Source: Methanobacteriota archaeon (GTDB lineage: Archaea > Thermoplasmatota > Poseidoniia > Poseidoniales > Poseidoniaceae). Taken from it: a stretch of DNA of 55,660 nucleotides. The stretch spans positions 1 through 55,660 of the forward strand of contig JABIGM010000017.1 of assembly GCA_018650165.1 (NCBI GenBank). The letters are read 5' to 3'. The translations under genes were made by a program, and so were the position numbers. Below are positions 1 to 55,660 of the stretch, in pieces; position 1 is the first letter of the stretch, and the number at the start of each line of letters is the position of its first letter. The notes beneath the pieces were generated by a model, which saw only the letters and a list, made by a program, of their open reading frames with translations, was not told the DNA's origin and did not search any database.

Positions 1-19
1 AAAAAGAAGAGTGAGCAAC

Positions 20-742
20 TCACTCTGATTGACGCAGCCTTTCGATTGCAAGAGCACTGACTGCAACCTGTAGGTTGTAGGAAGGAACGAACCCTGGCAT
101 AGGTAATCTGACGATATCGTCTGCCGCATCTAGGACTTCTTTTGAGACACCTGCGTTTTCGGCTCCAACCACGAGCAAAACATCGCCAGTAAGGTCAGCA
201 TTCCATGGTGCTTTGTCTCCAACATCTTCCGCTACAACGATTCTTCTATTGCATGCGGCGAGCACTTCTTCAGTGGTTGCATAAATGACAGGAATGAATC
301 GTGTTGCCCTCATTCCTGCTCTGCGAATAGTTCTTCTTTCGTCATGAGTTTTCTTGACATTAATGATAACAGCAGTAGCTCCACTGACCTCTGCAGTACG
401 AACTCCAAAACCAAGGTTGGGGGCATATTCTACCCCGTCAAATAACCAGATTACACCTTCCCTTCCGAACACTTCTTCGAGGGTTCCTTTTGGCTCACGG
501 CCAACCAGTGCAAGGGCTTTCTGTTGCCCGTTTGCACTCATTCTCCAAAGGTCGGTAGAAGACCCTTCAGTCACCGGAATATTTTTGCTTTCACACATCC
601 GAATAATCTCTGTGCAATCCTCTTCTCTATCGACTAAAACCAACTTGATTTCAACACCATTATTGAGTGCTTTTAGAACCTCATCGGCTCCGGTGATTTG
701 AAGGGACACATGCCTCCGATACTCAACTTGCACATGAGTCAA
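20..742 (-). CDS. trmH: TrmH/SpoU-family RNA 2'-O-methyltransferase
   Basis: N-terminal L7Ae-like substrate-binding region, then SPOUT motifs (VVGAENAGVS, SYNLQVA); TTG start. Confidence 0.85.
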   Translation of the reverse strand: MTHVQVEYRRHVSLQITGADEVLKALNNGVEIKLVLVDREEDCTEIIRMCESKNIPVTEGSSTDLWRMSANGQQKALALVGREPKGTLEEVFGREGVIWLFDGVEYAPNLGFGVRTAEVSGATAVIINVKKTHDERRTIRRAGMRATRFIPVIYATTEEVLAACNRRIVVAEDVGDKAPWNADLTGDVLLVVGAENAGVSKEVLDAADDIVRLPMPGFVPSYNLQVAVSALAIERLRQSE

Positions 743-830
743 TCCCCCGTAGGGGGTAGCAAATACGCGTCGCGGTCTTCAAATAGGGGAGGCAAGTCGG
801 CAAAATGCTCGTAACGAGTAGGTGATGTCA

Positions 831-1421
831 ATGGTTAAGGGTCTATACCAGCATGTTCGTGAAACATGGAACAATCCAAAAGCAACACAGTCGCATCAGC
901 AGCGCCAAGACCGTATGGTCCAATGGCGCCGCGAACCAGTGAACTGTAAGATCGATAAACCAACTCGCATCGATGCCGCACGTCGCCTTGGCTACAAGGC
1001 TAAGCAAGGCGTCGTTATGGTCCGTACTCGTGTTCGCCGTGGTGGACTTCGTAAGGGTAAGATTCATGCAAAGCGCAAGCCATCCAAAGCAGGTATCAAC
1101 AAGATTACCATGGCAAAGAACACTCAGCGTATGGCTGAAGAGCGTGTTAACCGTCACTTCCCTAACCTAGAGGTACTCAACTCTTACTGGGTTGGCCAAG
1201 ATGGTAAGCATAAGTTCTACGAAGTCATCATGCTAGATCCTTCCCACCCAGCAATCAAGTCCGATAAGAATCTAGGCTGGATTGCAGATAATCATCACCG
1301 TGGACGAGCATACCGTGGTAAGACCAGCGCTGGAAAGCGTGGACGTGGTCTGCACAACAAGGGTAAGGGCGCAGAAAAACTACGTCCTTCTTTGAAGGCT
1401 CGTGGAAACATCGGCAAGTGA
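831..1421 (+). CDS. rpl15e: 50S ribosomal protein L15e
   Basis: Motifs ARRLGYKAKQG, EVLNSYWVGQDG, GKTSAGKRGRGL; SD AGGTGA at 820-825 favours ATG 831. Confidence 0.98.
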   Translation: MVKGLYQHVRETWNNPKATQSHQQRQDRMVQWRREPVNCKIDKPTRIDAARRLGYKAKQGVVMVRTRVRRGGLRKGKIHAKRKPSKAGINKITMAKNTQRMAEERVNRHFPNLEVLNSYWVGQDGKHKFYEVIMLDPSHPAIKSDKNLGWIADNHHRGRAYRGKTSAGKRGRGLHNKGKGAEKLRPSLKARGNIGK

Positions 1422-1434
1422 TTATTTCCGTTTT

Positions 1435-1452
1435 AGATTCCTTCGTGAATCT
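1435..1452 (+). terminator. possible terminator hairpin after rpl15e
   Basis: AGATTC-CTTCGT-GAATCT 6-bp stem next to a T-rich tract, 14 nt after the stop. Confidence 0.3.
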
Positions 1453-1515
1453 TCAAACTTATCCGTTGGGTTCATTGAGGGGCGCTTGTCTCGTCATGTC
1501 AAAGGGGGCGGTTTC

Positions 1516-1773
1516 ATGTCAGATGATTTGGGAATTTCACAATTGAATGGCAAAGACATTTATCTCCCAGATGGAAGATTACTCGGAATCGTTGGCGAGA
1601 CCGTAGTAGATGGTACACAATTGTGTGCAACCCACTTATTCGTGGCAGGTTGCCCAGAAGAGTTAGTTGAACGAGGTGTTCATCTAACCATCCCCTGGCG
1701 CTGGATTAGGTCAATTGGTGACGTTGTAATTCTGCGCTGGTTCCCCAAGACTCCGATTCCATACGAGCAGTGA
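1516..1773 (+). CDS. PRC-barrel domain protein
   Basis: ISQLNGKDIYLPDGRLLGIV...IPWRWIRSIGDVVIL fits the PRC-barrel pattern; SD GGGGG before ATG 1516. Confidence 0.8.
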   Translation: MSDDLGISQLNGKDIYLPDGRLLGIVGETVVDGTQLCATHLFVAGCPEELVERGVHLTIPWRWIRSIGDVVILRWFPKTPIPYEQ

Positions 1774-1782
1774 GGTGATTTC

Positions 1783-2856
1783 TTGACAATTGAAGTCCAT
1801 GTTTTAGGAACCTCTTCAGCACGTCCGGCTCAAGGCCGTTCAGTTTCAGGCTCAATTGTTGAAACTCAAAACGGGATGTTTGTAGTGGATTGCGGGGAAG
1901 GATTCCAGAATCGTCTAGTGGACCATCGCTCAGCTATGAAAGCCTATGGTGGACGCCGGCTGAAGATGTCAAAGGTTGCAGCTATACTGCTAACTCATGG
2001 CCATCTCGACCATACTTGGGGAGTTTTACCATGGTTGCAGACACTGGCTCTGGATGGACGTAAAGACCCGCTTTGGGTAATTGGTCCAACCACGTCTGAA
2101 GTTGTAGAAACTTTACTTGGCGGTGAAAATGAGCCCGAAGTGAGTCCTTCCGATTTAGTAATACAATATGATATGTGGATCGATTTAGGAGCCAATAGCG
2201 AAACTCTTGGCTATGAATTAGTTTGGGTTTTGGGAGATGGGACACGTTGGGTAAACATGAACGATGGCTCCGAAATAGAACTTCCTCAACCGATGGCTAA
2301 TACTACTATTTCTGCCCATGCTACACAGCATACGGTACCATCTGTCGCATGGAAAATTTCTACTTCAGACCGTAAAGGTAAATTCAACCGTAATGCGACT
2401 AAAGATATGCCAATAGATGTCATCTCTTCTCTTGCAGCAGGTGAGGATTGTGAATACGAAGGGCAATTATTGAAAGCAGCCGATTTCCGCTCTAGCATAA
2501 GACCAGGAGGTTCAGTAATTATTTCAGGAGATACTGCTGAACAAGCAATTGATGCAGAATGCGATCTTCTAATTCACGAAGCAACGTTTTTGGAAGAGCA
2601 TTCAGATATTGCAAACGAGCATTTGCATTCATCAGCGGGGGGGGCTGCTCGAACAGCAAACGAATGTAAAGCGCAACACCTTGCTTTAACACACTATTCG
2701 GCACGCCTTGAAGACCATACAGCTTCACTTGACGAAGCGAGAGAAATACATCCGTCTGTCGTAGCGCTTTCAGATGGAGACAGACTCCAATTATTGGACG
2801 ATAATTCTTTGAATCATTTTGTAAAATCATCTGCAGGTTGGACGCAACAGGACTGA
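1783..2856 (+). CDS. rnz: ribonuclease Z (MBL fold)
   Basis: LGTSSARP, DCGEG, THGHLDH, ISGDT, LIHEATF, LTHYSAR motifs; SD GAGGTGA before TTG. Confidence 0.92.
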   Translation: MTIEVHVLGTSSARPAQGRSVSGSIVETQNGMFVVDCGEGFQNRLVDHRSAMKAYGGRRLKMSKVAAILLTHGHLDHTWGVLPWLQTLALDGRKDPLWVIGPTTSEVVETLLGGENEPEVSPSDLVIQYDMWIDLGANSETLGYELVWVLGDGTRWVNMNDGSEIELPQPMANTTISAHATQHTVPSVAWKISTSDRKGKFNRNATKDMPIDVISSLAAGEDCEYEGQLLKAADFRSSIRPGGSVIISGDTAEQAIDAECDLLIHEATFLEEHSDIANEHLHSSAGGAARTANECKAQHLALTHYSARLEDHTASLDEAREIHPSVVALSDGDRLQLLDDNSLNHFVKSSAGWTQQD

Positions 2857-2892
2857 GGCAATTTGAAAGGCGAGATACTTGTTTGGAGTATC

Positions 2893-5184
2893 ATGAGCAG
2901 TCCCCGTTTGCTGGTATTGTTGCTGGTCGGCCTGATGATTACCCCGGCTGTAATGGCAACTAATGGGCGAGCAGCACCGCAGTGTGCAGAATTTGATTTG
3001 TCTGATGTAGTCTCTTCAGGAGCGGGAGTGGCAGTAGATCCCGGGGCTTGTATTATTGTAGATCTCGGTGTTCGTAGTTATAGCACAACTTTAGCGATAG
3101 ACTACGAGATTATGGATGATGCGATGGATGTATTATTGTTTGATGAAAATGGTATTCAGACTTACAAGAATGGTCAAAACTATCGCAGTTCATTCATTGC
3201 CGAAGCGTCGTTTGAATCAATGATTGGAAGTGAGTGGCTAGATTGGACTCCTCCAGTTTCAATCAATGCCAAAAACTGGTATGTTGTGTTTGATAATGCC
3301 GCTCATGATGGTGACGAAGGAATGGGTGACCAAGGCGGTATGACTGCAAAATTCAAGATACAATTTGCACCTGCTTCAACAGAAGATTATTCTCTTTTAC
3401 ATGATACATTTATTGTGCAACCTGGAGAGAAAGTAAACCTAGCAACTTTCAGCGTGGACAGTGGTTCAGGGTTTTCATATTCTGCCCATCCAATTTCTGG
3501 AACTGGTGATATATTCATCCAATCGGACAACCAACTTGGTGGAAATTTGATTATTGCAGATACAAGTAGGGATGATTTTGGTGGTTCTGATTCACAATTA
3601 GATTGGATTATTCCAGAATTTTTAGATTTACAAAATCTAAATTTGATGGTTGAAGCAGGTCCAAATCCACTTCACTTTTCATTGGAAAGTTGGTTTGAAC
3701 CAGTATTATCGCCCGTGATTGTAGACTATTCTAATGGCACGACTTCGATAGGGCAAAAAGTCACTCTCGATGCTAGAGATACTCCAAATAGCTTACAGCA
3801 GATTAGAACTCTCTCATGGGATTTTGATGCAGACTCTTCCTACGATGCAATCGGCGATTTAGTCGAGGCATCTTGGGATACACCAGGGTTGAAAACAATC
3901 AATCTAACCGCTGAATCTGAGACTGGAGAAACTACGATGGTAAGCCATCAAATCGAAGTCATAGATATTTCAGACCCTGTTGCTGTAATCAGCGGTTCTG
4001 GAACGAGGGGATTGAATGGAGAATGGCGTTTATTACGTCTTTCGGATTTAGTTTTACAAGCATCAAACTCCTATGATGACCATGCGGTTTCTTCCGCATC
4101 TTGGAGTATTGATGGTGCTCCTATGTCATCAGCATCACAGTTTACTGTAAGTTGGTCACAAATTGGCACTTACGTTGCCACATTAACAGTAACCGATCCA
4201 TCTGGAAATACCGGTTCAATAAACTCTACAATCGTTGTCTATGATTCAACAGTACCTATCTTAGAAACTAGCGATATCGTGGAAATAAAAGAAGTATATC
4301 GAGGCGAAGAAATTGAATTTAAAGCAAAAGCTGTAGATCTGTGGGATGAGCAAAGCGCTCTCCGCTTCACGTGGGATTTAGATTTAGAAGTGGATTCAAA
4401 CAATGATGGCGACCTTCGTAATGACCCCGATGTGACAGGGCCAATTCTCATAACATCATTTGATTCGAATGGCGAACATGCATTTGCGCTCACTGTCTAT
4501 GATGGTTCAAATAATTCTGATTTTGAAGTGTTTAAACTTCAAGCAGTGGACCCTCCTAGTGAAACAAACTTATTCGGAATAGTTGCAATTATATTTTTAG
4601 TAATACTCGTAGTATTGGGTGTTGTTCTATTTGGATTCAAAGGAATACAGAGGAGACACGCAATCGAGATGTTGATGGAGAATGGTTTGTCGGCTGAAGA
4701 AGCAACACTAAGGGTACAAGAGATTGCAAGAACTACTAAATTACCACCATTTGCTAAAGCAGTACAAATGGCAGGAATGGCAGAAGGTACTGTTGTGAAA
4801 TCTTCAGTACAATTACAATCTGATGCTAAGCGAGCAGAAATGGATGCAATCTATGGTAATGACAATGGCTCACAAGTAGACCAGCATGCCGGTTTCAGGC
4901 CGAGTAGCCCAGTTAGACAAATAGATCCTGCATTCGCCGAAGCCGCTTTGGCAGCGTTCTCCGATGAGCCTCAGGCCAAACCAGTAGTAACTTCAACTCC
5001 GGTTTCAGGTAAAGTCAAGAGTGGAGGGGTAACTTTGCCAGGTGTTATCCCGCCTACAAACCATACACTGAAGAGTGATTGTACATCTTGCGGTAAAGCG
5101 TTTACAGTTACAATGCCGCAAGGAGTCAATAGTGCGGTTGTTGCTTGTCCCTCATGTGGAAGCGACCAATTGTTCGAACGGTGA
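2893..5184 (+). CDS. membrane-anchored PKD-domain surface protein with cytoplasmic C4 zinc ribbon
   Basis: Signal peptide; PKD-like repeats (LSWDFDAD, WDTPGLKTINLT, WSQIGTYVATLTVTD); TM helix near residue 575; terminal CTSC-x18-CPSC. Confidence 0.8.
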   Translation: MSSPRLLVLLLVGLMITPAVMATNGRAAPQCAEFDLSDVVSSGAGVAVDPGACIIVDLGVRSYSTTLAIDYEIMDDAMDVLLFDENGIQTYKNGQNYRSSFIAEASFESMIGSEWLDWTPPVSINAKNWYVVFDNAAHDGDEGMGDQGGMTAKFKIQFAPASTEDYSLLHDTFIVQPGEKVNLATFSVDSGSGFSYSAHPISGTGDIFIQSDNQLGGNLIIADTSRDDFGGSDSQLDWIIPEFLDLQNLNLMVEAGPNPLHFSLESWFEPVLSPVIVDYSNGTTSIGQKVTLDARDTPNSLQQIRTLSWDFDADSSYDAIGDLVEASWDTPGLKTINLTAESETGETTMVSHQIEVIDISDPVAVISGSGTRGLNGEWRLLRLSDLVLQASNSYDDHAVSSASWSIDGAPMSSASQFTVSWSQIGTYVATLTVTDPSGNTGSINSTIVVYDSTVPILETSDIVEIKEVYRGEEIEFKAKAVDLWDEQSALRFTWDLDLEVDSNNDGDLRNDPDVTGPILITSFDSNGEHAFALTVYDGSNNSDFEVFKLQAVDPPSETNLFGIVAIIFLVILVVLGVVLFGFKGIQRRHAIEMLMENGLSAEEATLRVQEIARTTKLPPFAKAVQMAGMAEGTVVKSSVQLQSDAKRAEMDAIYGNDNGSQVDQHAGFRPSSPVRQIDPAFAEAALAAFSDEPQAKPVVTSTPVSGKVKSGGVTLPGVIPPTNHTLKSDCTSCGKAFTVTMPQGVNSAVVACPSCGSDQLFER

Positions 5185-5248
5185 AAATACGCACATCTCG
5201 CGCACGCGTTGGGGATGGTTTCATTTGTGTTTGACTCTCCACTAGAAA

Positions 5249-8200
5249 TTGATGTCAGCAGATAGTGTTCGCTTACTCCATCGTGGAGTTCCGCAACCAC
5301 TCGACTCTAGAAGAGTCGCAATCATGCTTGTCATAGTCATGTTTTTACCTATTTTCAACCCTGTTACTGCTGTAGAATCAGTGGGCCGAGATGATTTCGG
5401 CGTTCTTGAAGCGATGGCTAATGCGCTTGCCGAACAAAGAGACTCAGGGGAAGACGATATTGCACGTGATAGTGCAGAAGGAGTTTTGAGCGCTCTTGAA
5501 GCAAGAGGAAGGGAAATTGGTGATGGTGATGCCTTACTAGCAACCGATGGGATAATTGGCGATATTACAATGCGTCAAACTACACCTCTTGAACCACAAC
5601 ACCCGCGGCCCTATGTTTTCTTGACAGAACCAGACTCGCATCCTGATGGCTGGCCAAATAATTTGTTGGATACATTGTTTGAACTACCTCCGGACTTCAG
5701 TGATCCACTTGCATTCGGCGCTAACACATACTCGCTGTATGTCAATTATTCAGCCCGCAATAATGGGCCGCAATACGAAGCTTGGGATTATGGAACCTTT
5801 ACAGGTGATATAATCTCATTTGAGGGGACTGGATTATTTGAGAATGCAATTGACATCGATGGTGACAGTAATCCTGACATTGCAGTAGGTCTTTCCATTG
5901 TTGGTTTAGGGCAACAAGGAGAGGGTTGGGATGTAAACATGGGCGATGGTTTATTCCCTACAATTGAATCAATATGGGTCAGGCCTAATTTCCAATGGAA
6001 GGTTAGAGTACTCGACTATAACGACCCACTATGGGATGATATGGCAAGTATGGAAGTCTCTTTGATGAAAGGTGTTGCATACGACTTGACACTAACGACC
6101 GAAGGGGAATCATATGCACTAGTAATCGATTCAAGATTTACGCAACCCCCTCATGACTTCCAAGTGAGAGTAGGTCTCGACCAGATGACACTCAACGTTT
6201 CAGGTACAGTCACAACTCTATTAGATATTCTAAATATTTTTACTACAGGAGATGATTCTGCATTAGAGGTCACATCGGTTACAGCCCCTTATTCAATTAT
6301 GATTTCTAATCCAAATCGAAATTCAGCCAATGAACAAACCGATTGTGATGATTCTAGTTGGTATGACCCAGTACAAGATCACGGTGAAGAAAGCAGATTC
6401 CACAAATGTGGCTATTCAATTGGCATCGGTTTCGTCCATTTTGACCAACCAGATTTGGATGGAAACCGAGCGTTAGATGAAATTGGTTACATCGATGTAG
6501 GCCTCCACCCGATAGAAGGTAGTACTTTGATTCCTGAAGAAGTAGATTTAGTAATACGCAATGATAATGCTGGAGAAAACTCGTTTGATAATATCGAAAT
6601 TTATAGTGATACAGATTCCGATTTATGGTTCCATTATTTCGAAGATAGGTCTGCTCACATAGAAGAAGGTGGACAATTTGGGAATATTACCGATTCAAGA
6701 GGTTGGGTTCGTGATCTACCAAAAGGAACACTACCACAAGAAGAAATTGATGCGATTTTCACTCTCATCGGAGAAGCGCCAGGTTCTGCTAATCTACCGG
6801 GTGAAATGCCAAACCGCCTTTCATTGATTATTTCGATTAAGAACTATACTGCAGACAATTCGGCAAATATTGCCGATGGTTCACTCGTATTCAATCCAAG
6901 CGATAATCGCTGGAACAGTCTAATCTTAATTGCAGGTACTGAGAGGATTTCAAAAATTGAATATATATCTACATTCCAACGTTATGGTTATGAAATTGAC
7001 ACCTCGTCTATGGAAGTAGAAATCGTAGATTTACCTGAAGTAGTAGCTGTTTTCGGAACGTTTGAGATTCCATCTTCTAATCGGGTACGAGTAGAATTTG
7101 GGACCGCTCCAGACCTACTTAGTGAAGTTTTAGACAATATTATTCTCAATCTCGTCGAGATAGTTCTCGACCTGGGCACAATTTTGAATGGCCTACCTGG
7201 AGCAATTGTTGGAACTGCTGGCGAATCAAGCGGAGAAATCATACTTCAATTCTACAACCAAGTACGTGAGACGTGGGGTGATGGAACCACTCGTCAGGAA
7301 ATGACCGCTGGTAGCGTAAAGTTGGCTATAGGCAGTAGCCCCCACCCGGTACTGGATAGAAATCATATTATTCTCGGTGAAGATATAAACCAAACCGATG
7401 AACACGGTCATGTTGATGGAAAATATGGTTGGATAAACGACCCGTTGGTTCCGGTTGGTATGAGTTTGTCAATCACCAATATTTCTGGAGTTACATATGC
7501 GTATGACCAAGTTACAGATTTGCGTACAATCTCTCTATCTGGGCAATCGGGTGAAGAATTAATCATTGGTCATTTGAACCACTTTGCAAACACTACCGAT
7601 GGTGATGTAAGGCAATTTGCATCCATTTCCAATCGTCCAGAAAATTTGTCGATAAGTCAACAAGGAGCTGATATATTTTACTCAGCAACTGGTGAAATTG
7701 GAACAATCACTTACAGTGGTGAAGGCAATGGCCAATACAATGCACTACGCCTCAATGATTTACCAGCAGAGTTCCAACTAGAATTAGGTGATACAATTGG
7801 GTTTAGCGCTTCTGATGGCGTTGGTTCTGTCGAGGTACAGATCTCTAATGCTACGACGCCACTGACAATGGATGACGACCATGCAAGATTTTGGATAGAT
7901 CAAAACTCCGGAGAGGCAAGTATGTCTCTAAAACTATCAAATTTGACTTCGATTTACCTCTATCCACCTGATGAAGTTGGAGCTACTGGCGCAAGAGGAA
8001 ATAGCAAATTGGTAATGAATCGAACTGGCTCCTCTCCATTTAGCGTTCTTCTTGAAGATGTCAGCGATAGAGAAGATAAGTTCCTTGGATTATCCGGTAG
8101 AATCTATCTAGACCCTCTCCCAGCAAACGCAACACTTTCGTTGCCATCATCGGAAAAATCTGAAATTATTACAATACCAGAGTTTGGTGAAGCAGATGGA

Positions 8201-9901
8201 ATTCTTTCATTATCATTTTTCCTTTCAGGAATGATTAATTTCGGTTCTTCGGTAAATGATTTTGCAATTGAAAGCATGGTAAATTTGGGGGATGCCTCTA
8301 ATGTACGCAGCAATATGAGTCTAGGGATGGATTTGTACACTGGCGAAGAATTTGATATCACCCTAGATGTGAAGAAAGGAGTAAATGTACCCAATGAGCC
8401 AAAATGGGCACACGGATTGACAGGGGAAGTTCTTGAAGCGACAGATTTAGTTTTCGATTATTCTCGCATGACTAATTTTACTGAAAGTTCTCGCAATGTT
8501 GTTTCAAACGCTCTTAGCGATTTAGAGATAAATGAATCTGAGCGTGCAGACGTGATTACTGCATTGCAGTGGGGCGGGCTTAACAACAGCGCTGCGATAG
8601 TAGATGCGATGGCTGACGGCTATGTCTCATCCCGTGAGATGACACTCCTAGATTTGGATAAAATGTCATCAGATGGGCTAGAACTCGAACAGAGGCGCTC
8701 ATGGCATAGCAGAATATGGATGCCTCAATTACCAGCCGGTAGGATTCTACTTTCATATGATGTGAGCATTGATGGGGACATACCTACCTTTGAGATCACA
8801 TCATCTCTCGAGAATTGGACACCAGCAAGGCCAATACTAACTATCGAGATTAATGGTTTGTCACGTACCGACTCAATGCTTGTTCTTGCTGGGCTCGATA
8901 CAGATTTGAGCCGAGATATTTCTGTAAATATGGAAATTACTACTGAGTCAGAACTTATTATTCCTCGAACAACAATCGATCTGACCTATGAGATGGGCGA
9001 GAGAATGGATAATGCTAGAGTTATACAAAACAATAGACTACGTGGTATAAAAACCGAATTAATTCTATTCGATGCACCTCCAAGTGCCAATTTATATTCC
9101 AAGATTGGAGATATATTGCAAGCCGATTTGAATGTAACTCCTATGGACCGGGTTGGAGTAAATGCGGCGGAATCTTTGATGCTACAACAACTTCGCAAAG
9201 TCGATGGCCTTTGGTGGCCATCTACGATGTTCATACGCGATGTTCCTGGAGAAATGCATCTACTTGCTGAACCAGCAGAAGAGTTTGATATCCACGAAGT
9301 AAATTCATTCCAAGGAATGTTTGAAATGACATATTCATCAAATAGCGATGAGATGGACCTCTTTATCGAAACCAAAGGAAAAGCACAGAATACGCGTAGT
9401 AGCAATTTGATGCTGGCAGAAAATTTACCTGATAGATTTACAATGATGGTCACTGAAGATTTCGGTGCTAGCATTTCCGCTTCTGGTAATGGTGTTGAGA
9501 AACTTTACATCCGCCGAAGCGACACTTTGGTAAGAGAAAATGTGGAATTGGTTACAGCAGAAATGGTAGGTGAAAATCTACAGGGCGCTGAAGTCCATAT
9601 CCATAGCCTTCTGGGATATCCAGTTATTGTGGTTGATGGCATCACAGGTGGCCGTATAGTCGCAACCGCACAAACGAAGATTACCGTGGCAGGCACAGAG
9701 GTCGATGCGCGCGGCGTGTTACTCGATGCTCAATTTACCGGCGGAATTCCAACCGCCTCAAGCCTTGGAGTAAATGGTGTAGTCACTGATTTATCATTGA
9801 TCAGTAGTCTTACTGGTGGCAAGATTGAGACAACACACATCATGATTGTAGATCCATTCTCTTCGTTAATTGCAACCGGAATAGCGGCGGTGACGGGCTA
9901 A
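5249..9901 (+). CDS. giant (1550 aa) exported beta-rich hypothetical protein
   Basis: Long ORF with N-terminal hydrophobic segment; acidic, beta-rich composition; DIDGDSNPD Ca-binding-like motif; hydrophobic C-terminus. Confidence 0.8.
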   Translation: MMSADSVRLLHRGVPQPLDSRRVAIMLVIVMFLPIFNPVTAVESVGRDDFGVLEAMANALAEQRDSGEDDIARDSAEGVLSALEARGREIGDGDALLATDGIIGDITMRQTTPLEPQHPRPYVFLTEPDSHPDGWPNNLLDTLFELPPDFSDPLAFGANTYSLYVNYSARNNGPQYEAWDYGTFTGDIISFEGTGLFENAIDIDGDSNPDIAVGLSIVGLGQQGEGWDVNMGDGLFPTIESIWVRPNFQWKVRVLDYNDPLWDDMASMEVSLMKGVAYDLTLTTEGESYALVIDSRFTQPPHDFQVRVGLDQMTLNVSGTVTTLLDILNIFTTGDDSALEVTSVTAPYSIMISNPNRNSANEQTDCDDSSWYDPVQDHGEESRFHKCGYSIGIGFVHFDQPDLDGNRALDEIGYIDVGLHPIEGSTLIPEEVDLVIRNDNAGENSFDNIEIYSDTDSDLWFHYFEDRSAHIEEGGQFGNITDSRGWVRDLPKGTLPQEEIDAIFTLIGEAPGSANLPGEMPNRLSLIISIKNYTADNSANIADGSLVFNPSDNRWNSLILIAGTERISKIEYISTFQRYGYEIDTSSMEVEIVDLPEVVAVFGTFEIPSSNRVRVEFGTAPDLLSEVLDNIILNLVEIVLDLGTILNGLPGAIVGTAGESSGEIILQFYNQVRETWGDGTTRQEMTAGSVKLAIGSSPHPVLDRNHIILGEDINQTDEHGHVDGKYGWINDPLVPVGMSLSITNISGVTYAYDQVTDLRTISLSGQSGEELIIGHLNHFANTTDGDVRQFASISNRPENLSISQQGADIFYSATGEIGTITYSGEGNGQYNALRLNDLPAEFQLELGDTIGFSASDGVGSVEVQISNATTPLTMDDDHARFWIDQNSGEASMSLKLSNLTSIYLYPPDEVGATGARGNSKLVMNRTGSSPFSVLLEDVSDREDKFLGLSGRIYLDPLPANATLSLPSSEKSEIITIPEFGEADGILSLSFFLSGMINFGSSVNDFAIESMVNLGDASNVRSNMSLGMDLYTGEEFDITLDVKKGVNVPNEPKWAHGLTGEVLEATDLVFDYSRMTNFTESSRNVVSNALSDLEINESERADVITALQWGGLNNSAAIVDAMADGYVSSREMTLLDLDKMSSDGLELEQRRSWHSRIWMPQLPAGRILLSYDVSIDGDIPTFEITSSLENWTPARPILTIEINGLSRTDSMLVLAGLDTDLSRDISVNMEITTESELIIPRTTIDLTYEMGERMDNARVIQNNRLRGIKTELILFDAPPSANLYSKIGDILQADLNVTPMDRVGVNAAESLMLQQLRKVDGLWWPSTMFIRDVPGEMHLLAEPAEEFDIHEVNSFQGMFEMTYSSNSDEMDLFIETKGKAQNTRSSNLMLAENLPDRFTMMVTEDFGASISASGNGVEKLYIRRSDTLVRENVELVTAEMVGENLQGAEVHIHSLLGYPVIVVDGITGGRIVATAQTKITVAGTEVDARGVLLDAQFTGGIPTASSLGVNGVVTDLSLISSLTGGKIETTHIMIVDPFSSLIATGIAAVTG

Positions 9902-10449
9902 TGAATGAATATGATGGGGATATGGAGGAAGAACTCCATGAAGTATCTCAAGAAATCGGTCATAGGGTAAAGGAATTTACCGAGAAAGTACACCCTCTTA
10001 GAATCGCTCTTGCTGGAATTATATTGCTAATGTTACTTGGCGCTATAGCCTCTGCATGGTACTGGGCAATTCCTCGCGATGATGTGGAAATAGAAACAAT
10101 GTACCTCCAACGCAGTGGCCACATAGTTCTAACAGAAATTGTTAATGATGGAAGCCGGGCAATCACTGATGTTACCTTTACTGTTGAATTTGTGGATAGT
10201 AGTGATACTGTAATCGGAGAGTTACAAGTCTCATTTGATTCAATACCTGGGCACACCAGTATTTCAGGAGACAAGATGGAACTAATTGTTAGAGGGTACA
10301 CTGTCTGGGATGAATATACTATTGAAATCGAAATGGAATGGACTAATTTTAGAGGAGATGCCAATCGTGAAACCTTTTCCCACTCCGTTTCAGAAGCTCA
10401 AAGCGCTACTTTCACCGATGATTGCGATGGAGTGACGTGGTTCTTGTGA
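9901..10449 (+). CDS. single-TM membrane protein with Ig-like ectodomain
   Basis: TAATG stop/start overlap with upstream gene; one TM (IALAGIILLMLLGAIASAWYW) followed by a beta-rich domain. Confidence 0.75.
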   Translation: MNEYDGDMEEELHEVSQEIGHRVKEFTEKVHPLRIALAGIILLMLLGAIASAWYWAIPRDDVEIETMYLQRSGHIVLTEIVNDGSRAITDVTFTVEFVDSSDTVIGELQVSFDSIPGHTSISGDKMELIVRGYTVWDEYTIEIEMEWTNFRGDANRETFSHSVSEAQSATFTDDCDGVTWFL

Positions 10450-13400
10450 AACTTTCTGTGGCAACTCCTAAAACAGACTTTCTTCGGCCTAGAACTGTGC
10501 GAAGGGCAATTCTAATTCTAGCAATATTCCTTCTTTCGGGAATCCCAATTACCAATCAATCGGTTCAGTCGCCCGCTGAAGAAAGTACTGACTGGTTAAG
10601 GTTCGACCTGCCTGACGATTCAATCCGAAATCTTGTAGGACAGTTAGAAGATTCTTTATCGATGGAAGAAAGGTCACTATTAGCCCATTCACGTTTAGGT
10701 ATACACGATGCTTCGGGGGTCCTTTTTGAACATGAGATTCCAGAGGAATTACTAACTGTAAGACCGGATTTAGTTTTAGTTTTGATTTCCACAGAATACA
10801 GGTTTTCAGAGGTGAGGGCCACAATCTCTGAGCAAGCAGGAGTAGAGGTTAGAGAGTTTATCGCACCTTCTGGATTGTTAGTACAAGGGACGCAAAATGG
10901 ATTGGCAATGTTGAAGGATATAGGTGGAATTGCTTCAATTCAACCAGTGCCGCTTGCTATGGTGGTAGACTTTTCAGTTATGGAACTCTCTGGAGAAGAG
11001 CCGGTTAGAATTGAGTCTTGGCGGGCTGAGACTTTACTGCCAGGAGTTGACATTTCTGATAATTGGGGGATGAGATTGCATCAAGAAATAGATCATGTGG
11101 CTAATCACATGCTCAGCGACCCAAGTTTAGCAGAAACAGGACGCTATGATGGAATTACTTCTGCATCGATTGCTACGATTGCTGCTGAGCCCTCAGTCTC
11201 ATGGATTGGTCCACAACCCAGCCTTACAATCTGGAATGACCAGGCTCGAAACCATATGAATATCAACGCAATGGAATCGTATTATACAACCGATCTTGAT
11301 GGTTCGGGACAGATTATTGCAGTAGCGGATTCAGGGTTAGATCATGACCACGGTGATTTTGGTAGCCGTATTATCGGAAATGTGGATGTCATTGGTGACG
11401 GCTCTACAGCAGATGCTCATTCGGGCCATGGTACACATGTAGCATGTACCGTGCTTGGTGATGGTTCAAGAGGAACTTATACTGGGATTGCGCCGGGGGC
11501 CGAACTCTATTTTCAAGCAATGGAAAACGATAACAGTGGTAGTTTTCAGTGGTCCAGTATCAATAATATGCTAAACACAGCATACAATAATGGAGCACGA
11601 ATACATTCAAATTCATGGGGCTCAAAATCCTCTTCTGAATGGGGTGTGTATACTTCTTCTTCAGAGGATGTAGATGACCGAACTCGCTATTATGACCAAT
11701 ATTATAGTGGGCGGGAAGGATTGGTTGTTCTCTTTGCAGCAGGTAATGATGGCTCAGACCCAGACACCATCGGTTCTCCTGCAACAGCAAAGAATACCAT
11801 CACGGTTGGAAACTCTCAAAATAGATACCAGGGCTCTCCAAATACAATAATGGATGGTTCTAGTAGAGGGCCAGTAGATGATGGGCGAATAAAACCAGAC
11901 ATACTTGCTCCTGGTGGCTATGTTCGTTCTTGTCGAGCTCAAGAAGCAACAGATACCGGTGGCGCAACCTGGGCCAATACTTGGTACCTTGAATACACTG
12001 GAACTAGTATGGCAACTCCAAATGCAGCAGGTACTGCAGCCTTAATCCGTGAATATATCACAGAAGTTGCTCAACGCCCAGAACCCCAAGGTGCTTTAGT
12101 GAAAGCATTGATGATATTAGGGGCAAGAGACGTAGGTACAAGAGATATTCCAAACATGAATGAAGGCTGGGGACGCATTGACTTGAAAGGAACACTTGCT
12201 CCAAATAATGGGCGAGGAATATGGGTAGATGACCGTTCAGTACTGTCGTCAACAGGTAACTCGAAGAGTTATTTATTCAATATTACAACTCCAAACCAAC
12301 CATTCAAAACGGTAGTAAGTTGGTCGGATGAGCGTGGGTCTAGGTTCTCGAATACGCAATTGGTAAACAATTTGAATTTGCTCGTAACCTCGCCAAGTGG
12401 TGTAGAGTACAAAGGTAACGAATTTTCTCAAGGGCGCTCAATACAGGGCGGTACATACGACACTCTGAATAACGTCGAAGTAGTTCTCGTAGATTCGGCA
12501 GAAATGGGATTATGGACAGTAAAAGTTACTGATGCAGGGCATTCAGGAACCAAGGCACAACCGTTTGCAGTGGCCGTTTCTGGCGTTGGAGTGAATGACT
12601 TACGACCTGACCCTTCTCCAATATTGTCATCCTTTGCGACAGACATTTCGATACCACAAGTTGGCGACGATGTCCTTGTAGAAATGGTAGTCTCAAATTT
12701 AGGAAACGTAGAGGCTGAGAATGTTGATGTGATATTCCAAGAAGAAGGAATATCTATCGATACTCAAATGTTTGACCTAGGACCGGGTGGTTCAAAAACA
12801 CTATTTTGGAATTGGCAACCTCAAACCTCTGGTGGAAGAACTCTCAGTTTCCTAATTGATTCCAGTGATGTTATTGATGAAATAAATGAGGCAAATAATC
12901 GCATGGATATTGTAGTGAATGTTACAACCCCTGGTGTTAGAATCGAATCTACGAATCCAAGTTTCAATCTACTGGATATCAATGCAACAACATCATCTTG
13001 GCAGATAACTCTGACCAATACAGCATTACTTACTACAAATGCATCAATCTCTCCAACAGGAGTTACCAATCCAAGCGGTAATGCTGAATCTTGGTATGTA
13101 GGTCTAGATGCGATAGATTTCGAATTAGAAGGACAAGAAGGGGCTCTAATAAACGTTACACTCGTTCATCCAAAAGGGCCAGACCCGGGGATCTATTTGA
13201 TTAATTTACTTGGCCTTGATGAAGATAATAATGTCAATAGCCCATACACTCTGATACTTGATGTGCCAATTTTGTCACAGACAATGATAGAGTTTTACTA
13301 TACTGTGATTCCGGTTCATCCAAGTGACCCCACTTCTGTTGACATTCACCTTTTCAATAATGGTAACGATGATGTAGGTTACGATTTATTCTTAGAATCT

Positions 13401-14909
13401 CCTCCGGGCTGGCACGCTGGGTTTGATGATTTATCATCTCAAGGTGGGGCCAATTCAGCATCAACCGGTTTGATGCTAGAAGATGGGCAGATGTCTATTG
13501 GAATCACCTTTACTCCACCACAAGTAATGACATTAGCAGGTGCTGAATTGACTGTGGTTCTCAAAGTATTATCACAAAATGAAGAGTCGCGAATGGTAGA
13601 GTACAATTTACCACTTGTTGTAGATGATATCAAGTTGGCTATAATCGACCTCGAAACATCATTTACTTCGATAACTCCAGGAAATACCCTCTCGCTACAG
13701 TATACGGTAGAAAATCGCGGCAATACAGATTTGTTACTGGAGCCTAGGTTACAATTGCCTGCTGGGTGGAGGCAAAACACTCTTCTTGAAGAGATTGATT
13801 TGTCATGGACACAATCCCGGAATCTCATTATTTCAGTAACGGCAGAAAGCAATGCTAAAAGCGGAATAATTTCTTTGATTATGGATTCAACACAAGAATC
13901 TTGGAGCCATACTGTTGATGTCGATGTTGTCGAATTAGCCGAACCTCAGATGACTTTTGCCTCAATTGAAATTGCGGGAGAAACATGGTCCAATATTTTC
14001 GGACCGGGCCAACATCCTACTGGGGTGCCAATTAACTACACATGGGTTATAGAAAATTTAGCAGATACAGTTTGGACTCCAACCGTGTCTTTACAAGTTG
14101 AGAATAATATGCTAGGCGATTGTACCTCTCCGGGTTCAATTTCCAAGGGCGATGTCAAACCTATGACCTGTACAATCATCATTTCAGGTATGGCAGAACC
14201 AGCTAGTGAGCCTCAATTCACAGTCACATTGACTGATAATCAAATTACTACAAATTCTTCTGTGACAATGCTAGTCGCTCTATCAAAAGAAGTAAGTTGG
14301 AAGTTAGATGGCCTTGAAGTACTAACTACAGGCCAATCATCAACAATTCAATTGACCATAACAAATACTGGAAATACTCTTGTCTCAAGTGCAATTGAAG
14401 TAACGGCAACATCGGAGTGGAGTGTTGGGTTTGATGGGCCTGATACAGTTAATTTAGAGGCTGGGCAATCTCAAAAAGTCCGTTTAGAAATAATAGCCGA
14501 ACAACCAGGTAAAGAAACAATCTCACTTTCCCTTTCGGGGGATAATGAAATAGTTGGTTCTGATTTTGAATTTGAGTTGTCTAGCGAAGGCGAAATCGTA
14601 ACCGAGGAAAGCTCAGGTTTAATGATCACAATTAGTTCAATTATTGCAGTACTTCTGTTACTTGCTATTGCAGTGGTTGTATTGAGGAAGAAATCAGCGG
14701 ATTCACTTCCATTATCTGCTCCTAAAGCAGCCGAATTCCAACCCAGCCCTCAACAAGAAAACGCTACACCTTGCTTCTCTTGCCGGCAGCCAATATTGTC
14801 TTGGATGGTCGGTTGCCCCTCTTGTGGAGCCCGTTATCATTCAGTTTGCGAAGTTCCCGAGTGCGTTAATTGTGGTGCGGCACCAACATCTTTCGTAAAT
14901 GTGGAATGA
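10446..14909 (+). CDS. membrane-anchored S8 (subtilisin/KP-43-like) serine protease with CARDB/Ig domains and C-terminal RING-like finger
   Basis: Catalytic triad motifs VADSGLD, HGTHVACT, GTSMATP; oxyanion AAGNDG; CARDB-like region (IDEINEANN); C-terminal TM; C4HC3 finger; GTGA overlap gives GTG start at 10446. Confidence 0.92.
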   Translation: MKLSVATPKTDFLRPRTVRRAILILAIFLLSGIPITNQSVQSPAEESTDWLRFDLPDDSIRNLVGQLEDSLSMEERSLLAHSRLGIHDASGVLFEHEIPEELLTVRPDLVLVLISTEYRFSEVRATISEQAGVEVREFIAPSGLLVQGTQNGLAMLKDIGGIASIQPVPLAMVVDFSVMELSGEEPVRIESWRAETLLPGVDISDNWGMRLHQEIDHVANHMLSDPSLAETGRYDGITSASIATIAAEPSVSWIGPQPSLTIWNDQARNHMNINAMESYYTTDLDGSGQIIAVADSGLDHDHGDFGSRIIGNVDVIGDGSTADAHSGHGTHVACTVLGDGSRGTYTGIAPGAELYFQAMENDNSGSFQWSSINNMLNTAYNNGARIHSNSWGSKSSSEWGVYTSSSEDVDDRTRYYDQYYSGREGLVVLFAAGNDGSDPDTIGSPATAKNTITVGNSQNRYQGSPNTIMDGSSRGPVDDGRIKPDILAPGGYVRSCRAQEATDTGGATWANTWYLEYTGTSMATPNAAGTAALIREYITEVAQRPEPQGALVKALMILGARDVGTRDIPNMNEGWGRIDLKGTLAPNNGRGIWVDDRSVLSSTGNSKSYLFNITTPNQPFKTVVSWSDERGSRFSNTQLVNNLNLLVTSPSGVEYKGNEFSQGRSIQGGTYDTLNNVEVVLVDSAEMGLWTVKVTDAGHSGTKAQPFAVAVSGVGVNDLRPDPSPILSSFATDISIPQVGDDVLVEMVVSNLGNVEAENVDVIFQEEGISIDTQMFDLGPGGSKTLFWNWQPQTSGGRTLSFLIDSSDVIDEINEANNRMDIVVNVTTPGVRIESTNPSFNLLDINATTSSWQITLTNTALLTTNASISPTGVTNPSGNAESWYVGLDAIDFELEGQEGALINVTLVHPKGPDPGIYLINLLGLDEDNNVNSPYTLILDVPILSQTMIEFYYTVIPVHPSDPTSVDIHLFNNGNDDVGYDLFLESPPGWHAGFDDLSSQGGANSASTGLMLEDGQMSIGITFTPPQVMTLAGAELTVVLKVLSQNEESRMVEYNLPLVVDDIKLAIIDLETSFTSITPGNTLSLQYTVENRGNTDLLLEPRLQLPAGWRQNTLLEEIDLSWTQSRNLIISVTAESNAKSGIISLIMDSTQESWSHTVDVDVVELAEPQMTFASIEIAGETWSNIFGPGQHPTGVPINYTWVIENLADTVWTPTVSLQVENNMLGDCTSPGSISKGDVKPMTCTIIISGMAEPASEPQFTVTLTDNQITTNSSVTMLVALSKEVSWKLDGLEVLTTGQSSTIQLTITNTGNTLVSSAIEVTATSEWSVGFDGPDTVNLEAGQSQKVRLEIIAEQPGKETISLSLSGDNEIVGSDFEFELSSEGEIVTEESSGLMITISSIIAVLLLLAIAVVVLRKKSADSLPLSAPKAAEFQPSPQQENATPCFSCRQPILSWMVGCPSCGARYHSVCEVPECVNCGAAPTSFVNVE

Positions 14910-14937
14910 TTGATGAGCATCAGTACATAGCCTTTTC

Positions 14938-17859
14938 ATGGGACGACTGCGACCGGGGTTCATGGAACCTCGCCGAAGAGACACCGCTAAAGGGCAGCGT
15001 CGCGCCAGTATTCTACTGGTTTCACTGCTGTTAATTTCCCTGGTCCCAACTATCACAAACCCCGTTACTGCGGACGATTCAGGCAGGGATGCAAATATCT
15101 CACTTTCAGTAACTCCAAGTTCTCAAACCGTTAACCCCGGCGAGACTGCTGAATACACCGTCAGAGTGTACAACAATGGTGCGAATTCAGTTTCAATAAA
15201 TTTAGCCGCAACCAATGACCAAGACTGTACTGGTTTTTCTGCTGCAATCGGGCAAATAGGCCAACCTATTGAATCGGGTTCATATGAAGAAACATTCCTC
15301 AATGTCAGTCTGGCGCAAAATGCTGAAGATTCTTGCGTAACTACTGTTACCGCTAATGCACAAGAACAGGTTACTCCACCCGACCAACCGGGTGCTCCTG
15401 CACAGGCAGACCAAACGGTTGAGACTACGGCTGGAGATGGAGCAGGCTCTGCTGTTTTTGGCGTTGAACTAACTGTTGACACACCCCACCAAACATGGGA
15501 TGGGGAGACTACAATTGAATGGGACGTTGAGGTAACTAACACCGGTAGAGTCCAAGAAACAATTGACCTAACAATCGATACAGTTGGTGGTTCTGGATGT
15601 ACATCTGATGGCAGCATGACGATTGATGTTGATCCCAGTCAAGTTCAGTTGGACAATGATTCTTCAGAGTGGGTGACTGTTACCGTAGAGGTTCCAGAAG
15701 GGAAAGCTAGTGACAAATATTGTTGGGAAATCGAGGGAGTTGTTTCCAATGACCAAAACCCCAACGGTAGTGCCTCAGATGTCGAAGAATTTGATCTCAA
15801 TGTACCTGAATTGAAAGAGTGTGACCTTTCACTGTCAAAGACTAGCATGGTCATTGAACCGGATGAAAGTGGAACACTTATTGCAACATTCTCTAATCAA
15901 GGAAATGCGGACTGGACACTTAATGTTGGATTTACTGGAAGCCAATCCACTTGGGCTAGTGTTGATGGCGCTTCAAGCGGAACACTCCTTTACGATAACG
16001 GAAACGGCGAAAAAGAATTCACAATCGAAATTACACCAGATGATTCAGTTGAAGCAAACTCGCAGAAAATCATCACAATCCAAGGTAAAGACGGGGGCAT
16101 CGAAAAATGTAACTCAGATGTCTCAGTTACTGTAGGGCAATCACGTGGGGCAACAATGTCTCTGGGTAACACTGCTCTGTACAATGTTGAGCCGGGACAA
16201 ACTACCACTACGACATTAAGTGTGACCAATCAAGGAAACGGCCCTGATACGTTTAGAATTTCAGCATCCGCTCCTCCATCTGGATGGTCGGTAACTCTAG
16301 AGTCATCAACAATCTCAACTCAATCAAAACATAGTAATGAAAAAACAGGTACAATAGAGGTTGATATTTCATTACCGCTAGGTGCATTAGCAACTGAAGA
16401 GGTCACAATTACATTCTCAGTAATGCCGACTTCAAGTGGTGGTGCATATGATACACAAGAGTTGTTGATTGAAGTCAAAGCGGTTCACGGAATGAGCGGA
16501 GGGGCTCCTGCTGATGACCAAACCGGTCGTTCAGATACCACTGTTCAATTCCCAATCATGATTTCAAACGATGGGAACACATTGGACAGATTCCGCTTTT
16601 CAGTAATCGCTCAAACCGCACAGCCGGGATGGGGTAAGCACTTTGAAACCGAAGATGGTACTGTTGTAACCGAGATAGACATCGATGCACGTTCAACGGC
16701 TATAATGTATCTCGTAGTATCTATTGACGGCGAAGAAGAGTTGGAAAGTAGCAAACTGACAGTACGTGTAACCAACCTTGGAGATAACAATAATGGCGAC
16801 GAGGACAATGACGATGTTCCAGATAACCAAATTGAATTTATTTTTAGAGCAATACTTTCAGATAGAGACTTCGCAATGGATGCGGTAATCATGAATTCAC
16901 CTGATTATTTATCTCGCAGTGAATTGCTAATCTTGCCACCTGGTGGCTCCCGATCATTTACTCTAAGATTAAGTAATACGGGTGATATGACAGATGAAGC
17001 CATATTTGATTTTACAGGACTTACTGGGACTGCTACACGTTCGTTAACCTACAGAGGAATGCCAGTCGATGGACCAATTCTCGTTCCAACAGGATGGGGG
17101 GCATTCAATGAAACAACCGGCACTTTCTACTTTGATGGCAATTCTCCGCTAATCGGTTCAACTAATGACTCAGCATTCAACAAAATCGTGGCTAATGGGT
17201 TGGTAGATACACACGTCTCAAGGCCATACTATGCTATTGTGATTCTAACCATCGATGTTAATCCAGGGGCAGAAAATGGTGACGGTGGATTGTTAGAAGT
17301 GGTAGCGACATCAGTCGCTAATGCTGCCAACCGTAGTGGTAAAATTACAATTTCCCTTTCTGTTGAAACAGTCTTAGACGTAGATATCGAATTAGAGGGG
17401 GCGATTGAGAGAGACGTCACCTTAGGAAAGCTAGGTAACAAAGAGACATTCGAGGTAGTGTTGAGTAATTCCGGCAATGTGGAATCGGAATTCAAAATTT
17501 TCTCAAGTGGCGGATTGCGAGGCTGGAAGGTTTCCTTGACGGCACAAAATGGTGCTGATTGTATAAACAATGGAGATCACCTTCTGTGCACATTAGGTGA
17601 GGGGGAGAATCTCATAATTTATGCTAAAGTGACTCCTCCTGGCGGCGAAACTGCTGAAGTCAAAGATTCATTCACATTCACACTATCAGCGGAACCTACA
17701 GAAATAGGACTCGTTGGACGAGAAAACCTTGAATTGACAGTTAATGGGGAGCCGGCAGAATTTGCATTGAATGCATTAATCACTCCAAATGTGTTGATGG
17801 GTATCGGCGCGGTTGTGCTTCTAGGGTTAGCATTCCTCGCATTACGTCGTCGCAACTGA
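14938..17859 (+). CDS. surface protein with tandem Ig-like (NEW3/CARDB-like) repeats and C-terminal anchor
   Basis: Signal peptide; repeated V-x-N-x-G-N-x2-D modules; paired Cys; C-terminal TM plus RRR. True start may be downstream of 14938. Confidence 0.8.
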   Translation: MGRLRPGFMEPRRRDTAKGQRRASILLVSLLLISLVPTITNPVTADDSGRDANISLSVTPSSQTVNPGETAEYTVRVYNNGANSVSINLAATNDQDCTGFSAAIGQIGQPIESGSYEETFLNVSLAQNAEDSCVTTVTANAQEQVTPPDQPGAPAQADQTVETTAGDGAGSAVFGVELTVDTPHQTWDGETTIEWDVEVTNTGRVQETIDLTIDTVGGSGCTSDGSMTIDVDPSQVQLDNDSSEWVTVTVEVPEGKASDKYCWEIEGVVSNDQNPNGSASDVEEFDLNVPELKECDLSLSKTSMVIEPDESGTLIATFSNQGNADWTLNVGFTGSQSTWASVDGASSGTLLYDNGNGEKEFTIEITPDDSVEANSQKIITIQGKDGGIEKCNSDVSVTVGQSRGATMSLGNTALYNVEPGQTTTTTLSVTNQGNGPDTFRISASAPPSGWSVTLESSTISTQSKHSNEKTGTIEVDISLPLGALATEEVTITFSVMPTSSGGAYDTQELLIEVKAVHGMSGGAPADDQTGRSDTTVQFPIMISNDGNTLDRFRFSVIAQTAQPGWGKHFETEDGTVVTEIDIDARSTAIMYLVVSIDGEEELESSKLTVRVTNLGDNNNGDEDNDDVPDNQIEFIFRAILSDRDFAMDAVIMNSPDYLSRSELLILPPGGSRSFTLRLSNTGDMTDEAIFDFTGLTGTATRSLTYRGMPVDGPILVPTGWGAFNETTGTFYFDGNSPLIGSTNDSAFNKIVANGLVDTHVSRPYYAIVILTIDVNPGAENGDGGLLEVVATSVANAANRSGKITISLSVETVLDVDIELEGAIERDVTLGKLGNKETFEVVLSNSGNVESEFKIFSSGGLRGWKVSLTAQNGADCINNGDHLLCTLGEGENLIIYAKVTPPGGETAEVKDSFTFTLSAEPTEIGLVGRENLELTVNGEPAEFALNALITPNVLMGIGAVVLLGLAFLALRRRN

Positions 17860-17978
17860 CCCCTACGGGGTCATGGGCTCAGCAAGGCATTATCTCGCGT
17901 ATGCGTGAGACAACGCTTATGGACGGCAGTCGAGTGGACGTGACAAGAGAGTGTTAGCGCTCTCGGTTGGTGACATAA

Positions 17979-18455
17979 TTGGTTGTGGCAGAAACTGTGA
18001 CGGGCACCTATCTTTCAATGGTCTTGATGACCCTAATTGGCATTGGTATGCCACTAGGCGCTTTCGTCACTCAATACTTCCTAATGCCGAAGGTTGACCC
18101 ATCGCGCCCACACATGACAAAATCATGGCTTATGGAAGGGTATGAGCGTGACCACAGCCTCTACCCACGCCGTCTTTCAACTTACGAATGTGGTTCTGAA
18201 CCAGTTGGAGATGCCATGATACAATTCCATTTCCAATATTATTGGTATGCAATTATCTTCCTAGTATTTGATGTAGCTTTCATGTTTATGGCATTAGGGG
18301 GCCTACTGGCTATGGACGCCACTAAGGGCACACCAGGGGCCGCCTCACCAATCGATTTGGTTGGCTCAGAAATGGTGATACTCACTGTATTCTTTGCAAC
18401 CATGGTATTGGGCGTGTGGCATGTATTCCGCAAGCGAGGTCGCATTTACATCTGA
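17979..18455 (+). CDS. nuoA: NADH-quinone oxidoreductase subunit A
   Basis: TYECG, YYWYAIIFLVFDV motifs; SD GGTGA before TTG. Confidence 0.93.
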   Translation: MVVAETVTGTYLSMVLMTLIGIGMPLGAFVTQYFLMPKVDPSRPHMTKSWLMEGYERDHSLYPRRLSTYECGSEPVGDAMIQFHFQYYWYAIIFLVFDVAFMFMALGGLLAMDATKGTPGAASPIDLVGSEMVILTVFFATMVLGVWHVFRKRGRIYI

Positions 18456-18462
18456 GGTGAAT

Positions 18463-19059
18463 ATGATGAGTGAAACTGGAGATAATTATACTACATTCAA
18501 CAGCCGCGCACTTGTAGAAGTCGTTGGAGATGTGACCGATGAAGCCCTTAAGGCTACCAAAATCAAACAACTCCTCAGCGTATTAGCGGGGCGATTCTTC
18601 AATTGGGCTGGCCGAAAGTCTTTGTTTACCCTGCACCTTGGAATCAAATGCTGCGCGATTGAAATGGCAGCATCTGCGACACCGCGTTTCGATGGAGATC
18701 GCTTCGGGGTACTCTTCCGTTCAAGCCCAAGGCAGTCCGATGTTCTGCTAGTTAATGGGCCGATTTCAAAGAAATTCGCAGACCCTATCGTTAGACTATG
18801 GGAGCAGATGCCTGAGCCAAAGTATTGCATTGCAATGGGCGAATGTGCAATCTCTGGCGGACCATACTATCAATCATACAACATTCTAGAAGGGGTCGAC
18901 ACTGTAATTCCAGTGGACGTTTACATTCCCGGATGCCCACCGCGCCCAGAAGCACTAATCGATGGATTTGGAAAACTTCGTGAAAAGATTATCCGAATCG
19001 GTGGCGCTCCATCTACCGGCCGTGATGGCGAAAAGCCAATTATTGTAGGAGATGACTGA
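18463..19059 (+). CDS. nuoB: NADH-quinone oxidoreductase subunit B
   Basis: CCAIEM, SPRQSD, MGECAISGG, YIPGCPPRPE motifs; SD GAGGTGA. Confidence 0.96.
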   Translation: MMSETGDNYTTFNSRALVEVVGDVTDEALKATKIKQLLSVLAGRFFNWAGRKSLFTLHLGIKCCAIEMAASATPRFDGDRFGVLFRSSPRQSDVLLVNGPISKKFADPIVRLWEQMPEPKYCIAMGECAISGGPYYQSYNILEGVDTVIPVDVYIPGCPPRPEALIDGFGKLREKIIRIGGAPSTGRDGEKPIIVGDD

Positions 19060-19714
19060 AATGGGCACAACTGTCACCAAGGAACAGAATGCAGAGGCTG
19101 CTAAAGCCGCCGCAGATAATCTAAACGCTCGGTTTAGTGATGCAGGAGTTAGTACTGATGTAGTGGCTCACAAGGGCGGAATGAAATACGATTTTGTCAG
19201 AATTACATGTTCTCCAGACCAATGGATTGGAGTAGCCAAGCATTTGAAACACGAATTAGGAGTGAATCACTGTGCAATGGTGACTGGCACACACTATCCT
19301 TCAGGTGATGATGGCAGGGGCTGGGAGGTCGCATACCATATGCATCGTTGGCCAATTACAAACGTTAAGGCGCACACTATGATAGTTCATGAAGGTGAAA
19401 AACTCAAGGGCGACGACATTCCAATGGAATTCGAGATATTCATCCCTCTACCCGCAGGAGATTCTCCATCGGTTCCTTCAATCCAAGACCTTTGGGAAGG
19501 TGCAGATTGGAATGAAAAAGAAACCTGGGATTTAGTCGGAATTGACTTCGAAGGACATGTAAATATGCACCGTGTTCTAAATCCTCACGATTCTCCAGTC
19601 GGATTTCATCCACTACAAAGGCAACACAAAATTCGCTATCACGATTACAATGAAATGTATGATGACCCGCAAGGGTTTGGTAGAAAACCGGTTGATGAGG
19701 GCCGTGTAAAGTGA
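19052..19714 (+). CDS. nuoC: NADH-quinone oxidoreductase subunit C
   Basis: WEGADWNEKETWDLVGIDFEGH...GFHPL motif; position in operon. Confidence 0.92.
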   Translation: MTEMGTTVTKEQNAEAAKAAADNLNARFSDAGVSTDVVAHKGGMKYDFVRITCSPDQWIGVAKHLKHELGVNHCAMVTGTHYPSGDDGRGWEVAYHMHRWPITNVKAHTMIVHEGEKLKGDDIPMEFEIFIPLPAGDSPSVPSIQDLWEGADWNEKETWDLVGIDFEGHVNMHRVLNPHDSPVGFHPLQRQHKIRYHDYNEMYDDPQGFGRKPVDEGRVK

Positions 19715-19723
19715 GGTGTTTTC

Positions 19724-20863
19724 ATGGCAGAAATGTGGATTACAATGGGGCCTCAGCACCCAATGACTCATGGTTTGTGGACTCTACGTGTAAAAGTAGA
19801 CGGGGAAACCGTTACAGATACCGAAGCGGAGCTAGGTTACATACACCGCGGTGTCGAAAAAATATGTGAAGCAAGAGACTTCACACAAATCACTCCATAC
19901 TGTGACCGCCTTTGCTATGTTAGTGCAATGACATGGGCACATTCGTACATAATGGCAGCAGAAGATCTTCTCGAAGCAGAAGTTCCTGAAAGAGCAGAAT
20001 ATATCCGCCTTATGGCCGCTGAAGTTCAGCGCCTTGCTAGCCACTTGATGTGGCTAGGTGCTTTTGGGCCCGATATCGGAAATCTAACTTTGATGACTTG
20101 GTGTCTTCGTGACCGTGAAATGTTCCTCGACTTATTGCAAGAACTCGGAGGTTCCAGAATGCACTATAATTACCCGCGTGTTGGCGGAGTAAAGAGAGAT
20201 ATTCCAATCGGTTGGGCAGACCGTATGAAAGCCAAAGTCAAATTATTCGAAAACCGAATTAATGAATACGAAATGCTTCTCGACGAATCAACAATTTGGC
20301 TAGTTCGACTTCAAGGTGTTGGATATGCAACAGCAGAAGACCAGCTTAATGCTGGAGTCACAGGACCAAATATTCGTGCCGCTGGAGTAAATACAGATGC
20401 ACGATGGACTAACCCCTACTCGGTATACGACCAGGTAGATTGGGAGCCAGCAGTTGAGAAACCAACCAGTGTAAAAGGTGCAGATTGTTACGACCGTTAC
20501 CGAGTTCGTATGGAAGAGATGCGCCAATCATGCCGTATGCTATTGGATGCGATTGAGAAAATCCCAGGCGGTGCAAATACACATTACCAACCCGGTGATG
20601 AAATGATTTTGACAAAGGCGCCAACCCGTGCCCCAGAAGGCGCTACTGGATTCAGTACCTATGAGTGCACACGCGGGGTATCTAATTTCTACATTCAAGG
20701 AGGGGGAGATGGAAGAGGTAAGAACCCATATCGATTATCAATACGCTCTCCTATGTTTATTACAATTCCATATGTGGCCAAGACAATGATTGGTTACAAG
20801 ATAGCAGACATACCTGCAATCATGGGTAGTTTCGACCCATGTATTGGGGAGACTGACCGTTGA
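19724..20863 (+). CDS. nuoD: NADH-quinone oxidoreductase subunit D
   Basis: MGPQHPMTHG, GYIHRGVEK, DRLCY motifs; C-terminal DPCIGETDR. Confidence 0.96.
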   Translation: MAEMWITMGPQHPMTHGLWTLRVKVDGETVTDTEAELGYIHRGVEKICEARDFTQITPYCDRLCYVSAMTWAHSYIMAAEDLLEAEVPERAEYIRLMAAEVQRLASHLMWLGAFGPDIGNLTLMTWCLRDREMFLDLLQELGGSRMHYNYPRVGGVKRDIPIGWADRMKAKVKLFENRINEYEMLLDESTIWLVRLQGVGYATAEDQLNAGVTGPNIRAAGVNTDARWTNPYSVYDQVDWEPAVEKPTSVKGADCYDRYRVRMEEMRQSCRMLLDAIEKIPGGANTHYQPGDEMILTKAPTRAPEGATGFSTYECTRGVSNFYIQGGGDGRGKNPYRLSIRSPMFITIPYVAKTMIGYKIADIPAIMGSFDPCIGETDR

Positions 20864-20873
20864 GGTGATTATC

Positions 20874-22388
20874 ATGAATGATTGGCTTGGACTTCACGAC
20901 TTTATCTATTACCGCACCCGCGAGGCTGCAAATTTCTTATTGGAAGATACATTCCTCGAAGCTTCTGCAAACGATATTGCATTCTTCGTATTCACGCTTG
21001 TAACTTGTCTGATTACCTTTGGTGGAATTATGGGATCAATGTTCATGATTCTCTGGATCGAGAGAAAATTCTATGCGCGAGTAAACGACCGTCGCGGTGC
21101 AACAACCGCTCTCCGCTCTTTGTGGGTCGGAGAGAACGGAGTTACTGCGGGAGAATGGTGGAACATGGTTCCATTCGGTCTTGGCAAACCAATTGGAGCA
21201 ATCAATGGTTGGCTGAATAAAGTCGCCGGAAATTCAGGACACACTCATGAAATGGTCAACCGTGTAGGAAACCGTTCGTGGTACGGAGTTACAATTTTCC
21301 CTGGTTTCTTCCAAAACCTTGCAGACGGAATGAAATTTTTAATCAAGGAACATATGGTGCCTAATCGTGCCGACAAAGTAATTTTTGAATTAGCACCATT
21401 CCTTGTTATCTCTTCTACCATTATGATCCTAGGAATGGTTCCTCTTTCGAGTGGAATCTATGGTGCAAACCCCGAGTTGTCGGTTCTCTTTGCGTTTGCA
21501 ATTTTCGGAATAGCACCTCTCGGAGTCTTCTTTGCAGGCTGGTCATCTAACAACAAGTATACACTACTTGGAGGCATCAGAAGCGCTGCACAACTAACAG
21601 CATATGAAATTCCATTGCTACTATCTATTCTAGGAGTATGCATAATGGCGGGTTCATTCAATTTCCTCGAAATCATACACTTCCAGCACTCATCTGGAAC
21701 TTGGTTATTTTTCTTGATGCCTCTTGGTGCTGTTTTGTTCTTGGTAAGTATGATCGCTGAAGTTGAAAGAATTCCATTCGATATGCCAGAAGCAGAAGCC
21801 GAACTCGTTGAGGGTTGGTGGACTGAATATGGTGGAATGAGATTCGGATTACTATTTGCTGCTGAATACATGCGTGTATACGCAGCAAGCATTCTTTTCG
21901 CTCACTTCTTTATGGGCGGATGGCATGCACCATTCGCTGGAACAATCGGCTCCATTCCATACCTCGGAGCTGCATGGTTAGCAATACCTGGCGTAATTTG
22001 GACATTGTTGAAGGCTTGGTTTATTTTCACAGTAGTGTTTGTTTGGGCGCGTACTGCATTGCCTAGGATTAGAACTGACCAAATTCTCGAATTTGGTTGG
22101 AGAATGCTTCTTCCTCTTGCAGTACTACAAGTTGCTATTGCAATTGTATACCGTTTGTACTTCTTTGACGCAGGTGCAATATCTGATACAATCGCAGGTG
22201 GCTGGGCTTGGGACCTCACAATTCAAGGATTCACTATACCATGGGGATTGCCAATAGTAACAACATTGTTCTGGGCTGGTCTCTTTTGGGTTCTGATGAA
22301 AGATGAGAATATTGAAGAGAATGAAGAACGTATGTATCACATTCGAACAATGACTCCTGCGGGAACGCACACCGCAGGAAAGGAGTGA
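20874..22388 (+). CDS. nuoH: NADH-quinone oxidoreductase subunit H (with insertion and extensions)
   Basis: ERKFYA, QNLADGMK, RSAAQLTAYEIP, RIPFDMPEAEAELVEG, LPRIRTDQ motifs; SD GAGGTGA before ATG 20874. Confidence 0.95.
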   Translation: MNDWLGLHDFIYYRTREAANFLLEDTFLEASANDIAFFVFTLVTCLITFGGIMGSMFMILWIERKFYARVNDRRGATTALRSLWVGENGVTAGEWWNMVPFGLGKPIGAINGWLNKVAGNSGHTHEMVNRVGNRSWYGVTIFPGFFQNLADGMKFLIKEHMVPNRADKVIFELAPFLVISSTIMILGMVPLSSGIYGANPELSVLFAFAIFGIAPLGVFFAGWSSNNKYTLLGGIRSAAQLTAYEIPLLLSILGVCIMAGSFNFLEIIHFQHSSGTWLFFLMPLGAVLFLVSMIAEVERIPFDMPEAEAELVEGWWTEYGGMRFGLLFAAEYMRVYAASILFAHFFMGGWHAPFAGTIGSIPYLGAAWLAIPGVIWTLLKAWFIFTVVFVWARTALPRIRTDQILEFGWRMLLPLAVLQVAIAIVYRLYFFDAGAISDTIAGGWAWDLTIQGFTIPWGLPIVTTLFWAGLFWVLMKDENIEENEERMYHIRTMTPAGTHTAGKE

Positions 22389-22397
22389 GGTGAGAAT

Positions 22398-23360
22398 ATG
22401 GCATCACATCCACATGGTAAACCGAACTTTAGAAACCTCTTTTGGTACCCGTTTAAGATAACAGGATTGACTTTCCTTCGAACATTCGATTTTATTGGTC
22501 GTAGGTTCTCAAGTGGCTACCACAATACAACTCATCCAGAATTTACGCACCCAGGCGATATTGTAAATTCTAAGAAAACTAAGCACTTGAATGACATTAC
22601 TGCAAATCATTACGCTCCAGACCGTTCAGGTACAGACCTAACTCCTACTGTTTGGAAACCCCAGACTGTAAATTACCCCTATGAGAGAATTGAAGAAATT
22701 GAACCATGGTTATTCGTTCCAGGTAATTATAATGGTAGAATTGGGGTAATTTGGGAAACCTGTACCGCATGTAAAATGTGTGTGAACATTTGTCCAAACT
22801 CTTGTCTCCACATGACTACTGAATTGCGAGTCGATGTATTGGATAGTGCAGATGGCGAATGGGAAGGATATGGATCCGAACTCGAAGTCGGTAAATTTGC
22901 CGCCGTTGAGGTCCCTGAAGTGGCAGAATCAATAGATTCGTTTATTCTAGCAACAGCGCACACCGATGTCCCTAACGAATGGAGATTTGGAGAAGTGCTT
23001 GATTTGACTGGCGACAGTGCAAGGATGCGCTGGAATGATAGTGGCGAAGAAGACATTGTGTCACTAGATACCCTCTATCCTGCAGATGACCAAATCGTTT
23101 CAGGAAGAATTGACCTTGGCCGTTGTATGTTCTGTGGTTTGTGTATGGAAGCATGTAACTTCACATCATTCTTCATGACTAACGAGTATGATGGTATGTC
23201 CGGATTTACTCGACAAGAGTTGTGGATGGATGCCAGCAGAACACGAGTTCTTGTTGGTGACCACCAAGAGGCAGTTGATGCTGAACTTGCTAAGAGGGCA
23301 AGGAAGGAACGTGACAAGCGAGCCAAGAAAGCAGCAAAGTCAGTTGCAGGGGAGGCTTGA
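22398..23360 (+). CDS. nuoI: NADH-quinone oxidoreductase subunit I (2x[4Fe-4S]) with ~80 aa internal insertion
   Basis: CTACKMCVNICP and IDLGRCMFCGLCMEAC motifs; position in operon. Confidence 0.9.
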   Translation: MASHPHGKPNFRNLFWYPFKITGLTFLRTFDFIGRRFSSGYHNTTHPEFTHPGDIVNSKKTKHLNDITANHYAPDRSGTDLTPTVWKPQTVNYPYERIEEIEPWLFVPGNYNGRIGVIWETCTACKMCVNICPNSCLHMTTELRVDVLDSADGEWEGYGSELEVGKFAAVEVPEVAESIDSFILATAHTDVPNEWRFGEVLDLTGDSARMRWNDSGEEDIVSLDTLYPADDQIVSGRIDLGRCMFCGLCMEACNFTSFFMTNEYDGMSGFTRQELWMDASRTRVLVGDHQEAVDAELAKRARKERDKRAKKAAKSVAGEA

Positions 23361-23638
23361 AAATGGACATTGGAGTTTATTTTGAAAGCGGTATGTTCTT
23401 TTTGATGAGCACCGTTGTAATCGGGGGCGCTCTTGGATTAATTTACATGCAGAGAGTTGCACACTCGATGATGTGTTTGATATTCTGTTTCATGGGAGTT
23501 GCAGGAATCTTCATTCTAATGGGTGCTGAATTCCTTGCAGTTATCCAAATCCTAGTTTACCTCGCTAGCGTAATGCTGGTAGTTTTATTCGGTATTATGC
23601 TGACTAGAAGGCAAATCTTAGAGGAGGATTTTGAATGA
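23357..23638 (+). CDS. nuoJ: NuoJ N-terminal half (split nuoJ)
   Basis: VAHS...AEFLAVIQILVYLASVMLVVLFGIML matches NuoJ TM1-3. Confidence 0.88.
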   Translation: MKMDIGVYFESGMFFLMSTVVIGGALGLIYMQRVAHSMMCLIFCFMGVAGIFILMGAEFLAVIQILVYLASVMLVVLFGIMLTRRQILEEDFE

Positions 23639-23907
23639 GATTACTTTCCATTCTTGCAAGAGTCGGCCTAGTATTCTTGGGCGCAGTTCTAGTTTCAGCG
23701 GTTTCAGCAGATATTGTGTGGGAGGATTCTTCCGATAAAGAAATCACAACTAGCGACCTCGCTTCTGCATTATTTGGCGAATGGGCATTACCATTGCTAG
23801 CACTCGGGTTTTTGATGGCCATGGCAATGGTTGGAGCAGCATATCTTGTTCGTGATGAACGTCTTGTGAATCTCGAATGGGAACTTAATGGAGGCGAAAA
23901 AGAATGA
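23635..23907 (+). CDS. nuoJ: NuoJ C-terminal half (split nuoJ)
   Basis: LASALFGEWALPLLALGFLMAMAMVGAAYL resembles NuoJ TM5; ATGA overlaps on both sides. Confidence 0.75.
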   Translation: MRLLSILARVGLVFLGAVLVSAVSADIVWEDSSDKEITTSDLASALFGEWALPLLALGFLMAMAMVGAAYLVRDERLVNLEWELNGGEKE

Positions 23908-24206
23908 TAGATCCAGCATGGGTTTCAGGCTTAGCAGCCATCTTATTCATAATTGGACTATGGGGAGCATTCAGCCGTAAGAATGCAATCGTAGTTCTGA
24001 TGTGCATTGAATTAATGCTCAACGCAGTAAATTTACAATTTGTAGCAGCAGCTAATCATTGGGGAGATGTAACCGGATGGGTATATGCCATCTTTGCAAT
24101 AGCAATCGCAGCTGGAGAAGTTGCAATTGGATTAGCAATCTTCCTCTCAATGTATGGCCAGCATGAAACGATTTCTCTAGATGAGGTAAATCTACTAAAG
24201 AACTGA
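23904..24206 (+). CDS. nuoK: NADH-quinone oxidoreductase subunit K
   Basis: LMCIELMLNAVN, IAAGEVAIGLAI motifs. Confidence 0.95.
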   Translation: MIDPAWVSGLAAILFIIGLWGAFSRKNAIVVLMCIELMLNAVNLQFVAAANHWGDVTGWVYAIFAIAIAAGEVAIGLAIFLSMYGQHETISLDEVNLLKN

Positions 24207-24215
24207 GGTGATATC

Positions 24216-26399
24216 ATGAGTGAAACCGGAATCATCGATTATGCTGTACTAATCCCTTTGCTACCAATGCTAGCATTCCCAGTAATTCTGTTCCTTGGAA
24301 AGATATTCAATGGAACGCCTGGCTGGGTAAAGAATGCCAAGGAAGGAGGAATCATTGCTCTAACTGTAATGGGAGCTAGTCTCGTTCTTACATTGCTATT
24401 AATCAAAGAACATCTTCATCACATTGGGTCAACCAATGTATTCACTTGGTTTGAATCGTCGTGGTGGAACCCGGGCGCAGATGTTGCAATTACTACGAAG
24501 GTATTTGGATTTGGAATCCATATTGATCATCTAACTGTAATGCTGTTATTCGTAGCAGCATTCCTATGTTTCCTAATCAATGTCTTCTCGATTGGTTACA
24601 TGAATACTGACCCAATTAACGATAATCGCAATCATCGTTTCTATGCAGAATTTGTATTGTTTTGTAGCGGTATGTTAGGTATGGTTCTAGCAGATTCATT
24701 CCTTTGGTTATTCATATTCTGGGAGTTAATGGGACTTTGTTCATATCTTTTGATTGGATTTTATTGGGAGAGACCAAGTGCATCTTATGCCGCTAAGAAA
24801 GCCTTCTTGACTACAAGAGTAGGAGACGTTTTCCTGATTATTGGTCTAGTAATGCTTTGGAATTTGTTTGATGGACATCTCGATTACGCGTATGTATTCG
24901 ACCCAGTAAATATCGCTGCAGTTAACTCAGGTGATTTGCAAATCGCCCTTGGAATGATGTTCATAGGAGCTGTTGGAAAGTCTGCACAATTCCCACTCCA
25001 TGTTTGGCTACCCGATGCTATGGAAGGGCCGACTCCAGTTTCTGCACTTATTCACGCAGCGACAATGGTTAACGCAGGATTATATCTCGTTGCTAGAATG
25101 TTCCCATTCTTCAGTGGTGCAGAATTAGGCGCACTCTCAACACTTGCAATCATCATTGCATGTATTGGTGGAATTACGGCTGTTATGGCAGCATTGATTG
25201 CATTCGTACAGATGGATTTGAAGAAAGTTCTAGCTTATTCTACAATGAGTCAGTTAGCCTACATCTTCACAGGATTAGGCTCTGCTCTTTGGTTTGCAAA
25301 CAATGGACACGATGATTTAGCAGCATTCGCAATGGGCGCATCTCTATTCCACCTATTCAATCACGCAATGGCCAAAGGAATGCTGTTCATGGCATCCGGT
25401 TCTGTGATTCATGAGATGCATCACGCACATCATGAAGTTGCACATCACGACGATGATCACCATGATGACCACTTCGATGCTCAATCTATGGAGAACATGG
25501 GTGGGCTGGCAAGTAGAATGCCAATCACAGCAACTGCAATGTTTGTTGGAAGCATGTCGATAATTGGAATACCATTCATAGGCGGATTCTGGTCTAAGGA
25601 AGGAATCATCTCTAGCGCATGGCAAGTCGCTCTCAAAGAACCAATATTCCTTCTACCTGCATTGCTAATACTAATCGGCGCAGGAATGACTGGATTTTAC
25701 ATGTCCCGCATGTGGTTCATGACTTTTGCAGGAAAGCCAAAGACGGAAGTCGCAGAGAAGGTTCACGAGCAAACCGCTTGGATTCCAATCCCTCTTGTTA
25801 CTCTAACTGTAATGACTCTTGGAGCGGTAGTACTAGCGGGAATGCATGCAGGTAACTGGTTAGGGAACTTTGAAACTGGGCATTATTCTAACTTCTTTGA
25901 TGGATTTGGTACAGAAATAGAACATGTTTTCTTGAATCACGACCCATTCTTAATGATACTAACATATGTTGCAATTGGCCTTTCACTAGTATTAGGGCCA
26001 TCGTTTGCTATGGCCCTTTATGGCGGTAGTTTAGATGGTGGCAAGAAAGCAAAACCTTGGATGCAGTGGGCGATAAACCTCTCTGCAAAAGTAAATAAAA
26101 ATTCCAATTTTGATAACAGTAAGTGGGCAAATTCAAGTCTTTCAGATTCATTGCATAAGCGATTACATTTCGATGCAATCTATGACGCGGCAGTGATGAA
26201 GATAGTCGTTGGATTTGCTAATTTATCAGCAATGTTTGATTCCAAGGTAATCGATGGAGCAATCAAGACAATTGAATCTACCAGCCAAAATGCATCACGA
26301 AAGATACGTTCACTTACCACAGGCAGTGCTCGTGATTACATAATGATGGCAGCACTAGGAACATTAGCAATTTTCATTCTATTATGGGGGGTGGCTTGA
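24216..26399 (+). CDS. nuoL: NADH-quinone oxidoreductase subunit L
   Basis: GKSAQFPLHVWLPDAMEGPTPVSALIHAATMV, KKVLAYST motifs. Confidence 0.96.
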   Translation: MSETGIIDYAVLIPLLPMLAFPVILFLGKIFNGTPGWVKNAKEGGIIALTVMGASLVLTLLLIKEHLHHIGSTNVFTWFESSWWNPGADVAITTKVFGFGIHIDHLTVMLLFVAAFLCFLINVFSIGYMNTDPINDNRNHRFYAEFVLFCSGMLGMVLADSFLWLFIFWELMGLCSYLLIGFYWERPSASYAAKKAFLTTRVGDVFLIIGLVMLWNLFDGHLDYAYVFDPVNIAAVNSGDLQIALGMMFIGAVGKSAQFPLHVWLPDAMEGPTPVSALIHAATMVNAGLYLVARMFPFFSGAELGALSTLAIIIACIGGITAVMAALIAFVQMDLKKVLAYSTMSQLAYIFTGLGSALWFANNGHDDLAAFAMGASLFHLFNHAMAKGMLFMASGSVIHEMHHAHHEVAHHDDDHHDDHFDAQSMENMGGLASRMPITATAMFVGSMSIIGIPFIGGFWSKEGIISSAWQVALKEPIFLLPALLILIGAGMTGFYMSRMWFMTFAGKPKTEVAEKVHEQTAWIPIPLVTLTVMTLGAVVLAGMHAGNWLGNFETGHYSNFFDGFGTEIEHVFLNHDPFLMILTYVAIGLSLVLGPSFAMALYGGSLDGGKKAKPWMQWAINLSAKVNKNSNFDNSKWANSSLSDSLHKRLHFDAIYDAAVMKIVVGFANLSAMFDSKVIDGAIKTIESTSQNASRKIRSLTTGSARDYIMMAALGTLAIFILLWGVA

Positions 26400-28112
26400 T
26401 TGAGTGGCACTCAAAGTCTAGATATTAAGAACAAGGAGTTCATGCTAGTTGGCGGTCTTTTAATCTTGGTTGCAGGTCTTATGGCCTTCTTCCCTTCAAT
26501 GAATAGTTCAGGTGAAACTGATTGGATAAGCATTCCACTTGTTGGATTCCCAATAGTGGTTAGCTGTATTTTGCTTGCATTCGCAAGCCAAGAAAAGCGT
26601 TCGAGAAAGGAGATCATTGCATCACCAATTCGTTTGTTTACATTATGTGCATCGTTGATTCCACTTGCGATATCTACCGCACTTTTCTTCGATTGGTTAA
26701 TTCTTGTCGATTGGGATCTAATGTACAATGAGTACGCACTAGAAGAAGAATACCTTTGGATAGAGTCTATTGGGGCATCTTGGCATGTTGGGATGGATGG
26801 TTTGTCCTTCCCAATGGTTTGGCTAACTACTTTCTTAGTACCAGTTACAATTGTCATGACCTGGAACGAAAAGCACGGAGCGACATATTTCCCTCTTCTA
26901 CTGATGATGGGTGGAGCATTAATTGGTGTATTCGTAGCACTCGATTTGTTCCTATTCTATGTCTTCTGGGAATTGACATTGATTCCAATGTTCTTCCTAA
27001 TTCTAAAATGGGGCGGTAAAGACCGCAGATATGCTGCTCAGAAATTCTTCATCTATACATTCTGTGCATCAGTTATCATGCTCTTGGGATTGATAACTCT
27101 CTACTTCCTACAGCCCGAATCTAGTGGTTCGGGTTACGGGACAGTAACAGGACGTACATTTGACATGACTGCACTATTTACCAATGCAAGGTCAAAGAAT
27201 GCGGGAGATAGTGTATTCCTTGGCAAAGATATGCAGAACATTTTGTTTGCAATGCTGATGTTAGGATTCTTGGTCAAGTTACCAGCGGTTCCTTTCCACA
27301 CTTGGCTTCCCGATGCACACGTACAGGCACCTACTGGGGGCTCGATGCTACTGGCAGGTGTAATGCTAAAGATGGGAGCATATGGAATGCTCAGAATACC
27401 AATTGCAATATTCCCCGATGCCCTTGTATTCTATCAGGACATCATTATGGCAATAGGTTTGATATCCCTCGTTTGGGGAGCAGTAGTTTGTTTAGGACAA
27501 ACTAATCTCAAGCGCATGGTAGCTTATTCTTCAGTGTCTCACATGGGTGTAATTCTTCTAGGAATTGCAAGTATGCAGCCAATCGGATATGCAGCCGCAC
27601 TGTTCATGATGTTCGCACACGGAATCATTTCACCAATGCTATTCGCAGTATGTGGTGCATTCAAGCATCATTATCATTCGATGGAAATTGGTGATATGCG
27701 TGGCATGGCACGTTGGTCTCCATTCTTGGCAGTCTACATGATGTTTGCATGGATGGCAAGTTTAGGTCTACCTTTACTTGCAGGGTTCGTTGCAGAATTG
27801 ATGGTATTACTTGCATATTGGCCAGCATATGGCTGGTGGATATTATTGCCAGGATTTGTGTTAGCAATAACCGCAGCATACTACTTGTGGTCAATGCAAC
27901 GTACAATCTTTGAGGGTGGCGATGAAGGCCAGCCTCCAGAATCTCTGAAAGGAGAAACACCACCAGATATTACTCTTCCAGAGAATATCGGTATGATAAT
28001 TCTAGCAGTGTTTACTGTGATCTTTGGAATATTCCCATTCATCGCATTGGGAATGATGGACCAATGGGCTGTGGCTCTCTTCGAGGGTGTATTCATAACA
28101 GGGGGTATCTGA
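26400..28112 (+). CDS. nuoM: NADH-quinone oxidoreductase subunit M
   Basis: FYVFWE, VKLPAVPFHTWLPDAHVQAPTGGS, LKMGAYG motifs. Confidence 0.95.
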   Translation: MSGTQSLDIKNKEFMLVGGLLILVAGLMAFFPSMNSSGETDWISIPLVGFPIVVSCILLAFASQEKRSRKEIIASPIRLFTLCASLIPLAISTALFFDWLILVDWDLMYNEYALEEEYLWIESIGASWHVGMDGLSFPMVWLTTFLVPVTIVMTWNEKHGATYFPLLLMMGGALIGVFVALDLFLFYVFWELTLIPMFFLILKWGGKDRRYAAQKFFIYTFCASVIMLLGLITLYFLQPESSGSGYGTVTGRTFDMTALFTNARSKNAGDSVFLGKDMQNILFAMLMLGFLVKLPAVPFHTWLPDAHVQAPTGGSMLLAGVMLKMGAYGMLRIPIAIFPDALVFYQDIIMAIGLISLVWGAVVCLGQTNLKRMVAYSSVSHMGVILLGIASMQPIGYAAALFMMFAHGIISPMLFAVCGAFKHHYHSMEIGDMRGMARWSPFLAVYMMFAWMASLGLPLLAGFVAELMVLLAYWPAYGWWILLPGFVLAITAAYYLWSMQRTIFEGGDEGQPPESLKGETPPDITLPENIGMIILAVFTVIFGIFPFIALGMMDQWAVALFEGVFITGGI

Positions 28113-29792
28113 ATGGGCACTGAAGTATTCTCAACTGAGTTTTGGAAGGCTGTTGCCCCAGAAGCAATATTGGTGATTGGATTAGTTTTGATATTCGTTG
28201 TACCAAATCTTGGCAACTCAAAATTCCGAATTCCATTGACTAAAGTACAAATTCCTTGGTTCTTAGGTGGCCGTCGTTTCAAGTTCACAGGTTCACCTGC
28301 CATCCCCGGAATGCTTGCTGCTGCCACTTTATTCACGGCACTGGGCATGATGGTAATCGAAACAATCGATGGAAAGATGGATACAACTACTGTAACTAGT
28401 GGCGAGACCGTCTTGTTACAGATAGATGCATTTTCTAGGTTCTTTGAGATAATTTTCCTTGCAGCAATTTTGCTGGCTGTAATGGCTAGCCTTGACCGTA
28501 TTCCTGCAAATACTTTCGAAGGCAAGAAAACCCTTGATGAATTATATGACAACCGCCGGCAGGCAGATCTCTACATCTTGATGCTTACAACAGCCGTAGG
28601 AATGTGTATGGTTGCTTTGGCTCAAGACCTGTTCGTCCTATTTGTTGGCTTGGAACTTGCAAGCCTAGCGACATATGTTCTGGTTGCATTCCACAAGGAA
28701 TCCAAGGCAGGAGCAGAAGCCGGTGTGAAGTATTTCATTGTAGGTTCAGTTGCTAGTGGAATCGGATTGTATGGTCTTTCTCTACTATACTTGGAGTATG
28801 GAAGTTTACAACTAGATGTGCTGGCATCAGACTGGGATGGAAGCATCCTTGCAACAATTGGACTCGGTTTAGTACTGGTTGGATTTGGTTTCAAGGTCAG
28901 CGCAGCACCTTTCCACTTTGCAGCACCAGATGCATACGCAGGAGCAAATTCTCCTGTTGCTGGAATTCTTGCAACCGCCTCCAAGGCAATGGGTATGATT
29001 GGATTGGTCAGAGTTCTGTTGGTAGTTGCTCTACCTGATGTAGACTCTGATGGAAGTGCAATTTGGTTGTACACACTAGCAACTCTCTCCGTTGTTACAA
29101 TGACGTGGGGTAACCTTGCAGCTTTGGGTTCAACTAATCCCAAGAGAATGCTTGCTTATTCTTCAGTCGCCCATGCGGGTTACATGATGGCTGCTCTAAC
29201 TGCAGTCGGAGCATGGAAATGGGGTGAAATCGAGGCGCCAGTAGAATATGCCCACGCAATCGTAGCAGCAGTTCTATTCCACTTATTCGTATTAGTTGCC
29301 TTCAAACTTGGAGCATTCCTTGTATTGGGCTTATTGGAAATGGAAGGTGGAGCAAGTAGATTATCCGCATTATCAGGCTTGGCAAGAAGAGATCCACTAA
29401 TCGGAACTGCAATGTTCGTGTTTATGCTTTCTCTAGCAGGCGTTCCGCCTCTAGCAGGATTCATGTCAAAGTTCCTAGTTGTCTCGGGAATAGTGTCAGC
29501 CAGTATCGGTGACCTTTCGGGTTCAGTCTCATTTTCTGATTTACATTGGATTTGGTGGCTGGCACTAGCTATGTTCATCAACAGCGCAATTTCAGTATTC
29601 TATTATTTGCGAATTGGTGTTGTCATGTTCTTGGATGTGCCAGAAGAAGGTCGTCGTAAACCACTTCCATATGGAGCATCAATTAGAATGGCAATTTGGA
29701 TTTGTCTGGTTGCAACAATCATCATTGGATTATCGGGAGATACTCTAATCGACATGTGCTATCGTGCAGCAGAGAGCCTAAATCTTGGTTGA
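28113..29792 (+). CDS. nuoN: NADH-quinone oxidoreductase subunit N
   Basis: EAGVKYF, FKVSAAPFHFAAPDAYAGA, KRMLAYSS, GVPPLAGFMSK motifs. Confidence 0.95.
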   Translation: MGTEVFSTEFWKAVAPEAILVIGLVLIFVVPNLGNSKFRIPLTKVQIPWFLGGRRFKFTGSPAIPGMLAAATLFTALGMMVIETIDGKMDTTTVTSGETVLLQIDAFSRFFEIIFLAAILLAVMASLDRIPANTFEGKKTLDELYDNRRQADLYILMLTTAVGMCMVALAQDLFVLFVGLELASLATYVLVAFHKESKAGAEAGVKYFIVGSVASGIGLYGLSLLYLEYGSLQLDVLASDWDGSILATIGLGLVLVGFGFKVSAAPFHFAAPDAYAGANSPVAGILATASKAMGMIGLVRVLLVVALPDVDSDGSAIWLYTLATLSVVTMTWGNLAALGSTNPKRMLAYSSVAHAGYMMAALTAVGAWKWGEIEAPVEYAHAIVAAVLFHLFVLVAFKLGAFLVLGLLEMEGGASRLSALSGLARRDPLIGTAMFVFMLSLAGVPPLAGFMSKFLVVSGIVSASIGDLSGSVSFSDLHWIWWLALAMFINSAISVFYYLRIGVVMFLDVPEEGRRKPLPYGASIRMAIWICLVATIIIGLSGDTLIDMCYRAAESLNLG

Positions 29793-29834
29793 TACCATAT
29801 CAGCCTTCAAGTAGGAAGGGCTTTTGGGCATCTT

Positions 29835-30350
29835 ATGGGCCGCAGACGCGAAGAGAAAGTAGACGAGGAGGAATTAGCTCGTCTAATGGGCCCTACAGAG
29901 GGGGAATCCTCTAAGATTCGAGTCAAGATGCCTAATACCAAAGTCAACGAAATGTTTGCAATTGCAGAACAGATACTCGGCGGTCGTCGAGTTACAGTAC
30001 TCTGTGCTGATGGCGAGACTCGAATGGCAAGAATCCCTGGCAAAATGCGTCGTCGTCAATGGGTTCGCGATGGTGATTTGATTATCGTTTGGCCATGGGA
30101 TTTCCAAGACTCTAAAGCGGATGTAAAACACCGTTATACCAAAACTCAAGCATTGTATCTTTCTCGTAGAGGGGTACTTCCATCAGCAGTCGATGTCTTT
30201 GGAATGAGTTCTCAAGCCGATGATTTCGATGATGAGGACGGACTATTCGCATCTAGTGATGTAGCAGTAGTAGAAGAGCCAGCAGAAGAATCGGTTGAGG
30301 AAATTGATGATGGTGATGATGACGAAGAGATCAACGATCTTTTCGGCTGA
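29835..30350 (+). CDS. eif1a: translation initiation factor aIF-1A with long acidic tail
   Basis: ARIPGKMRRRQWVRDGDLIIVWPWDFQ motif. Confidence 0.95.
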   Translation: MGRRREEKVDEEELARLMGPTEGESSKIRVKMPNTKVNEMFAIAEQILGGRRVTVLCADGETRMARIPGKMRRRQWVRDGDLIIVWPWDFQDSKADVKHRYTKTQALYLSRRGVLPSAVDVFGMSSQADDFDDEDGLFASSDVAVVEEPAEESVEEIDDGDDDEEINDLFG

Positions 30351-30406
30351 TTATACCGAAGAATCATGGTCTGACCAGCCTCAATAGTTTGTGAGGAGGC
30401 CAATGC

Positions 30407-31375
30407 ATGTCACGCCATAACGATTGGGAAAACGAGATGTCACCCAACTCAAAGCAGCATCGTAATAATCACAAGCGGCGCAAAATCAATGCTGACCAAG
30501 CGCATTCAAATTCGGAATCATCTGAATTTATCAAAAGCCTAGAATCCTCCAAAGGTACAGGCTGGATGGCTGAGAAAAGATACAACAAGATGTTCAAGGA
30601 AATTGAAGATGGGCTTTCGGGTGTAATGGGAGACGGTCCATTCGACTGGGTAGATCGACGTGTATTCGACGCAGTTTTTGACCGCCTGACTCTTATGAGC
30701 CTGTACAAATTAATGAAACTAGGAACCCTTGATACTCTTGATTTTCCAATAGCTAGGGGAAAGGAAGCACATGTATTCCATGGGACTGGAGAGAATGGTC
30801 CGGTAGCAGTTAAGATATTTCATACCTCAAATGCAGTTTTTAAAAATCTAATACAGTACATTGAAGGCGACCCACGATTCGGTGGATTAAAGCGTCGTCA
30901 TCGTGATTTAGTTGACATCTGGGTACGCAAAGAGTTCCGCAACCTGTCCCGCCTCGAAAAATGGGGATTGGGTGTTCCAAAACCAATCGCTGTTCACAAG
31001 AATGTCTTGGTGATGGAATATCTGGGGACATCTAATGCCCCATCACCTCGTCTGCGCGATGTTCACATTGAGGATACAGAAGCAGTGTATGATGAGTTAT
31101 TGGAATTTCTTGCGGTTACTTGGCAGAAAGCCAAAATGGTCCATGGCGATTTTTCACCATACAATATTTTGTGGCATATCGATAGACCTGTTGTTATCGA
31201 TGTCGGTCAAGCAGTTGTGCAATCCCACCCTAAGAGTCAAGAATTTCTTGTTCGGGATGTTACCCGTTTAGTGGAATGGGCTAACAAAGGCGGTCTTGAT
31301 ATTGACTTAGCGGAAGCAATGTATGATGTGCTCAACATGGACTTGTCACAGATTAATATGCAAGAAGAAGAGTAA
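30407..31375 (+). CDS. rio1: Rio1 atypical serine kinase
   Basis: GKEAHVF, VAVKIF, KEFRNL, VHGDFSPYNIL, IDVGQAV motifs; conserved aIF1A-rio1-KH context. Confidence 0.93.
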   Translation: MSRHNDWENEMSPNSKQHRNNHKRRKINADQAHSNSESSEFIKSLESSKGTGWMAEKRYNKMFKEIEDGLSGVMGDGPFDWVDRRVFDAVFDRLTLMSLYKLMKLGTLDTLDFPIARGKEAHVFHGTGENGPVAVKIFHTSNAVFKNLIQYIEGDPRFGGLKRRHRDLVDIWVRKEFRNLSRLEKWGLGVPKPIAVHKNVLVMEYLGTSNAPSPRLRDVHIEDTEAVYDELLEFLAVTWQKAKMVHGDFSPYNILWHIDRPVVIDVGQAVVQSHPKSQEFLVRDVTRLVEWANKGGLDIDLAEAMYDVLNMDLSQINMQEEE

Positions 31376-31423
31376 TCTGGCGTTACATATGGATTGAAGA
31401 AGGGCTGGCTTCCCGCTTTGGCC

Positions 31424-32167
31424 ATGCGCCAACCCCTGCCGCGAGTTCCGAAGGACCGTATTGCGGTCTTGATAGGTGCTAATGGTACCACAAGGCGGGA
31501 GCTTGAGAAAGCAGCAGGTTGTAAGCAAATCCAAATCGATTCTGGTACTGGAGATATTGAAGTTACATGGCCAGAAGCAGGGGGATATGACCCTGTGAAA
31601 GCCCTAAAATTACCAGATGTAATCAAGGCAGTTGGACGCGGAATGGCGCCTAGTAGGGCGATTCAATTACTCCAAGACGAGTGGTTTTTCGAAATGGTAG
31701 ATTTGCGAGACCATGTTGGTAAGAGGTCAAACCAGCAGCGTAGAATCCGTGCTAGAATTATTGGATCTGAAGGTAAAATTCGCAAGATGATCGAGCAGCA
31801 TACCAGTACCGAAATTTCAATTTACAAATCCACAGTTGTTCTTGTTGGCGAAGGCTCGGGTCTGATTAGTGCACGCCAAGCGATAGAGATGTTAGCCAGC
31901 GGTAGTGAGCATGGTACTGTAATCAAATATTTAGAAAAAGAGCGTAGAAAATCACGACTTGAATCACGTTCAATTGATTATATTGAGACTAAAGAATCGA
32001 CTCCGGAATCTGAAGAATTTGCTGATTTAGTTCCTGGGCTGGCTGAAGTTACTCAAAGGCGTAACCGTCGTTTGAAGGCTGCTCAAGTAGACCCCGAAAA
32101 CGCAGATGCAGTATTCGAGATGATGGAATTAGCAGAGGATGAAGAAATCAACTGGGAGGAGGAGTGA
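31424..32167 (+). CDS. dim2: Dim2/Pno1-like KH-domain pre-rRNA processing protein
   Basis: RIAVLIGANG, AVGRGM, RARIIGSEGK, GSEHGTV motifs; gene context. Confidence 0.9.
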   Translation: MRQPLPRVPKDRIAVLIGANGTTRRELEKAAGCKQIQIDSGTGDIEVTWPEAGGYDPVKALKLPDVIKAVGRGMAPSRAIQLLQDEWFFEMVDLRDHVGKRSNQQRRIRARIIGSEGKIRKMIEQHTSTEISIYKSTVVLVGEGSGLISARQAIEMLASGSEHGTVIKYLEKERRKSRLESRSIDYIETKESTPESEEFADLVPGLAEVTQRRNRRLKAAQVDPENADAVFEMMELAEDEEINWEEE

Positions 32168-33962
32168 CTCTCCTTCTCTGATACCAAGCGATAACAAATC
32201 CAACAGCCAATATGGAAATTATTCCTGGTGTAAATGAAGATACGACGCCGACTCCACTAACACTTGCTCCAGTCACCATAAGATGGTGATTATTGTTTGA
32301 CTCATCCCTTTCATCAACAATATTTGATGGGTCGATAACCAATCGTAAATCCCATTGCCCAGTATTTGGAACTACGTAATCCCAAACCATTTCCTCACAA
32401 TGGCATTCATCTGATAGGTTTCCATTTTCAATAACAATTGTTTGCATTGTAATCCAGTCAATATCTGCGCTACGGTCTGCAGGGGCTGCTTGTAGGTAAA
32501 CTGTAACAGCACCACCATATGCTTGATTTGCTTCTAATCTACTGGTGATTACAATATCACCATTCATTTCACCAGGTCTAACAATCAATCTATCAACATT
32601 AGTTTCAGTGGCATTCCACGATAAGTCTAATCCCGGTAGAATCTGGAATGCACTAGGAATAGAAGTTAATTGATTACCAGCATCATCTGTAACAATGGCT
32701 CGTAGCATCAAGTATTGTCTCGATTTAGTTGCCCAAGAGGATAGGCCAACGGTGCCATCTAGTCCAGTGACTCCAAGGTCAATCCATCGGCCCGATTGGT
32801 CAGGAGTTGCTCCAACACCATTCAAGTCAAATCCATATTGGATCTTCGAATTATCTAAATCTAGACCTGCGCCAAGATCTTGGGCAGCAAATGAAATATT
32901 TACTGAACCAACAAGGCTTGTCGTTAACTCATCAACAGTCCAACCAAGTCCCTCGGGCTCTGTAACATCCACTTTGATATCCACATCGAGCGTGTTACCA
33001 ACATTTCCAACAACGTCAATAGCACGTATTGAAATTACATGCTCGCCTTCTTCGAAATTAAGAGTTGTACTGGATGTTGTGACATCACTCCAAACTCCAT
33101 CTTGCAAAATTTGCACGTAATCAATTCCAGACCCTGAGCCATCATCTGCGGCAGTATCCAATCCTGAAATTGTCACAGCAGTACTATCGCTCCAATCGCC
33201 ACCAGCGCCGATAGTTGGCGTTGACATTGTAGGGGAGGTTCTATCAATTCCAATAAACATCGTTTGGCTAGAAGATAGTCCTGAACCATCCCATACAGTT
33301 AGGCGAGGATTGTATGTTCCTTCTGCGATTGCTCCAGTACTCCAGTCCCATCCATAGGCGATAGTGCCAGGGCCATCATCACTAGGCGAACCTGGGCCAG
33401 GTACATTTGCCAAAATAGCATGAGTCAAATCATCATCATTAGCAGTCCAAGTAAATCCAAGAGTTCCATTGGCAGGTAAGTAATACCATGCTCTATCAAT
33501 AGCTGAGGTTCCACTGCCGACACCCGAATTGGAAAGTTCGAATGATGTGATTACAGGAACTTGGTTTACAATATTGAAATTACCGCTAGTGAACCATAGT
33601 GTGTGGTTTGATACATCAGAATCCCATGCACGAGCCCTGAAAGTCCAACTTCCGTTTGCATACGCTGTTGTATCTACATGGGTCAACCAAGGAGTTGTGG
33701 TTAAGTTTGCCACTGATGACCAATTACTGCCATCTGATGAGATATCAACTTCAAGGCTAGATATTGTCCCACTACCGCCTGAAGCGAAACTCAAAGTGAA
33801 CAATCCCTTGACATTTTGGTCTTGCGTAGGCCCATTTGCGAAGGCAAGAGTAAGTTCACTATCGGCGGATTTCACCAATTTTGAATCCAGAAGTAGCACC
33901 TCGCCACTCTGTCCAATAGTCATGATGACTACGACCAGAATTGCAGAGATGAATCGCCTCAT
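32148..33962 (-). CDS. exported Ig-like/CARDB surface protein with C-terminal TM plus basic anchor
   Basis: Signal peptide MRRFISAILVVVIM; beta-rich Ig-like repeats; CARDB-like IDPSNIVDERDESNN; terminal TM plus RRR. Confidence 0.8.
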   Translation of the reverse strand: MRRFISAILVVVIMTIGQSGEVLLLDSKLVKSADSELTLAFANGPTQDQNVKGLFTLSFASGGSGTISSLEVDISSDGSNWSSVANLTTTPWLTHVDTTAYANGSWTFRARAWDSDVSNHTLWFTSGNFNIVNQVPVITSFELSNSGVGSGTSAIDRAWYYLPANGTLGFTWTANDDDLTHAILANVPGPGSPSDDGPGTIAYGWDWSTGAIAEGTYNPRLTVWDGSGLSSSQTMFIGIDRTSPTMSTPTIGAGGDWSDSTAVTISGLDTAADDGSGSGIDYVQILQDGVWSDVTTSSTTLNFEEGEHVISIRAIDVVGNVGNTLDVDIKVDVTEPEGLGWTVDELTTSLVGSVNISFAAQDLGAGLDLDNSKIQYGFDLNGVGATPDQSGRWIDLGVTGLDGTVGLSSWATKSRQYLMLRAIVTDDAGNQLTSIPSAFQILPGLDLSWNATETNVDRLIVRPGEMNGDIVITSRLEANQAYGGAVTVYLQAAPADRSADIDWITMQTIVIENGNLSDECHCEEMVWDYVVPNTGQWDLRLVIDPSNIVDERDESNNNHHLMVTGASVSGVGVVSSFTPGIISILAVGFVIAWYQRRRVTPPPS

Positions 33963-34103
33963 CAAACCCGTGACACCACCCCTCGCCCTTGAATGCTCGC
34001 ATTGCAACACCCCCCTTCGGGGTGTGTTGGCTATTGTTAATACACAGCGGTAGCCGTTCTCACAGTCGGTTGTTTCAAGTGCTACCCCTTGCCTCTTGTG
34101 TAC

Positions 34104-36872
34104 ATGGCAAGGCCATTTTTGACCACTCTCATCCTGACAATGATGGTTCTTGCAGTAATGCCATTGTCTACTATGGCGGAAGATAGCGGTGGGGTACAAG
34201 CATCAGCATCTACCGTTTCAATTTCACCTTCAGAGCCAGTTGAAGGTGGCTCGATCACAATCCGCCTTACATTGTATAACTCCAATAATTTTGCTGCAAA
34301 CGATGTACTGTACAAGTTTTATTGGGATGGAGTTGAATCAAATAAACTCATAGTTGCCGACACGGTTGATATTCCAGCCGAAGAAACAGTTGATGTTGAA
34401 AAGGTAAAATCTGGACTTACAGTTGGCGAGCATAAGGTATGGATCACCTATGAATATGCAGGTAGCGGCGAAGAAATGTTTTACTCTGAAATCGTAGTTG
34501 GTGGACTTGCAGACTTAGAAGCTACAACTATTACTACCAGTCCAGAATCTCTTAATTCAGGAGATTCGGTTTTAGTATCTACTGAGGTGAGTAATACAGG
34601 CTCAGAAAACGCCTCAGCAAGCCGGTTACAATTAGACCTAGATACACAGAGTGAAATTGTCAATGTCGATGCAATTCCAGCCGGTGAAAGCATTTGGGTT
34701 AACCACTATATGGTCGCTCCCTCTTCAGGCAGTCACGATGTTTCTGTTACATTAGATTTAGACGACGCTGTGGTTGAAGCAGATGAAAATAATGTATTCA
34801 CTTCCTCGCTCTCAGTTACCGCAAGAATGGATATTTATCATGTTGGAGATATTTTGATTGAAGCCGATTCTGGGGCTTTACAAGGCCCGTGGATTGTAAC
34901 AGGTTCATTGGAAAGAAGTGGTGGCAGCGGAGTAACAGAAGTGCCAATGAAACTCGTCATCAAGGATGAGTCCGGACAAGATTTACCATTACCTACATTC
35001 ACTGTAAATATTAGCGGAGGATCACTAACCCAGCAGGCTTGGACATTTACTATAACTTACGATTATGTTTCGGTACTAGCACCGGGTAACCACCAAGTGT
35101 CTGCAGTAATCGATCCTTACCAAACTGCGAGTTTTATTCAAGAATCAACCGACAATGACCAAGCAATAGCCTACTTTGATAAATTTGCAGTTCCCGATGT
35201 GTCTGTAGACCCATATGCATCTCCTTCACGAACTTCAGTTATTAGTGGAAGCAATGTTGACTGGACAGTGACCATAATCAATTCAGGACAAATAGAAGTG
35301 AAAGGCCGTTTAATCTATACTTGGGAAGGGCAAACTGTTAGCGATATAAGTCAACCAACAATTACAATTCAGGCTGGGGATACACATATTTGGAACGAAC
35401 CACTTCCTACAGAGAGTGGTGCTCACCAAGCGGAATTTTCTGCCCAGTGGGTGCCGTTGTCAAGTTCCTACGACTCTAATCCATTGAACTCCATAGCAAA
35501 CGGAAGCATCGAAGTCACTGCCCAGTTAAGATTGGTCTGGTCAAAGGCTTCAATGTCACTAGTTGATTCAGAAGGTGAAGCAGCAATATTCCCATTAGAT
35601 GGTGGGGAAGAATATACAGTTTCAATAAATCTTGCCGCACAAGAAACAGGTGCTGTAAATTATTCATGTGAAAATGCGATGGGACAAGTATTCGAAGAAA
35701 TAGAACTAATCATTACAGAGAGCGGCGAATTCTTGACAGTTAACTGCACATTTACTGCTACTGCACCATTCACAAACATCAATCTCATTCCAAGTGATAA
35801 CAAAGTAAGTTCGACACAAACATGGAATTGGGATTCGAAAGAATCCAGTTCGAATGTTGCCGATGAAGCAGGTAATATGCCATTACAAACTGCAGGGATG
35901 ATCGCTCTGATTTGTTTAGCTTTAGTTGCAATATTAATCGCTGCTGTAATTCTGACTAGAGAAACGGAGGAAGACGTTGACAGAGATATCTTCGATTACT
36001 GTCCAGCATGTGATGGAGAACTCGACGGAGATGAAGACCGCTGTCCTTCTTGTTCTTTCAATCTCAAGAAAGCCAGAAAACAATTCCACGATTGCGAAAC
36101 ATGTAGCGAACCGGTTCCGGATTTGTTGTCAAATTGTCCATATTGTGGAACTCCTCAGGATGTTTCCAAGTACTTTGAACAGCGTGAACAAAGAATCGTT
36201 GAGAAAAAGACAATCGCGCTTATCGATGAAGAAGAAATCAATCCTGAAGATATTCATGCAACCGGTTACGAAGGCTTCGATGAAGCAATCAAAGAATTTG
36301 GTTATGATGCCGAAGACTTGGAAGGTAATTGGGATGCGAATATTGCTAAAGCAGAGGCGGATGTTGAGGCTGCATATGATCGTAAGATGGCTGCTGAAGA
36401 AGAATCCAACCTTGATGATGAAGAGGCACTTGCAACTGTTACTACCAGTCTGAAAAGTATGGAAGAAACATTCGAAGGACATGACATCGATGCAATCTTA
36501 GCGGATAAGGACATCAAATCTCATGCAGATGATGGTGGCGAATTAAGTGCTAGTGATGCAGAAATCCGTGAGAGACTATTCGAAATTACCGGCGAAGAGG
36601 GTGTAATGCCTGGTGACGAAGTTAACATTGGCATGGGGATTCAAGATCGTTCACTTGCTGGAAATGTCTTACCTGAAGACGCGATGGATTTCTCATTAGA
36701 TGAAGAAGATGATGAAATCAATCCAGTCGCAGCAGCAACTGCCGAGACAAAACGTCGAAGAGGAGTACGCCGTAGATCTAAGCAAGCCAAGACTGCTGAA
36801 TGTGGCGCCTGTGGAGCAGACCTCTCTGAAGACGCAAATGAATGTTCAACATGCGGTGCTAAGTTTGAGTAA
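34104..36872 (+). CDS. single-pass protein: CARDB/Ig ectodomain, cytoplasmic double zinc ribbon, acidic region, terminal zinc ribbon
   Basis: Signal peptide; LDDAVVEADENN and IQESTDND CARDB motifs; TM near residue 610; six CxxC pairs. Confidence 0.85.
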   Translation: MARPFLTTLILTMMVLAVMPLSTMAEDSGGVQASASTVSISPSEPVEGGSITIRLTLYNSNNFAANDVLYKFYWDGVESNKLIVADTVDIPAEETVDVEKVKSGLTVGEHKVWITYEYAGSGEEMFYSEIVVGGLADLEATTITTSPESLNSGDSVLVSTEVSNTGSENASASRLQLDLDTQSEIVNVDAIPAGESIWVNHYMVAPSSGSHDVSVTLDLDDAVVEADENNVFTSSLSVTARMDIYHVGDILIEADSGALQGPWIVTGSLERSGGSGVTEVPMKLVIKDESGQDLPLPTFTVNISGGSLTQQAWTFTITYDYVSVLAPGNHQVSAVIDPYQTASFIQESTDNDQAIAYFDKFAVPDVSVDPYASPSRTSVISGSNVDWTVTIINSGQIEVKGRLIYTWEGQTVSDISQPTITIQAGDTHIWNEPLPTESGAHQAEFSAQWVPLSSSYDSNPLNSIANGSIEVTAQLRLVWSKASMSLVDSEGEAAIFPLDGGEEYTVSINLAAQETGAVNYSCENAMGQVFEEIELIITESGEFLTVNCTFTATAPFTNINLIPSDNKVSSTQTWNWDSKESSSNVADEAGNMPLQTAGMIALICLALVAILIAAVILTRETEEDVDRDIFDYCPACDGELDGDEDRCPSCSFNLKKARKQFHDCETCSEPVPDLLSNCPYCGTPQDVSKYFEQREQRIVEKKTIALIDEEEINPEDIHATGYEGFDEAIKEFGYDAEDLEGNWDANIAKAEADVEAAYDRKMAAEEESNLDDEEALATVTTSLKSMEETFEGHDIDAILADKDIKSHADDGGELSASDAEIRERLFEITGEEGVMPGDEVNIGMGIQDRSLAGNVLPEDAMDFSLDEEDDEINPVAAATAETKRRRGVRRRSKQAKTAECGACGADLSEDANECSTCGAKFE

Positions 36873-36875
36873 TGA

Positions 36876-36943
36876 TGCCTGTCAGTACTCATAGGGTTCG
36901 TCATTGCAAAAGCTCGGCTGACCCTCTTGACTTCATTCAGGCA
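36876..36943 (-). ncRNA. box C/D guide sRNA (predicted targets 23S C1920 and tRNA-Met C34)
   Basis: Minus strand reads TGCCTG-A-ATGAAGT(C)-CAAGAGGGTCAG-CCGA(D')-GCTTTTGCA-ATGACGA(C')-ACCCTATGAGTA-CTGA(D)-CAGGCA: two 12-nt guides and a 6-bp terminal stem, fully intergenic. Confidence 0.9.
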
Positions 36944-37017
36944 AACCAGTCGAAACATTGGATGCCCTTCAAACCATCGAGGGGTGTGTTTGATAGATTG
37001 GAGCATAGTGGAGGGGA

Positions 37018-37584
37018 ATGATGAGACCTCGCCATGCCATGTCAGCCGTCATCATGTTGTCCATTTTAATGGCATCAAGCATGGGCTGTATCGGCTTGGT
37101 CCCAGCGCGTGAATTCATGGAGGATTTACGCGACCCTCCTATTCTGGTTGAGGTAGTCGAAAAAATAAACGTTGAACACGTATTTGTCACCGACATCACC
37201 AATGTTCAAGCTACAACCTCTTATTCGAGTGTCCAAACCTTTACAGTTGATTCTGATGTTACAGAAATCAGTGCTTATATCACTGCAGCAATGCCATTAG
37301 AATTAATTTTGCCAGGAATACCAACAGAAGTTAGATATGTGAAAGCAACCTTAACAGATGCAAATGGTGATCAAGTTTGGATTGAAGAAATCACTGAAAC
37401 AGAAAGAAAGATGGTTGCAACATTTCAACAACCTCTCGCTGAAGGAATTTGGACACTTAGTGTCGAAGCTAGGGGCTATGGTGAAGAGATAGCGAACCTG
37501 TACAAAGATTCATTCCAAGTACTGGTCAAAATCGATAGGGAGTGCTGGCAGTACCCCAATGAAATCGGTTGTTCTTACAATTGA
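37018..37584 (+). CDS. putative lipoprotein
   Basis: Basic N-terminus, hydrophobic core, archaeal lipobox-like SMGC; SD GGAGGGG. Confidence 0.75.
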   Translation: MMRPRHAMSAVIMLSILMASSMGCIGLVPAREFMEDLRDPPILVEVVEKINVEHVFVTDITNVQATTSYSSVQTFTVDSDVTEISAYITAAMPLELILPGIPTEVRYVKATLTDANGDQVWIEEITETERKMVATFQQPLAEGIWTLSVEARGYGEEIANLYKDSFQVLVKIDRECWQYPNEIGCSYN

Positions 37585-38763
37585 TTAGGCCAGGCTTGAA
37601 TCACAGGCATACTTCCGTGAGCAATTCTCACATTTGCCCTTTCTATTGTGATTCCTTTCAGCTCCACCCTCAGACATTAACCTTTGAATTTCTTTAACTG
37701 CTGAAAATAAAACATGTTTATTGCTGTCATCCCATTCGATTGTATGGAGATTTTCAGTTCCATATCGCAGAACACCATATGGTGGTTTACGATTGGTTGT
37801 TGATTCCACTAAATGTAGGTAGGCTAGAAGTTGCATCTTGTGGGATTTGTGTGGCCTATCTGGGATTTTACCAGTTTTCTGTTCGACTGGAATGAATTCG
37901 CCTTCCACGATTACAATCTGGTCAGGCCTACCACGTAATCCCGTAGATGTATCCACAAGAACCCCAGCAGTTGTTTCGTCATCAGAATAAACAACATCTA
38001 CATCTTCCTTAATTCCCGCATCAATTCTTGCAACTTCAAGTGCGTTATCCACTAATAGGGCACGTTGTAACTGCCATGACGCTAGTAGAGTCCATATCAT
38101 TGCAACAGCCACTAATATGAAACCGGCTTGTTGTTTATTTTCTGCCCAAATTAATCCGATTGCATGTAATCCAAATATTGTAGCGCCAATCAAGAACCCG
38201 GCTTCTACTTTACCACCTTGCCCCCATCCCCCAATGAATCCATAGGGCTCAATTGTATGTGGTAAATTGATATCGTCTAGGCCACTTACTCCATTCATAC
38301 CTTCCGAATCTTCAATCGGGTAATTCAACCATTTTCTCCACGGAAGGTAAATTGCGAGTAAACCTATTGCCAACCAAATAAGTGCAAGTATCGTGAGATA
38401 TTGTGAGATATCAACTGGTGATATATCATCAGAAATATTACTGAAAATAATAGAATCTGATATGAAAATAATCACTATGGCAAACCACCAAGACCAGATC
38501 ACTAATGCACGTTTCAATTCATTTTGTTTTTGTTTGAATTCTCTCACTTTACTGTGCATCTGAGCATGTTTTTCTCGGCCGATATTAATTGCTTTACCGC
38601 GCCCAGAGATACCTTCTCTGGCTAGCGACCAAGACAGTGGACAATAGGCGTGTCTCTCAAGATCACTAGCAGATACATGGAGTGCCTTTCCATCACTATC
38701 CCTCCAAAAACCATCATCGCCTTCCTCTGCGATATCAGATATTTTGGTAGAACCTTTGGCCAT
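37585..38763 (-). CDS. solo Cas4-like PD-(D/E)xK nuclease with four inserted TM helices
   Basis: SASDLERHAYCP, GREKH, GRPD, EQK, HKMQLLAY and C-terminal CENCSRKYAC (Fe-S staple Cys); four hydrophobic segments at about residues 86-232. Confidence 0.85.
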   Translation of the reverse strand: MAKGSTKISDIAEEGDDGFWRDSDGKALHVSASDLERHAYCPLSWSLAREGISGRGKAINIGREKHAQMHSKVREFKQKQNELKRALVIWSWWFAIVIIFISDSIIFSNISDDISPVDISQYLTILALIWLAIGLLAIYLPWRKWLNYPIEDSEGMNGVSGLDDINLPHTIEPYGFIGGWGQGGKVEAGFLIGATIFGLHAIGLIWAENKQQAGFILVAVAMIWTLLASWQLQRALLVDNALEVARIDAGIKEDVDVVYSDDETTAGVLVDTSTGLRGRPDQIVIVEGEFIPVEQKTGKIPDRPHKSHKMQLLAYLHLVESTTNRKPPYGVLRYGTENLHTIEWDDSNKHVLFSAVKEIQRLMSEGGAERNHNRKGKCENCSRKYACDSSLA

Positions 38764-38924
38764 GTTTTATCCCGCCCAGTATGGCCCGTGTCTTCAATTT
38801 GCCATCAAGGTTATGCCTACACGCTTGACATGATTTTCGTAGTACTGCGCTTTGAAATCGATTTTACTTACTACGAAGCGGTTATTTAGGGGTGGATGGT
38901 GGCCCGAATGCTGGAGTTAATGCT

Positions 38925-39524
38925 ATGACTGAACTTCTCATCGACCGTGAGACCTACGAGACCCATGCTGTGAATATTGGAACTCAACAAAAGAGTGCAG
39001 ATATGGCACAATTTATTTCTGAAGTTCGTTCCGATGGATTGTATCTTTTGAATATCGAAATCACAGATAGTCGCATCCGCTCTATCGCTCAATTCCTATG
39101 CCGCTACAATGCTGCAAACATCATGGTAGTAAGTGCACGCCAATACGGACAGCGCCCAGCACGCAAGTTCGCAGAAGCAATCGGTGCCCGTGCGAGTGTT
39201 GGAAGATTTATTCCAGGCAGCCTAACCAATCCTGCTCTTCGTTCATATGTTGAGCCTGATATGTTATTCGTAACAGATCCTGCTGCAGACCAGCAAGCAC
39301 TTCGCGAGGCAGTCAATTCAGGCCTACCAATCGTGGGAATCTGTGATGCAAACAACAACCTTCGAAATGTTGACCTTGCACTTCCTGCTAACAACAAGGG
39401 CCGAAAGTCTCTTTCACTACTTTACTGGATTCTAGCACGTGAAGTATTGAAATCACGTGGAGAAACCACAGATGAGGCATGGGCAGAAGCTCAAGACCTT
39501 GAAGACTGGGAATCTACATTCTGA
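38925..39524 (+). CDS. rps2: 30S ribosomal protein S2
   Basis: VNIGTQQK, DGLYLLNI, GRFIPGSLTNP, LPANNKG motifs; SD GGAG. Confidence 0.97.
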   Translation: MTELLIDRETYETHAVNIGTQQKSADMAQFISEVRSDGLYLLNIEITDSRIRSIAQFLCRYNAANIMVVSARQYGQRPARKFAEAIGARASVGRFIPGSLTNPALRSYVEPDMLFVTDPAADQQALREAVNSGLPIVGICDANNNLRNVDLALPANNKGRKSLSLLYWILAREVLKSRGETTDEAWAEAQDLEDWESTF

Positions 39525-39553
39525 GTAAAATGAACCCCCTGGGGTGATGAAGT

Positions 39554-40579
39554 ATGAGTGCTTTCATCTTACCCAAACCTGGTGAGTGGGATGGCGAGCA
39601 TCGCCCATTATTTCTTGCACCAATGTCGGGAGTAACCGATTTGGCCTACAGGCTCCTTGCAAAAGAGTGTGGGGCGGATTTCACAATTACAGAATTTACC
39701 AATTCGACAGCATTGACTCGAGATGCGGCGACTTCATGGAAAAAAATGGAAACATGCGATGCAGAGAATCCATTTATCCCCCAAATTTTTGGTGGAGTAA
39801 TAGATGATATGGCTTTAGCCGCAGAATTACTATCTGATAGTGCAGATATTATCGACCTAAATTTTGGTTGCCCAGCACCTAAAATAACAAAAATTTGTGC
39901 GGGTGCTGCTCTAATGGGCGACCCACAAAACCTAGTCTCAATGTGCGAAGAGGTAGTCGATCGAGTTGACATTCCAGTTACTGCAAAGATGCGTTTAGGG
40001 ACAGGACAAGGCGAAATTAATGCCAAAGAAATCTGTCAAGAACTTGAACAAGTTGGAATTCAACGGCTATGCGTTCATGGTAGAACACTTAGACAGAGAT
40101 ATTCAGGTGTTGCAGATTGGGATTACATTACTAGTGTAGTAGAATCGGTTGAACTACCCGTTATTGCTAATGGGGATGTAGTTGATTCAGATTCTGCTAG
40201 AGCGTGTCTAAGCCAAACTAACGCTGCTGGTTTGATGGTCGGTAGAGGTGCTATTGGCCGGCCTTCGGTGTTTGGGGAAATCAAAGTAGGGTTGGGCTGG
40301 ATGGAGGAAGAAGAACTACCTTGGATCGCAGCCCATGAAGGGGACTGGAAAGATCTCTCAGATGTAGCAAAACAATTTGCAACCCGCCGATGGTGTTGGA
40401 ACCGTTATATCGAATTAGCAAGAGAGACGACTGGCCTTGAATTGAAGTCGATGCGCGGCCATGCGGTATCGTTCACTAAAGGATTGCCAAGTGCCAAGAA
40501 AATACGCAATATCATGCATGGTAAGACTAGCAAGGAAGAATTTGCAGCGGCTACTAGTAATTTTCTAGCATCCAACTGA
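39554..40579 (+). CDS. dus: tRNA-dihydrouridine synthase (Dus)
   Basis: LAPMSGVTD, IDLNFGCP, VHGRT, PVIANGDV, MVGRGAIGRP motifs. Confidence 0.93.
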   Translation: MSAFILPKPGEWDGEHRPLFLAPMSGVTDLAYRLLAKECGADFTITEFTNSTALTRDAATSWKKMETCDAENPFIPQIFGGVIDDMALAAELLSDSADIIDLNFGCPAPKITKICAGAALMGDPQNLVSMCEEVVDRVDIPVTAKMRLGTGQGEINAKEICQELEQVGIQRLCVHGRTLRQRYSGVADWDYITSVVESVELPVIANGDVVDSDSARACLSQTNAAGLMVGRGAIGRPSVFGEIKVGLGWMEEEELPWIAAHEGDWKDLSDVAKQFATRRWCWNRYIELARETTGLELKSMRGHAVSFTKGLPSAKKIRNIMHGKTSKEEFAAATSNFLASN

Positions 40580-40598
40580 TATGGGTGCCTGCGGTGAG

Positions 40599-40604
40599 TT
40601 TAAA
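40599..40604 (+). promoter_or_regulatory. TATA box (likely leaderless transcript)
   Basis: TTTAAA ending about 24 nt before ATG 40628; no SD present. Confidence 0.5.
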
Positions 40605-40627
40605 CGCCACCCTCCAATCCCAAAATC

Positions 40628-40975
40628 ATGTCAATCATAGCAGCATACAACGAAGCCTGGGATACTGGAAACACCGAGGCTCTCGCAGAAATTCTCCACG
40701 ATGAATTCGTCTTCAACCCTCACGTCGGTGGTATCACCATGGGTAAGTCCGATGTTTTGGCTTTCGCTGGTAACAACGCACCAAGCTCGGAAAACAACAG
40801 GGTCCTCTTCGAAAATAATGAAGTCGGTGTCGCCCATTCAATTGTGCACTTTGCCAACGGTTCAACCTCTGAAGCCGTGTTGTCGTTCCTCCAATTCAAG
40901 GATGGTAAAATCATCTCAATGGAAACCGGTGCAACGCCACTCTCTGACGATTACAAACTCGTCGGAAGCGAGTGA
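40628..40975 (+). CDS. SnoaL/NTF2-like family protein
   Basis: AYNEAWDTGNTEALAEILHDEF N-terminal pattern followed by beta strands; 115 aa. Confidence 0.8.
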   Translation: MSIIAAYNEAWDTGNTEALAEILHDEFVFNPHVGGITMGKSDVLAFAGNNAPSSENNRVLFENNEVGVAHSIVHFANGSTSEAVLSFLQFKDGKIISMETGATPLSDDYKLVGSE

Positions 40976-41007
40976 TTCCGCATTAGAACAGAAACCCTCA
41001 AATTACG

Positions 41008-41847
41008 ATGGTAGTAACTTGCTTCGTGGAAGAGGCGTCCAATACCAAAACCGGTCGTGCAACCGGTGCAAGTTACCTCTACAATAGTGAGGGGGAAATC
41101 GCGAAAGATAGGAGCAACGACCTTATCTCAGCGCTTACGGAAATTGGCTGGAATCTCTTATCTCCACTACAAATCGAGGCCTGTCCGCTGGGACTCAGTA
41201 ATAGCAATTACAAAATATCCTGCGGCGATGATGGCCCCCTTCTTCTGAAGGTGTTCGGGCCTACCGTCGGTAATACCAACCCTGATGAGAAACACATTCA
41301 GGATTGTGGATTCGGTGCAAAGGTGGTTCATCGGCTTGGATGGGGCCGACTTGAGATGTGGTTATCAGGCAGGGCGATGCGGCGCGATGATTGTGACAAT
41401 AGTCAGATATTAGCGGAACTAGCCAATGAATTACGCCGCTTGCATACGGTTACTGGTCGAAATCATAATGACCTAAATTTCACCAATATTCTGGTATCCT
41501 ACAGCCTAGATGTTGCCACCACTCACCTTCTCGACTTCGAATACGCCGGTCCTCTCGATGCACCCTTCGATGTTGCCAACTTCTTCTGTGAGTGGATGTA
41601 TGACCACGAATCTAGCCGCTGGTTTGAACCAGATTCTACATTATTCCCGCCCGAGGAACAGGCGCGTTCCTTCATTGCACAGTATTTGGAAATCACCGAT
41701 AGCGCTAGTAGTGAAGTATCGTCATTTCTGAAGGAGGTCCAAGTTAGAATTCCGCATGTACATACATACTGGATTGACTGGGCGATGAATAACTTCTCAG
41801 ATCGCAACGAATACGTGCAATACGCAGAATTACGGCAACTCCTCTAA
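41008..41847 (+). CDS. choline/ethanolamine kinase-like phosphotransferase
   Basis: GLSN, LLLKVFGP, Brenner motif HNDLNFTNIL, choline-kinase motif LDFEYAG...FDVANFFCEW; start uncertain. Confidence 0.8.
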   Translation: MVVTCFVEEASNTKTGRATGASYLYNSEGEIAKDRSNDLISALTEIGWNLLSPLQIEACPLGLSNSNYKISCGDDGPLLLKVFGPTVGNTNPDEKHIQDCGFGAKVVHRLGWGRLEMWLSGRAMRRDDCDNSQILAELANELRRLHTVTGRNHNDLNFTNILVSYSLDVATTHLLDFEYAGPLDAPFDVANFFCEWMYDHESSRWFEPDSTLFPPEEQARSFIAQYLEITDSASSEVSSFLKEVQVRIPHVHTYWIDWAMNNFSDRNEYVQYAELRQLL

Positions 41848-41873
41848 GATTAGGGCACAATAAATTACTTTAT

Positions 41874-42428
41874 TCAACGATTTAGATGTTTTTTTGAAAT
41901 GAGATTTACCAAACCAAAAAGCAACGTTAATCCAAATAATCCTCCGGAAATAGATAGGCCAAACATGCAAACAGCACCTGCGGCCATACCTGAGCCAAGT
42001 TGTCCATCAGCATTATCATTACCAGTTCCACTAACTATTAAGGCGATAATAATTGTAAGGATTAAAACACCGACTGATGAATAGAATCCAATTGCACCCA
42101 ACCCTAAATTCCACGCTGGTTTTACATTGAATTTCTTGTTACACCGGGGGCATATCAAATTACCAAAATAATCGGGTGGGTATTTTAGTTTCGTTCCGCA
42201 AAACGGACAATTAGTTTCTATCTTTTCAGTAGATTTCTCAATTTGAATTTGTTTAGGTTTTTCTATACTTACCGTCACAGTATTTTCTTCTTCATCTATG
42301 ACTAAAAATTCCTCTGGGGGCTCCTCAAGGCGAGATATAAGATCGGATTTTTTACCCGAAACAGCGAGACCTTGCTCTCTTAGAAGATTTTTTAATTCAA
42401 CTACGGTTAATGAATTGAAATCTCCCAT
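41874..42428 (-). CDS. SAP-domain / zinc-ribbon / 2-TM membrane protein
   Basis: LTVVELKNLLREQGLAVSGKKSDLISRL (SAP); CPFC..CPRC; two C-terminal TM helices. Confidence 0.8.
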   Translation of the reverse strand: MGDFNSLTVVELKNLLREQGLAVSGKKSDLISRLEEPPEEFLVIDEEENTVTVSIEKPKQIQIEKSTEKIETNCPFCGTKLKYPPDYFGNLICPRCNKKFNVKPAWNLGLGAIGFYSSVGVLILTIIIALIVSGTGNDNADGQLGSGMAAGAVCMFGLSISGGLFGLTLLFGLVNLISKKHLNR

Positions 42429-42429
42429 A

Positions 42430-43566
42430 TCATGATGAGTTATGTGAACCGGATAAAGTTTGAGGGGGATTAATATCGGACATCGTATTTTCTAATAATT
42501 CACCAACCTTTTCAATTCGGCGAAGGATTCTATCTAAATCATCGATTGATTTTCTCTTTAGCATTGGTAAATCCATTCCAACTAATCTGTGTCCAAGGGG
42601 CAAGCGTCCTCCAAGTAAGTTGAGAAGGAGCATCTGAACTTTTGGTTTCATCCCTTTGAGGGCCTTTGCGATTAATTCAGGAGTGCAATTACCTTTCTTT
42701 AGGTTCTTGAGAAGTGAATTGGGAACAGAAAGGCGCTCAAATCCACCTTTCTTTAGCATCCAGTCTTCTCCCCTTCGCATATGCTGCGAAGTCATTGCAG
42801 ACCAAAGTGCAGTAGATAGGCGGTCGGTTCTAGCCACGCGCTCTACAAGCCCCGTCGTTCGGAACCTTTCCATAATCCTTCCAACCCTTGGCTTTGCTCC
42901 TTTCAATTCTTTAGCTGCCTCGTCTATTGAAATCGGCGGGCCCGAATTTAGTAACATTTCGAATATTTTTACTGATAGAGATTCTGAATGTATTTCCTTT
43001 CCAGGGCGTTCTCCAAGAAGCCCCATGTCTGCCATAAAACGTGAAAGTTCATTTTCACCATCCTCCAAAGGACCCCACTCTTTGATTCTAATCAAAGCAC
43101 TCGGCTTTCCATCTGGAGGCAACTCAATTGCCATTGCAACTTTCTTGCCACGATTCCAAACCTCATCAAGAAGTTCTAATCGTTGCGAGTGGATTAATTG
43201 TGCCCGATTTTTCATACTCGAAACCGCTTTGATAATCGAGCCACCAACGAGATAGTAAGACCTCCAGCCTTTACCCGATGATGTTGAAACTAGGCCTGCT
43301 GATACCAACCTAGCAAAATGATGGTGGATTGCCGCAGGAGTAAGGCCAAGCTCTTCTGCTAATTCACGAGTTTCATAGCCACGGCTTGGGTCAGTAAACA
43401 GATGTTCTGCTAGTATTCTGTGAATTGGAGAAAAAGTACCATCATCGGATGCAGATTCCTCACGGCGTCTATGTAAGCATAGAGTATCAATGATCCATGA
43501 AATTAGATTGTCTCTGTCCTTCTTGCTCGCAGGCAAGGGGATTTCATCGAGACGTAAATCGAACAT
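42430..43566 (-). CDS. tandem winged-HTH transcriptional regulator
   Basis: TRELAEELGLTPAAIHHHFARLVSAGLV and SIDEAAKEL...ERFRTTGLVER; start taken as ATG 43566. Confidence 0.75.
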   Translation of the reverse strand: MFDLRLDEIPLPASKKDRDNLISWIIDTLCLHRRREESASDDGTFSPIHRILAEHLFTDPSRGYETRELAEELGLTPAAIHHHFARLVSAGLVSTSSGKGWRSYYLVGGSIIKAVSSMKNRAQLIHSQRLELLDEVWNRGKKVAMAIELPPDGKPSALIRIKEWGPLEDGENELSRFMADMGLLGERPGKEIHSESLSVKIFEMLLNSGPPISIDEAAKELKGAKPRVGRIMERFRTTGLVERVARTDRLSTALWSAMTSQHMRRGEDWMLKKGGFERLSVPNSLLKNLKKGNCTPELIAKALKGMKPKVQMLLLNLLGGRLPLGHRLVGMDLPMLKRKSIDDLDRILRRIEKVGELLENTMSDINPPQTLSGSHNSS

Positions 43567-43635
43567 AAGGACAACCGGTTGACGAGAGGTCTTGAACAAT
43601 GCGCATCTAACGCCGCTCAAGAGACGATTATCGAA

Positions 43636-44283
43636 TCAGCGTCTTTCATCCGACCACTCGTAATCAAGTGCGCGAGAACTCTGCCATTCTTCAGCATCGA
43701 TGAGGTGTGGTGCCATTTCAATTCTGTCTTCACGCATAATTCCGCGACGTCGTAATACTTTGATCGCTGAGTGGACAGTAGCTCGAGAACGCCCAATCCT
43801 TCTAGCAAGAGATGCCTGAGAACGAGGGATTCCGTTAATTCTGATATCGTCGATGATAGTTCTCTGAACAAGGGAAAGACCAATCGGCATTTTACTAGCG
43901 GCTTCACTTTCTCCGACATTCATCCCTCTTAGGACTTCAACTTGGGTTGGAGCTCCTGCAAAATAGCAGGTTCGTCCATTGACTGAAATTATTGTAATCG
44001 ACTTACGGCCGGTTAGTACATCCAGATGATGTCGCAGAGTTCCATTTGCTGCCGATAGATTCGACTGTAACTCACGGTAACAAAGCCCGGGGCTCTTTTC
44101 TAGAGTGCGAAGGATCCTGCGGCGTAATGGATGCTCAAACTCACCAACCTTTGCATCAACACTTCCTCTGGAAAATGCGAAGGCAGAGAGGCTTGAGCCC
44201 AAACCAACTAAACCACCAGTGGCACCAACAATTCCCGCGGCTAGCCACGGGCGTTGAGATATCCACTGTTTCAGAAGCGCCAT
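43636..44283 (-). CDS. wHTH regulator with N-terminal hydrophobic segment
   Basis: PGLCYRELQSNLSAANGTLRHHLDVL and SQASLARRIGRSRATVHSAIKVL. Confidence 0.75.
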   Translation of the reverse strand: MALLKQWISQRPWLAAGIVGATGGLVGLGSSLSAFAFSRGSVDAKVGEFEHPLRRRILRTLEKSPGLCYRELQSNLSAANGTLRHHLDVLTGRKSITIISVNGRTCYFAGAPTQVEVLRGMNVGESEAASKMPIGLSLVQRTIIDDIRINGIPRSQASLARRIGRSRATVHSAIKVLRRRGIMREDRIEMAPHLIDAEEWQSSRALDYEWSDERR

Positions 44284-44333
44284 AGAATATATTCATCGCT
44301 ACTCATTTGTAATGGATTCGGTTAGTTGAATCA

Positions 44334-44789
44334 TTACTTTTTCTTCATTGAACCATTGCAAATCTTGAGATGTGCAACAAATGGTGATAGTAGTCTTCCA
44401 CAAGTAATTCCGTGTTCCGAAAGGATATATTCCACTCGAATGGGAGGGCCATCATCGACTTGGCGAATTACAAGTCCTTCTTCGACTAGCAACCTCAATT
44501 TATCGGATAAGGTACGACTTGAGATACCCGATAGTAATGTTTTGAGTTGATTGAACCTTCTTGGTCCAGCGATGTAAAGAGTCGACAGTATTTCGATTGT
44601 CCATCTGCTACCAAACACATGGAGTGCTTCGACAGCAGCCGCGACTTCCCAATCTGTATTCCAAGGACCTCCAGATGAATGCTTGGCAAGGACTGAACGG
44701 ATATGCTTACCATTGTTCACCGTGTTATCAATATGCGTCTCTAAATCGTTAAAGACATCATCTGGGAGAGTCAATGGTGGGTCGGGCAT
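44334..44789 (-). CDS. HxlR-family transcriptional regulator
   Basis: SRWTIEIL, RFNQL, GISSRTLSDKLRLL, PPIRVEYILSEHG motifs; start may extend to 44843. Confidence 0.88.
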   Translation of the reverse strand: MPDPPLTLPDDVFNDLETHIDNTVNNGKHIRSVLAKHSSGGPWNTDWEVAAAVEALHVFGSRWTIEILSTLYIAGPRRFNQLKTLLSGISSRTLSDKLRLLVEEGLVIRQVDDGPPIRVEYILSEHGITCGRLLSPFVAHLKICNGSMKKK

Positions 44790-44839
44790 GATACCTGTAA
44801 GAGGTGTCTGAAATAAAACATAGTGTAACTCTAACACCA

Positions 44840-46897
44840 TCAAGAGTTCAGATATGTCGGTTTTCTACCCTCAATTAGTGCACTTAAACCTTCGAGCGCA
44901 TCATCGGTAGAAAATATCTTTTCGAGATTTTCTAACTCTTTGGATAGTCCCTGTGAAAGACTGAAATTACCGGCGATATCAATTAATTCACTAGCGAGTA
45001 AAAGTGCGATTGGAGCAGTTCTTGACAAGGATTTAATTTGTCTTGAAATATTTCTATCCTCAATATCAAACCCATCTGGGCAATTTCCAGACAAGATTGT
45101 TCCTAAGTTAGAATCGGAGTAGAACGATTCAGCAAAAATAGCAACTTTTGATTCAGGGTTTGCTGGTGCACCGGGGTATTTATTTCCGGGTTTACCTGTA
45201 ACATCAAGTGAACTGATTGTAGAATCAACTTCTGCAATATCTACTAGATGAGTTACAAGCCCGAGGTCAGCTGCACTCTTAGCATCCATGAAATTTCCAG
45301 CAAGAACAGCCCAGCGTGCTGCAGGGATTCCACAAATTCTAGCCGGGCGTTGAGTTCCACCTAAGCCAGGGAAAATACCGATGCTAGTTTCAGGAAATCG
45401 GAATTGCGTTTTTCTTGTTCCAATTCTATAATCGCAAGCAAGGGCTAGTTCCAAACCACCACCAAGGGCGAGACCGGTAGTTAGAGCGATTGTGGTTTTC
45501 GAAGACGATTCAAGTTTGTCTTGTACCGCATGACCATTTGCTGTAAATTCGTAAATATCAGGGAATGAATTTGCACGAATCTTGTCGACGAAAAACTTGA
45601 CATCCGCTCCTGCAACGAATGCTTTACCTGCACCGTCAAGAACAATTGTTCTAACCGAATCATCTGAGTTTGCCAGATCTAGTACCCTTCCAAGTTGATT
45701 GACAACAGTCTCATTCAGTGCATTCATTGCCTCTGGTCTGTTAATTGTAACTGTAGCAATTCCATCGCTAATATTCAGGTCTACATAATTGAAGTCAAAT
45801 GGAGCATCTCTCATCCATATTTCAGGTACTGGGAAATCTGCAAGTTCGCAGTAATCTTCTGCCATTTCTTTGGCCTGAGTAATTCCAAGACGGTTGGCTA
45901 ATTCGAACGGTCCAAACGCCCAACGTAATCCGACCTTTGCTCCTCTATCTAAGTCTTCAAGTGAACAAATTTCTTCATCAATAATTTGTCCTGCTACAGC
46001 AAAGACCTGGCCTAATAACCGAACTTTAATGATATTTGCAGCCTCTTCACTACAATCGATATCTTCTCCAATATCCCATTGATTACCTGCTTCTACCATC
46101 TCCCTAAGATTCTCTGCACCAACATACCTTGGCGTCTCTAATTGTTCGGCTAGATAATCAGTTGAATGCAGAGCAATTGGAGGTCCTGTAAGATTCATCA
46201 ATGCAAATGGCCCCATGCCAATTTTGAATGCTTTCATTGCTACAGCATCGATGGCAGCAGCACTTGCAATGCCTTCCTGTAAGAGTAGACATGCTTCATT
46301 TAACCATGGCACGAAGAATCGATTCACTACGAAACCAGGGCGGTCTTTACACAAAATAACTACCTTGCCAAGCCCACGACAGTATTGTACAGTTCTAGCA
46401 ATTGTTTCAGCTGATGTATCATTACCCGGAATGACTTCTACCAATCGGTTTTTTGCTGGGTGATAGAAGAAATGTAGGCCCACAAAGCGGTCAGGTCTTC
46501 CCGAAGCCGCAGATAAGTCATTTACTGAAAGTGATGATGTATTGGAAGCAAGAATTGTGTTTTCCCCACATGCTTCATTCAATGTATTGAATACTGCAGT
46601 CTTGATATCGAAATCCTCGAATACGGCTTCGATTACTAGGTCTGTGTCTGGTGCGGTATTTTCAGTACCAATTACAGGAGTAATTCTACTTTGGATCTCT
46701 TCAACTTGTTGCGGAGAAAAGATACGTCGTTCAACAGCTTCTGAAAGGAAATCAGCAATAATTGATTGGCCACGTTCGACCCATTGAGCCTCACGGTCTA
46801 CCATTTGAACATCAAATTCTTCTTGAGCGGTTTTTTGGGCAATACCTGAACCCATGTTGCCTGCGCCGATGATTGCTACACTCTGTACTGGCTGCAT
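44840..46897 (-). CDS. 3-hydroxyacyl-CoA dehydrogenase / enoyl-CoA hydratase fusion (archaeal domain order)
   Basis: GAGNMGSG, VIEAVFED, SNTSSL, HFFYH, PGFVVNR; crotonase motifs AFVAGAD, GGGLELALACD, PGLGGTQR; SD GAGGTGG. Confidence 0.93.
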   Translation of the reverse strand: MQPVQSVAIIGAGNMGSGIAQKTAQEEFDVQMVDREAQWVERGQSIIADFLSEAVERRIFSPQQVEEIQSRITPVIGTENTAPDTDLVIEAVFEDFDIKTAVFNTLNEACGENTILASNTSSLSVNDLSAASGRPDRFVGLHFFYHPAKNRLVEVIPGNDTSAETIARTVQYCRGLGKVVILCKDRPGFVVNRFFVPWLNEACLLLQEGIASAAAIDAVAMKAFKIGMGPFALMNLTGPPIALHSTDYLAEQLETPRYVGAENLREMVEAGNQWDIGEDIDCSEEAANIIKVRLLGQVFAVAGQIIDEEICSLEDLDRGAKVGLRWAFGPFELANRLGITQAKEMAEDYCELADFPVPEIWMRDAPFDFNYVDLNISDGIATVTINRPEAMNALNETVVNQLGRVLDLANSDDSVRTIVLDGAGKAFVAGADVKFFVDKIRANSFPDIYEFTANGHAVQDKLESSSKTTIALTTGLALGGGLELALACDYRIGTRKTQFRFPETSIGIFPGLGGTQRPARICGIPAARWAVLAGNFMDAKSAADLGLVTHLVDIAEVDSTISSLDVTGKPGNKYPGAPANPESKVAIFAESFYSDSNLGTILSGNCPDGFDIEDRNISRQIKSLSRTAPIALLLASELIDIAGNFSLSQGLSKELENLEKIFSTDDALEGLSALIEGRKPTYLNS

Positions 46898-46949
46898 ATT
46901 ACCTGCCACCTCAAACCCCTCCATGAAGTCAACGGCGGAAAATCTGGAT

Positions 46950-48002
46950 TCAAAATAAGGAATCGTAGGCTTGTTGAAGTCGTTGCGCCCAATTTTGGAT
47001 TGAGAAATCTTCGGCACGTGTACGGACTGCTACGCTCTCATCTTCTAGTTCTAAAATAGCAGTTCTCCACATTTCGATATCATCAATCGGTAAGATATGA
47101 TGTTCTAGTGGAATTTCATTGTGTGCTGGGGCATCAGCCACTAACGCCACCGTTCCTGCTGCATACGCTTCTAGAGGTGGAAGACCAAAACCTTCAGCCA
47201 CTGAAGGGAACAGAAGCGCATCAGCGTGTTGTAATGCGGCAATCATCTCATCTTGTTCCAATCTACCTACCCAGTTTAGATTACAATTTTCTTGCTTTGC
47301 CAACTCAATCAATTCAGATTTAGATTCCGTTGAAGATTCCGCGCCTATCTTGTGGAGAGTGACATCCATTCCTCCACATACTTCGATTGCAAAATCAACT
47401 CTTTTTCGCTCTTCTTCACTACCTATCACAAGTAGGTTGCATCCTTTGCTAAACCACGAAGGACACTCGGTTTCTACATTGTAATCATCAAGTTTGATGG
47501 CATGTGGAATCCAAGTGGTAGGAACGCCGGGAAATCGCATCTCACATTCCTGTTGAGTATCTTTGGATACACAGACTAGTAAGTTTGCTCGAGCCAAACC
47601 TTTCCGAACTTTAGAGAGGTCTTTCTTTCGTAAAAGCGATGGCTTTTGTTCCCCAACAGCAATGCCATTTCTGGTGGAAGGAAATAGATGAAATAAATCA
47701 TGAACTGTTACAATTGTGTGTCCCGATATAGGAACCAGACCTGCCTGTTCTTGGTCTGTGATGTGGACTAGGTCATGCTTCAAAGATGATAACTTAACAG
47801 CGGACGGACCACTCTTCCACCTTCTCCACAATCGTTTAATCGGATTTTTACTAATCTTGTATTCATGGACATCTCCAACTTCATAGCCGGTAATTGTCCC
47901 AGAACGCAAGCGTTCTACAAGTGCTGCATGAGTTCCACCTAGGCCAGAGTGAGGCGATAATGCTCCTCCTCTTGCTAGCATAACCTTTCGCAAATTGTTC
48001 AC
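46950..48002 (-). CDS. glycosyltransferase family 4 (GT-B)
   Basis: TVHDL, FPSVAEGFGLPPLEA motifs. Confidence 0.88.
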   Translation of the reverse strand: MNNLRKVMLARGGALSPHSGLGGTHAALVERLRSGTITGYEVGDVHEYKISKNPIKRLWRRWKSGPSAVKLSSLKHDLVHITDQEQAGLVPISGHTIVTVHDLFHLFPSTRNGIAVGEQKPSLLRKKDLSKVRKGLARANLLVCVSKDTQQECEMRFPGVPTTWIPHAIKLDDYNVETECPSWFSKGCNLLVIGSEEERKRVDFAIEVCGGMDVTLHKIGAESSTESKSELIELAKQENCNLNWVGRLEQDEMIAALQHADALLFPSVAEGFGLPPLEAYAAGTVALVADAPAHNEIPLEHHILPIDDIEMWRTAILELEDESVAVRTRAEDFSIQNWAQRLQQAYDSLF

Positions 48003-48003
48003 C

Positions 48004-49005
48004 TCACCGAATGATTTTCAGATGCTTTATTGATTCAGCTATTCCAAGGTCTTCAGGGAAGAACATTGTTGCTTCGGGAATTGGAATTGGTACAATTTCA
48101 CGACCCACTAAAGCAACTCTACTCGGTGGGGAGTCGTCCAATAATTTACGGTCTGTCAATGGAGCCAAGGCATTTGAGAAATCAAGAATGTCTTCGTGGA
48201 ACGGCATATTTTCAGCAGTCAGGTTTTCTCGAGAATTACCTACGTGAACATACCCTTTACACTCAATCCAATCAGGGTCCGCTCTGTTATCGAGTGCAGC
48301 GTATTGAGGGATATGTTCAGGTTTCATATTACGTCCTTTAATCAGAGTATGCCTGCAGACGATTCTTGTATCTAGGCTTGGCAATAAATCAATTGTTTCA
48401 TCGAACTTATCCCATGCTGCGGAATTCCATTTTGGTCGACAAATCTCATCGAATACCTGCTTGTTTGGAGCATCGACTGATACATACAATTGTGTTGGTA
48501 AAGTATCGAGTCTCTCAAGCACTTTAGGAAGAGTCCCATTTGTGACTAGCATCGTTGTCATACCATGAGAATGACACAACTCGATGTATTCTGAAAGGCG
48601 AGTATAGAGGGTTGGCTCGCCATTAAGTGAAATAGCAACATGCTTGGGGTTTTGAGCATCTAGGAATTTTTCTTTAGGGACCTTAGGATTTCCTCCAAAT
48701 CCAGAAAGAAGTCTTCGCTGAGCCTTAACGGAATCATATAACATCTCGAGAGGGTCTTGGTCAGCCAACTCTAGAGTATCCATATGTGGCTCTCTCCAGC
48801 AGTATGAACAGGCTAGATTGCATTGGTCTACAACTGGGGACATTTGCATACAATTATGGCTTGCAATACCGTAGAATTTGCCCTTGTAGCATTGGCGGTC
48901 TCTGAGCAAAGATTCCTTAGTCCAATGGCAGATTTTTACCCCGCCATGTTCACCCACAATGTGGTATCGCTGCTTTTGCAACTTCGCCTTCAAGAGCGGG
49001 TCCAT
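48004..49005 (-). CDS. taw1: 4-demethylwyosine synthase Taw1/TYW1 (radical SAM)
   Basis: KICHWT, RQCYK, SHNCMQMSP, CNLACSYCWR, AISLNGEPTLY, KGYVHVG motifs. Confidence 0.95.
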   Translation of the reverse strand: MDPLLKAKLQKQRYHIVGEHGGVKICHWTKESLLRDRQCYKGKFYGIASHNCMQMSPVVDQCNLACSYCWREPHMDTLELADQDPLEMLYDSVKAQRRLLSGFGGNPKVPKEKFLDAQNPKHVAISLNGEPTLYTRLSEYIELCHSHGMTTMLVTNGTLPKVLERLDTLPTQLYVSVDAPNKQVFDEICRPKWNSAAWDKFDETIDLLPSLDTRIVCRHTLIKGRNMKPEHIPQYAALDNRADPDWIECKGYVHVGNSRENLTAENMPFHEDILDFSNALAPLTDRKLLDDSPPSRVALVGREIVPIPIPEATMFFPEDLGIAESIKHLKIIR

Positions 49006-49138
49006 CGTATATCGGACAAGTATTGCCGATTTAACCCCACGCTTGATGTGCAAGTAGTTCGTTCCCCCTTCATGGAGGAATCTGAAGAGGGCTGGTCTCC
49101 ACATTTACTAGGATTTATTCTACCTCTTCGCTTAAAAC

Positions 49139-51226
49139 TCACCTTGAGAGACTAGGCAAGAATGCATTTGCAGCCTTCTCGCAAGCATTAGCAACATCAT
49201 CCAACCGTTGCAATACGCGGTACATGTGCATGGCAGCTAGAGCATCATCGTCTCCAGTGGTGAATACATGCGCTGCAGCCTTTGCTTCAATCTCATCCGC
49301 TTCATGCTCCTTTAAATTGACTTCTCTGACGCACTCAAGGAGTACTTTCTTCTCTTTGTTAGTAAATCCAGATCGTGATAATTCTTTCAATGAATCAACA
49401 GCCTTTTCGTAACTAGAAACAGTTTCTACAACAGCAGTAGCCATTTCTTTCAGGTTCGTTCGAGCCTTTTTGCCATTGAACAATTCTCTAAATGACAATT
49501 GTTCAGCTACATTTTGGGCATAATCTGCAATTCTATCCTGCCGTGATAGCATGTGCAAGAATGTATCTCTGCCAATTGCGAACCTGATTCCAGTACCAAT
49601 TTCACCCTGTATTTCGGATTTGATGATATCGGCTTCTAATTCTGCAGCAATAGTGGCTTTGATGAATTTACTCGGATCTTTGCCATTTGCTGCTGCATTG
49701 ATTGCTTCATTCATATTCTCAACTGTTTTCTGTACTGATTTAGCATGCTCATGGAATTTATCGAATGATTGCGAAGTGATTACTGATTCAATAGATTCAT
49801 CTTCCACAGTTTCAGTTCTAATCATTACAAATACGGTGACAATTATTGAGAGCAATACGACAATTGCTACATTGGTTGGAGTTCCAGCAAACAAAATGTA
49901 GAACATTACTGCTCCAAATCCTGCAACGGGTAAACTAGCAACCCAACTGGCTGCAATTTTCCCGAACACTCTGAAATCAACTGCTGCGGCACCACCGGCT
50001 AGACCGACTCCAACTACTGCACCGACCAGGGTGTGTGTTGTCGATATCGGCACAGCCAGGAATGGCATCGAGAATATTAGTACGGTTGTTGCAGCTCCAA
50101 ATTCTGCTGCAAAGCCACGCGATGGTGTGATGTGGGTAATTTTTGTTCCGATAGTGTCCATTACCTTGTAGCCCCAAGTAGCCACACCGACTGTAATTCC
50201 TGCACCTCCAATTAGAAGTAGCCAAATGGGAACATCGACCTTGTCAGGAGATAATATTCCAGTGGAAGAAGAAGCGATGTCGTATATTGCAGCCATTGGG
50301 CCTATTGCATTTGCAACATCATTCGCACCATGGGCGAATGCAACATAACATGCAGTGATTATTTGTAGCCAGATGAATACCCTTTCAACACCTTCATAGC
50401 CTTCTTCTTTGAATTTATATCGCTTTAGGACATACCATAAAATGGAACTAGCAATCATACCAATAAACAATGCCATCAGGAAACTGTTTAGAGGTATCCA
50501 GGCGCCCTCTGCAAGGGGATTGAATGTATTGCAACTATACTTTCCAGGGTCACATGGCAACCATTCTTCTTTGTTGATATATCCACTATTATCCAAATTT
50601 TTGTAGAAACCTTTCAAGCCTTTGAATTGTAATGCTAGGCCTAAAACAAAGAATGTAGGCAATGCAAGAAGTGGTGCAATACTTCTTGTCCTTTCTAGAG
50701 GCTTTTCATGATCGAAAATAACCTTCTTGATAATGCGGAACGAAACGAATGCCAATATTGCACCTAGGAGTGGAGATGCAACCCAACTGATTACAATTTC
50801 AGCAACCTTGCCCCAGTTAACAGAGTCCGGCTGGATAAAGAGCCCCATCCCGATAACTCCTCCAACAATACTGTGGGTTGTCGATACTGGCAATCCATAC
50901 TTTGTAGCAATAGTCAACCATATTGCTGCAGCTAGAAGGGCAGCCATAAATCCATACATCAGTTTTTGACTTAATTCTCTGGAGAAGCCATCATCTCCAA
51001 AATCAAGAACACCTTTGCGGATGGTGTCGGTAACATGGCTACCAAAGAATACAGCACCACAGAACTCGAATACCGCAGCCACAATGATTGCTCTTCTCAA
51101 AGTCAGAGCACCACTGCCAACGCTAGTCCCCATTGCATTCGCAACATCATTTGCTCCGATGTTCCATGCCATATACACACAAACAGCAAATCCAGCAGTC
51201 AGTAGGATTACAGTTGCAGGTTCCAT
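49139..51226 (-). CDS. pitA: PiT-family phosphate transporter fused to DUF47/PhoU-like domain
   Basis: GANDVANAMGTSVGS and HGANDVANAIGP, PVSTTH repeats; C-terminal ELEADII...QDRIAD...EHEADE...LDDVANACE. Confidence 0.92.
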   Translation of the reverse strand: MEPATVILLTAGFAVCVYMAWNIGANDVANAMGTSVGSGALTLRRAIIVAAVFEFCGAVFFGSHVTDTIRKGVLDFGDDGFSRELSQKLMYGFMAALLAAAIWLTIATKYGLPVSTTHSIVGGVIGMGLFIQPDSVNWGKVAEIVISWVASPLLGAILAFVSFRIIKKVIFDHEKPLERTRSIAPLLALPTFFVLGLALQFKGLKGFYKNLDNSGYINKEEWLPCDPGKYSCNTFNPLAEGAWIPLNSFLMALFIGMIASSILWYVLKRYKFKEEGYEGVERVFIWLQIITACYVAFAHGANDVANAIGPMAAIYDIASSSTGILSPDKVDVPIWLLLIGGAGITVGVATWGYKVMDTIGTKITHITPSRGFAAEFGAATTVLIFSMPFLAVPISTTHTLVGAVVGVGLAGGAAAVDFRVFGKIAASWVASLPVAGFGAVMFYILFAGTPTNVAIVVLLSIIVTVFVMIRTETVEDESIESVITSQSFDKFHEHAKSVQKTVENMNEAINAAANGKDPSKFIKATIAAELEADIIKSEIQGEIGTGIRFAIGRDTFLHMLSRQDRIADYAQNVAEQLSFRELFNGKKARTNLKEMATAVVETVSSYEKAVDSLKELSRSGFTNKEKKVLLECVREVNLKEHEADEIEAKAAAHVFTTGDDDALAAMHMYRVLQRLDDVANACEKAANAFLPSLSR

Positions 51227-51300
51227 TAGTATTCTCTACACAAAGAAGGTATATCACCTGTAGCCCCAGTAATCTATATAGAAGTAAATATTAGGTTAGA

Positions 51301-52356
51301 GTGAGAGAGATGGCATACGGACCAGGCGACATGGATGTGCGCAAAGTGCAACTTACAGGAGGATCCACATATACTCTCAGCCTACCAAAACCTTGGATAG
51401 ACCAAATGTCCCTCAAGCCACGCGATGGCGTACGGGTTGATTGGAGACCGAGTGGGGCACTGCGTCTTACGCCCATAGACATGCTAGACCACCAAGAAAA
51501 GAGAGTTTCCATCGATGCAGGCAAATTGCCAAAAAATTCCCTGCACGATCATCTAATGGGTGCTTATCTTTCAGGAGTAGACACAATAAGAATCATTTTT
51601 CCACCTGGGCAAGAAAGAGTTTACAGAAGTCAAGTCCGTCGGTTTTTGAGAAATACGAGAGGATTTGAAACAATGAATGAATCTGATACAAGTACCGAAT
51701 TAATTTGTTTGATTAATTCAACTGAAATGCCATTGACCGCTAGTATAAACCGCATGTACTTACAATTGACATCTCTTGTAAAGGACATCGTGTCAGTCTT
51801 GGAAGGAGATGATATTGAACTTCTGAGTGATGCAGATGAAAGAGAAGCAGAAGTCGACGCTCTGCTATATTTGGTAGCGAGGCAAGTCTGTATTGCATTG
51901 GATTCACATTTAGTATCTACAGCTCTAAAAATCGGGCGTAACCAAGCAGTCGAATTTTCCAATTTAGCTCGTGCTTTGGAGCGAATGATGGACCATGCAC
52001 TACAAATGGCAGACTTGGTAAAGTCGGCAGACGAAGTGTCAATGGATGCGAATAAAGCACCAATGATACATCTATTTGTTTGGCAAAAATCCATCAAACA
52101 ACTGATGATAAACATCAGAACTAGGGACTCATATGAACTCGAAGAAGCGAGGCTTTCACTAAAAGACTCCCAAAATGAAATTACACTTTTCGAAGAACAA
52201 TTTGTACAAGAAAGGAAACTGACAAAAGCAGATTTATTCAAATTCCGGATGTCTGAATCTATACGTCGATTATGTGCATATGCACGAGATTTCGGTGAAG
52301 TTCTTCTAAATATCAAACTTTATGATGAAATGATTGTCGATAGAAGTGACGATTAG
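51301..52356 (+). CDS. phoU: PhoU-family phosphate regulator with N-terminal AbrB-like domain
   Basis: RKVQLTGGSTYTLSLPKPW; PhoU repeats (EAEVDAL, LERMMDHA, SIRRLCAY); divergent from pitA. Confidence 0.88.
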   Translation: MREMAYGPGDMDVRKVQLTGGSTYTLSLPKPWIDQMSLKPRDGVRVDWRPSGALRLTPIDMLDHQEKRVSIDAGKLPKNSLHDHLMGAYLSGVDTIRIIFPPGQERVYRSQVRRFLRNTRGFETMNESDTSTELICLINSTEMPLTASINRMYLQLTSLVKDIVSVLEGDDIELLSDADEREAEVDALLYLVARQVCIALDSHLVSTALKIGRNQAVEFSNLARALERMMDHALQMADLVKSADEVSMDANKAPMIHLFVWQKSIKQLMINIRTRDSYELEEARLSLKDSQNEITLFEEQFVQERKLTKADLFKFRMSESIRRLCAYARDFGEVLLNIKLYDEMIVDRSDD

Positions 52357-52435
52357 TGTTATTTAAAACACTTAGTTTAGTAATTACATCCAAAAGCCAT
52401 TATAGGGGCGGTTCCAAAAGTAAACTGGGGATATA

Positions 52436-52576
52436 ATGGATCACGAACTAGAGACCTGGGTCGAAGAAGTAATGGAGAAACAACAATATCGAAATGGAAT
52501 ATTTCCAAGAAATGGAATACTAGGACGGCTGCGTAATAGATTCGATAATTCCGCTTTGCCATTCATAACCAAATAA
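52436..52576 (+). CDS. small hypothetical protein (46 aa)
   Basis: ORF MDHELETWVEEVMEKQQYRNGIFPRNGILGRLRNRFDNSALPFITK with SD GGGGA upstream; below the ORF-track cutoff. Confidence 0.4.
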   Translation: MDHELETWVEEVMEKQQYRNGIFPRNGILGRLRNRFDNSALPFITK

Positions 52577-52680
52577 GGGGCTGTCGCTGTAATTATTGTA
52601 TTTTAGTACGTCAAATTATCTAGCAATTGAAACAGCATTTGATATACCATAACTCGCTGATGCTGCTTAGTTGTGAGTGT

Positions 52681-53400
52681 ATGATTGAGGTCGAGGCACT
52701 GAACAAATCATTTGGCTCTGGATCAAATAAACTCCATGTGCTAAAAGGCATAGATATGGAAATGAAAAGAGGCGAATTAGTCGCTTTAATGGGGCCATCT
52801 GGTTGTGGCAAATCTACTCTATTGAACATAATAGGTGGTCTGTTACCTGCCGACTCTGGTGAAATTAGTTTGAATTCACGCAAGTATGGATTGAAAAATC
52901 CTTCTGCGGTTGTTGATGTACGCCGAACCCTTGTTGGATGGATATTCCAAGATTTTCATTTGCTTGACCATCTCTCTGCTTTGGACAATGTTGCTATGGC
53001 TTTGGAAATATCTGGCGTCTCATCAATAGAAGCTGAGAAAAGAGCTAGAGTGGCATTAGAGCGAGTAAACCTTAGCGATCGAATGGATCATATTCCAGAC
53101 CAACTTTCAGGTGGTCAACAACAACGTGTCGCAATAGCGCGTGCTATTGCTGGCAATCGGCCACTTCTATTGGCAGATGAGCCAACTGGAAATCTGGACA
53201 TAGCATCTGGTGCGGAAGTACTACAATTGTTCAAAGATTTATGCCATGATGAAGAAAATCCAATTTCTATTCTTATGGTTACCCACGACCCTGATTTGGC
53301 TAGTAAAGCAGACAGAATGCTATTGATGCGAGATGGATTAGTTGCTGCGAGCGATATACGTTCAGCATGGGGACTTGATACGGAAGGTGAAGAAGAATGA
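52681..53400 (+). CDS. ABC transporter ATP-binding protein (LolD/MacB type)
   Basis: GPSGCGKST, WIFQDF, LSGGQQQRVAIARA, LADEPTGNLD, MVTHD motifs. Confidence 0.95.
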   Translation: MIEVEALNKSFGSGSNKLHVLKGIDMEMKRGELVALMGPSGCGKSTLLNIIGGLLPADSGEISLNSRKYGLKNPSAVVDVRRTLVGWIFQDFHLLDHLSALDNVAMALEISGVSSIEAEKRARVALERVNLSDRMDHIPDQLSGGQQQRVAIARAIAGNRPLLLADEPTGNLDIASGAEVLQLFKDLCHDEENPISILMVTHDPDLASKADRMLLMRDGLVAASDIRSAWGLDTEGEEE

Positions 53401-55660
53401 GCCTTTCATCCAGATTTAGTACCATGCGTAGAGATGTGCCTCGCAAATTACGTGATTTGCCATCGAATCTGCGATTAGCAGCTATTGGTGCATGGCGTGG
53501 CCGTGAGCGTGGAATCGCTGTTTTCGCAGGAGTATTCCTCGCAAGTCTTGTAATCACTACTGTGCTTTCTTACGGGGTTGGACTTTCTCAGGTATTCTTT
53601 GAAAACTCACTTGAAAATGATGTATTTGATGCCAAAGTAGAATTCAATAAAGCGCCTTCTAATGACACTTCAGGCTGGACAAATGACACAGGAACTCTGA
53701 TAGAAACCTGTGACGAATTTACTGTGATGGATGAGTTTTCCGATTGTACAGTAGTCTTGGGAAAGAAAGGACTCCATAGTCAGTTTACTTTTGGAAATGA
53801 AGATGTGTACCTCGCTTTACCCTTAGCAATGGAAAGTGCGAACTCTACAGATCCCCTAAGAGATTGGGATACTGAAGGTATTTGGGATTATGAATATCGA
53901 AATGGCCCTCCTGTTTTCGATGGTCGGGCGATTACATTTCTCGGCCCCGGTGCCTTTGATGGGGTATTAGCAGATCGCCTTTCTGAAAATTTAATCGGCG
54001 AAGAGAGCATATGGGTCTCTCCCGAAGAAGTTGAAGCCCAAAGAGGCGTTTATATTCCTTCAGACGTTGCAAGTAAAGCAAATGCAGAAGTCGGTGATAT
54101 TCTTCGAACTCTGAATTTCTCATATACTTCTGAGTCTGCACTCCCTGGTTCTATGGACGAGGATGACTGTGAAGGAAAGATATATTCTTCTAGAGAAGGT
54201 GTTCTTCACTGTCAACAGGTTTTGATTGTAGAGAATTTGACAATTCTTGGAATCTATGCGCCCTGGGACCAAGGCAATCCTACTTTGTCTGCAAACCCAG
54301 TATATGCGACCCTTACGGTTCTCAATGAAACTCAAAAAGTAACATTAATTGATAATGATCATTTCTTCTTCGGACTTACACTAGACCGCTCGTTACTCCC
54401 TACAACTTCAACTGCAGATGCTACTGATTGGTTAGATGACCTTAGCAGAGATACAGAAGAGAAAACTTACAATGATGGGCAAATCGAAATTTACTATGTT
54501 GACATTGTTGGGTCAACAATTGTCTTCCTAGAAATTTTCCTTGGCTTGATTCAAGCCTTCGATTATGTGATTATGATACCAATCGTTGTACTTTCATTAT
54601 CGGTGTTGATTTACGGTCTAATATTATCATTAGAACAACGTAGACGTGAGATCTCAATACATAGGGTGATAGGGGCATCATCCAAGGATTTGCAAAGTAT
54701 GGTTCTCCTTGAATTAGCCGTTGTTTCATTCGTAGCATGGTTTGCAGGCTACTTGCTTGCAATGGCCGCAGTGCCAATAGTTCTGGCAAGTGTTGGTTTC
54801 ATGCAATTCGAAGCTCTTGGATTTAGTGTAAATCCTGCGTTAAGTCTCGGTGCAACGATATTTACAATTATTGCAACACTCGGTTTAGCTCTAATCTTTG
54901 GACGCTCAAGAGCACGTGATTTCATGGAATTAGAAATTGATGAAGGTGTAAGCCGAGTAAAGAAAGTTAGCAAACCAAAGGTTTGGCTACACTGGACATT
55001 ATTCTTGGTTGGATCCTTAGGTGCAATTGATACCTATTTGGAAATGAATGGAAGCGAAGATGGAATTCTTACCAATTGGTTTGTTGAAGGATTGATCAAC
55101 ATATTTGGCCCATTCATGCTTTGGATTGGTGGTGCGTTATTACTTGGAAGAATCGGAGCAGCCGGGCCTCGTATTATGCAATTCTTCTTCAGTAGAACCC
55201 CTCTCTTATCCGATGTTAAGCGTGGTCTCAAAGGCAGTGGTTCTACAGAATCGGTTAATCGCTTAGCAGTAATTATGTTGCTAACATTATCAATCGTTAC
55301 TCTCGCTGCAGTTCAAGGCTATACGGGAACTAATGTTGATGAGGTTACTTCTGATTTAGAAGTTGGTAGTGATTTACAGGTGGTCACATTAGAACCAGTC
55401 AACTCTACCCAAATCGAGGCACTCATTGAAGATTTAAGTCAGGAGGATGTAACTGTAAAAGCAGTCACTGTTCCTGAGATTTCTTTGATTCCCAACGATG
55501 GTGAAACATTGACGGCATATGTTCTATTAAATGACAGCGAAGATGTTCTGAAATGGTTCCCACAAGCCATACCTGGCGACGATGTTTCTGCTGCAATGGA
55601 TGCTTACCAAAGCGGCGGTTTTTCGGCCGGAACTGATGCTGCATATGCAATGGACCTGTG
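53397..55660 (+). CDS. FtsX/LolE-type ABC permease (3' partial)
   Basis: Read manually from ATGA overlap (MSLSSRFSTMRR...); TM1, large ectodomain, in-frame LEQRRREISIHRVIGAS; runs off the window. Confidence 0.88.
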   Translation, partial: MSLSSRFSTMRRDVPRKLRDLPSNLRLAAIGAWRGRERGIAVFAGVFLASLVITTVLSYGVGLSQVFFENSLENDVFDAKVEFNKAPSNDTSGWTNDTGTLIETCDEFTVMDEFSDCTVVLGKKGLHSQFTFGNEDVYLALPLAMESANSTDPLRDWDTEGIWDYEYRNGPPVFDGRAITFLGPGAFDGVLADRLSENLIGEESIWVSPEEVEAQRGVYIPSDVASKANAEVGDILRTLNFSYTSESALPGSMDEDDCEGKIYSSREGVLHCQQVLIVENLTILGIYAPWDQGNPTLSANPVYATLTVLNETQKVTLIDNDHFFFGLTLDRSLLPTTSTADATDWLDDLSRDTEEKTYNDGQIEIYYVDIVGSTIVFLEIFLGLIQAFDYVIMIPIVVLSLSVLIYGLILSLEQRRREISIHRVIGASSKDLQSMVLLELAVVSFVAWFAGYLLAMAAVPIVLASVGFMQFEALGFSVNPALSLGATIFTIIATLGLALIFGRSRARDFMELEIDEGVSRVKKVSKPKVWLHWTLFLVGSLGAIDTYLEMNGSEDGILTNWFVEGLINIFGPFMLWIGGALLLGRIGAAGPRIMQFFFSRTPLLSDVKRGLKGSGSTESVNRLAVIMLLTLSIVTLAAVQGYTGTNVDEVTSDLEVGSDLQVVTLEPVNSTQIEALIEDLSQEDVTVKAVTVPEISLIPNDGETLTAYVLLNDSEDVLKWFPQAIPGDDVSAAMDAYQSGGFSAGTDAAYAMDL

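Follow-up and report, generated by a model that had tools for sequence, protein, structure and literature searches.

A 68-nt element on the minus strand of the Poseidoniales DNA analysed here (a stretch of 55,660 nucleotides, referred to as the window) is almost certainly a real box C/D sRNA. We consider it likely that this archaeal sRNA is expressed from its own promoter and acts in trans as a dual guide, its D guide being directed at C34 of the elongator pre-tRNA-Met and its D' guide at the nucleotide of 23S rRNA helix 69 (H69) that corresponds to E. coli C1920. Among the sequence evidence, the decisive weight comes from the two 10-bp target matches, the conservation of the element as a block and the covariation of its terminal stem. 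A search of the whole window at the curated Rfam thresholds returned no RNA family, and no tRNA was found in the window either; standard annotation therefore misses this sRNA gene.

The initial annotation had described a terminal stem, box C, a 12-nt guide, boxes D' and C', a second 12-nt guide and box D, and reading the minus strand bore out this arrangement (Table 1). The terminal C/D motif next to a stem with K-turn potential, the internal D'/C' motif and the two 12-nt spacers are the features by which archaeal box C/D sRNAs are recognised. Following general K-turn geometry, the terminal motif can be drawn with a closing stem, an AAU bulge, tandem G·A/A·G pairs, an A-U pair where U·U is usual, and a G-C pair. 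The tandem GAs and the G6-C1 pair are invariant or G-U across the 33 distinct sRNA sequences of our alignment (A1). Box C departs from RUGAUGA at positions 5 and 7, and neither departure touches the tandem G·A pairs; position 5 co-varies with D-box position 2 in relatives. A box C frame two bases off the one originally proposed was considered and rejected, as the redrawn K-turn (AAU bulge, then GA) gave the same frame. In some genera the hairpin in the D'/C' linker is lengthened, to GCC/GGC or GCC/GGU. AGGGU in one guide can pair with ACCCU in the other (minus strand, 36886-36929), so that the minimum-energy fold of the naked RNA pairs the two guides; this partial complementarity is probably a by-product of the two targets.

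Table 1. Features of the sRNA gene and its upstream region, in window coordinates
Feature	Position	Strand	Remarks
TATA-like box TTTGAAG	36967..36973	minus	first base 30 nt upstream of stem
Terminal stem, 5' half, TGCCTG	36938..36943	minus	pairs with 36876-36881
Single A between 5' stem and box C	36937	minus	
Box C, AUGAAGU	36930..36936	minus	variant of RUGAUGA; AUGA and G6 invariant in 33 sequences
D' guide, CAAGAGGGUCAG, 12 nt	36918..36929	minus	positions 2-11 complementary to 23S UGACCCUCUU
Box D', CCGA	36914..36917	minus	C1, G3 and A4 invariant in A1
D'/C' linker, 9 nt, short GC/GC hairpin	36905..36913	minus	columns 32-41 and 33-40 paired in 33/33
Box C', AUGACGA	36898..36904	minus	nearly invariant in A1
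D guide, ACCCUAUGAGUA, 12 nt	36886..36897	minus	positions 2-11 complementary to pre-tRNA-Met ACUCAUA+GGG
Box D, CUGA	36882..36885	minus	GA invariant; position 2 is U, G, C or A in relatives
Terminal stem, 3' half, CAGGCA	36876..36881	minus	

The target of the D guide was identified in the genome itself. The elongator tRNA-Met(CAU) gene, on contig C57, has a G1-C72 acceptor stem and a 56-nt intron at the canonical position 37/38, which agrees with the intron-containing precursor that had been proposed from the guide. At the junction the exon reads ACUCAUA and the intron GGGCAG. Positions 2-11 of the D guide, counted from box D, pair perfectly with ACUCAUAGGG, leaving positions 1 and 12 unpaired. 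The duplex consists of seven exon bases and the first three intron bases and places C34 opposite guide position 5 (D+5), confirming the predicted nucleotide against the genome's own tRNA. The originally predicted target sequence was correct in all but its outermost base, which lies outside the 10-bp duplex: the intron starts with GGGC rather than GGGU. Ten base pairs at positions 2-11 is the longest duplex known from solved archaeal C/D RNP structures. Mature tRNA-Met offers only seven pairs, suggesting that the precursor is the substrate. The site is unique in the genome except for the antisense of the sRNA gene itself, and the anticodon region is invariant in 26 relatives. The sRNA is encoded on contig C61, outside the tRNA intron, and would thus act in trans. 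The core RCCCU(A/G)UGA of the D guide is retained everywhere, the A-to-G change giving a G·U pair with U36. Counting against the assignment, the D guide is down to 8-9 pairs in genera g11 and g12 with the tRNA unchanged; since the anticodon region is invariant, these changes at guide positions 2-3 are mismatches or wobbles, not compensations. Taken together, we predict with high confidence that the D guide directs formation of Cm34 before splicing.

The intron was taken from an ARAGORN call. A thermodynamic fold of the pre-tRNA did not reproduce a bulge-helix-bulge, and the one that the precursor may form was drawn by hand. The intron is well conserved: tRNA and intron together are 78-96% identical across the family (L053:252-381 and its homologues L054-L078), with a covarying hairpin right after the GGG and an invariant GUCUGAGAC at the 3' end. 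This is conservation beyond what the splice motif alone would need.

The rRNA target was read from relatives, because the organism's own 23S rRNA gene is split at contig ends. A search with RF02540 gave no 23S match in its genome; BLAST located fragments at C32:1-1103 and C9:38880-39523, with the middle of the gene, including H69, unassembled. H69 reads UAACUAUGACCCUCUUAAGG (also written out as GGGGGUAACUAUGACCCUCUUAAGG) in five genomes of the same genus and in two genomes of another genus of the family, so that the archaeal consensus given in the initial annotation was correct. The same-genus set includes a genome (G177) in which the 101-nt sRNA region is 94% identical. Positions 2-11 of the D' guide pair perfectly with UGACCCUCUU in H69, a 10-mer that is unique in that 23S rRNA, and guide position 5 (D'+5) faces the C equivalent to E. 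coli C1920. Both the proposed 10-nt pairing and the proposed nucleotide thus hold on the relatives' 23S rRNA. C1920 had also been called a known 2'-O-methylation site. That part stands for bacteria, where C1920 is the 2'-O-methylation site of TlyA, whereas archaeal Cm1920 is a prediction. The numbering was anchored on the U's at 1911, 1915 and 1917, the latter two being conserved as pseudouridines in the H69 loop (PMC2584109). Helices 68, 69 and 71 are methylation hot spots (Dennis et al., PMC4644070). In one member of family f4 (L133 in genome G234) the H69 guide and the D' box are one base out of register (UUAAGAGGGUCG followed by CAGA), and the predicted site there would be C1921, not C1920. 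Both guides of our element form 10/10 Watson-Crick pairs with their targets; assignment of a box C/D target asks for 9 bp or more with rRNA or tRNA across the N+5 nucleotide (PMC4644070).

To judge the element against chance, we counted matches to a strict pattern of boxes, spacings and a stem of at least 4 bp. The 1.75-Mb genome holds this site and one other, and six order-1 Markov random genomes held 0, 3, 0, 0, 0 and 0 (about 0.5 per genome). Because the pattern occurs in random genomes, the boxes alone are only mildly unusual and constitute weak evidence. The chance that a random spacer would give such an rRNA match is estimated at about 0.004 (about 4400 sites over 4^10). The second match to the pattern lies outside the window, on the plus strand of contig C24 at about 10754-10825. 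It has a canonical box C, AUGAUGA, and a D guide, UUGAUGGGCGAA, of which nine contiguous bases complement UUCGCCCAU in the 23S rRNA of a relative (L031 position 2526, in the A-loop helix region).

Conservation in other genomes of the group, which had been anticipated, was borne out both by BLAST and by a covariance model. With the 101-nt region as query against 200 genomes of the family, BLAST gave one match in each of 139 genomes (140 of 201 with the organism's own), spanning 11 of 12 genera, and many of the alignments start and stop at the ends of the sRNA. In A1, the terminal stem has its five inner pairs formed in 100% of the sequences, with compensatory double changes in three of them (GCCTG/CAGGC, GCTCG/CGAGC, GCCCG/CGGGC, GTCTG/CAGAC and GTCCG/CGGAC are all found). 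The whole terminal stem is 96.5% paired and shows compensatory changes in four of its six pairs. The covariation score exceeded those of all 500 shuffles and all slid controls, and RNAalifold independently recovered the terminal stem and the internal hairpin. With A1 as its basis, a covariance model (R1) gave one match per genome in 113 of 151 genomes of the class (f1, 61/65; f2, 32/40; f3, 17/43; f4, 2/2) and in 84 of 151 genomes sampled across the phylum.

These data bear on two readings in which the element is not an RNA gene at all. The first takes it for a box-like motif that arose by chance, a DNA site bound by protein or the terminator hairpin of a convergent gene. The sRNA occupies most of a 145-nt gap between two plus-strand ORFs, and its 3' stem ends only 4 nt from the stop codon of one of them, a convergent 927-aa ORF that ends at 36872. 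This closeness would suit a terminator, and the box pattern by itself is not very rare. Against this reading, the two target matches are independent and in the correct register, the changes in the stem are compensatory, and the element is conserved throughout the phylum, in other genomic contexts. There is also no T-run downstream of the stem; the 3' end of the sRNA is probably set by RNP protection. We therefore regard this first reading as highly improbable. The second is that the element is part of a 121-aa minus-strand ORF (36641-37006), whose open frame does cover it. This ORF has no Pfam family, is antisense to the stretch of the 927-aa gene that encodes its conserved C-terminus, and shows conservation only in the 68-nt block. 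Moreover, the homologues are 67, 68, 70 and 72 nt long, and length differences that are not multiples of three speak against coding. The chance that the element is coding is negligible.

The surroundings of the gene were also examined. The 927-aa protein (34089-36872, plus strand) contains a CARDB domain and has a weak double zinc ribbon match below the Pfam cut-off. Its coding end (...CGAKFE*) adjoins the 3' end of the sRNA in most of the f1 loci looked at, so that this gene and the sRNA are syntenic across much of family f1. The ORF on the other side encodes 188 aa without a known Pfam family, starts at 37018 and is divergent from the sRNA. The TATA-like box noted upstream of the sRNA proved to be conserved in position: its sequence, TTTGAAG, is kept within the genus, and the other lineages looked at have TTTGA, TTCAA, TTGATA or an A/T-rich box at about the same distance. 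On the plus strand, between 36985 and 37017, a TTTGATAG box, conserved as TTGATACATTG in the genus, precedes the ATG of the 188-aa ORF by about 25-30 nt. This suggests that the ORF is expressed as a leaderless mRNA and that back-to-back promoters lie within 74 nt. Further along, a 392-aa minus-strand ORF (37585-38763) matches the PD-(D/E)XK nuclease and Cas4 (DUF83) families in its C-terminal half.

The proteins expected of a C/D RNP are all encoded in the genome. Fibrillarin (PF01269, 156.7 bits) and Nop5 (PF01798, 110.2 bits) are the products of adjacent genes on contig C34, and there are two L7Ae-family proteins (PF01248, 66.9 and 48.8 bits). Transcription of the sRNA, RNP assembly and both methylations are proposed here by analogy with the established archaeal C/D RNP model. 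According to that model, L7Ae would bind both K-turns, the terminal one (C/D) and the internal one (C'/D'), and a Nop5 dimer and two fibrillarins would assemble next. Each 12-nt spacer would form a 10-bp duplex with its target, and fibrillarin would place a methyl group on the 2'-OH of the target nucleotide that pairs with the fifth guide base upstream of box D or D'. The D guide would bind the intron-containing elongator pre-tRNA-Met and give Cm34 before splicing, as in Haloferax sR-tMet; the D' guide would bind the 3' strand of 23S H69 during ribosome assembly and give Cm1920.

The D half of the sRNA has well-described counterparts. A separate C/D sRNA, part of whose pairing is with the intron, guides Cm34 formation on intron-containing tRNA-Met, and the same D guide is found in 17 euryarchaea among haloarchaea, methanogens and Thermococcales, including a Pyrococcus RNA that Rfam calls sR41 (PMC2584109, Additional file 5). 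No member of the present phylum is among the 17 listed (PMC2584109). For Haloferax volcanii, sR-tMet has been proven experimentally (Joardar et al. 2011, as cited in PMC4033218). Our D guide is identical to the sR-tMet guides of Additional file 5 at 10 of 12 positions. The element gave sub-threshold Rfam matches to sR-tMet, sR3 and sR41; that to sR-tMet (RF02163) scored 20.7 bits against a gathering threshold of 50, and was aligned over model positions 1-72 with the D half nearly identical. Functionally, what defines sR-tMet is present here, namely a D guide that is complementary to both exon and intron bases of the elongator pre-tRNA-Met and places C34 at D+5. Like sR-tMet, the element is a separate trans-acting C/D sRNA with a short terminal stem, a D guide of the form RCCCUAUGAG(U/C)N and three intron G's in the duplex. 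It differs in its box C, AUGAAGU, and in having between C and D' a guide of the full 12 nt, for which a perfect rRNA target exists; the C-D' spacers of sR-tMet homologues are 9-12 nt long and have no assigned target (PMC2584109). The sRNA is very probably an orthologue, in function, of sR-tMet. Because its D half is the known sR-tMet guide, the novelty of the finding is limited.

The D' half resembles a Thermococcales sRNA. In P. furiosus, P. abyssi, P. horikoshii and T. kodakarensis, an H69 sRNA has the D guide (C/U/A)AAGAGGGUUAG followed by CCGA (PMC2584109, Additional file 7). The D' guide of our element differs from it at one position and is aimed at the same 3' strand of H69. In contrast to the Thermococcales RNA, where it is the D guide, the H69 guide is here the D' guide and sits with a tRNA-Met guide. 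The partner guide in Thermococcales is assigned to the 5' strand of H69, at the G1909 equivalent, and the target of the D guide is not discussed (PMC2584109). A GUUACCCCC-type guide, against the H69 5' strand (GUUA...), was not found next to a D box in the organism's own genome, so that the Thermococcales double-guide arrangement is not seen there. In bacteria, TlyA methylates the 2'-O of 23S C1920 and of 16S C1409. The predicted nucleotide and the H69 chemistry are the same, but TlyA is a stand-alone protein enzyme that uses no guide RNA and is unrelated. The tRNA-Trp intron guide of Haloferax and Pyrococcus likewise forms Cm34 on an intron-containing pre-tRNA in a duplex that uses intron bases (PMC2584109, PMC7994747). 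That guide lies within the intron of its own target, whereas the present sRNA has a gene to itself, 4 nt away from a convergent and unrelated gene for a protein.

The H69 guide is intact (10/10 pairs, 12-nt spacer) in genera g1 (35 of 37 sequences), g2, g5, g7 and g10 of family f1, in g16 and part of g17 of the sister family f2, and in f4. Outside the class, it is intact in f39, f10, f37, f35, f28, f41, f18 and one f16 genome. In these guides positions 2-11 are conserved, and the non-pairing position 12 is C, G, A or U. H69 complementarity is gone in f1 genera g4, g8, g9, g11 and g12, and in most of f2, f3, f6, f16 and f33. All lineages without it have a D' spacer shortened to 9-11 nt, and no stretch of at least 8 nt matching 23S rRNA was found in the degenerate spacers. 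We also searched the losing genera for an H69 guide that had moved to another sRNA: pattern matches occurred at the rate of the reversed-pattern control, and those inspected lay in coding-like sequence. Loss on so many occasions indicates that the H69 guide is dispensable. Guide-target covariation was considered as a further line of support and rejected, since neither H69 nor the anticodon region varies; one f16 genome has a C-to-U change at position 3 of the D' guide, which is for this reason a mismatch or wobble, not a compensation.

This pattern raises the question of whether only the D guide is active, with the D' match to H69 being a decaying relic or serving as an assembly chaperone without methyl transfer. 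Such a reading would account for the repeated loss of H69 complementarity while the D guide stays, and it accords with the described sR-tMet RNAs, which lack an assigned D' target. C1920 is, in addition, base-paired in mature H69. In Pyrobaculum, tRNA-targeting sRNAs usually have one orphan guide (review, PMC7994747), which makes a mixed tRNA/rRNA dual guide somewhat unusual, yet within ordinary variation. Nevertheless, in the guides that retain complementarity exactly positions 2-11 pair, without a mismatch, the spacer has 12 nt and the GA of box D' is intact, and the one variable position is 12, which is expected to be unpaired. Intact guides occur in at least five genera of the family and in about ten further families of the phylum, a depth at which a neutral relic would not remain identical. 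Activity of the D guide alone is consequently unlikely in our assessment, and a functional D' guide with Cm1920 as its predicted product is reasonably well favoured. On these sequence comparisons, the simplest account is a dual guide that is probably ancestral to the phylum, is functional where kept and was apparently lost several times over.

Genus g3 presents a separate case. The sRNA was not found there, with 0 of 13 genomes matched by BLAST and no credible match to R1. Weak R1 matches were considered as possible relics and rejected: those inspected lie in seemingly protein-coding sequence, with one ambiguous (L084). In all six g3 genomes compared (L068, L160-L164) the tRNA-Met intron starts with GGA, not GGG, and in most of them it is shorter. 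The change from GGG to GGA costs the guide one pair, and in the intron helix as drawn by hand it replaces a G·U with an A-U. The absence of the sRNA and the intron change may reflect co-evolution, for which the support is anecdotal because this is a single evolutionary event.

The residence of both guides in one RNP, in about ten families of the phylum and in the class, could be read as functional coupling instead of an accident of history. As a separate idea, guide modules may be exchanged between sRNA scaffolds. Coupling is conceivable because the guide sites of symmetric C/D RNPs work best when both are engaged, and module exchange because a near-identical H69 guide with CCGA sits in a different scaffold in Thermococcales. 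We consider either idea quite improbable. If coupling were true, Cm34 formation on elongator tRNA-Met could be tied to assembly of the large subunit.

The Poseidoniales are abundant marine archaea, and the sRNA described here provides them with a well-supported C/D guide RNA that predicts Cm34 in elongator tRNA-Met and Cm1920 in H69, a helix of an intersubunit bridge. Both predicted modifications are testable on environmental RNA, and the R1 covariance model finds the family across the phylum. Sister genera, some of which keep the H69 guide while others have lost it, provide natural knock-outs. Collectively, these results represent a sound new annotation that leaves the picture of how C/D RNPs work unchanged and involves no new mechanism.

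Follow-up and report, generated by a model that had tools for sequence, protein, structure and literature searches.

The Cas4 family is familiar from soluble nucleases that serve CRISPR adaptation and DNA repair or are encoded by viruses. The locus considered here, located in a window of 55,660 nucleotides (the whole stretch of DNA that was analysed) from an archaeon of the family Poseidoniaceae, raises the question of why a gene carrying the motifs of this family should encode four hydrophobic helices in the middle of its catalytic domain, and of what such a protein would do. Sequence and structural modelling together suggest, with a probability that we put at about 0.6, that the gene encodes an integral-membrane Fe-S PD-(D/E)XK nuclease of the Cas4 family, unrelated to CRISPR and active at the membrane.

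The gene and its Cas4 motifs

The gene spans positions 37585..38763 on the minus strand and encodes, from an ATG start to a stop codon at 37585-37587, a protein of 392 residues. A homologue search with this protein returned more than 1100 homologues of 389-426 residues, and the search for shorter ones gave fragments only. Since full-length orthologues were recovered from 130 of the 201 genomes of the order Poseidoniales, the possibility that the gene is an artefactual fusion of separate genes was rejected.

The N-terminal Cas4 segment (residues 1-85; 38509..38763, minus strand, as for all protein features below) has a short beta extension and carries both the GxxxH helix and the first of the Fe-S cysteines, and it aligns with the N-terminal part of the Cas4 chains 4R5Q and 8D3L. 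The putative first Fe-S cysteine is Cys41 of the YCP motif (38641-38643; AYCP at residues 39-42), and the GxxxH motif reads GREKH (G62-H66; 38566-38580). The PD-(D/E)XK core and the C-terminal Cys cluster (residues 250-392; 37588..38016) are delimited by Pfam, NCBIfam and PADLOC matches, by invariant residues and by a fold match, and contain GRPD at residues 278-281 (37921-37932), ExK as EQK at 294-296 (37876-37884), QxxxY as QLLAY at 311-315 (37819-37833) and CxxCx5C as CENCSRKYAC at 378-387 (37603-37632). The four-Cys pattern of the family, one N-terminal Cys plus CxxCx5C, is therefore present, with the spacing of the first Cys stretched by the insert described below.

In an alignment of 43 relatives, reaching down to 25% identity, residues Y40, C41, P42, G278, P280, K296, H308, Q311, C378, C381 and C387 are invariant, and conservation reaches at least 90% at G62, H66, D281, E294 and Y315. 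The complete RecB-type set (H66, D281, E294, K296, Q311 and Y315) is likewise 90-100% conserved in the alignments of relatives and orthologues. Judged from this conservation at the sequence level, the motif set is not due to chance. Every Cas4 hallmark listed in the original prediction is present and conserved, both in the 43 diverse relatives and in 63 orthologues, and the two alignments rule out the objection that the catalytic residues might not be conserved.

With 42.8 bits, the match to the Pfam Cas_Cas4 model (PF01930) lies well over the cut-off of 22.7, and that to TIGR00372 is marginal (65.8 against a cut-off of 65); both cover residues 262-388 only. The PADLOC Cas4 models match the nuclease at E 2e-19, and a weaker match is found to DruK, the PD-(D/E)XK protein of Druantia.

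Membrane hairpins, predicted fold and topology

Four 19-residue windows of the protein exceed a Kyte-Doolittle mean of 1.6, with peaks at 88-106, 122-140, 188-206 and 214-232. The corresponding four hydrophobic helices (about 86-233) separate the YCP-Cys and GxxxH helix from the core carrying the D, ExK, QxxxY and three-Cys elements. An internal insert of about 150 residues with four transmembrane (TM) helices, placed between the first Cys and the nuclease core, had been proposed; the four helices and their location before the core stand, while the size has to be corrected to about 160 residues (about 86-245) and the insert follows the GxxxH helix rather than directly the first Cys. Nor are the four helices a generic bundle, because hhalign relates the first pair to the second (probability 97.2%, E 4e-11; reversed control 5.8%), and the insert, by its sequence, is best described as a TM hairpin of about 60 residues that occurs in tandem as two homologous copies. 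Copy 1 (residues 80-145; 38329..38526) includes TM1 (~86-106), an outer turn (107-121) and TM2 (~122-142), and copy 2 (residues 180-240; 38044..38226) includes TM3 (~188-206) and TM4 (~214-233). Across all comparisons the hairpin repeats are homologous with probabilities of 97-98% and E values of 1e-10 to 1e-15 (reversed controls at most 6%). A hairpin profile matches copy 1 at E 5.7e-10 and copy 2 at E 5.2e-14, and in six genomes it matches nothing but the nuclease gene.

The hairpins are joined by a predicted cytoplasmic loop (residues 143-187; 38203..38337), which is specific to Poseidoniales and, in the 43-sequence alignment, absent from short four-TM relatives. Invariant positions among the 63 orthologues include PWR141-143, GGW178-180, G184 and E187 in the loop region, as well as W90, W92 and D103, the last lying inside TM1. 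In these orthologues no part of the protein is better conserved than TM4, with a mean identity of 77% compared to 71% for the catalytic core.

The AlphaFold2 (AF2) model of the nuclease (pLDDT 84.7, pTM 0.78, with low confidence at residues 152-178) predicts that both halves refold into a single Cas4 domain. Residues 10-392 of this model superimpose on the Cas4 domain of the Cas4-Cas1 structure 7MI4 (residues 5-200) with a Z score of 19.7 and an rmsd of 2.5 A over 182 residues (VIA-align), and further fold matches were obtained to the type I-C Cas4 8D3L (Z 18.9), SSO0001 (4IC1; Z 12.9) and Pcal_0546 (4R5Q; Z 10.1), and also to the nuclease domains of AddB/AdnA, Exo5 and Dna2 (Z 12-14). Two helices of the model, at residues 57-109 and 210-249, are continuous: the helix bearing the metal ligand His66 passes directly into TM1, and TM4 directly into a stalk helix. 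This continuity suggests that the nuclease domain is coupled to the membrane part and not loosely tethered to it.

The topology was assessed from the distribution of charged residues. The nuclease side carries six to seven times as many Lys and Arg residues as the other side in 9 of 10, 28 of 28 and 13 of 13 relatives with two, four and eight helices, respectively; in the 28 four-TM proteins there are 11.1 such residues on the nuclease side and 1.7 on the opposite one. This bias predicts a cytoplasmic nuclease domain and, as the catalytic domain is interrupted by two TM hairpins, the enzyme should sit at the inner face of the membrane. The earlier argument that an even number of TM helices returns both halves to the same side agrees with these data, since complete relatives have two, four or eight helices only and their charge bias lies on the nuclease side. 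The checks suggested at that time, a topology prediction and an AlphaFold model, also came out in its favor: four hydrophobic helices were found with the nuclease side placed inside, and the two halves form one Cas4 domain in the model.

The family offers several variants of this arrangement. Relatives carry one, two or four copies of the hairpin, and a two-gene split form is broken at the outer turn of a hairpin, with its two ORFs overlapping by 25 nt. Relatives of about 170 residues with one TM helix were at one point regarded as N-terminally truncated bacterial forms; for the cluster examined this was wrong, because they are the C-terminal half of the split form (those labelled Anaerolineae fall outside that cluster). 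In one lineage a TRAM domain, which binds single-stranded nucleic acids, is fused after the Cys cluster (E 2e-15). The AF2 model of an eight-TM relative (pLDDT 68.8, pTM 0.52) was too weak for a membrane-fold search.

Distribution, genomic context and possible roles

The family was matched in 214 of 301 sampled Thermoplasmatota genomes and in all 99 other genomes of the source organism's family, the matches being syntenic and near single-copy. It is thus an old, mostly single-copy family, vertically inherited across Thermoplasmatota, and in its vertical inheritance the gene resembles housekeeping genes and not those of defence islands. Within the sister family, several genera with small genomes (1.3-1.5 Mb) gave no match, so that the gene must be dispensable there. 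In a tree of 96 cores, whose backbone is poorly resolved (44 of 89 branches below 80), the number of TM helices changed several times, and three canonical Cas4s are set apart from all membrane forms by very long branches. These three outgroups, drawn from two genomes, are too few for the monophyly of the membrane forms to be firm.

The gene has no tie to CRISPR. The source genome, which is 80% complete, yielded no Cas1, and neither tandem repeats nor an Rfam CRISPR match are present within the window, as had been claimed for cas1 and CRISPR arrays from inspection of this stretch. In addition, Cas1 was found in one of the 201 genomes of the order, compared to 130 for the nuclease gene, which lies outside any cas locus and so deserves the designation of solo Cas4 given to it initially.

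Upstream, a divergent intergenic region of 128 bp (38764..38891), which from the gene layout is presumed to be the promoter region, separates the nuclease gene from rps2, and this layout recurs in 79 of 80 Poseidoniales loci. On the other side lies a convergent gene (37018..37584, plus strand), whose stop abuts that of the nuclease gene and which encodes a putative secreted or lipoprotein-like protein of 188 residues with no Pfam family above the cut-off; it belongs to the context of the nuclease and not to the system. As the downstream gene is convergent, the nuclease gene looks monocistronic. The 188-residue protein gene adjoins it in 77 of 80 Poseidoniales loci and was not found beside it in 19 other Thermoplasmatota loci.

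The synteny with rps2 and the convergent gene, which the original prediction had listed for checking, is thus conserved inside Poseidoniales only and changes completely in other lineages, and it gives no functional link. The window has rps2, Dus, the small secreted protein and a CARDB surface protein around the gene; lineage-specific neighbours include rps2/Dus, rpl15e, GlmS/GlmU, Trm1, Trm5, an MBL hydrolase, GyrB, Sir2 and a prepilin peptidase, so that no conserved partner gene emerges from the window and the 19 other loci. No helicase domain was found in the nuclease, in the annotated window neighbours or in those 19 loci. Similarly, no phyletic partner, and no fusion partner except the TRAM domain of one lineage, points to a pathway. 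When the nuclease and the two downstream-side neighbours were scanned with PADLOC-DB 2.0, the nuclease matched only Cas4 and, more weakly, DruK, and the two neighbours, which gave no match, supplied no partner genes of a defence system.

These features can be integrated into a mechanism in which the protein would use metal ions to cleave or trim nucleic acid, either single-stranded or with free ends, on the cytoplasmic side of the cell membrane. In this mechanism the hairpin module would be more than an anchor, with packing motifs of small and polar residues through which it probably promotes assembly. Soluble Cas4 and lambda-exonuclease form toroids, and by analogy it is conceivable, but unlikely, that the hairpins ring several subunits in the membrane, with a nuclease toroid that caps a pore or senses the state of the membrane; given the continuity of the His66 helix with TM1, the active site could then be gated from the membrane. 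As to the substrate, the leading candidate on rough odds, though below even, is linear DNA that enters across the membrane or is retained there, be it viral, plasmid or environmental; ends of the chromosome or of replicating DNA attached to the membrane are a doubtful candidate, and RNA an improbable one.

Several biological roles, and one view in which there is hardly any, have to be weighed against each other. A nuclease predicted to face the cytoplasm at the membrane could serve innate defence at the gate of the cell, destroying the free ends of entering viral or plasmid DNA, an arrangement reminiscent of a RecBCD-like first line in archaea mostly devoid of CRISPR. Cas4-family enzymes act on DNA ends (PMC5704561, PMC12501428), and the weaker PADLOC match to DruK as well as the presence of Cas1 in a single Poseidoniales genome among 201 also speak for this role. 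We nevertheless regard it as rather doubtful, because the gene, unlike defence genes, is passed on vertically as a single copy and keeps a syntenic position among housekeeping genes, and none of the neighbours annotated is a defence gene. No relative hinting at an arms race was found among IMG/VR viral contigs with two peptide patterns, and a fold search of BFVD retrieved soluble Cas4/PD-(D/E)XK nucleases only, with query TM-scores of at most 0.40. Moreover, passages of the study on the Methanosarcina mazei Solo-Cas4 describe its transcripts as unresponsive to virus challenge (PMC12501428). The core-like distribution and the synteny speak for housekeeping DNA metabolism, that is, the resection or trimming of membrane-attached chromosomal ends or of replication or recombination intermediates. 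The complete genome of Aciduliprofundum boonei encodes both the membrane form and a separate canonical CRISPR Cas4, which implies that the former has its own job. A search of 63 Poseidoniales genomes found no NurA, so that another 5'-3' nuclease may be needed there; however, NurA and the nuclease gene co-occur in many other families, and the lack of a complementary pattern led us to discard the idea of a NurA replacement. As the gene is not linked to Mre11/Rad50, helicases or replication genes in the 19 other loci, and no reason is known why an enzyme with this task should be built into the membrane, the housekeeping role is possible but questionable too.

A role in RNA turnover or processing at the membrane, for instance of transcripts under translation there, is brought into consideration by the fused C-terminal TRAM domain, typical of RNA-binding enzymes, which keeps RNA among the possible substrates, and by translation-related neighbours (rps2 and Dus here, rpl15e upstream in eight-TM lineages, Trm5 and Trm1). 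We consider it quite improbable: the fusion represents one lineage and one event, the OB-like TRAM fold could equally bind single-stranded DNA, and the translation genes are not operon partners and, in a rough count, not clearly above chance. To our knowledge, characterised Cas4-family enzymes are all DNases. Very improbable, finally, is the view that the TM helices merely localise the protein, or that the nuclease activity was lost and an Fe-S redox sensor or scaffold was left. Anchoring alone would account for the even number of helices, but a single helix would suffice for it, while the hairpin is conserved, family-specific and repeated one, two or four times, and TM4 is better conserved than the catalytic core. 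An inactive relic could be argued from passages reporting that the M. mazei enzyme stays active without its cluster (PMC12501428), so that the cluster could have another role; the catalytic residues are nevertheless preserved in the alignments (H66, D281, E294 and Y315 at least 90% in the 43 relatives).

If the membrane-nuclease reading holds, a membrane-built Cas4-type nuclease has been kept across an entire archaeal phylum. To this phylum belongs Marine Group II, whose members rank among the commonest archaea in surface seawater and hardly ever carry CRISPR. Activity at the inner membrane face would mean an unrecognised nucleic-acid handling step at the archaeal envelope, which could serve defence, uptake, repair or the turnover of RNA, and the membrane ring, if real, would be a new nuclease-coupled machine importing, exporting or destroying nucleic acid in ocean archaea. 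The architecture also constitutes a natural experiment, in which one domain is combined with one, two or four TM hairpins or split at the hairpin turn, and the question is testable because the cultured strain A. boonei T469 carries a member of 323 residues (ADD08116.1).

Comparison with known systems

Databases label these proteins simply "Cas4". The literature searched contains no description of a membrane form, in agreement with the original impression that this internal multi-TM architecture is uncharacterised, although subscription journals lay mostly outside its coverage and absence is not proven by it. In the survey by Hudaiberdiev et al. 2017 (PMC5704561) the word "transmembrane" is absent, and the sole mention of "membrane" refers to an unrelated neighbour gene.

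Among multi-TM systems that combine a membrane module with a DNA-acting part, ComEC and Kiwa (KwaA/KwaB; PMC11785009) are comparable by analogy only, having no sequence or fold relation to the membrane nuclease: the ComEC nuclease is a metallo-beta-lactamase domain, unlike the Cas4-type domain described here, and Kiwa consists of two proteins without a Cas4 domain (PMC11785009). AddB/AdnA, Dna2 and Exo5 share with it, as judged by model matches, the same Cys-stapled nuclease domain. However, AddB/AdnA and Dna2 fuse this domain to a helicase or translocase, which the membrane nuclease does not have, and all three lack its attachment to the membrane.

There is also a likeness to CRISPR Cas4 itself (PF01930/TIGR00372/COG1468), with which the protein has in common the PD-(D/E)XK fold (Z 12.9-19.7), the metal ligands (His, Asp and Glu-x-Lys), QxxxY and the four Cys (one N-terminal plus CxxCx5C). 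In contrast to the Cas4 of CRISPR adaptation modules, it is accompanied by neither cas1/cas2 nor an array, canonical Cas4 HMMs cover only its C-terminal part, and a 160-residue membrane module replaces the canonical short connection. Solo-Cas4s resemble it in being Cas4-family genes located away from CRISPR. The one from M. mazei is reported to be a soluble Fe-S protein that cleaves DNA with Mn/Mg and assembles into a large oligomer (PMC12501428). Whereas the solo-Cas4s described are soluble, the protein encoded at this locus is predicted to be an integral membrane protein with four TM helices.

Nuclease core and membrane hairpins

The minus-strand ORF 37585..38763 encodes 392 residues, in which every Cas4 motif listed in the original prediction was found: AYCP (residues 39-42), GREKH (62-66), GRPD (278-281), EQK (294-296), QLLAY (311-315) and CENCSRKYAC (378-387). 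Matches to Pfam Cas_Cas4 (42.8 bits, cut-off 22.7), TIGR00372 (65.8, cut-off 65) and Pfam PDDEXK_1 covered residues 262-388 only, and in PADLOC the sole matches were to Cas4 models and, more weakly, to DruK. Homologues numbered more than 1100; the top 120 of these, headed by the protein itself, showed 74-100% identity over lengths of 389-426 aa and came from marine metagenomes, with Candidatus Poseidoniaceae archaeon as the named source of one. The predicted conservation of the catalytic residues held in a 43-sequence alignment extending down to 25% identity: Y40, C41, P42, G278, P280, K296, H308, Q311, C378, C381 and C387 were invariant, and G62, H66, D281, E294 and Y315 were conserved in at least 90%. 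Judged by its sequence, this is a real, conserved gene with an intact Cas4 catalytic set.

Averaged over 19 residues, Kyte-Doolittle hydropathy exceeded 1.6 in four segments (peaks at 88-106, 122-140, 188-206 and 214-232), in agreement with the four transmembrane (TM) helices initially proposed. Their insertion ahead of the nuclease core was also borne out, but not its start right after the first Fe-S Cys: the insert follows the GxxxH helix and precedes the core, a position constant among relatives, which fall into classes of 2 TM (~260-285 aa), 4 TM (~320-410 aa) and 8 TM (~500-600 aa). Lys+Arg counts in flanks and loops were 6.2 on the nuclease side versus 0.8 on the other in 2-helix relatives (bias in 9/10 proteins), 11.1 versus 1.7 in 4-helix relatives (28/28) and 25.2 versus 3.8 in 8-helix relatives (13/13). 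Because of this excess, the positive-inside rule predicts a cytoplasmic nuclease domain, a placement consistent with an Fe-S protein. Classes of 2, 4 and 8 helices sharing one bias fit the expectation that both halves lie on the same side.

In profile-profile comparisons, the four hairpin units of the 8-TM forms matched one another (probability 97-98%, E 1e-10 to 1e-14; reversed controls 1-6%, E ~0.01-0.06) as well as the two hairpins of the window protein, which in turn matched each other (97.2%, E 4e-11; control 5.8%). By these profiles, the hairpins are homologous to one another. The signature derived from 145 units comprises a cytoplasmic Glu, a small-residue-rich first helix with a polar position, often Asn-Gly, close to its outer end, and a second helix bearing 'A-L-x-W-L', with the Trp present in 117/144 units. 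In the window protein, the polar position corresponds to S104 in TM1, which adjoins D103, and to H200 in TM3. Across six genomes, the hairpin profile matched only the nuclease gene, except for one marginal match (E 3e-4). Among 63 Poseidoniales orthologues, TM4 was the most conserved region (77% mean identity, versus 71% for the catalytic core), and D103 (inside TM1), W90, W92, PWR141-143, GGW178-180, G184, E187, W224 and T225 were invariant. At the level of sequence, the TM module is specific and repeated; since a plain anchor needs no such repeat, signature and conservation, the hairpin is probably more than an anchor, and we infer that it mediates specific helix packing or oligomerisation.

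An AlphaFold model built on the 43-sequence alignment (pLDDT 84.7, pTM 0.78) contained four long helices, at residues 57-109, 116-139, 182-206 and 210-249. Fold matches were sought with Foldseek and VIA-align, the latter superposing model residues 10-392 on residues 5-200 of the 7MI4 Cas4 domain (Z 19.7, rmsd 2.5 A over 182 residues), followed by 8D3L (18.9), AdnA (14.1), Exo5 (13.3), SSO0001 (12.9) and Dna2 (12); no full-length fold match was found in BFVD. As anticipated, both halves are predicted to make one Cas4 domain, from which closure of the Fe-S site, read only from the whole-domain superposition, would follow. In the model, the His66 helix appears to run unbroken into TM1 and TM4 to extend as a stalk helix up to the core; because of this continuity, the membrane part looks rigidly coupled to the nuclease, not tethered.

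Distribution, split and fused forms

The gene occurred in 130/201 sampled Poseidoniales genomes: 99/99 in the window's own family, 2/2 in a second and 28/99 in a third. It was not found in seven genera of the third family, whose listed genomes span 1.3-1.6 Mb, and a profile search of five genomes from five of those genera gave no match. In Thermoplasmatota, the family profile scored E 1e-5 or lower in 214/301 genomes (101/137 genera), an upper bound because this profile can also score canonical Cas4. The complete Aciduliprofundum boonei genome (1,486,778 bp), counted among these, encodes a 323-aa member, ADD08116.1, annotated as 'CRISPR-associated protein Cas4', beside a canonical 164-aa Cas4. 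In a tree of 96 cores, very long branches set three canonical Cas4s, the only ones included, apart from every membrane form (SH-aLRT 95), and TM number changed several times; the backbone was weak.

A 52%-identical copy of the Poseidoniales gene in a MAG labelled Yoonia sp. (Alphaproteobacteria; CAXRJJ010000133.1) most likely reflects contamination during binning. In one relative genome (G062:C6:85813-86945), a second, degraded copy with three in-frame TGA, matched piecewise, lies beside the intact one and is a rare duplicate decaying to a pseudogene.

One-TM relatives were considered truncated forms, a reading rejected at least for one cluster, which proved to be the C-half of a two-gene split form, present in three metagenome contigs (L127, L128, L129) with archaeal-looking neighbours (Trm5, KaiC-like, SepSecS-like). 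In L127, the N-half (3721-3993, +; 90 aa) carries the YCP Cys, the GxxxH helix and one TM, and the C-half (3969-4517, +; 182 aa) one TM and the full core, the ORFs overlapping by 25 nt. The break coincides with the hairpin's outer turn, so that the enzyme can be rebuilt only if both helices pair in the membrane. In one lineage of 8-TM forms, TRAM domains (PF01938) lie C-terminal of the Cys cluster, as two stretches (E 2e-15) in locus L108 (2467-4647, -) and protein P0218, and as a single weaker stretch (E 6e-6) in L109 (2582-4705, -).

Genomic context and CRISPR independence

The nuclease is independent of CRISPR. As first noted, the window lacks cas1 and a CRISPR array (no tandem repeats, no Rfam match); its genome (1.75 Mb, 66 contigs, 80% complete) carries a single Cas4-like gene, a search of it for Cas1 found none, and Cas1 occurred in 1/201 genomes of the same Poseidoniales sample.

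The expected synteny with a secreted or lipoprotein-like neighbour and rps2 was kept within Poseidoniales but not outside the order. There, 69-79 of 80 loci share one arrangement within Poseidoniales: a CARDB/zinc-ribbon surface protein (forward), a small secreted protein (forward), the nuclease gene (reverse), rps2 (forward) and dus (forward; on the opposite strand in some more distant loci). The nuclease gene converges with the gene downstream and diverges from rps2, and is therefore probably monocistronic. Outside Poseidoniales the neighbours are other housekeeping genes (GlmS/GlmU, Trm1, an MBL-fold hydrolase, GyrB, Sir2 and others), with rpl15e immediately upstream in several 8-TM lineages and no helicase, ATPase, cas or defence genes among the neighbours annotated; translation-related neighbours recur, by a rough count not clearly above chance. 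A search of IMG/VR viral contigs with two peptide patterns yielded no relative. No NurA turned up in 63 genomes of Poseidoniales, and a NurA-complementary pattern was rejected, as NurA co-occurs with the nuclease gene elsewhere.

The stops of the nuclease gene and of the convergent 188-aa secreted-protein gene abut at 37584/37585 with zero intergenic bases, so both transcripts must overlap or terminate inside one another. The surface protein (34089-36872, +; 927 aa), whose gene is conserved beside the locus in 75/80 Poseidoniales cases, has CARDB repeats and one TM helix between a signal-like segment at its N-terminus and an acidic cytoplasmic tail with three zinc-ribbon motifs (DZR, Zn_Ribbon_1), an unusual pairing of an extracellular adhesin-like part with an intracellular zinc-ribbon tail. 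Elsewhere the window shows the usual content of an MGII chromosome (surface proteins of subtilase and PKD type, beta-oxidation, a PHO4 transporter, nuoL/M/N-like complex I antiporter-type membrane subunits). Two large ORFs, at 5249-9901 (+; 1550 aa, surrounded by genes for PKD, subtilase and CARDB surface proteins) and 32148-34199 (-; 683 aa), had no Pfam match at E 1e-5.

Possible substrates and relation to known Cas4 proteins

The protein is predicted to be an active Fe-S, Mn/Mg-dependent nuclease that would work at the inner face of the membrane on nucleic acid that is single-stranded or has ends, with the hairpins driving assembly. Incoming or membrane-held linear DNA is the leading candidate substrate, at a probability of about one in three; membrane-attached chromosomal ends are a somewhat weaker, unlikely candidate. 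TRAM, an OB-like domain that binds single-stranded nucleic acid, is mainly known from RNA enzymes, and its fusion to 8-TM forms hints at single-stranded nucleic acid, possibly RNA; RNA is nevertheless rated improbable.

The family itself is already known, its proteins being deposited under generic names only ('Cas4', 'Dna2/Cas4 domain-containing protein', 'PD-(D/E)XK nuclease family protein'). Consistent with the prediction that the architecture was uncharacterised, a membrane-integral hairpin-repeat form has no entry in Pfam or NCBIfam, and none was found described in the literature searched; what appears new is this build of a Cas4-family nuclease. In sequence alignment, canonical Cas4 proteins (4R5Q, 8D3L) have only a short link in place of the TM insert. 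The soluble M. mazei solo-Cas4 is reported to be a DNA nuclease with an Fe-S cluster that assembles into a ~318-kDa oligomer (PMC12501428) and, because that protein oligomerises, an oligomeric, possibly ring-shaped membrane assembly of the present nuclease would be worth testing.
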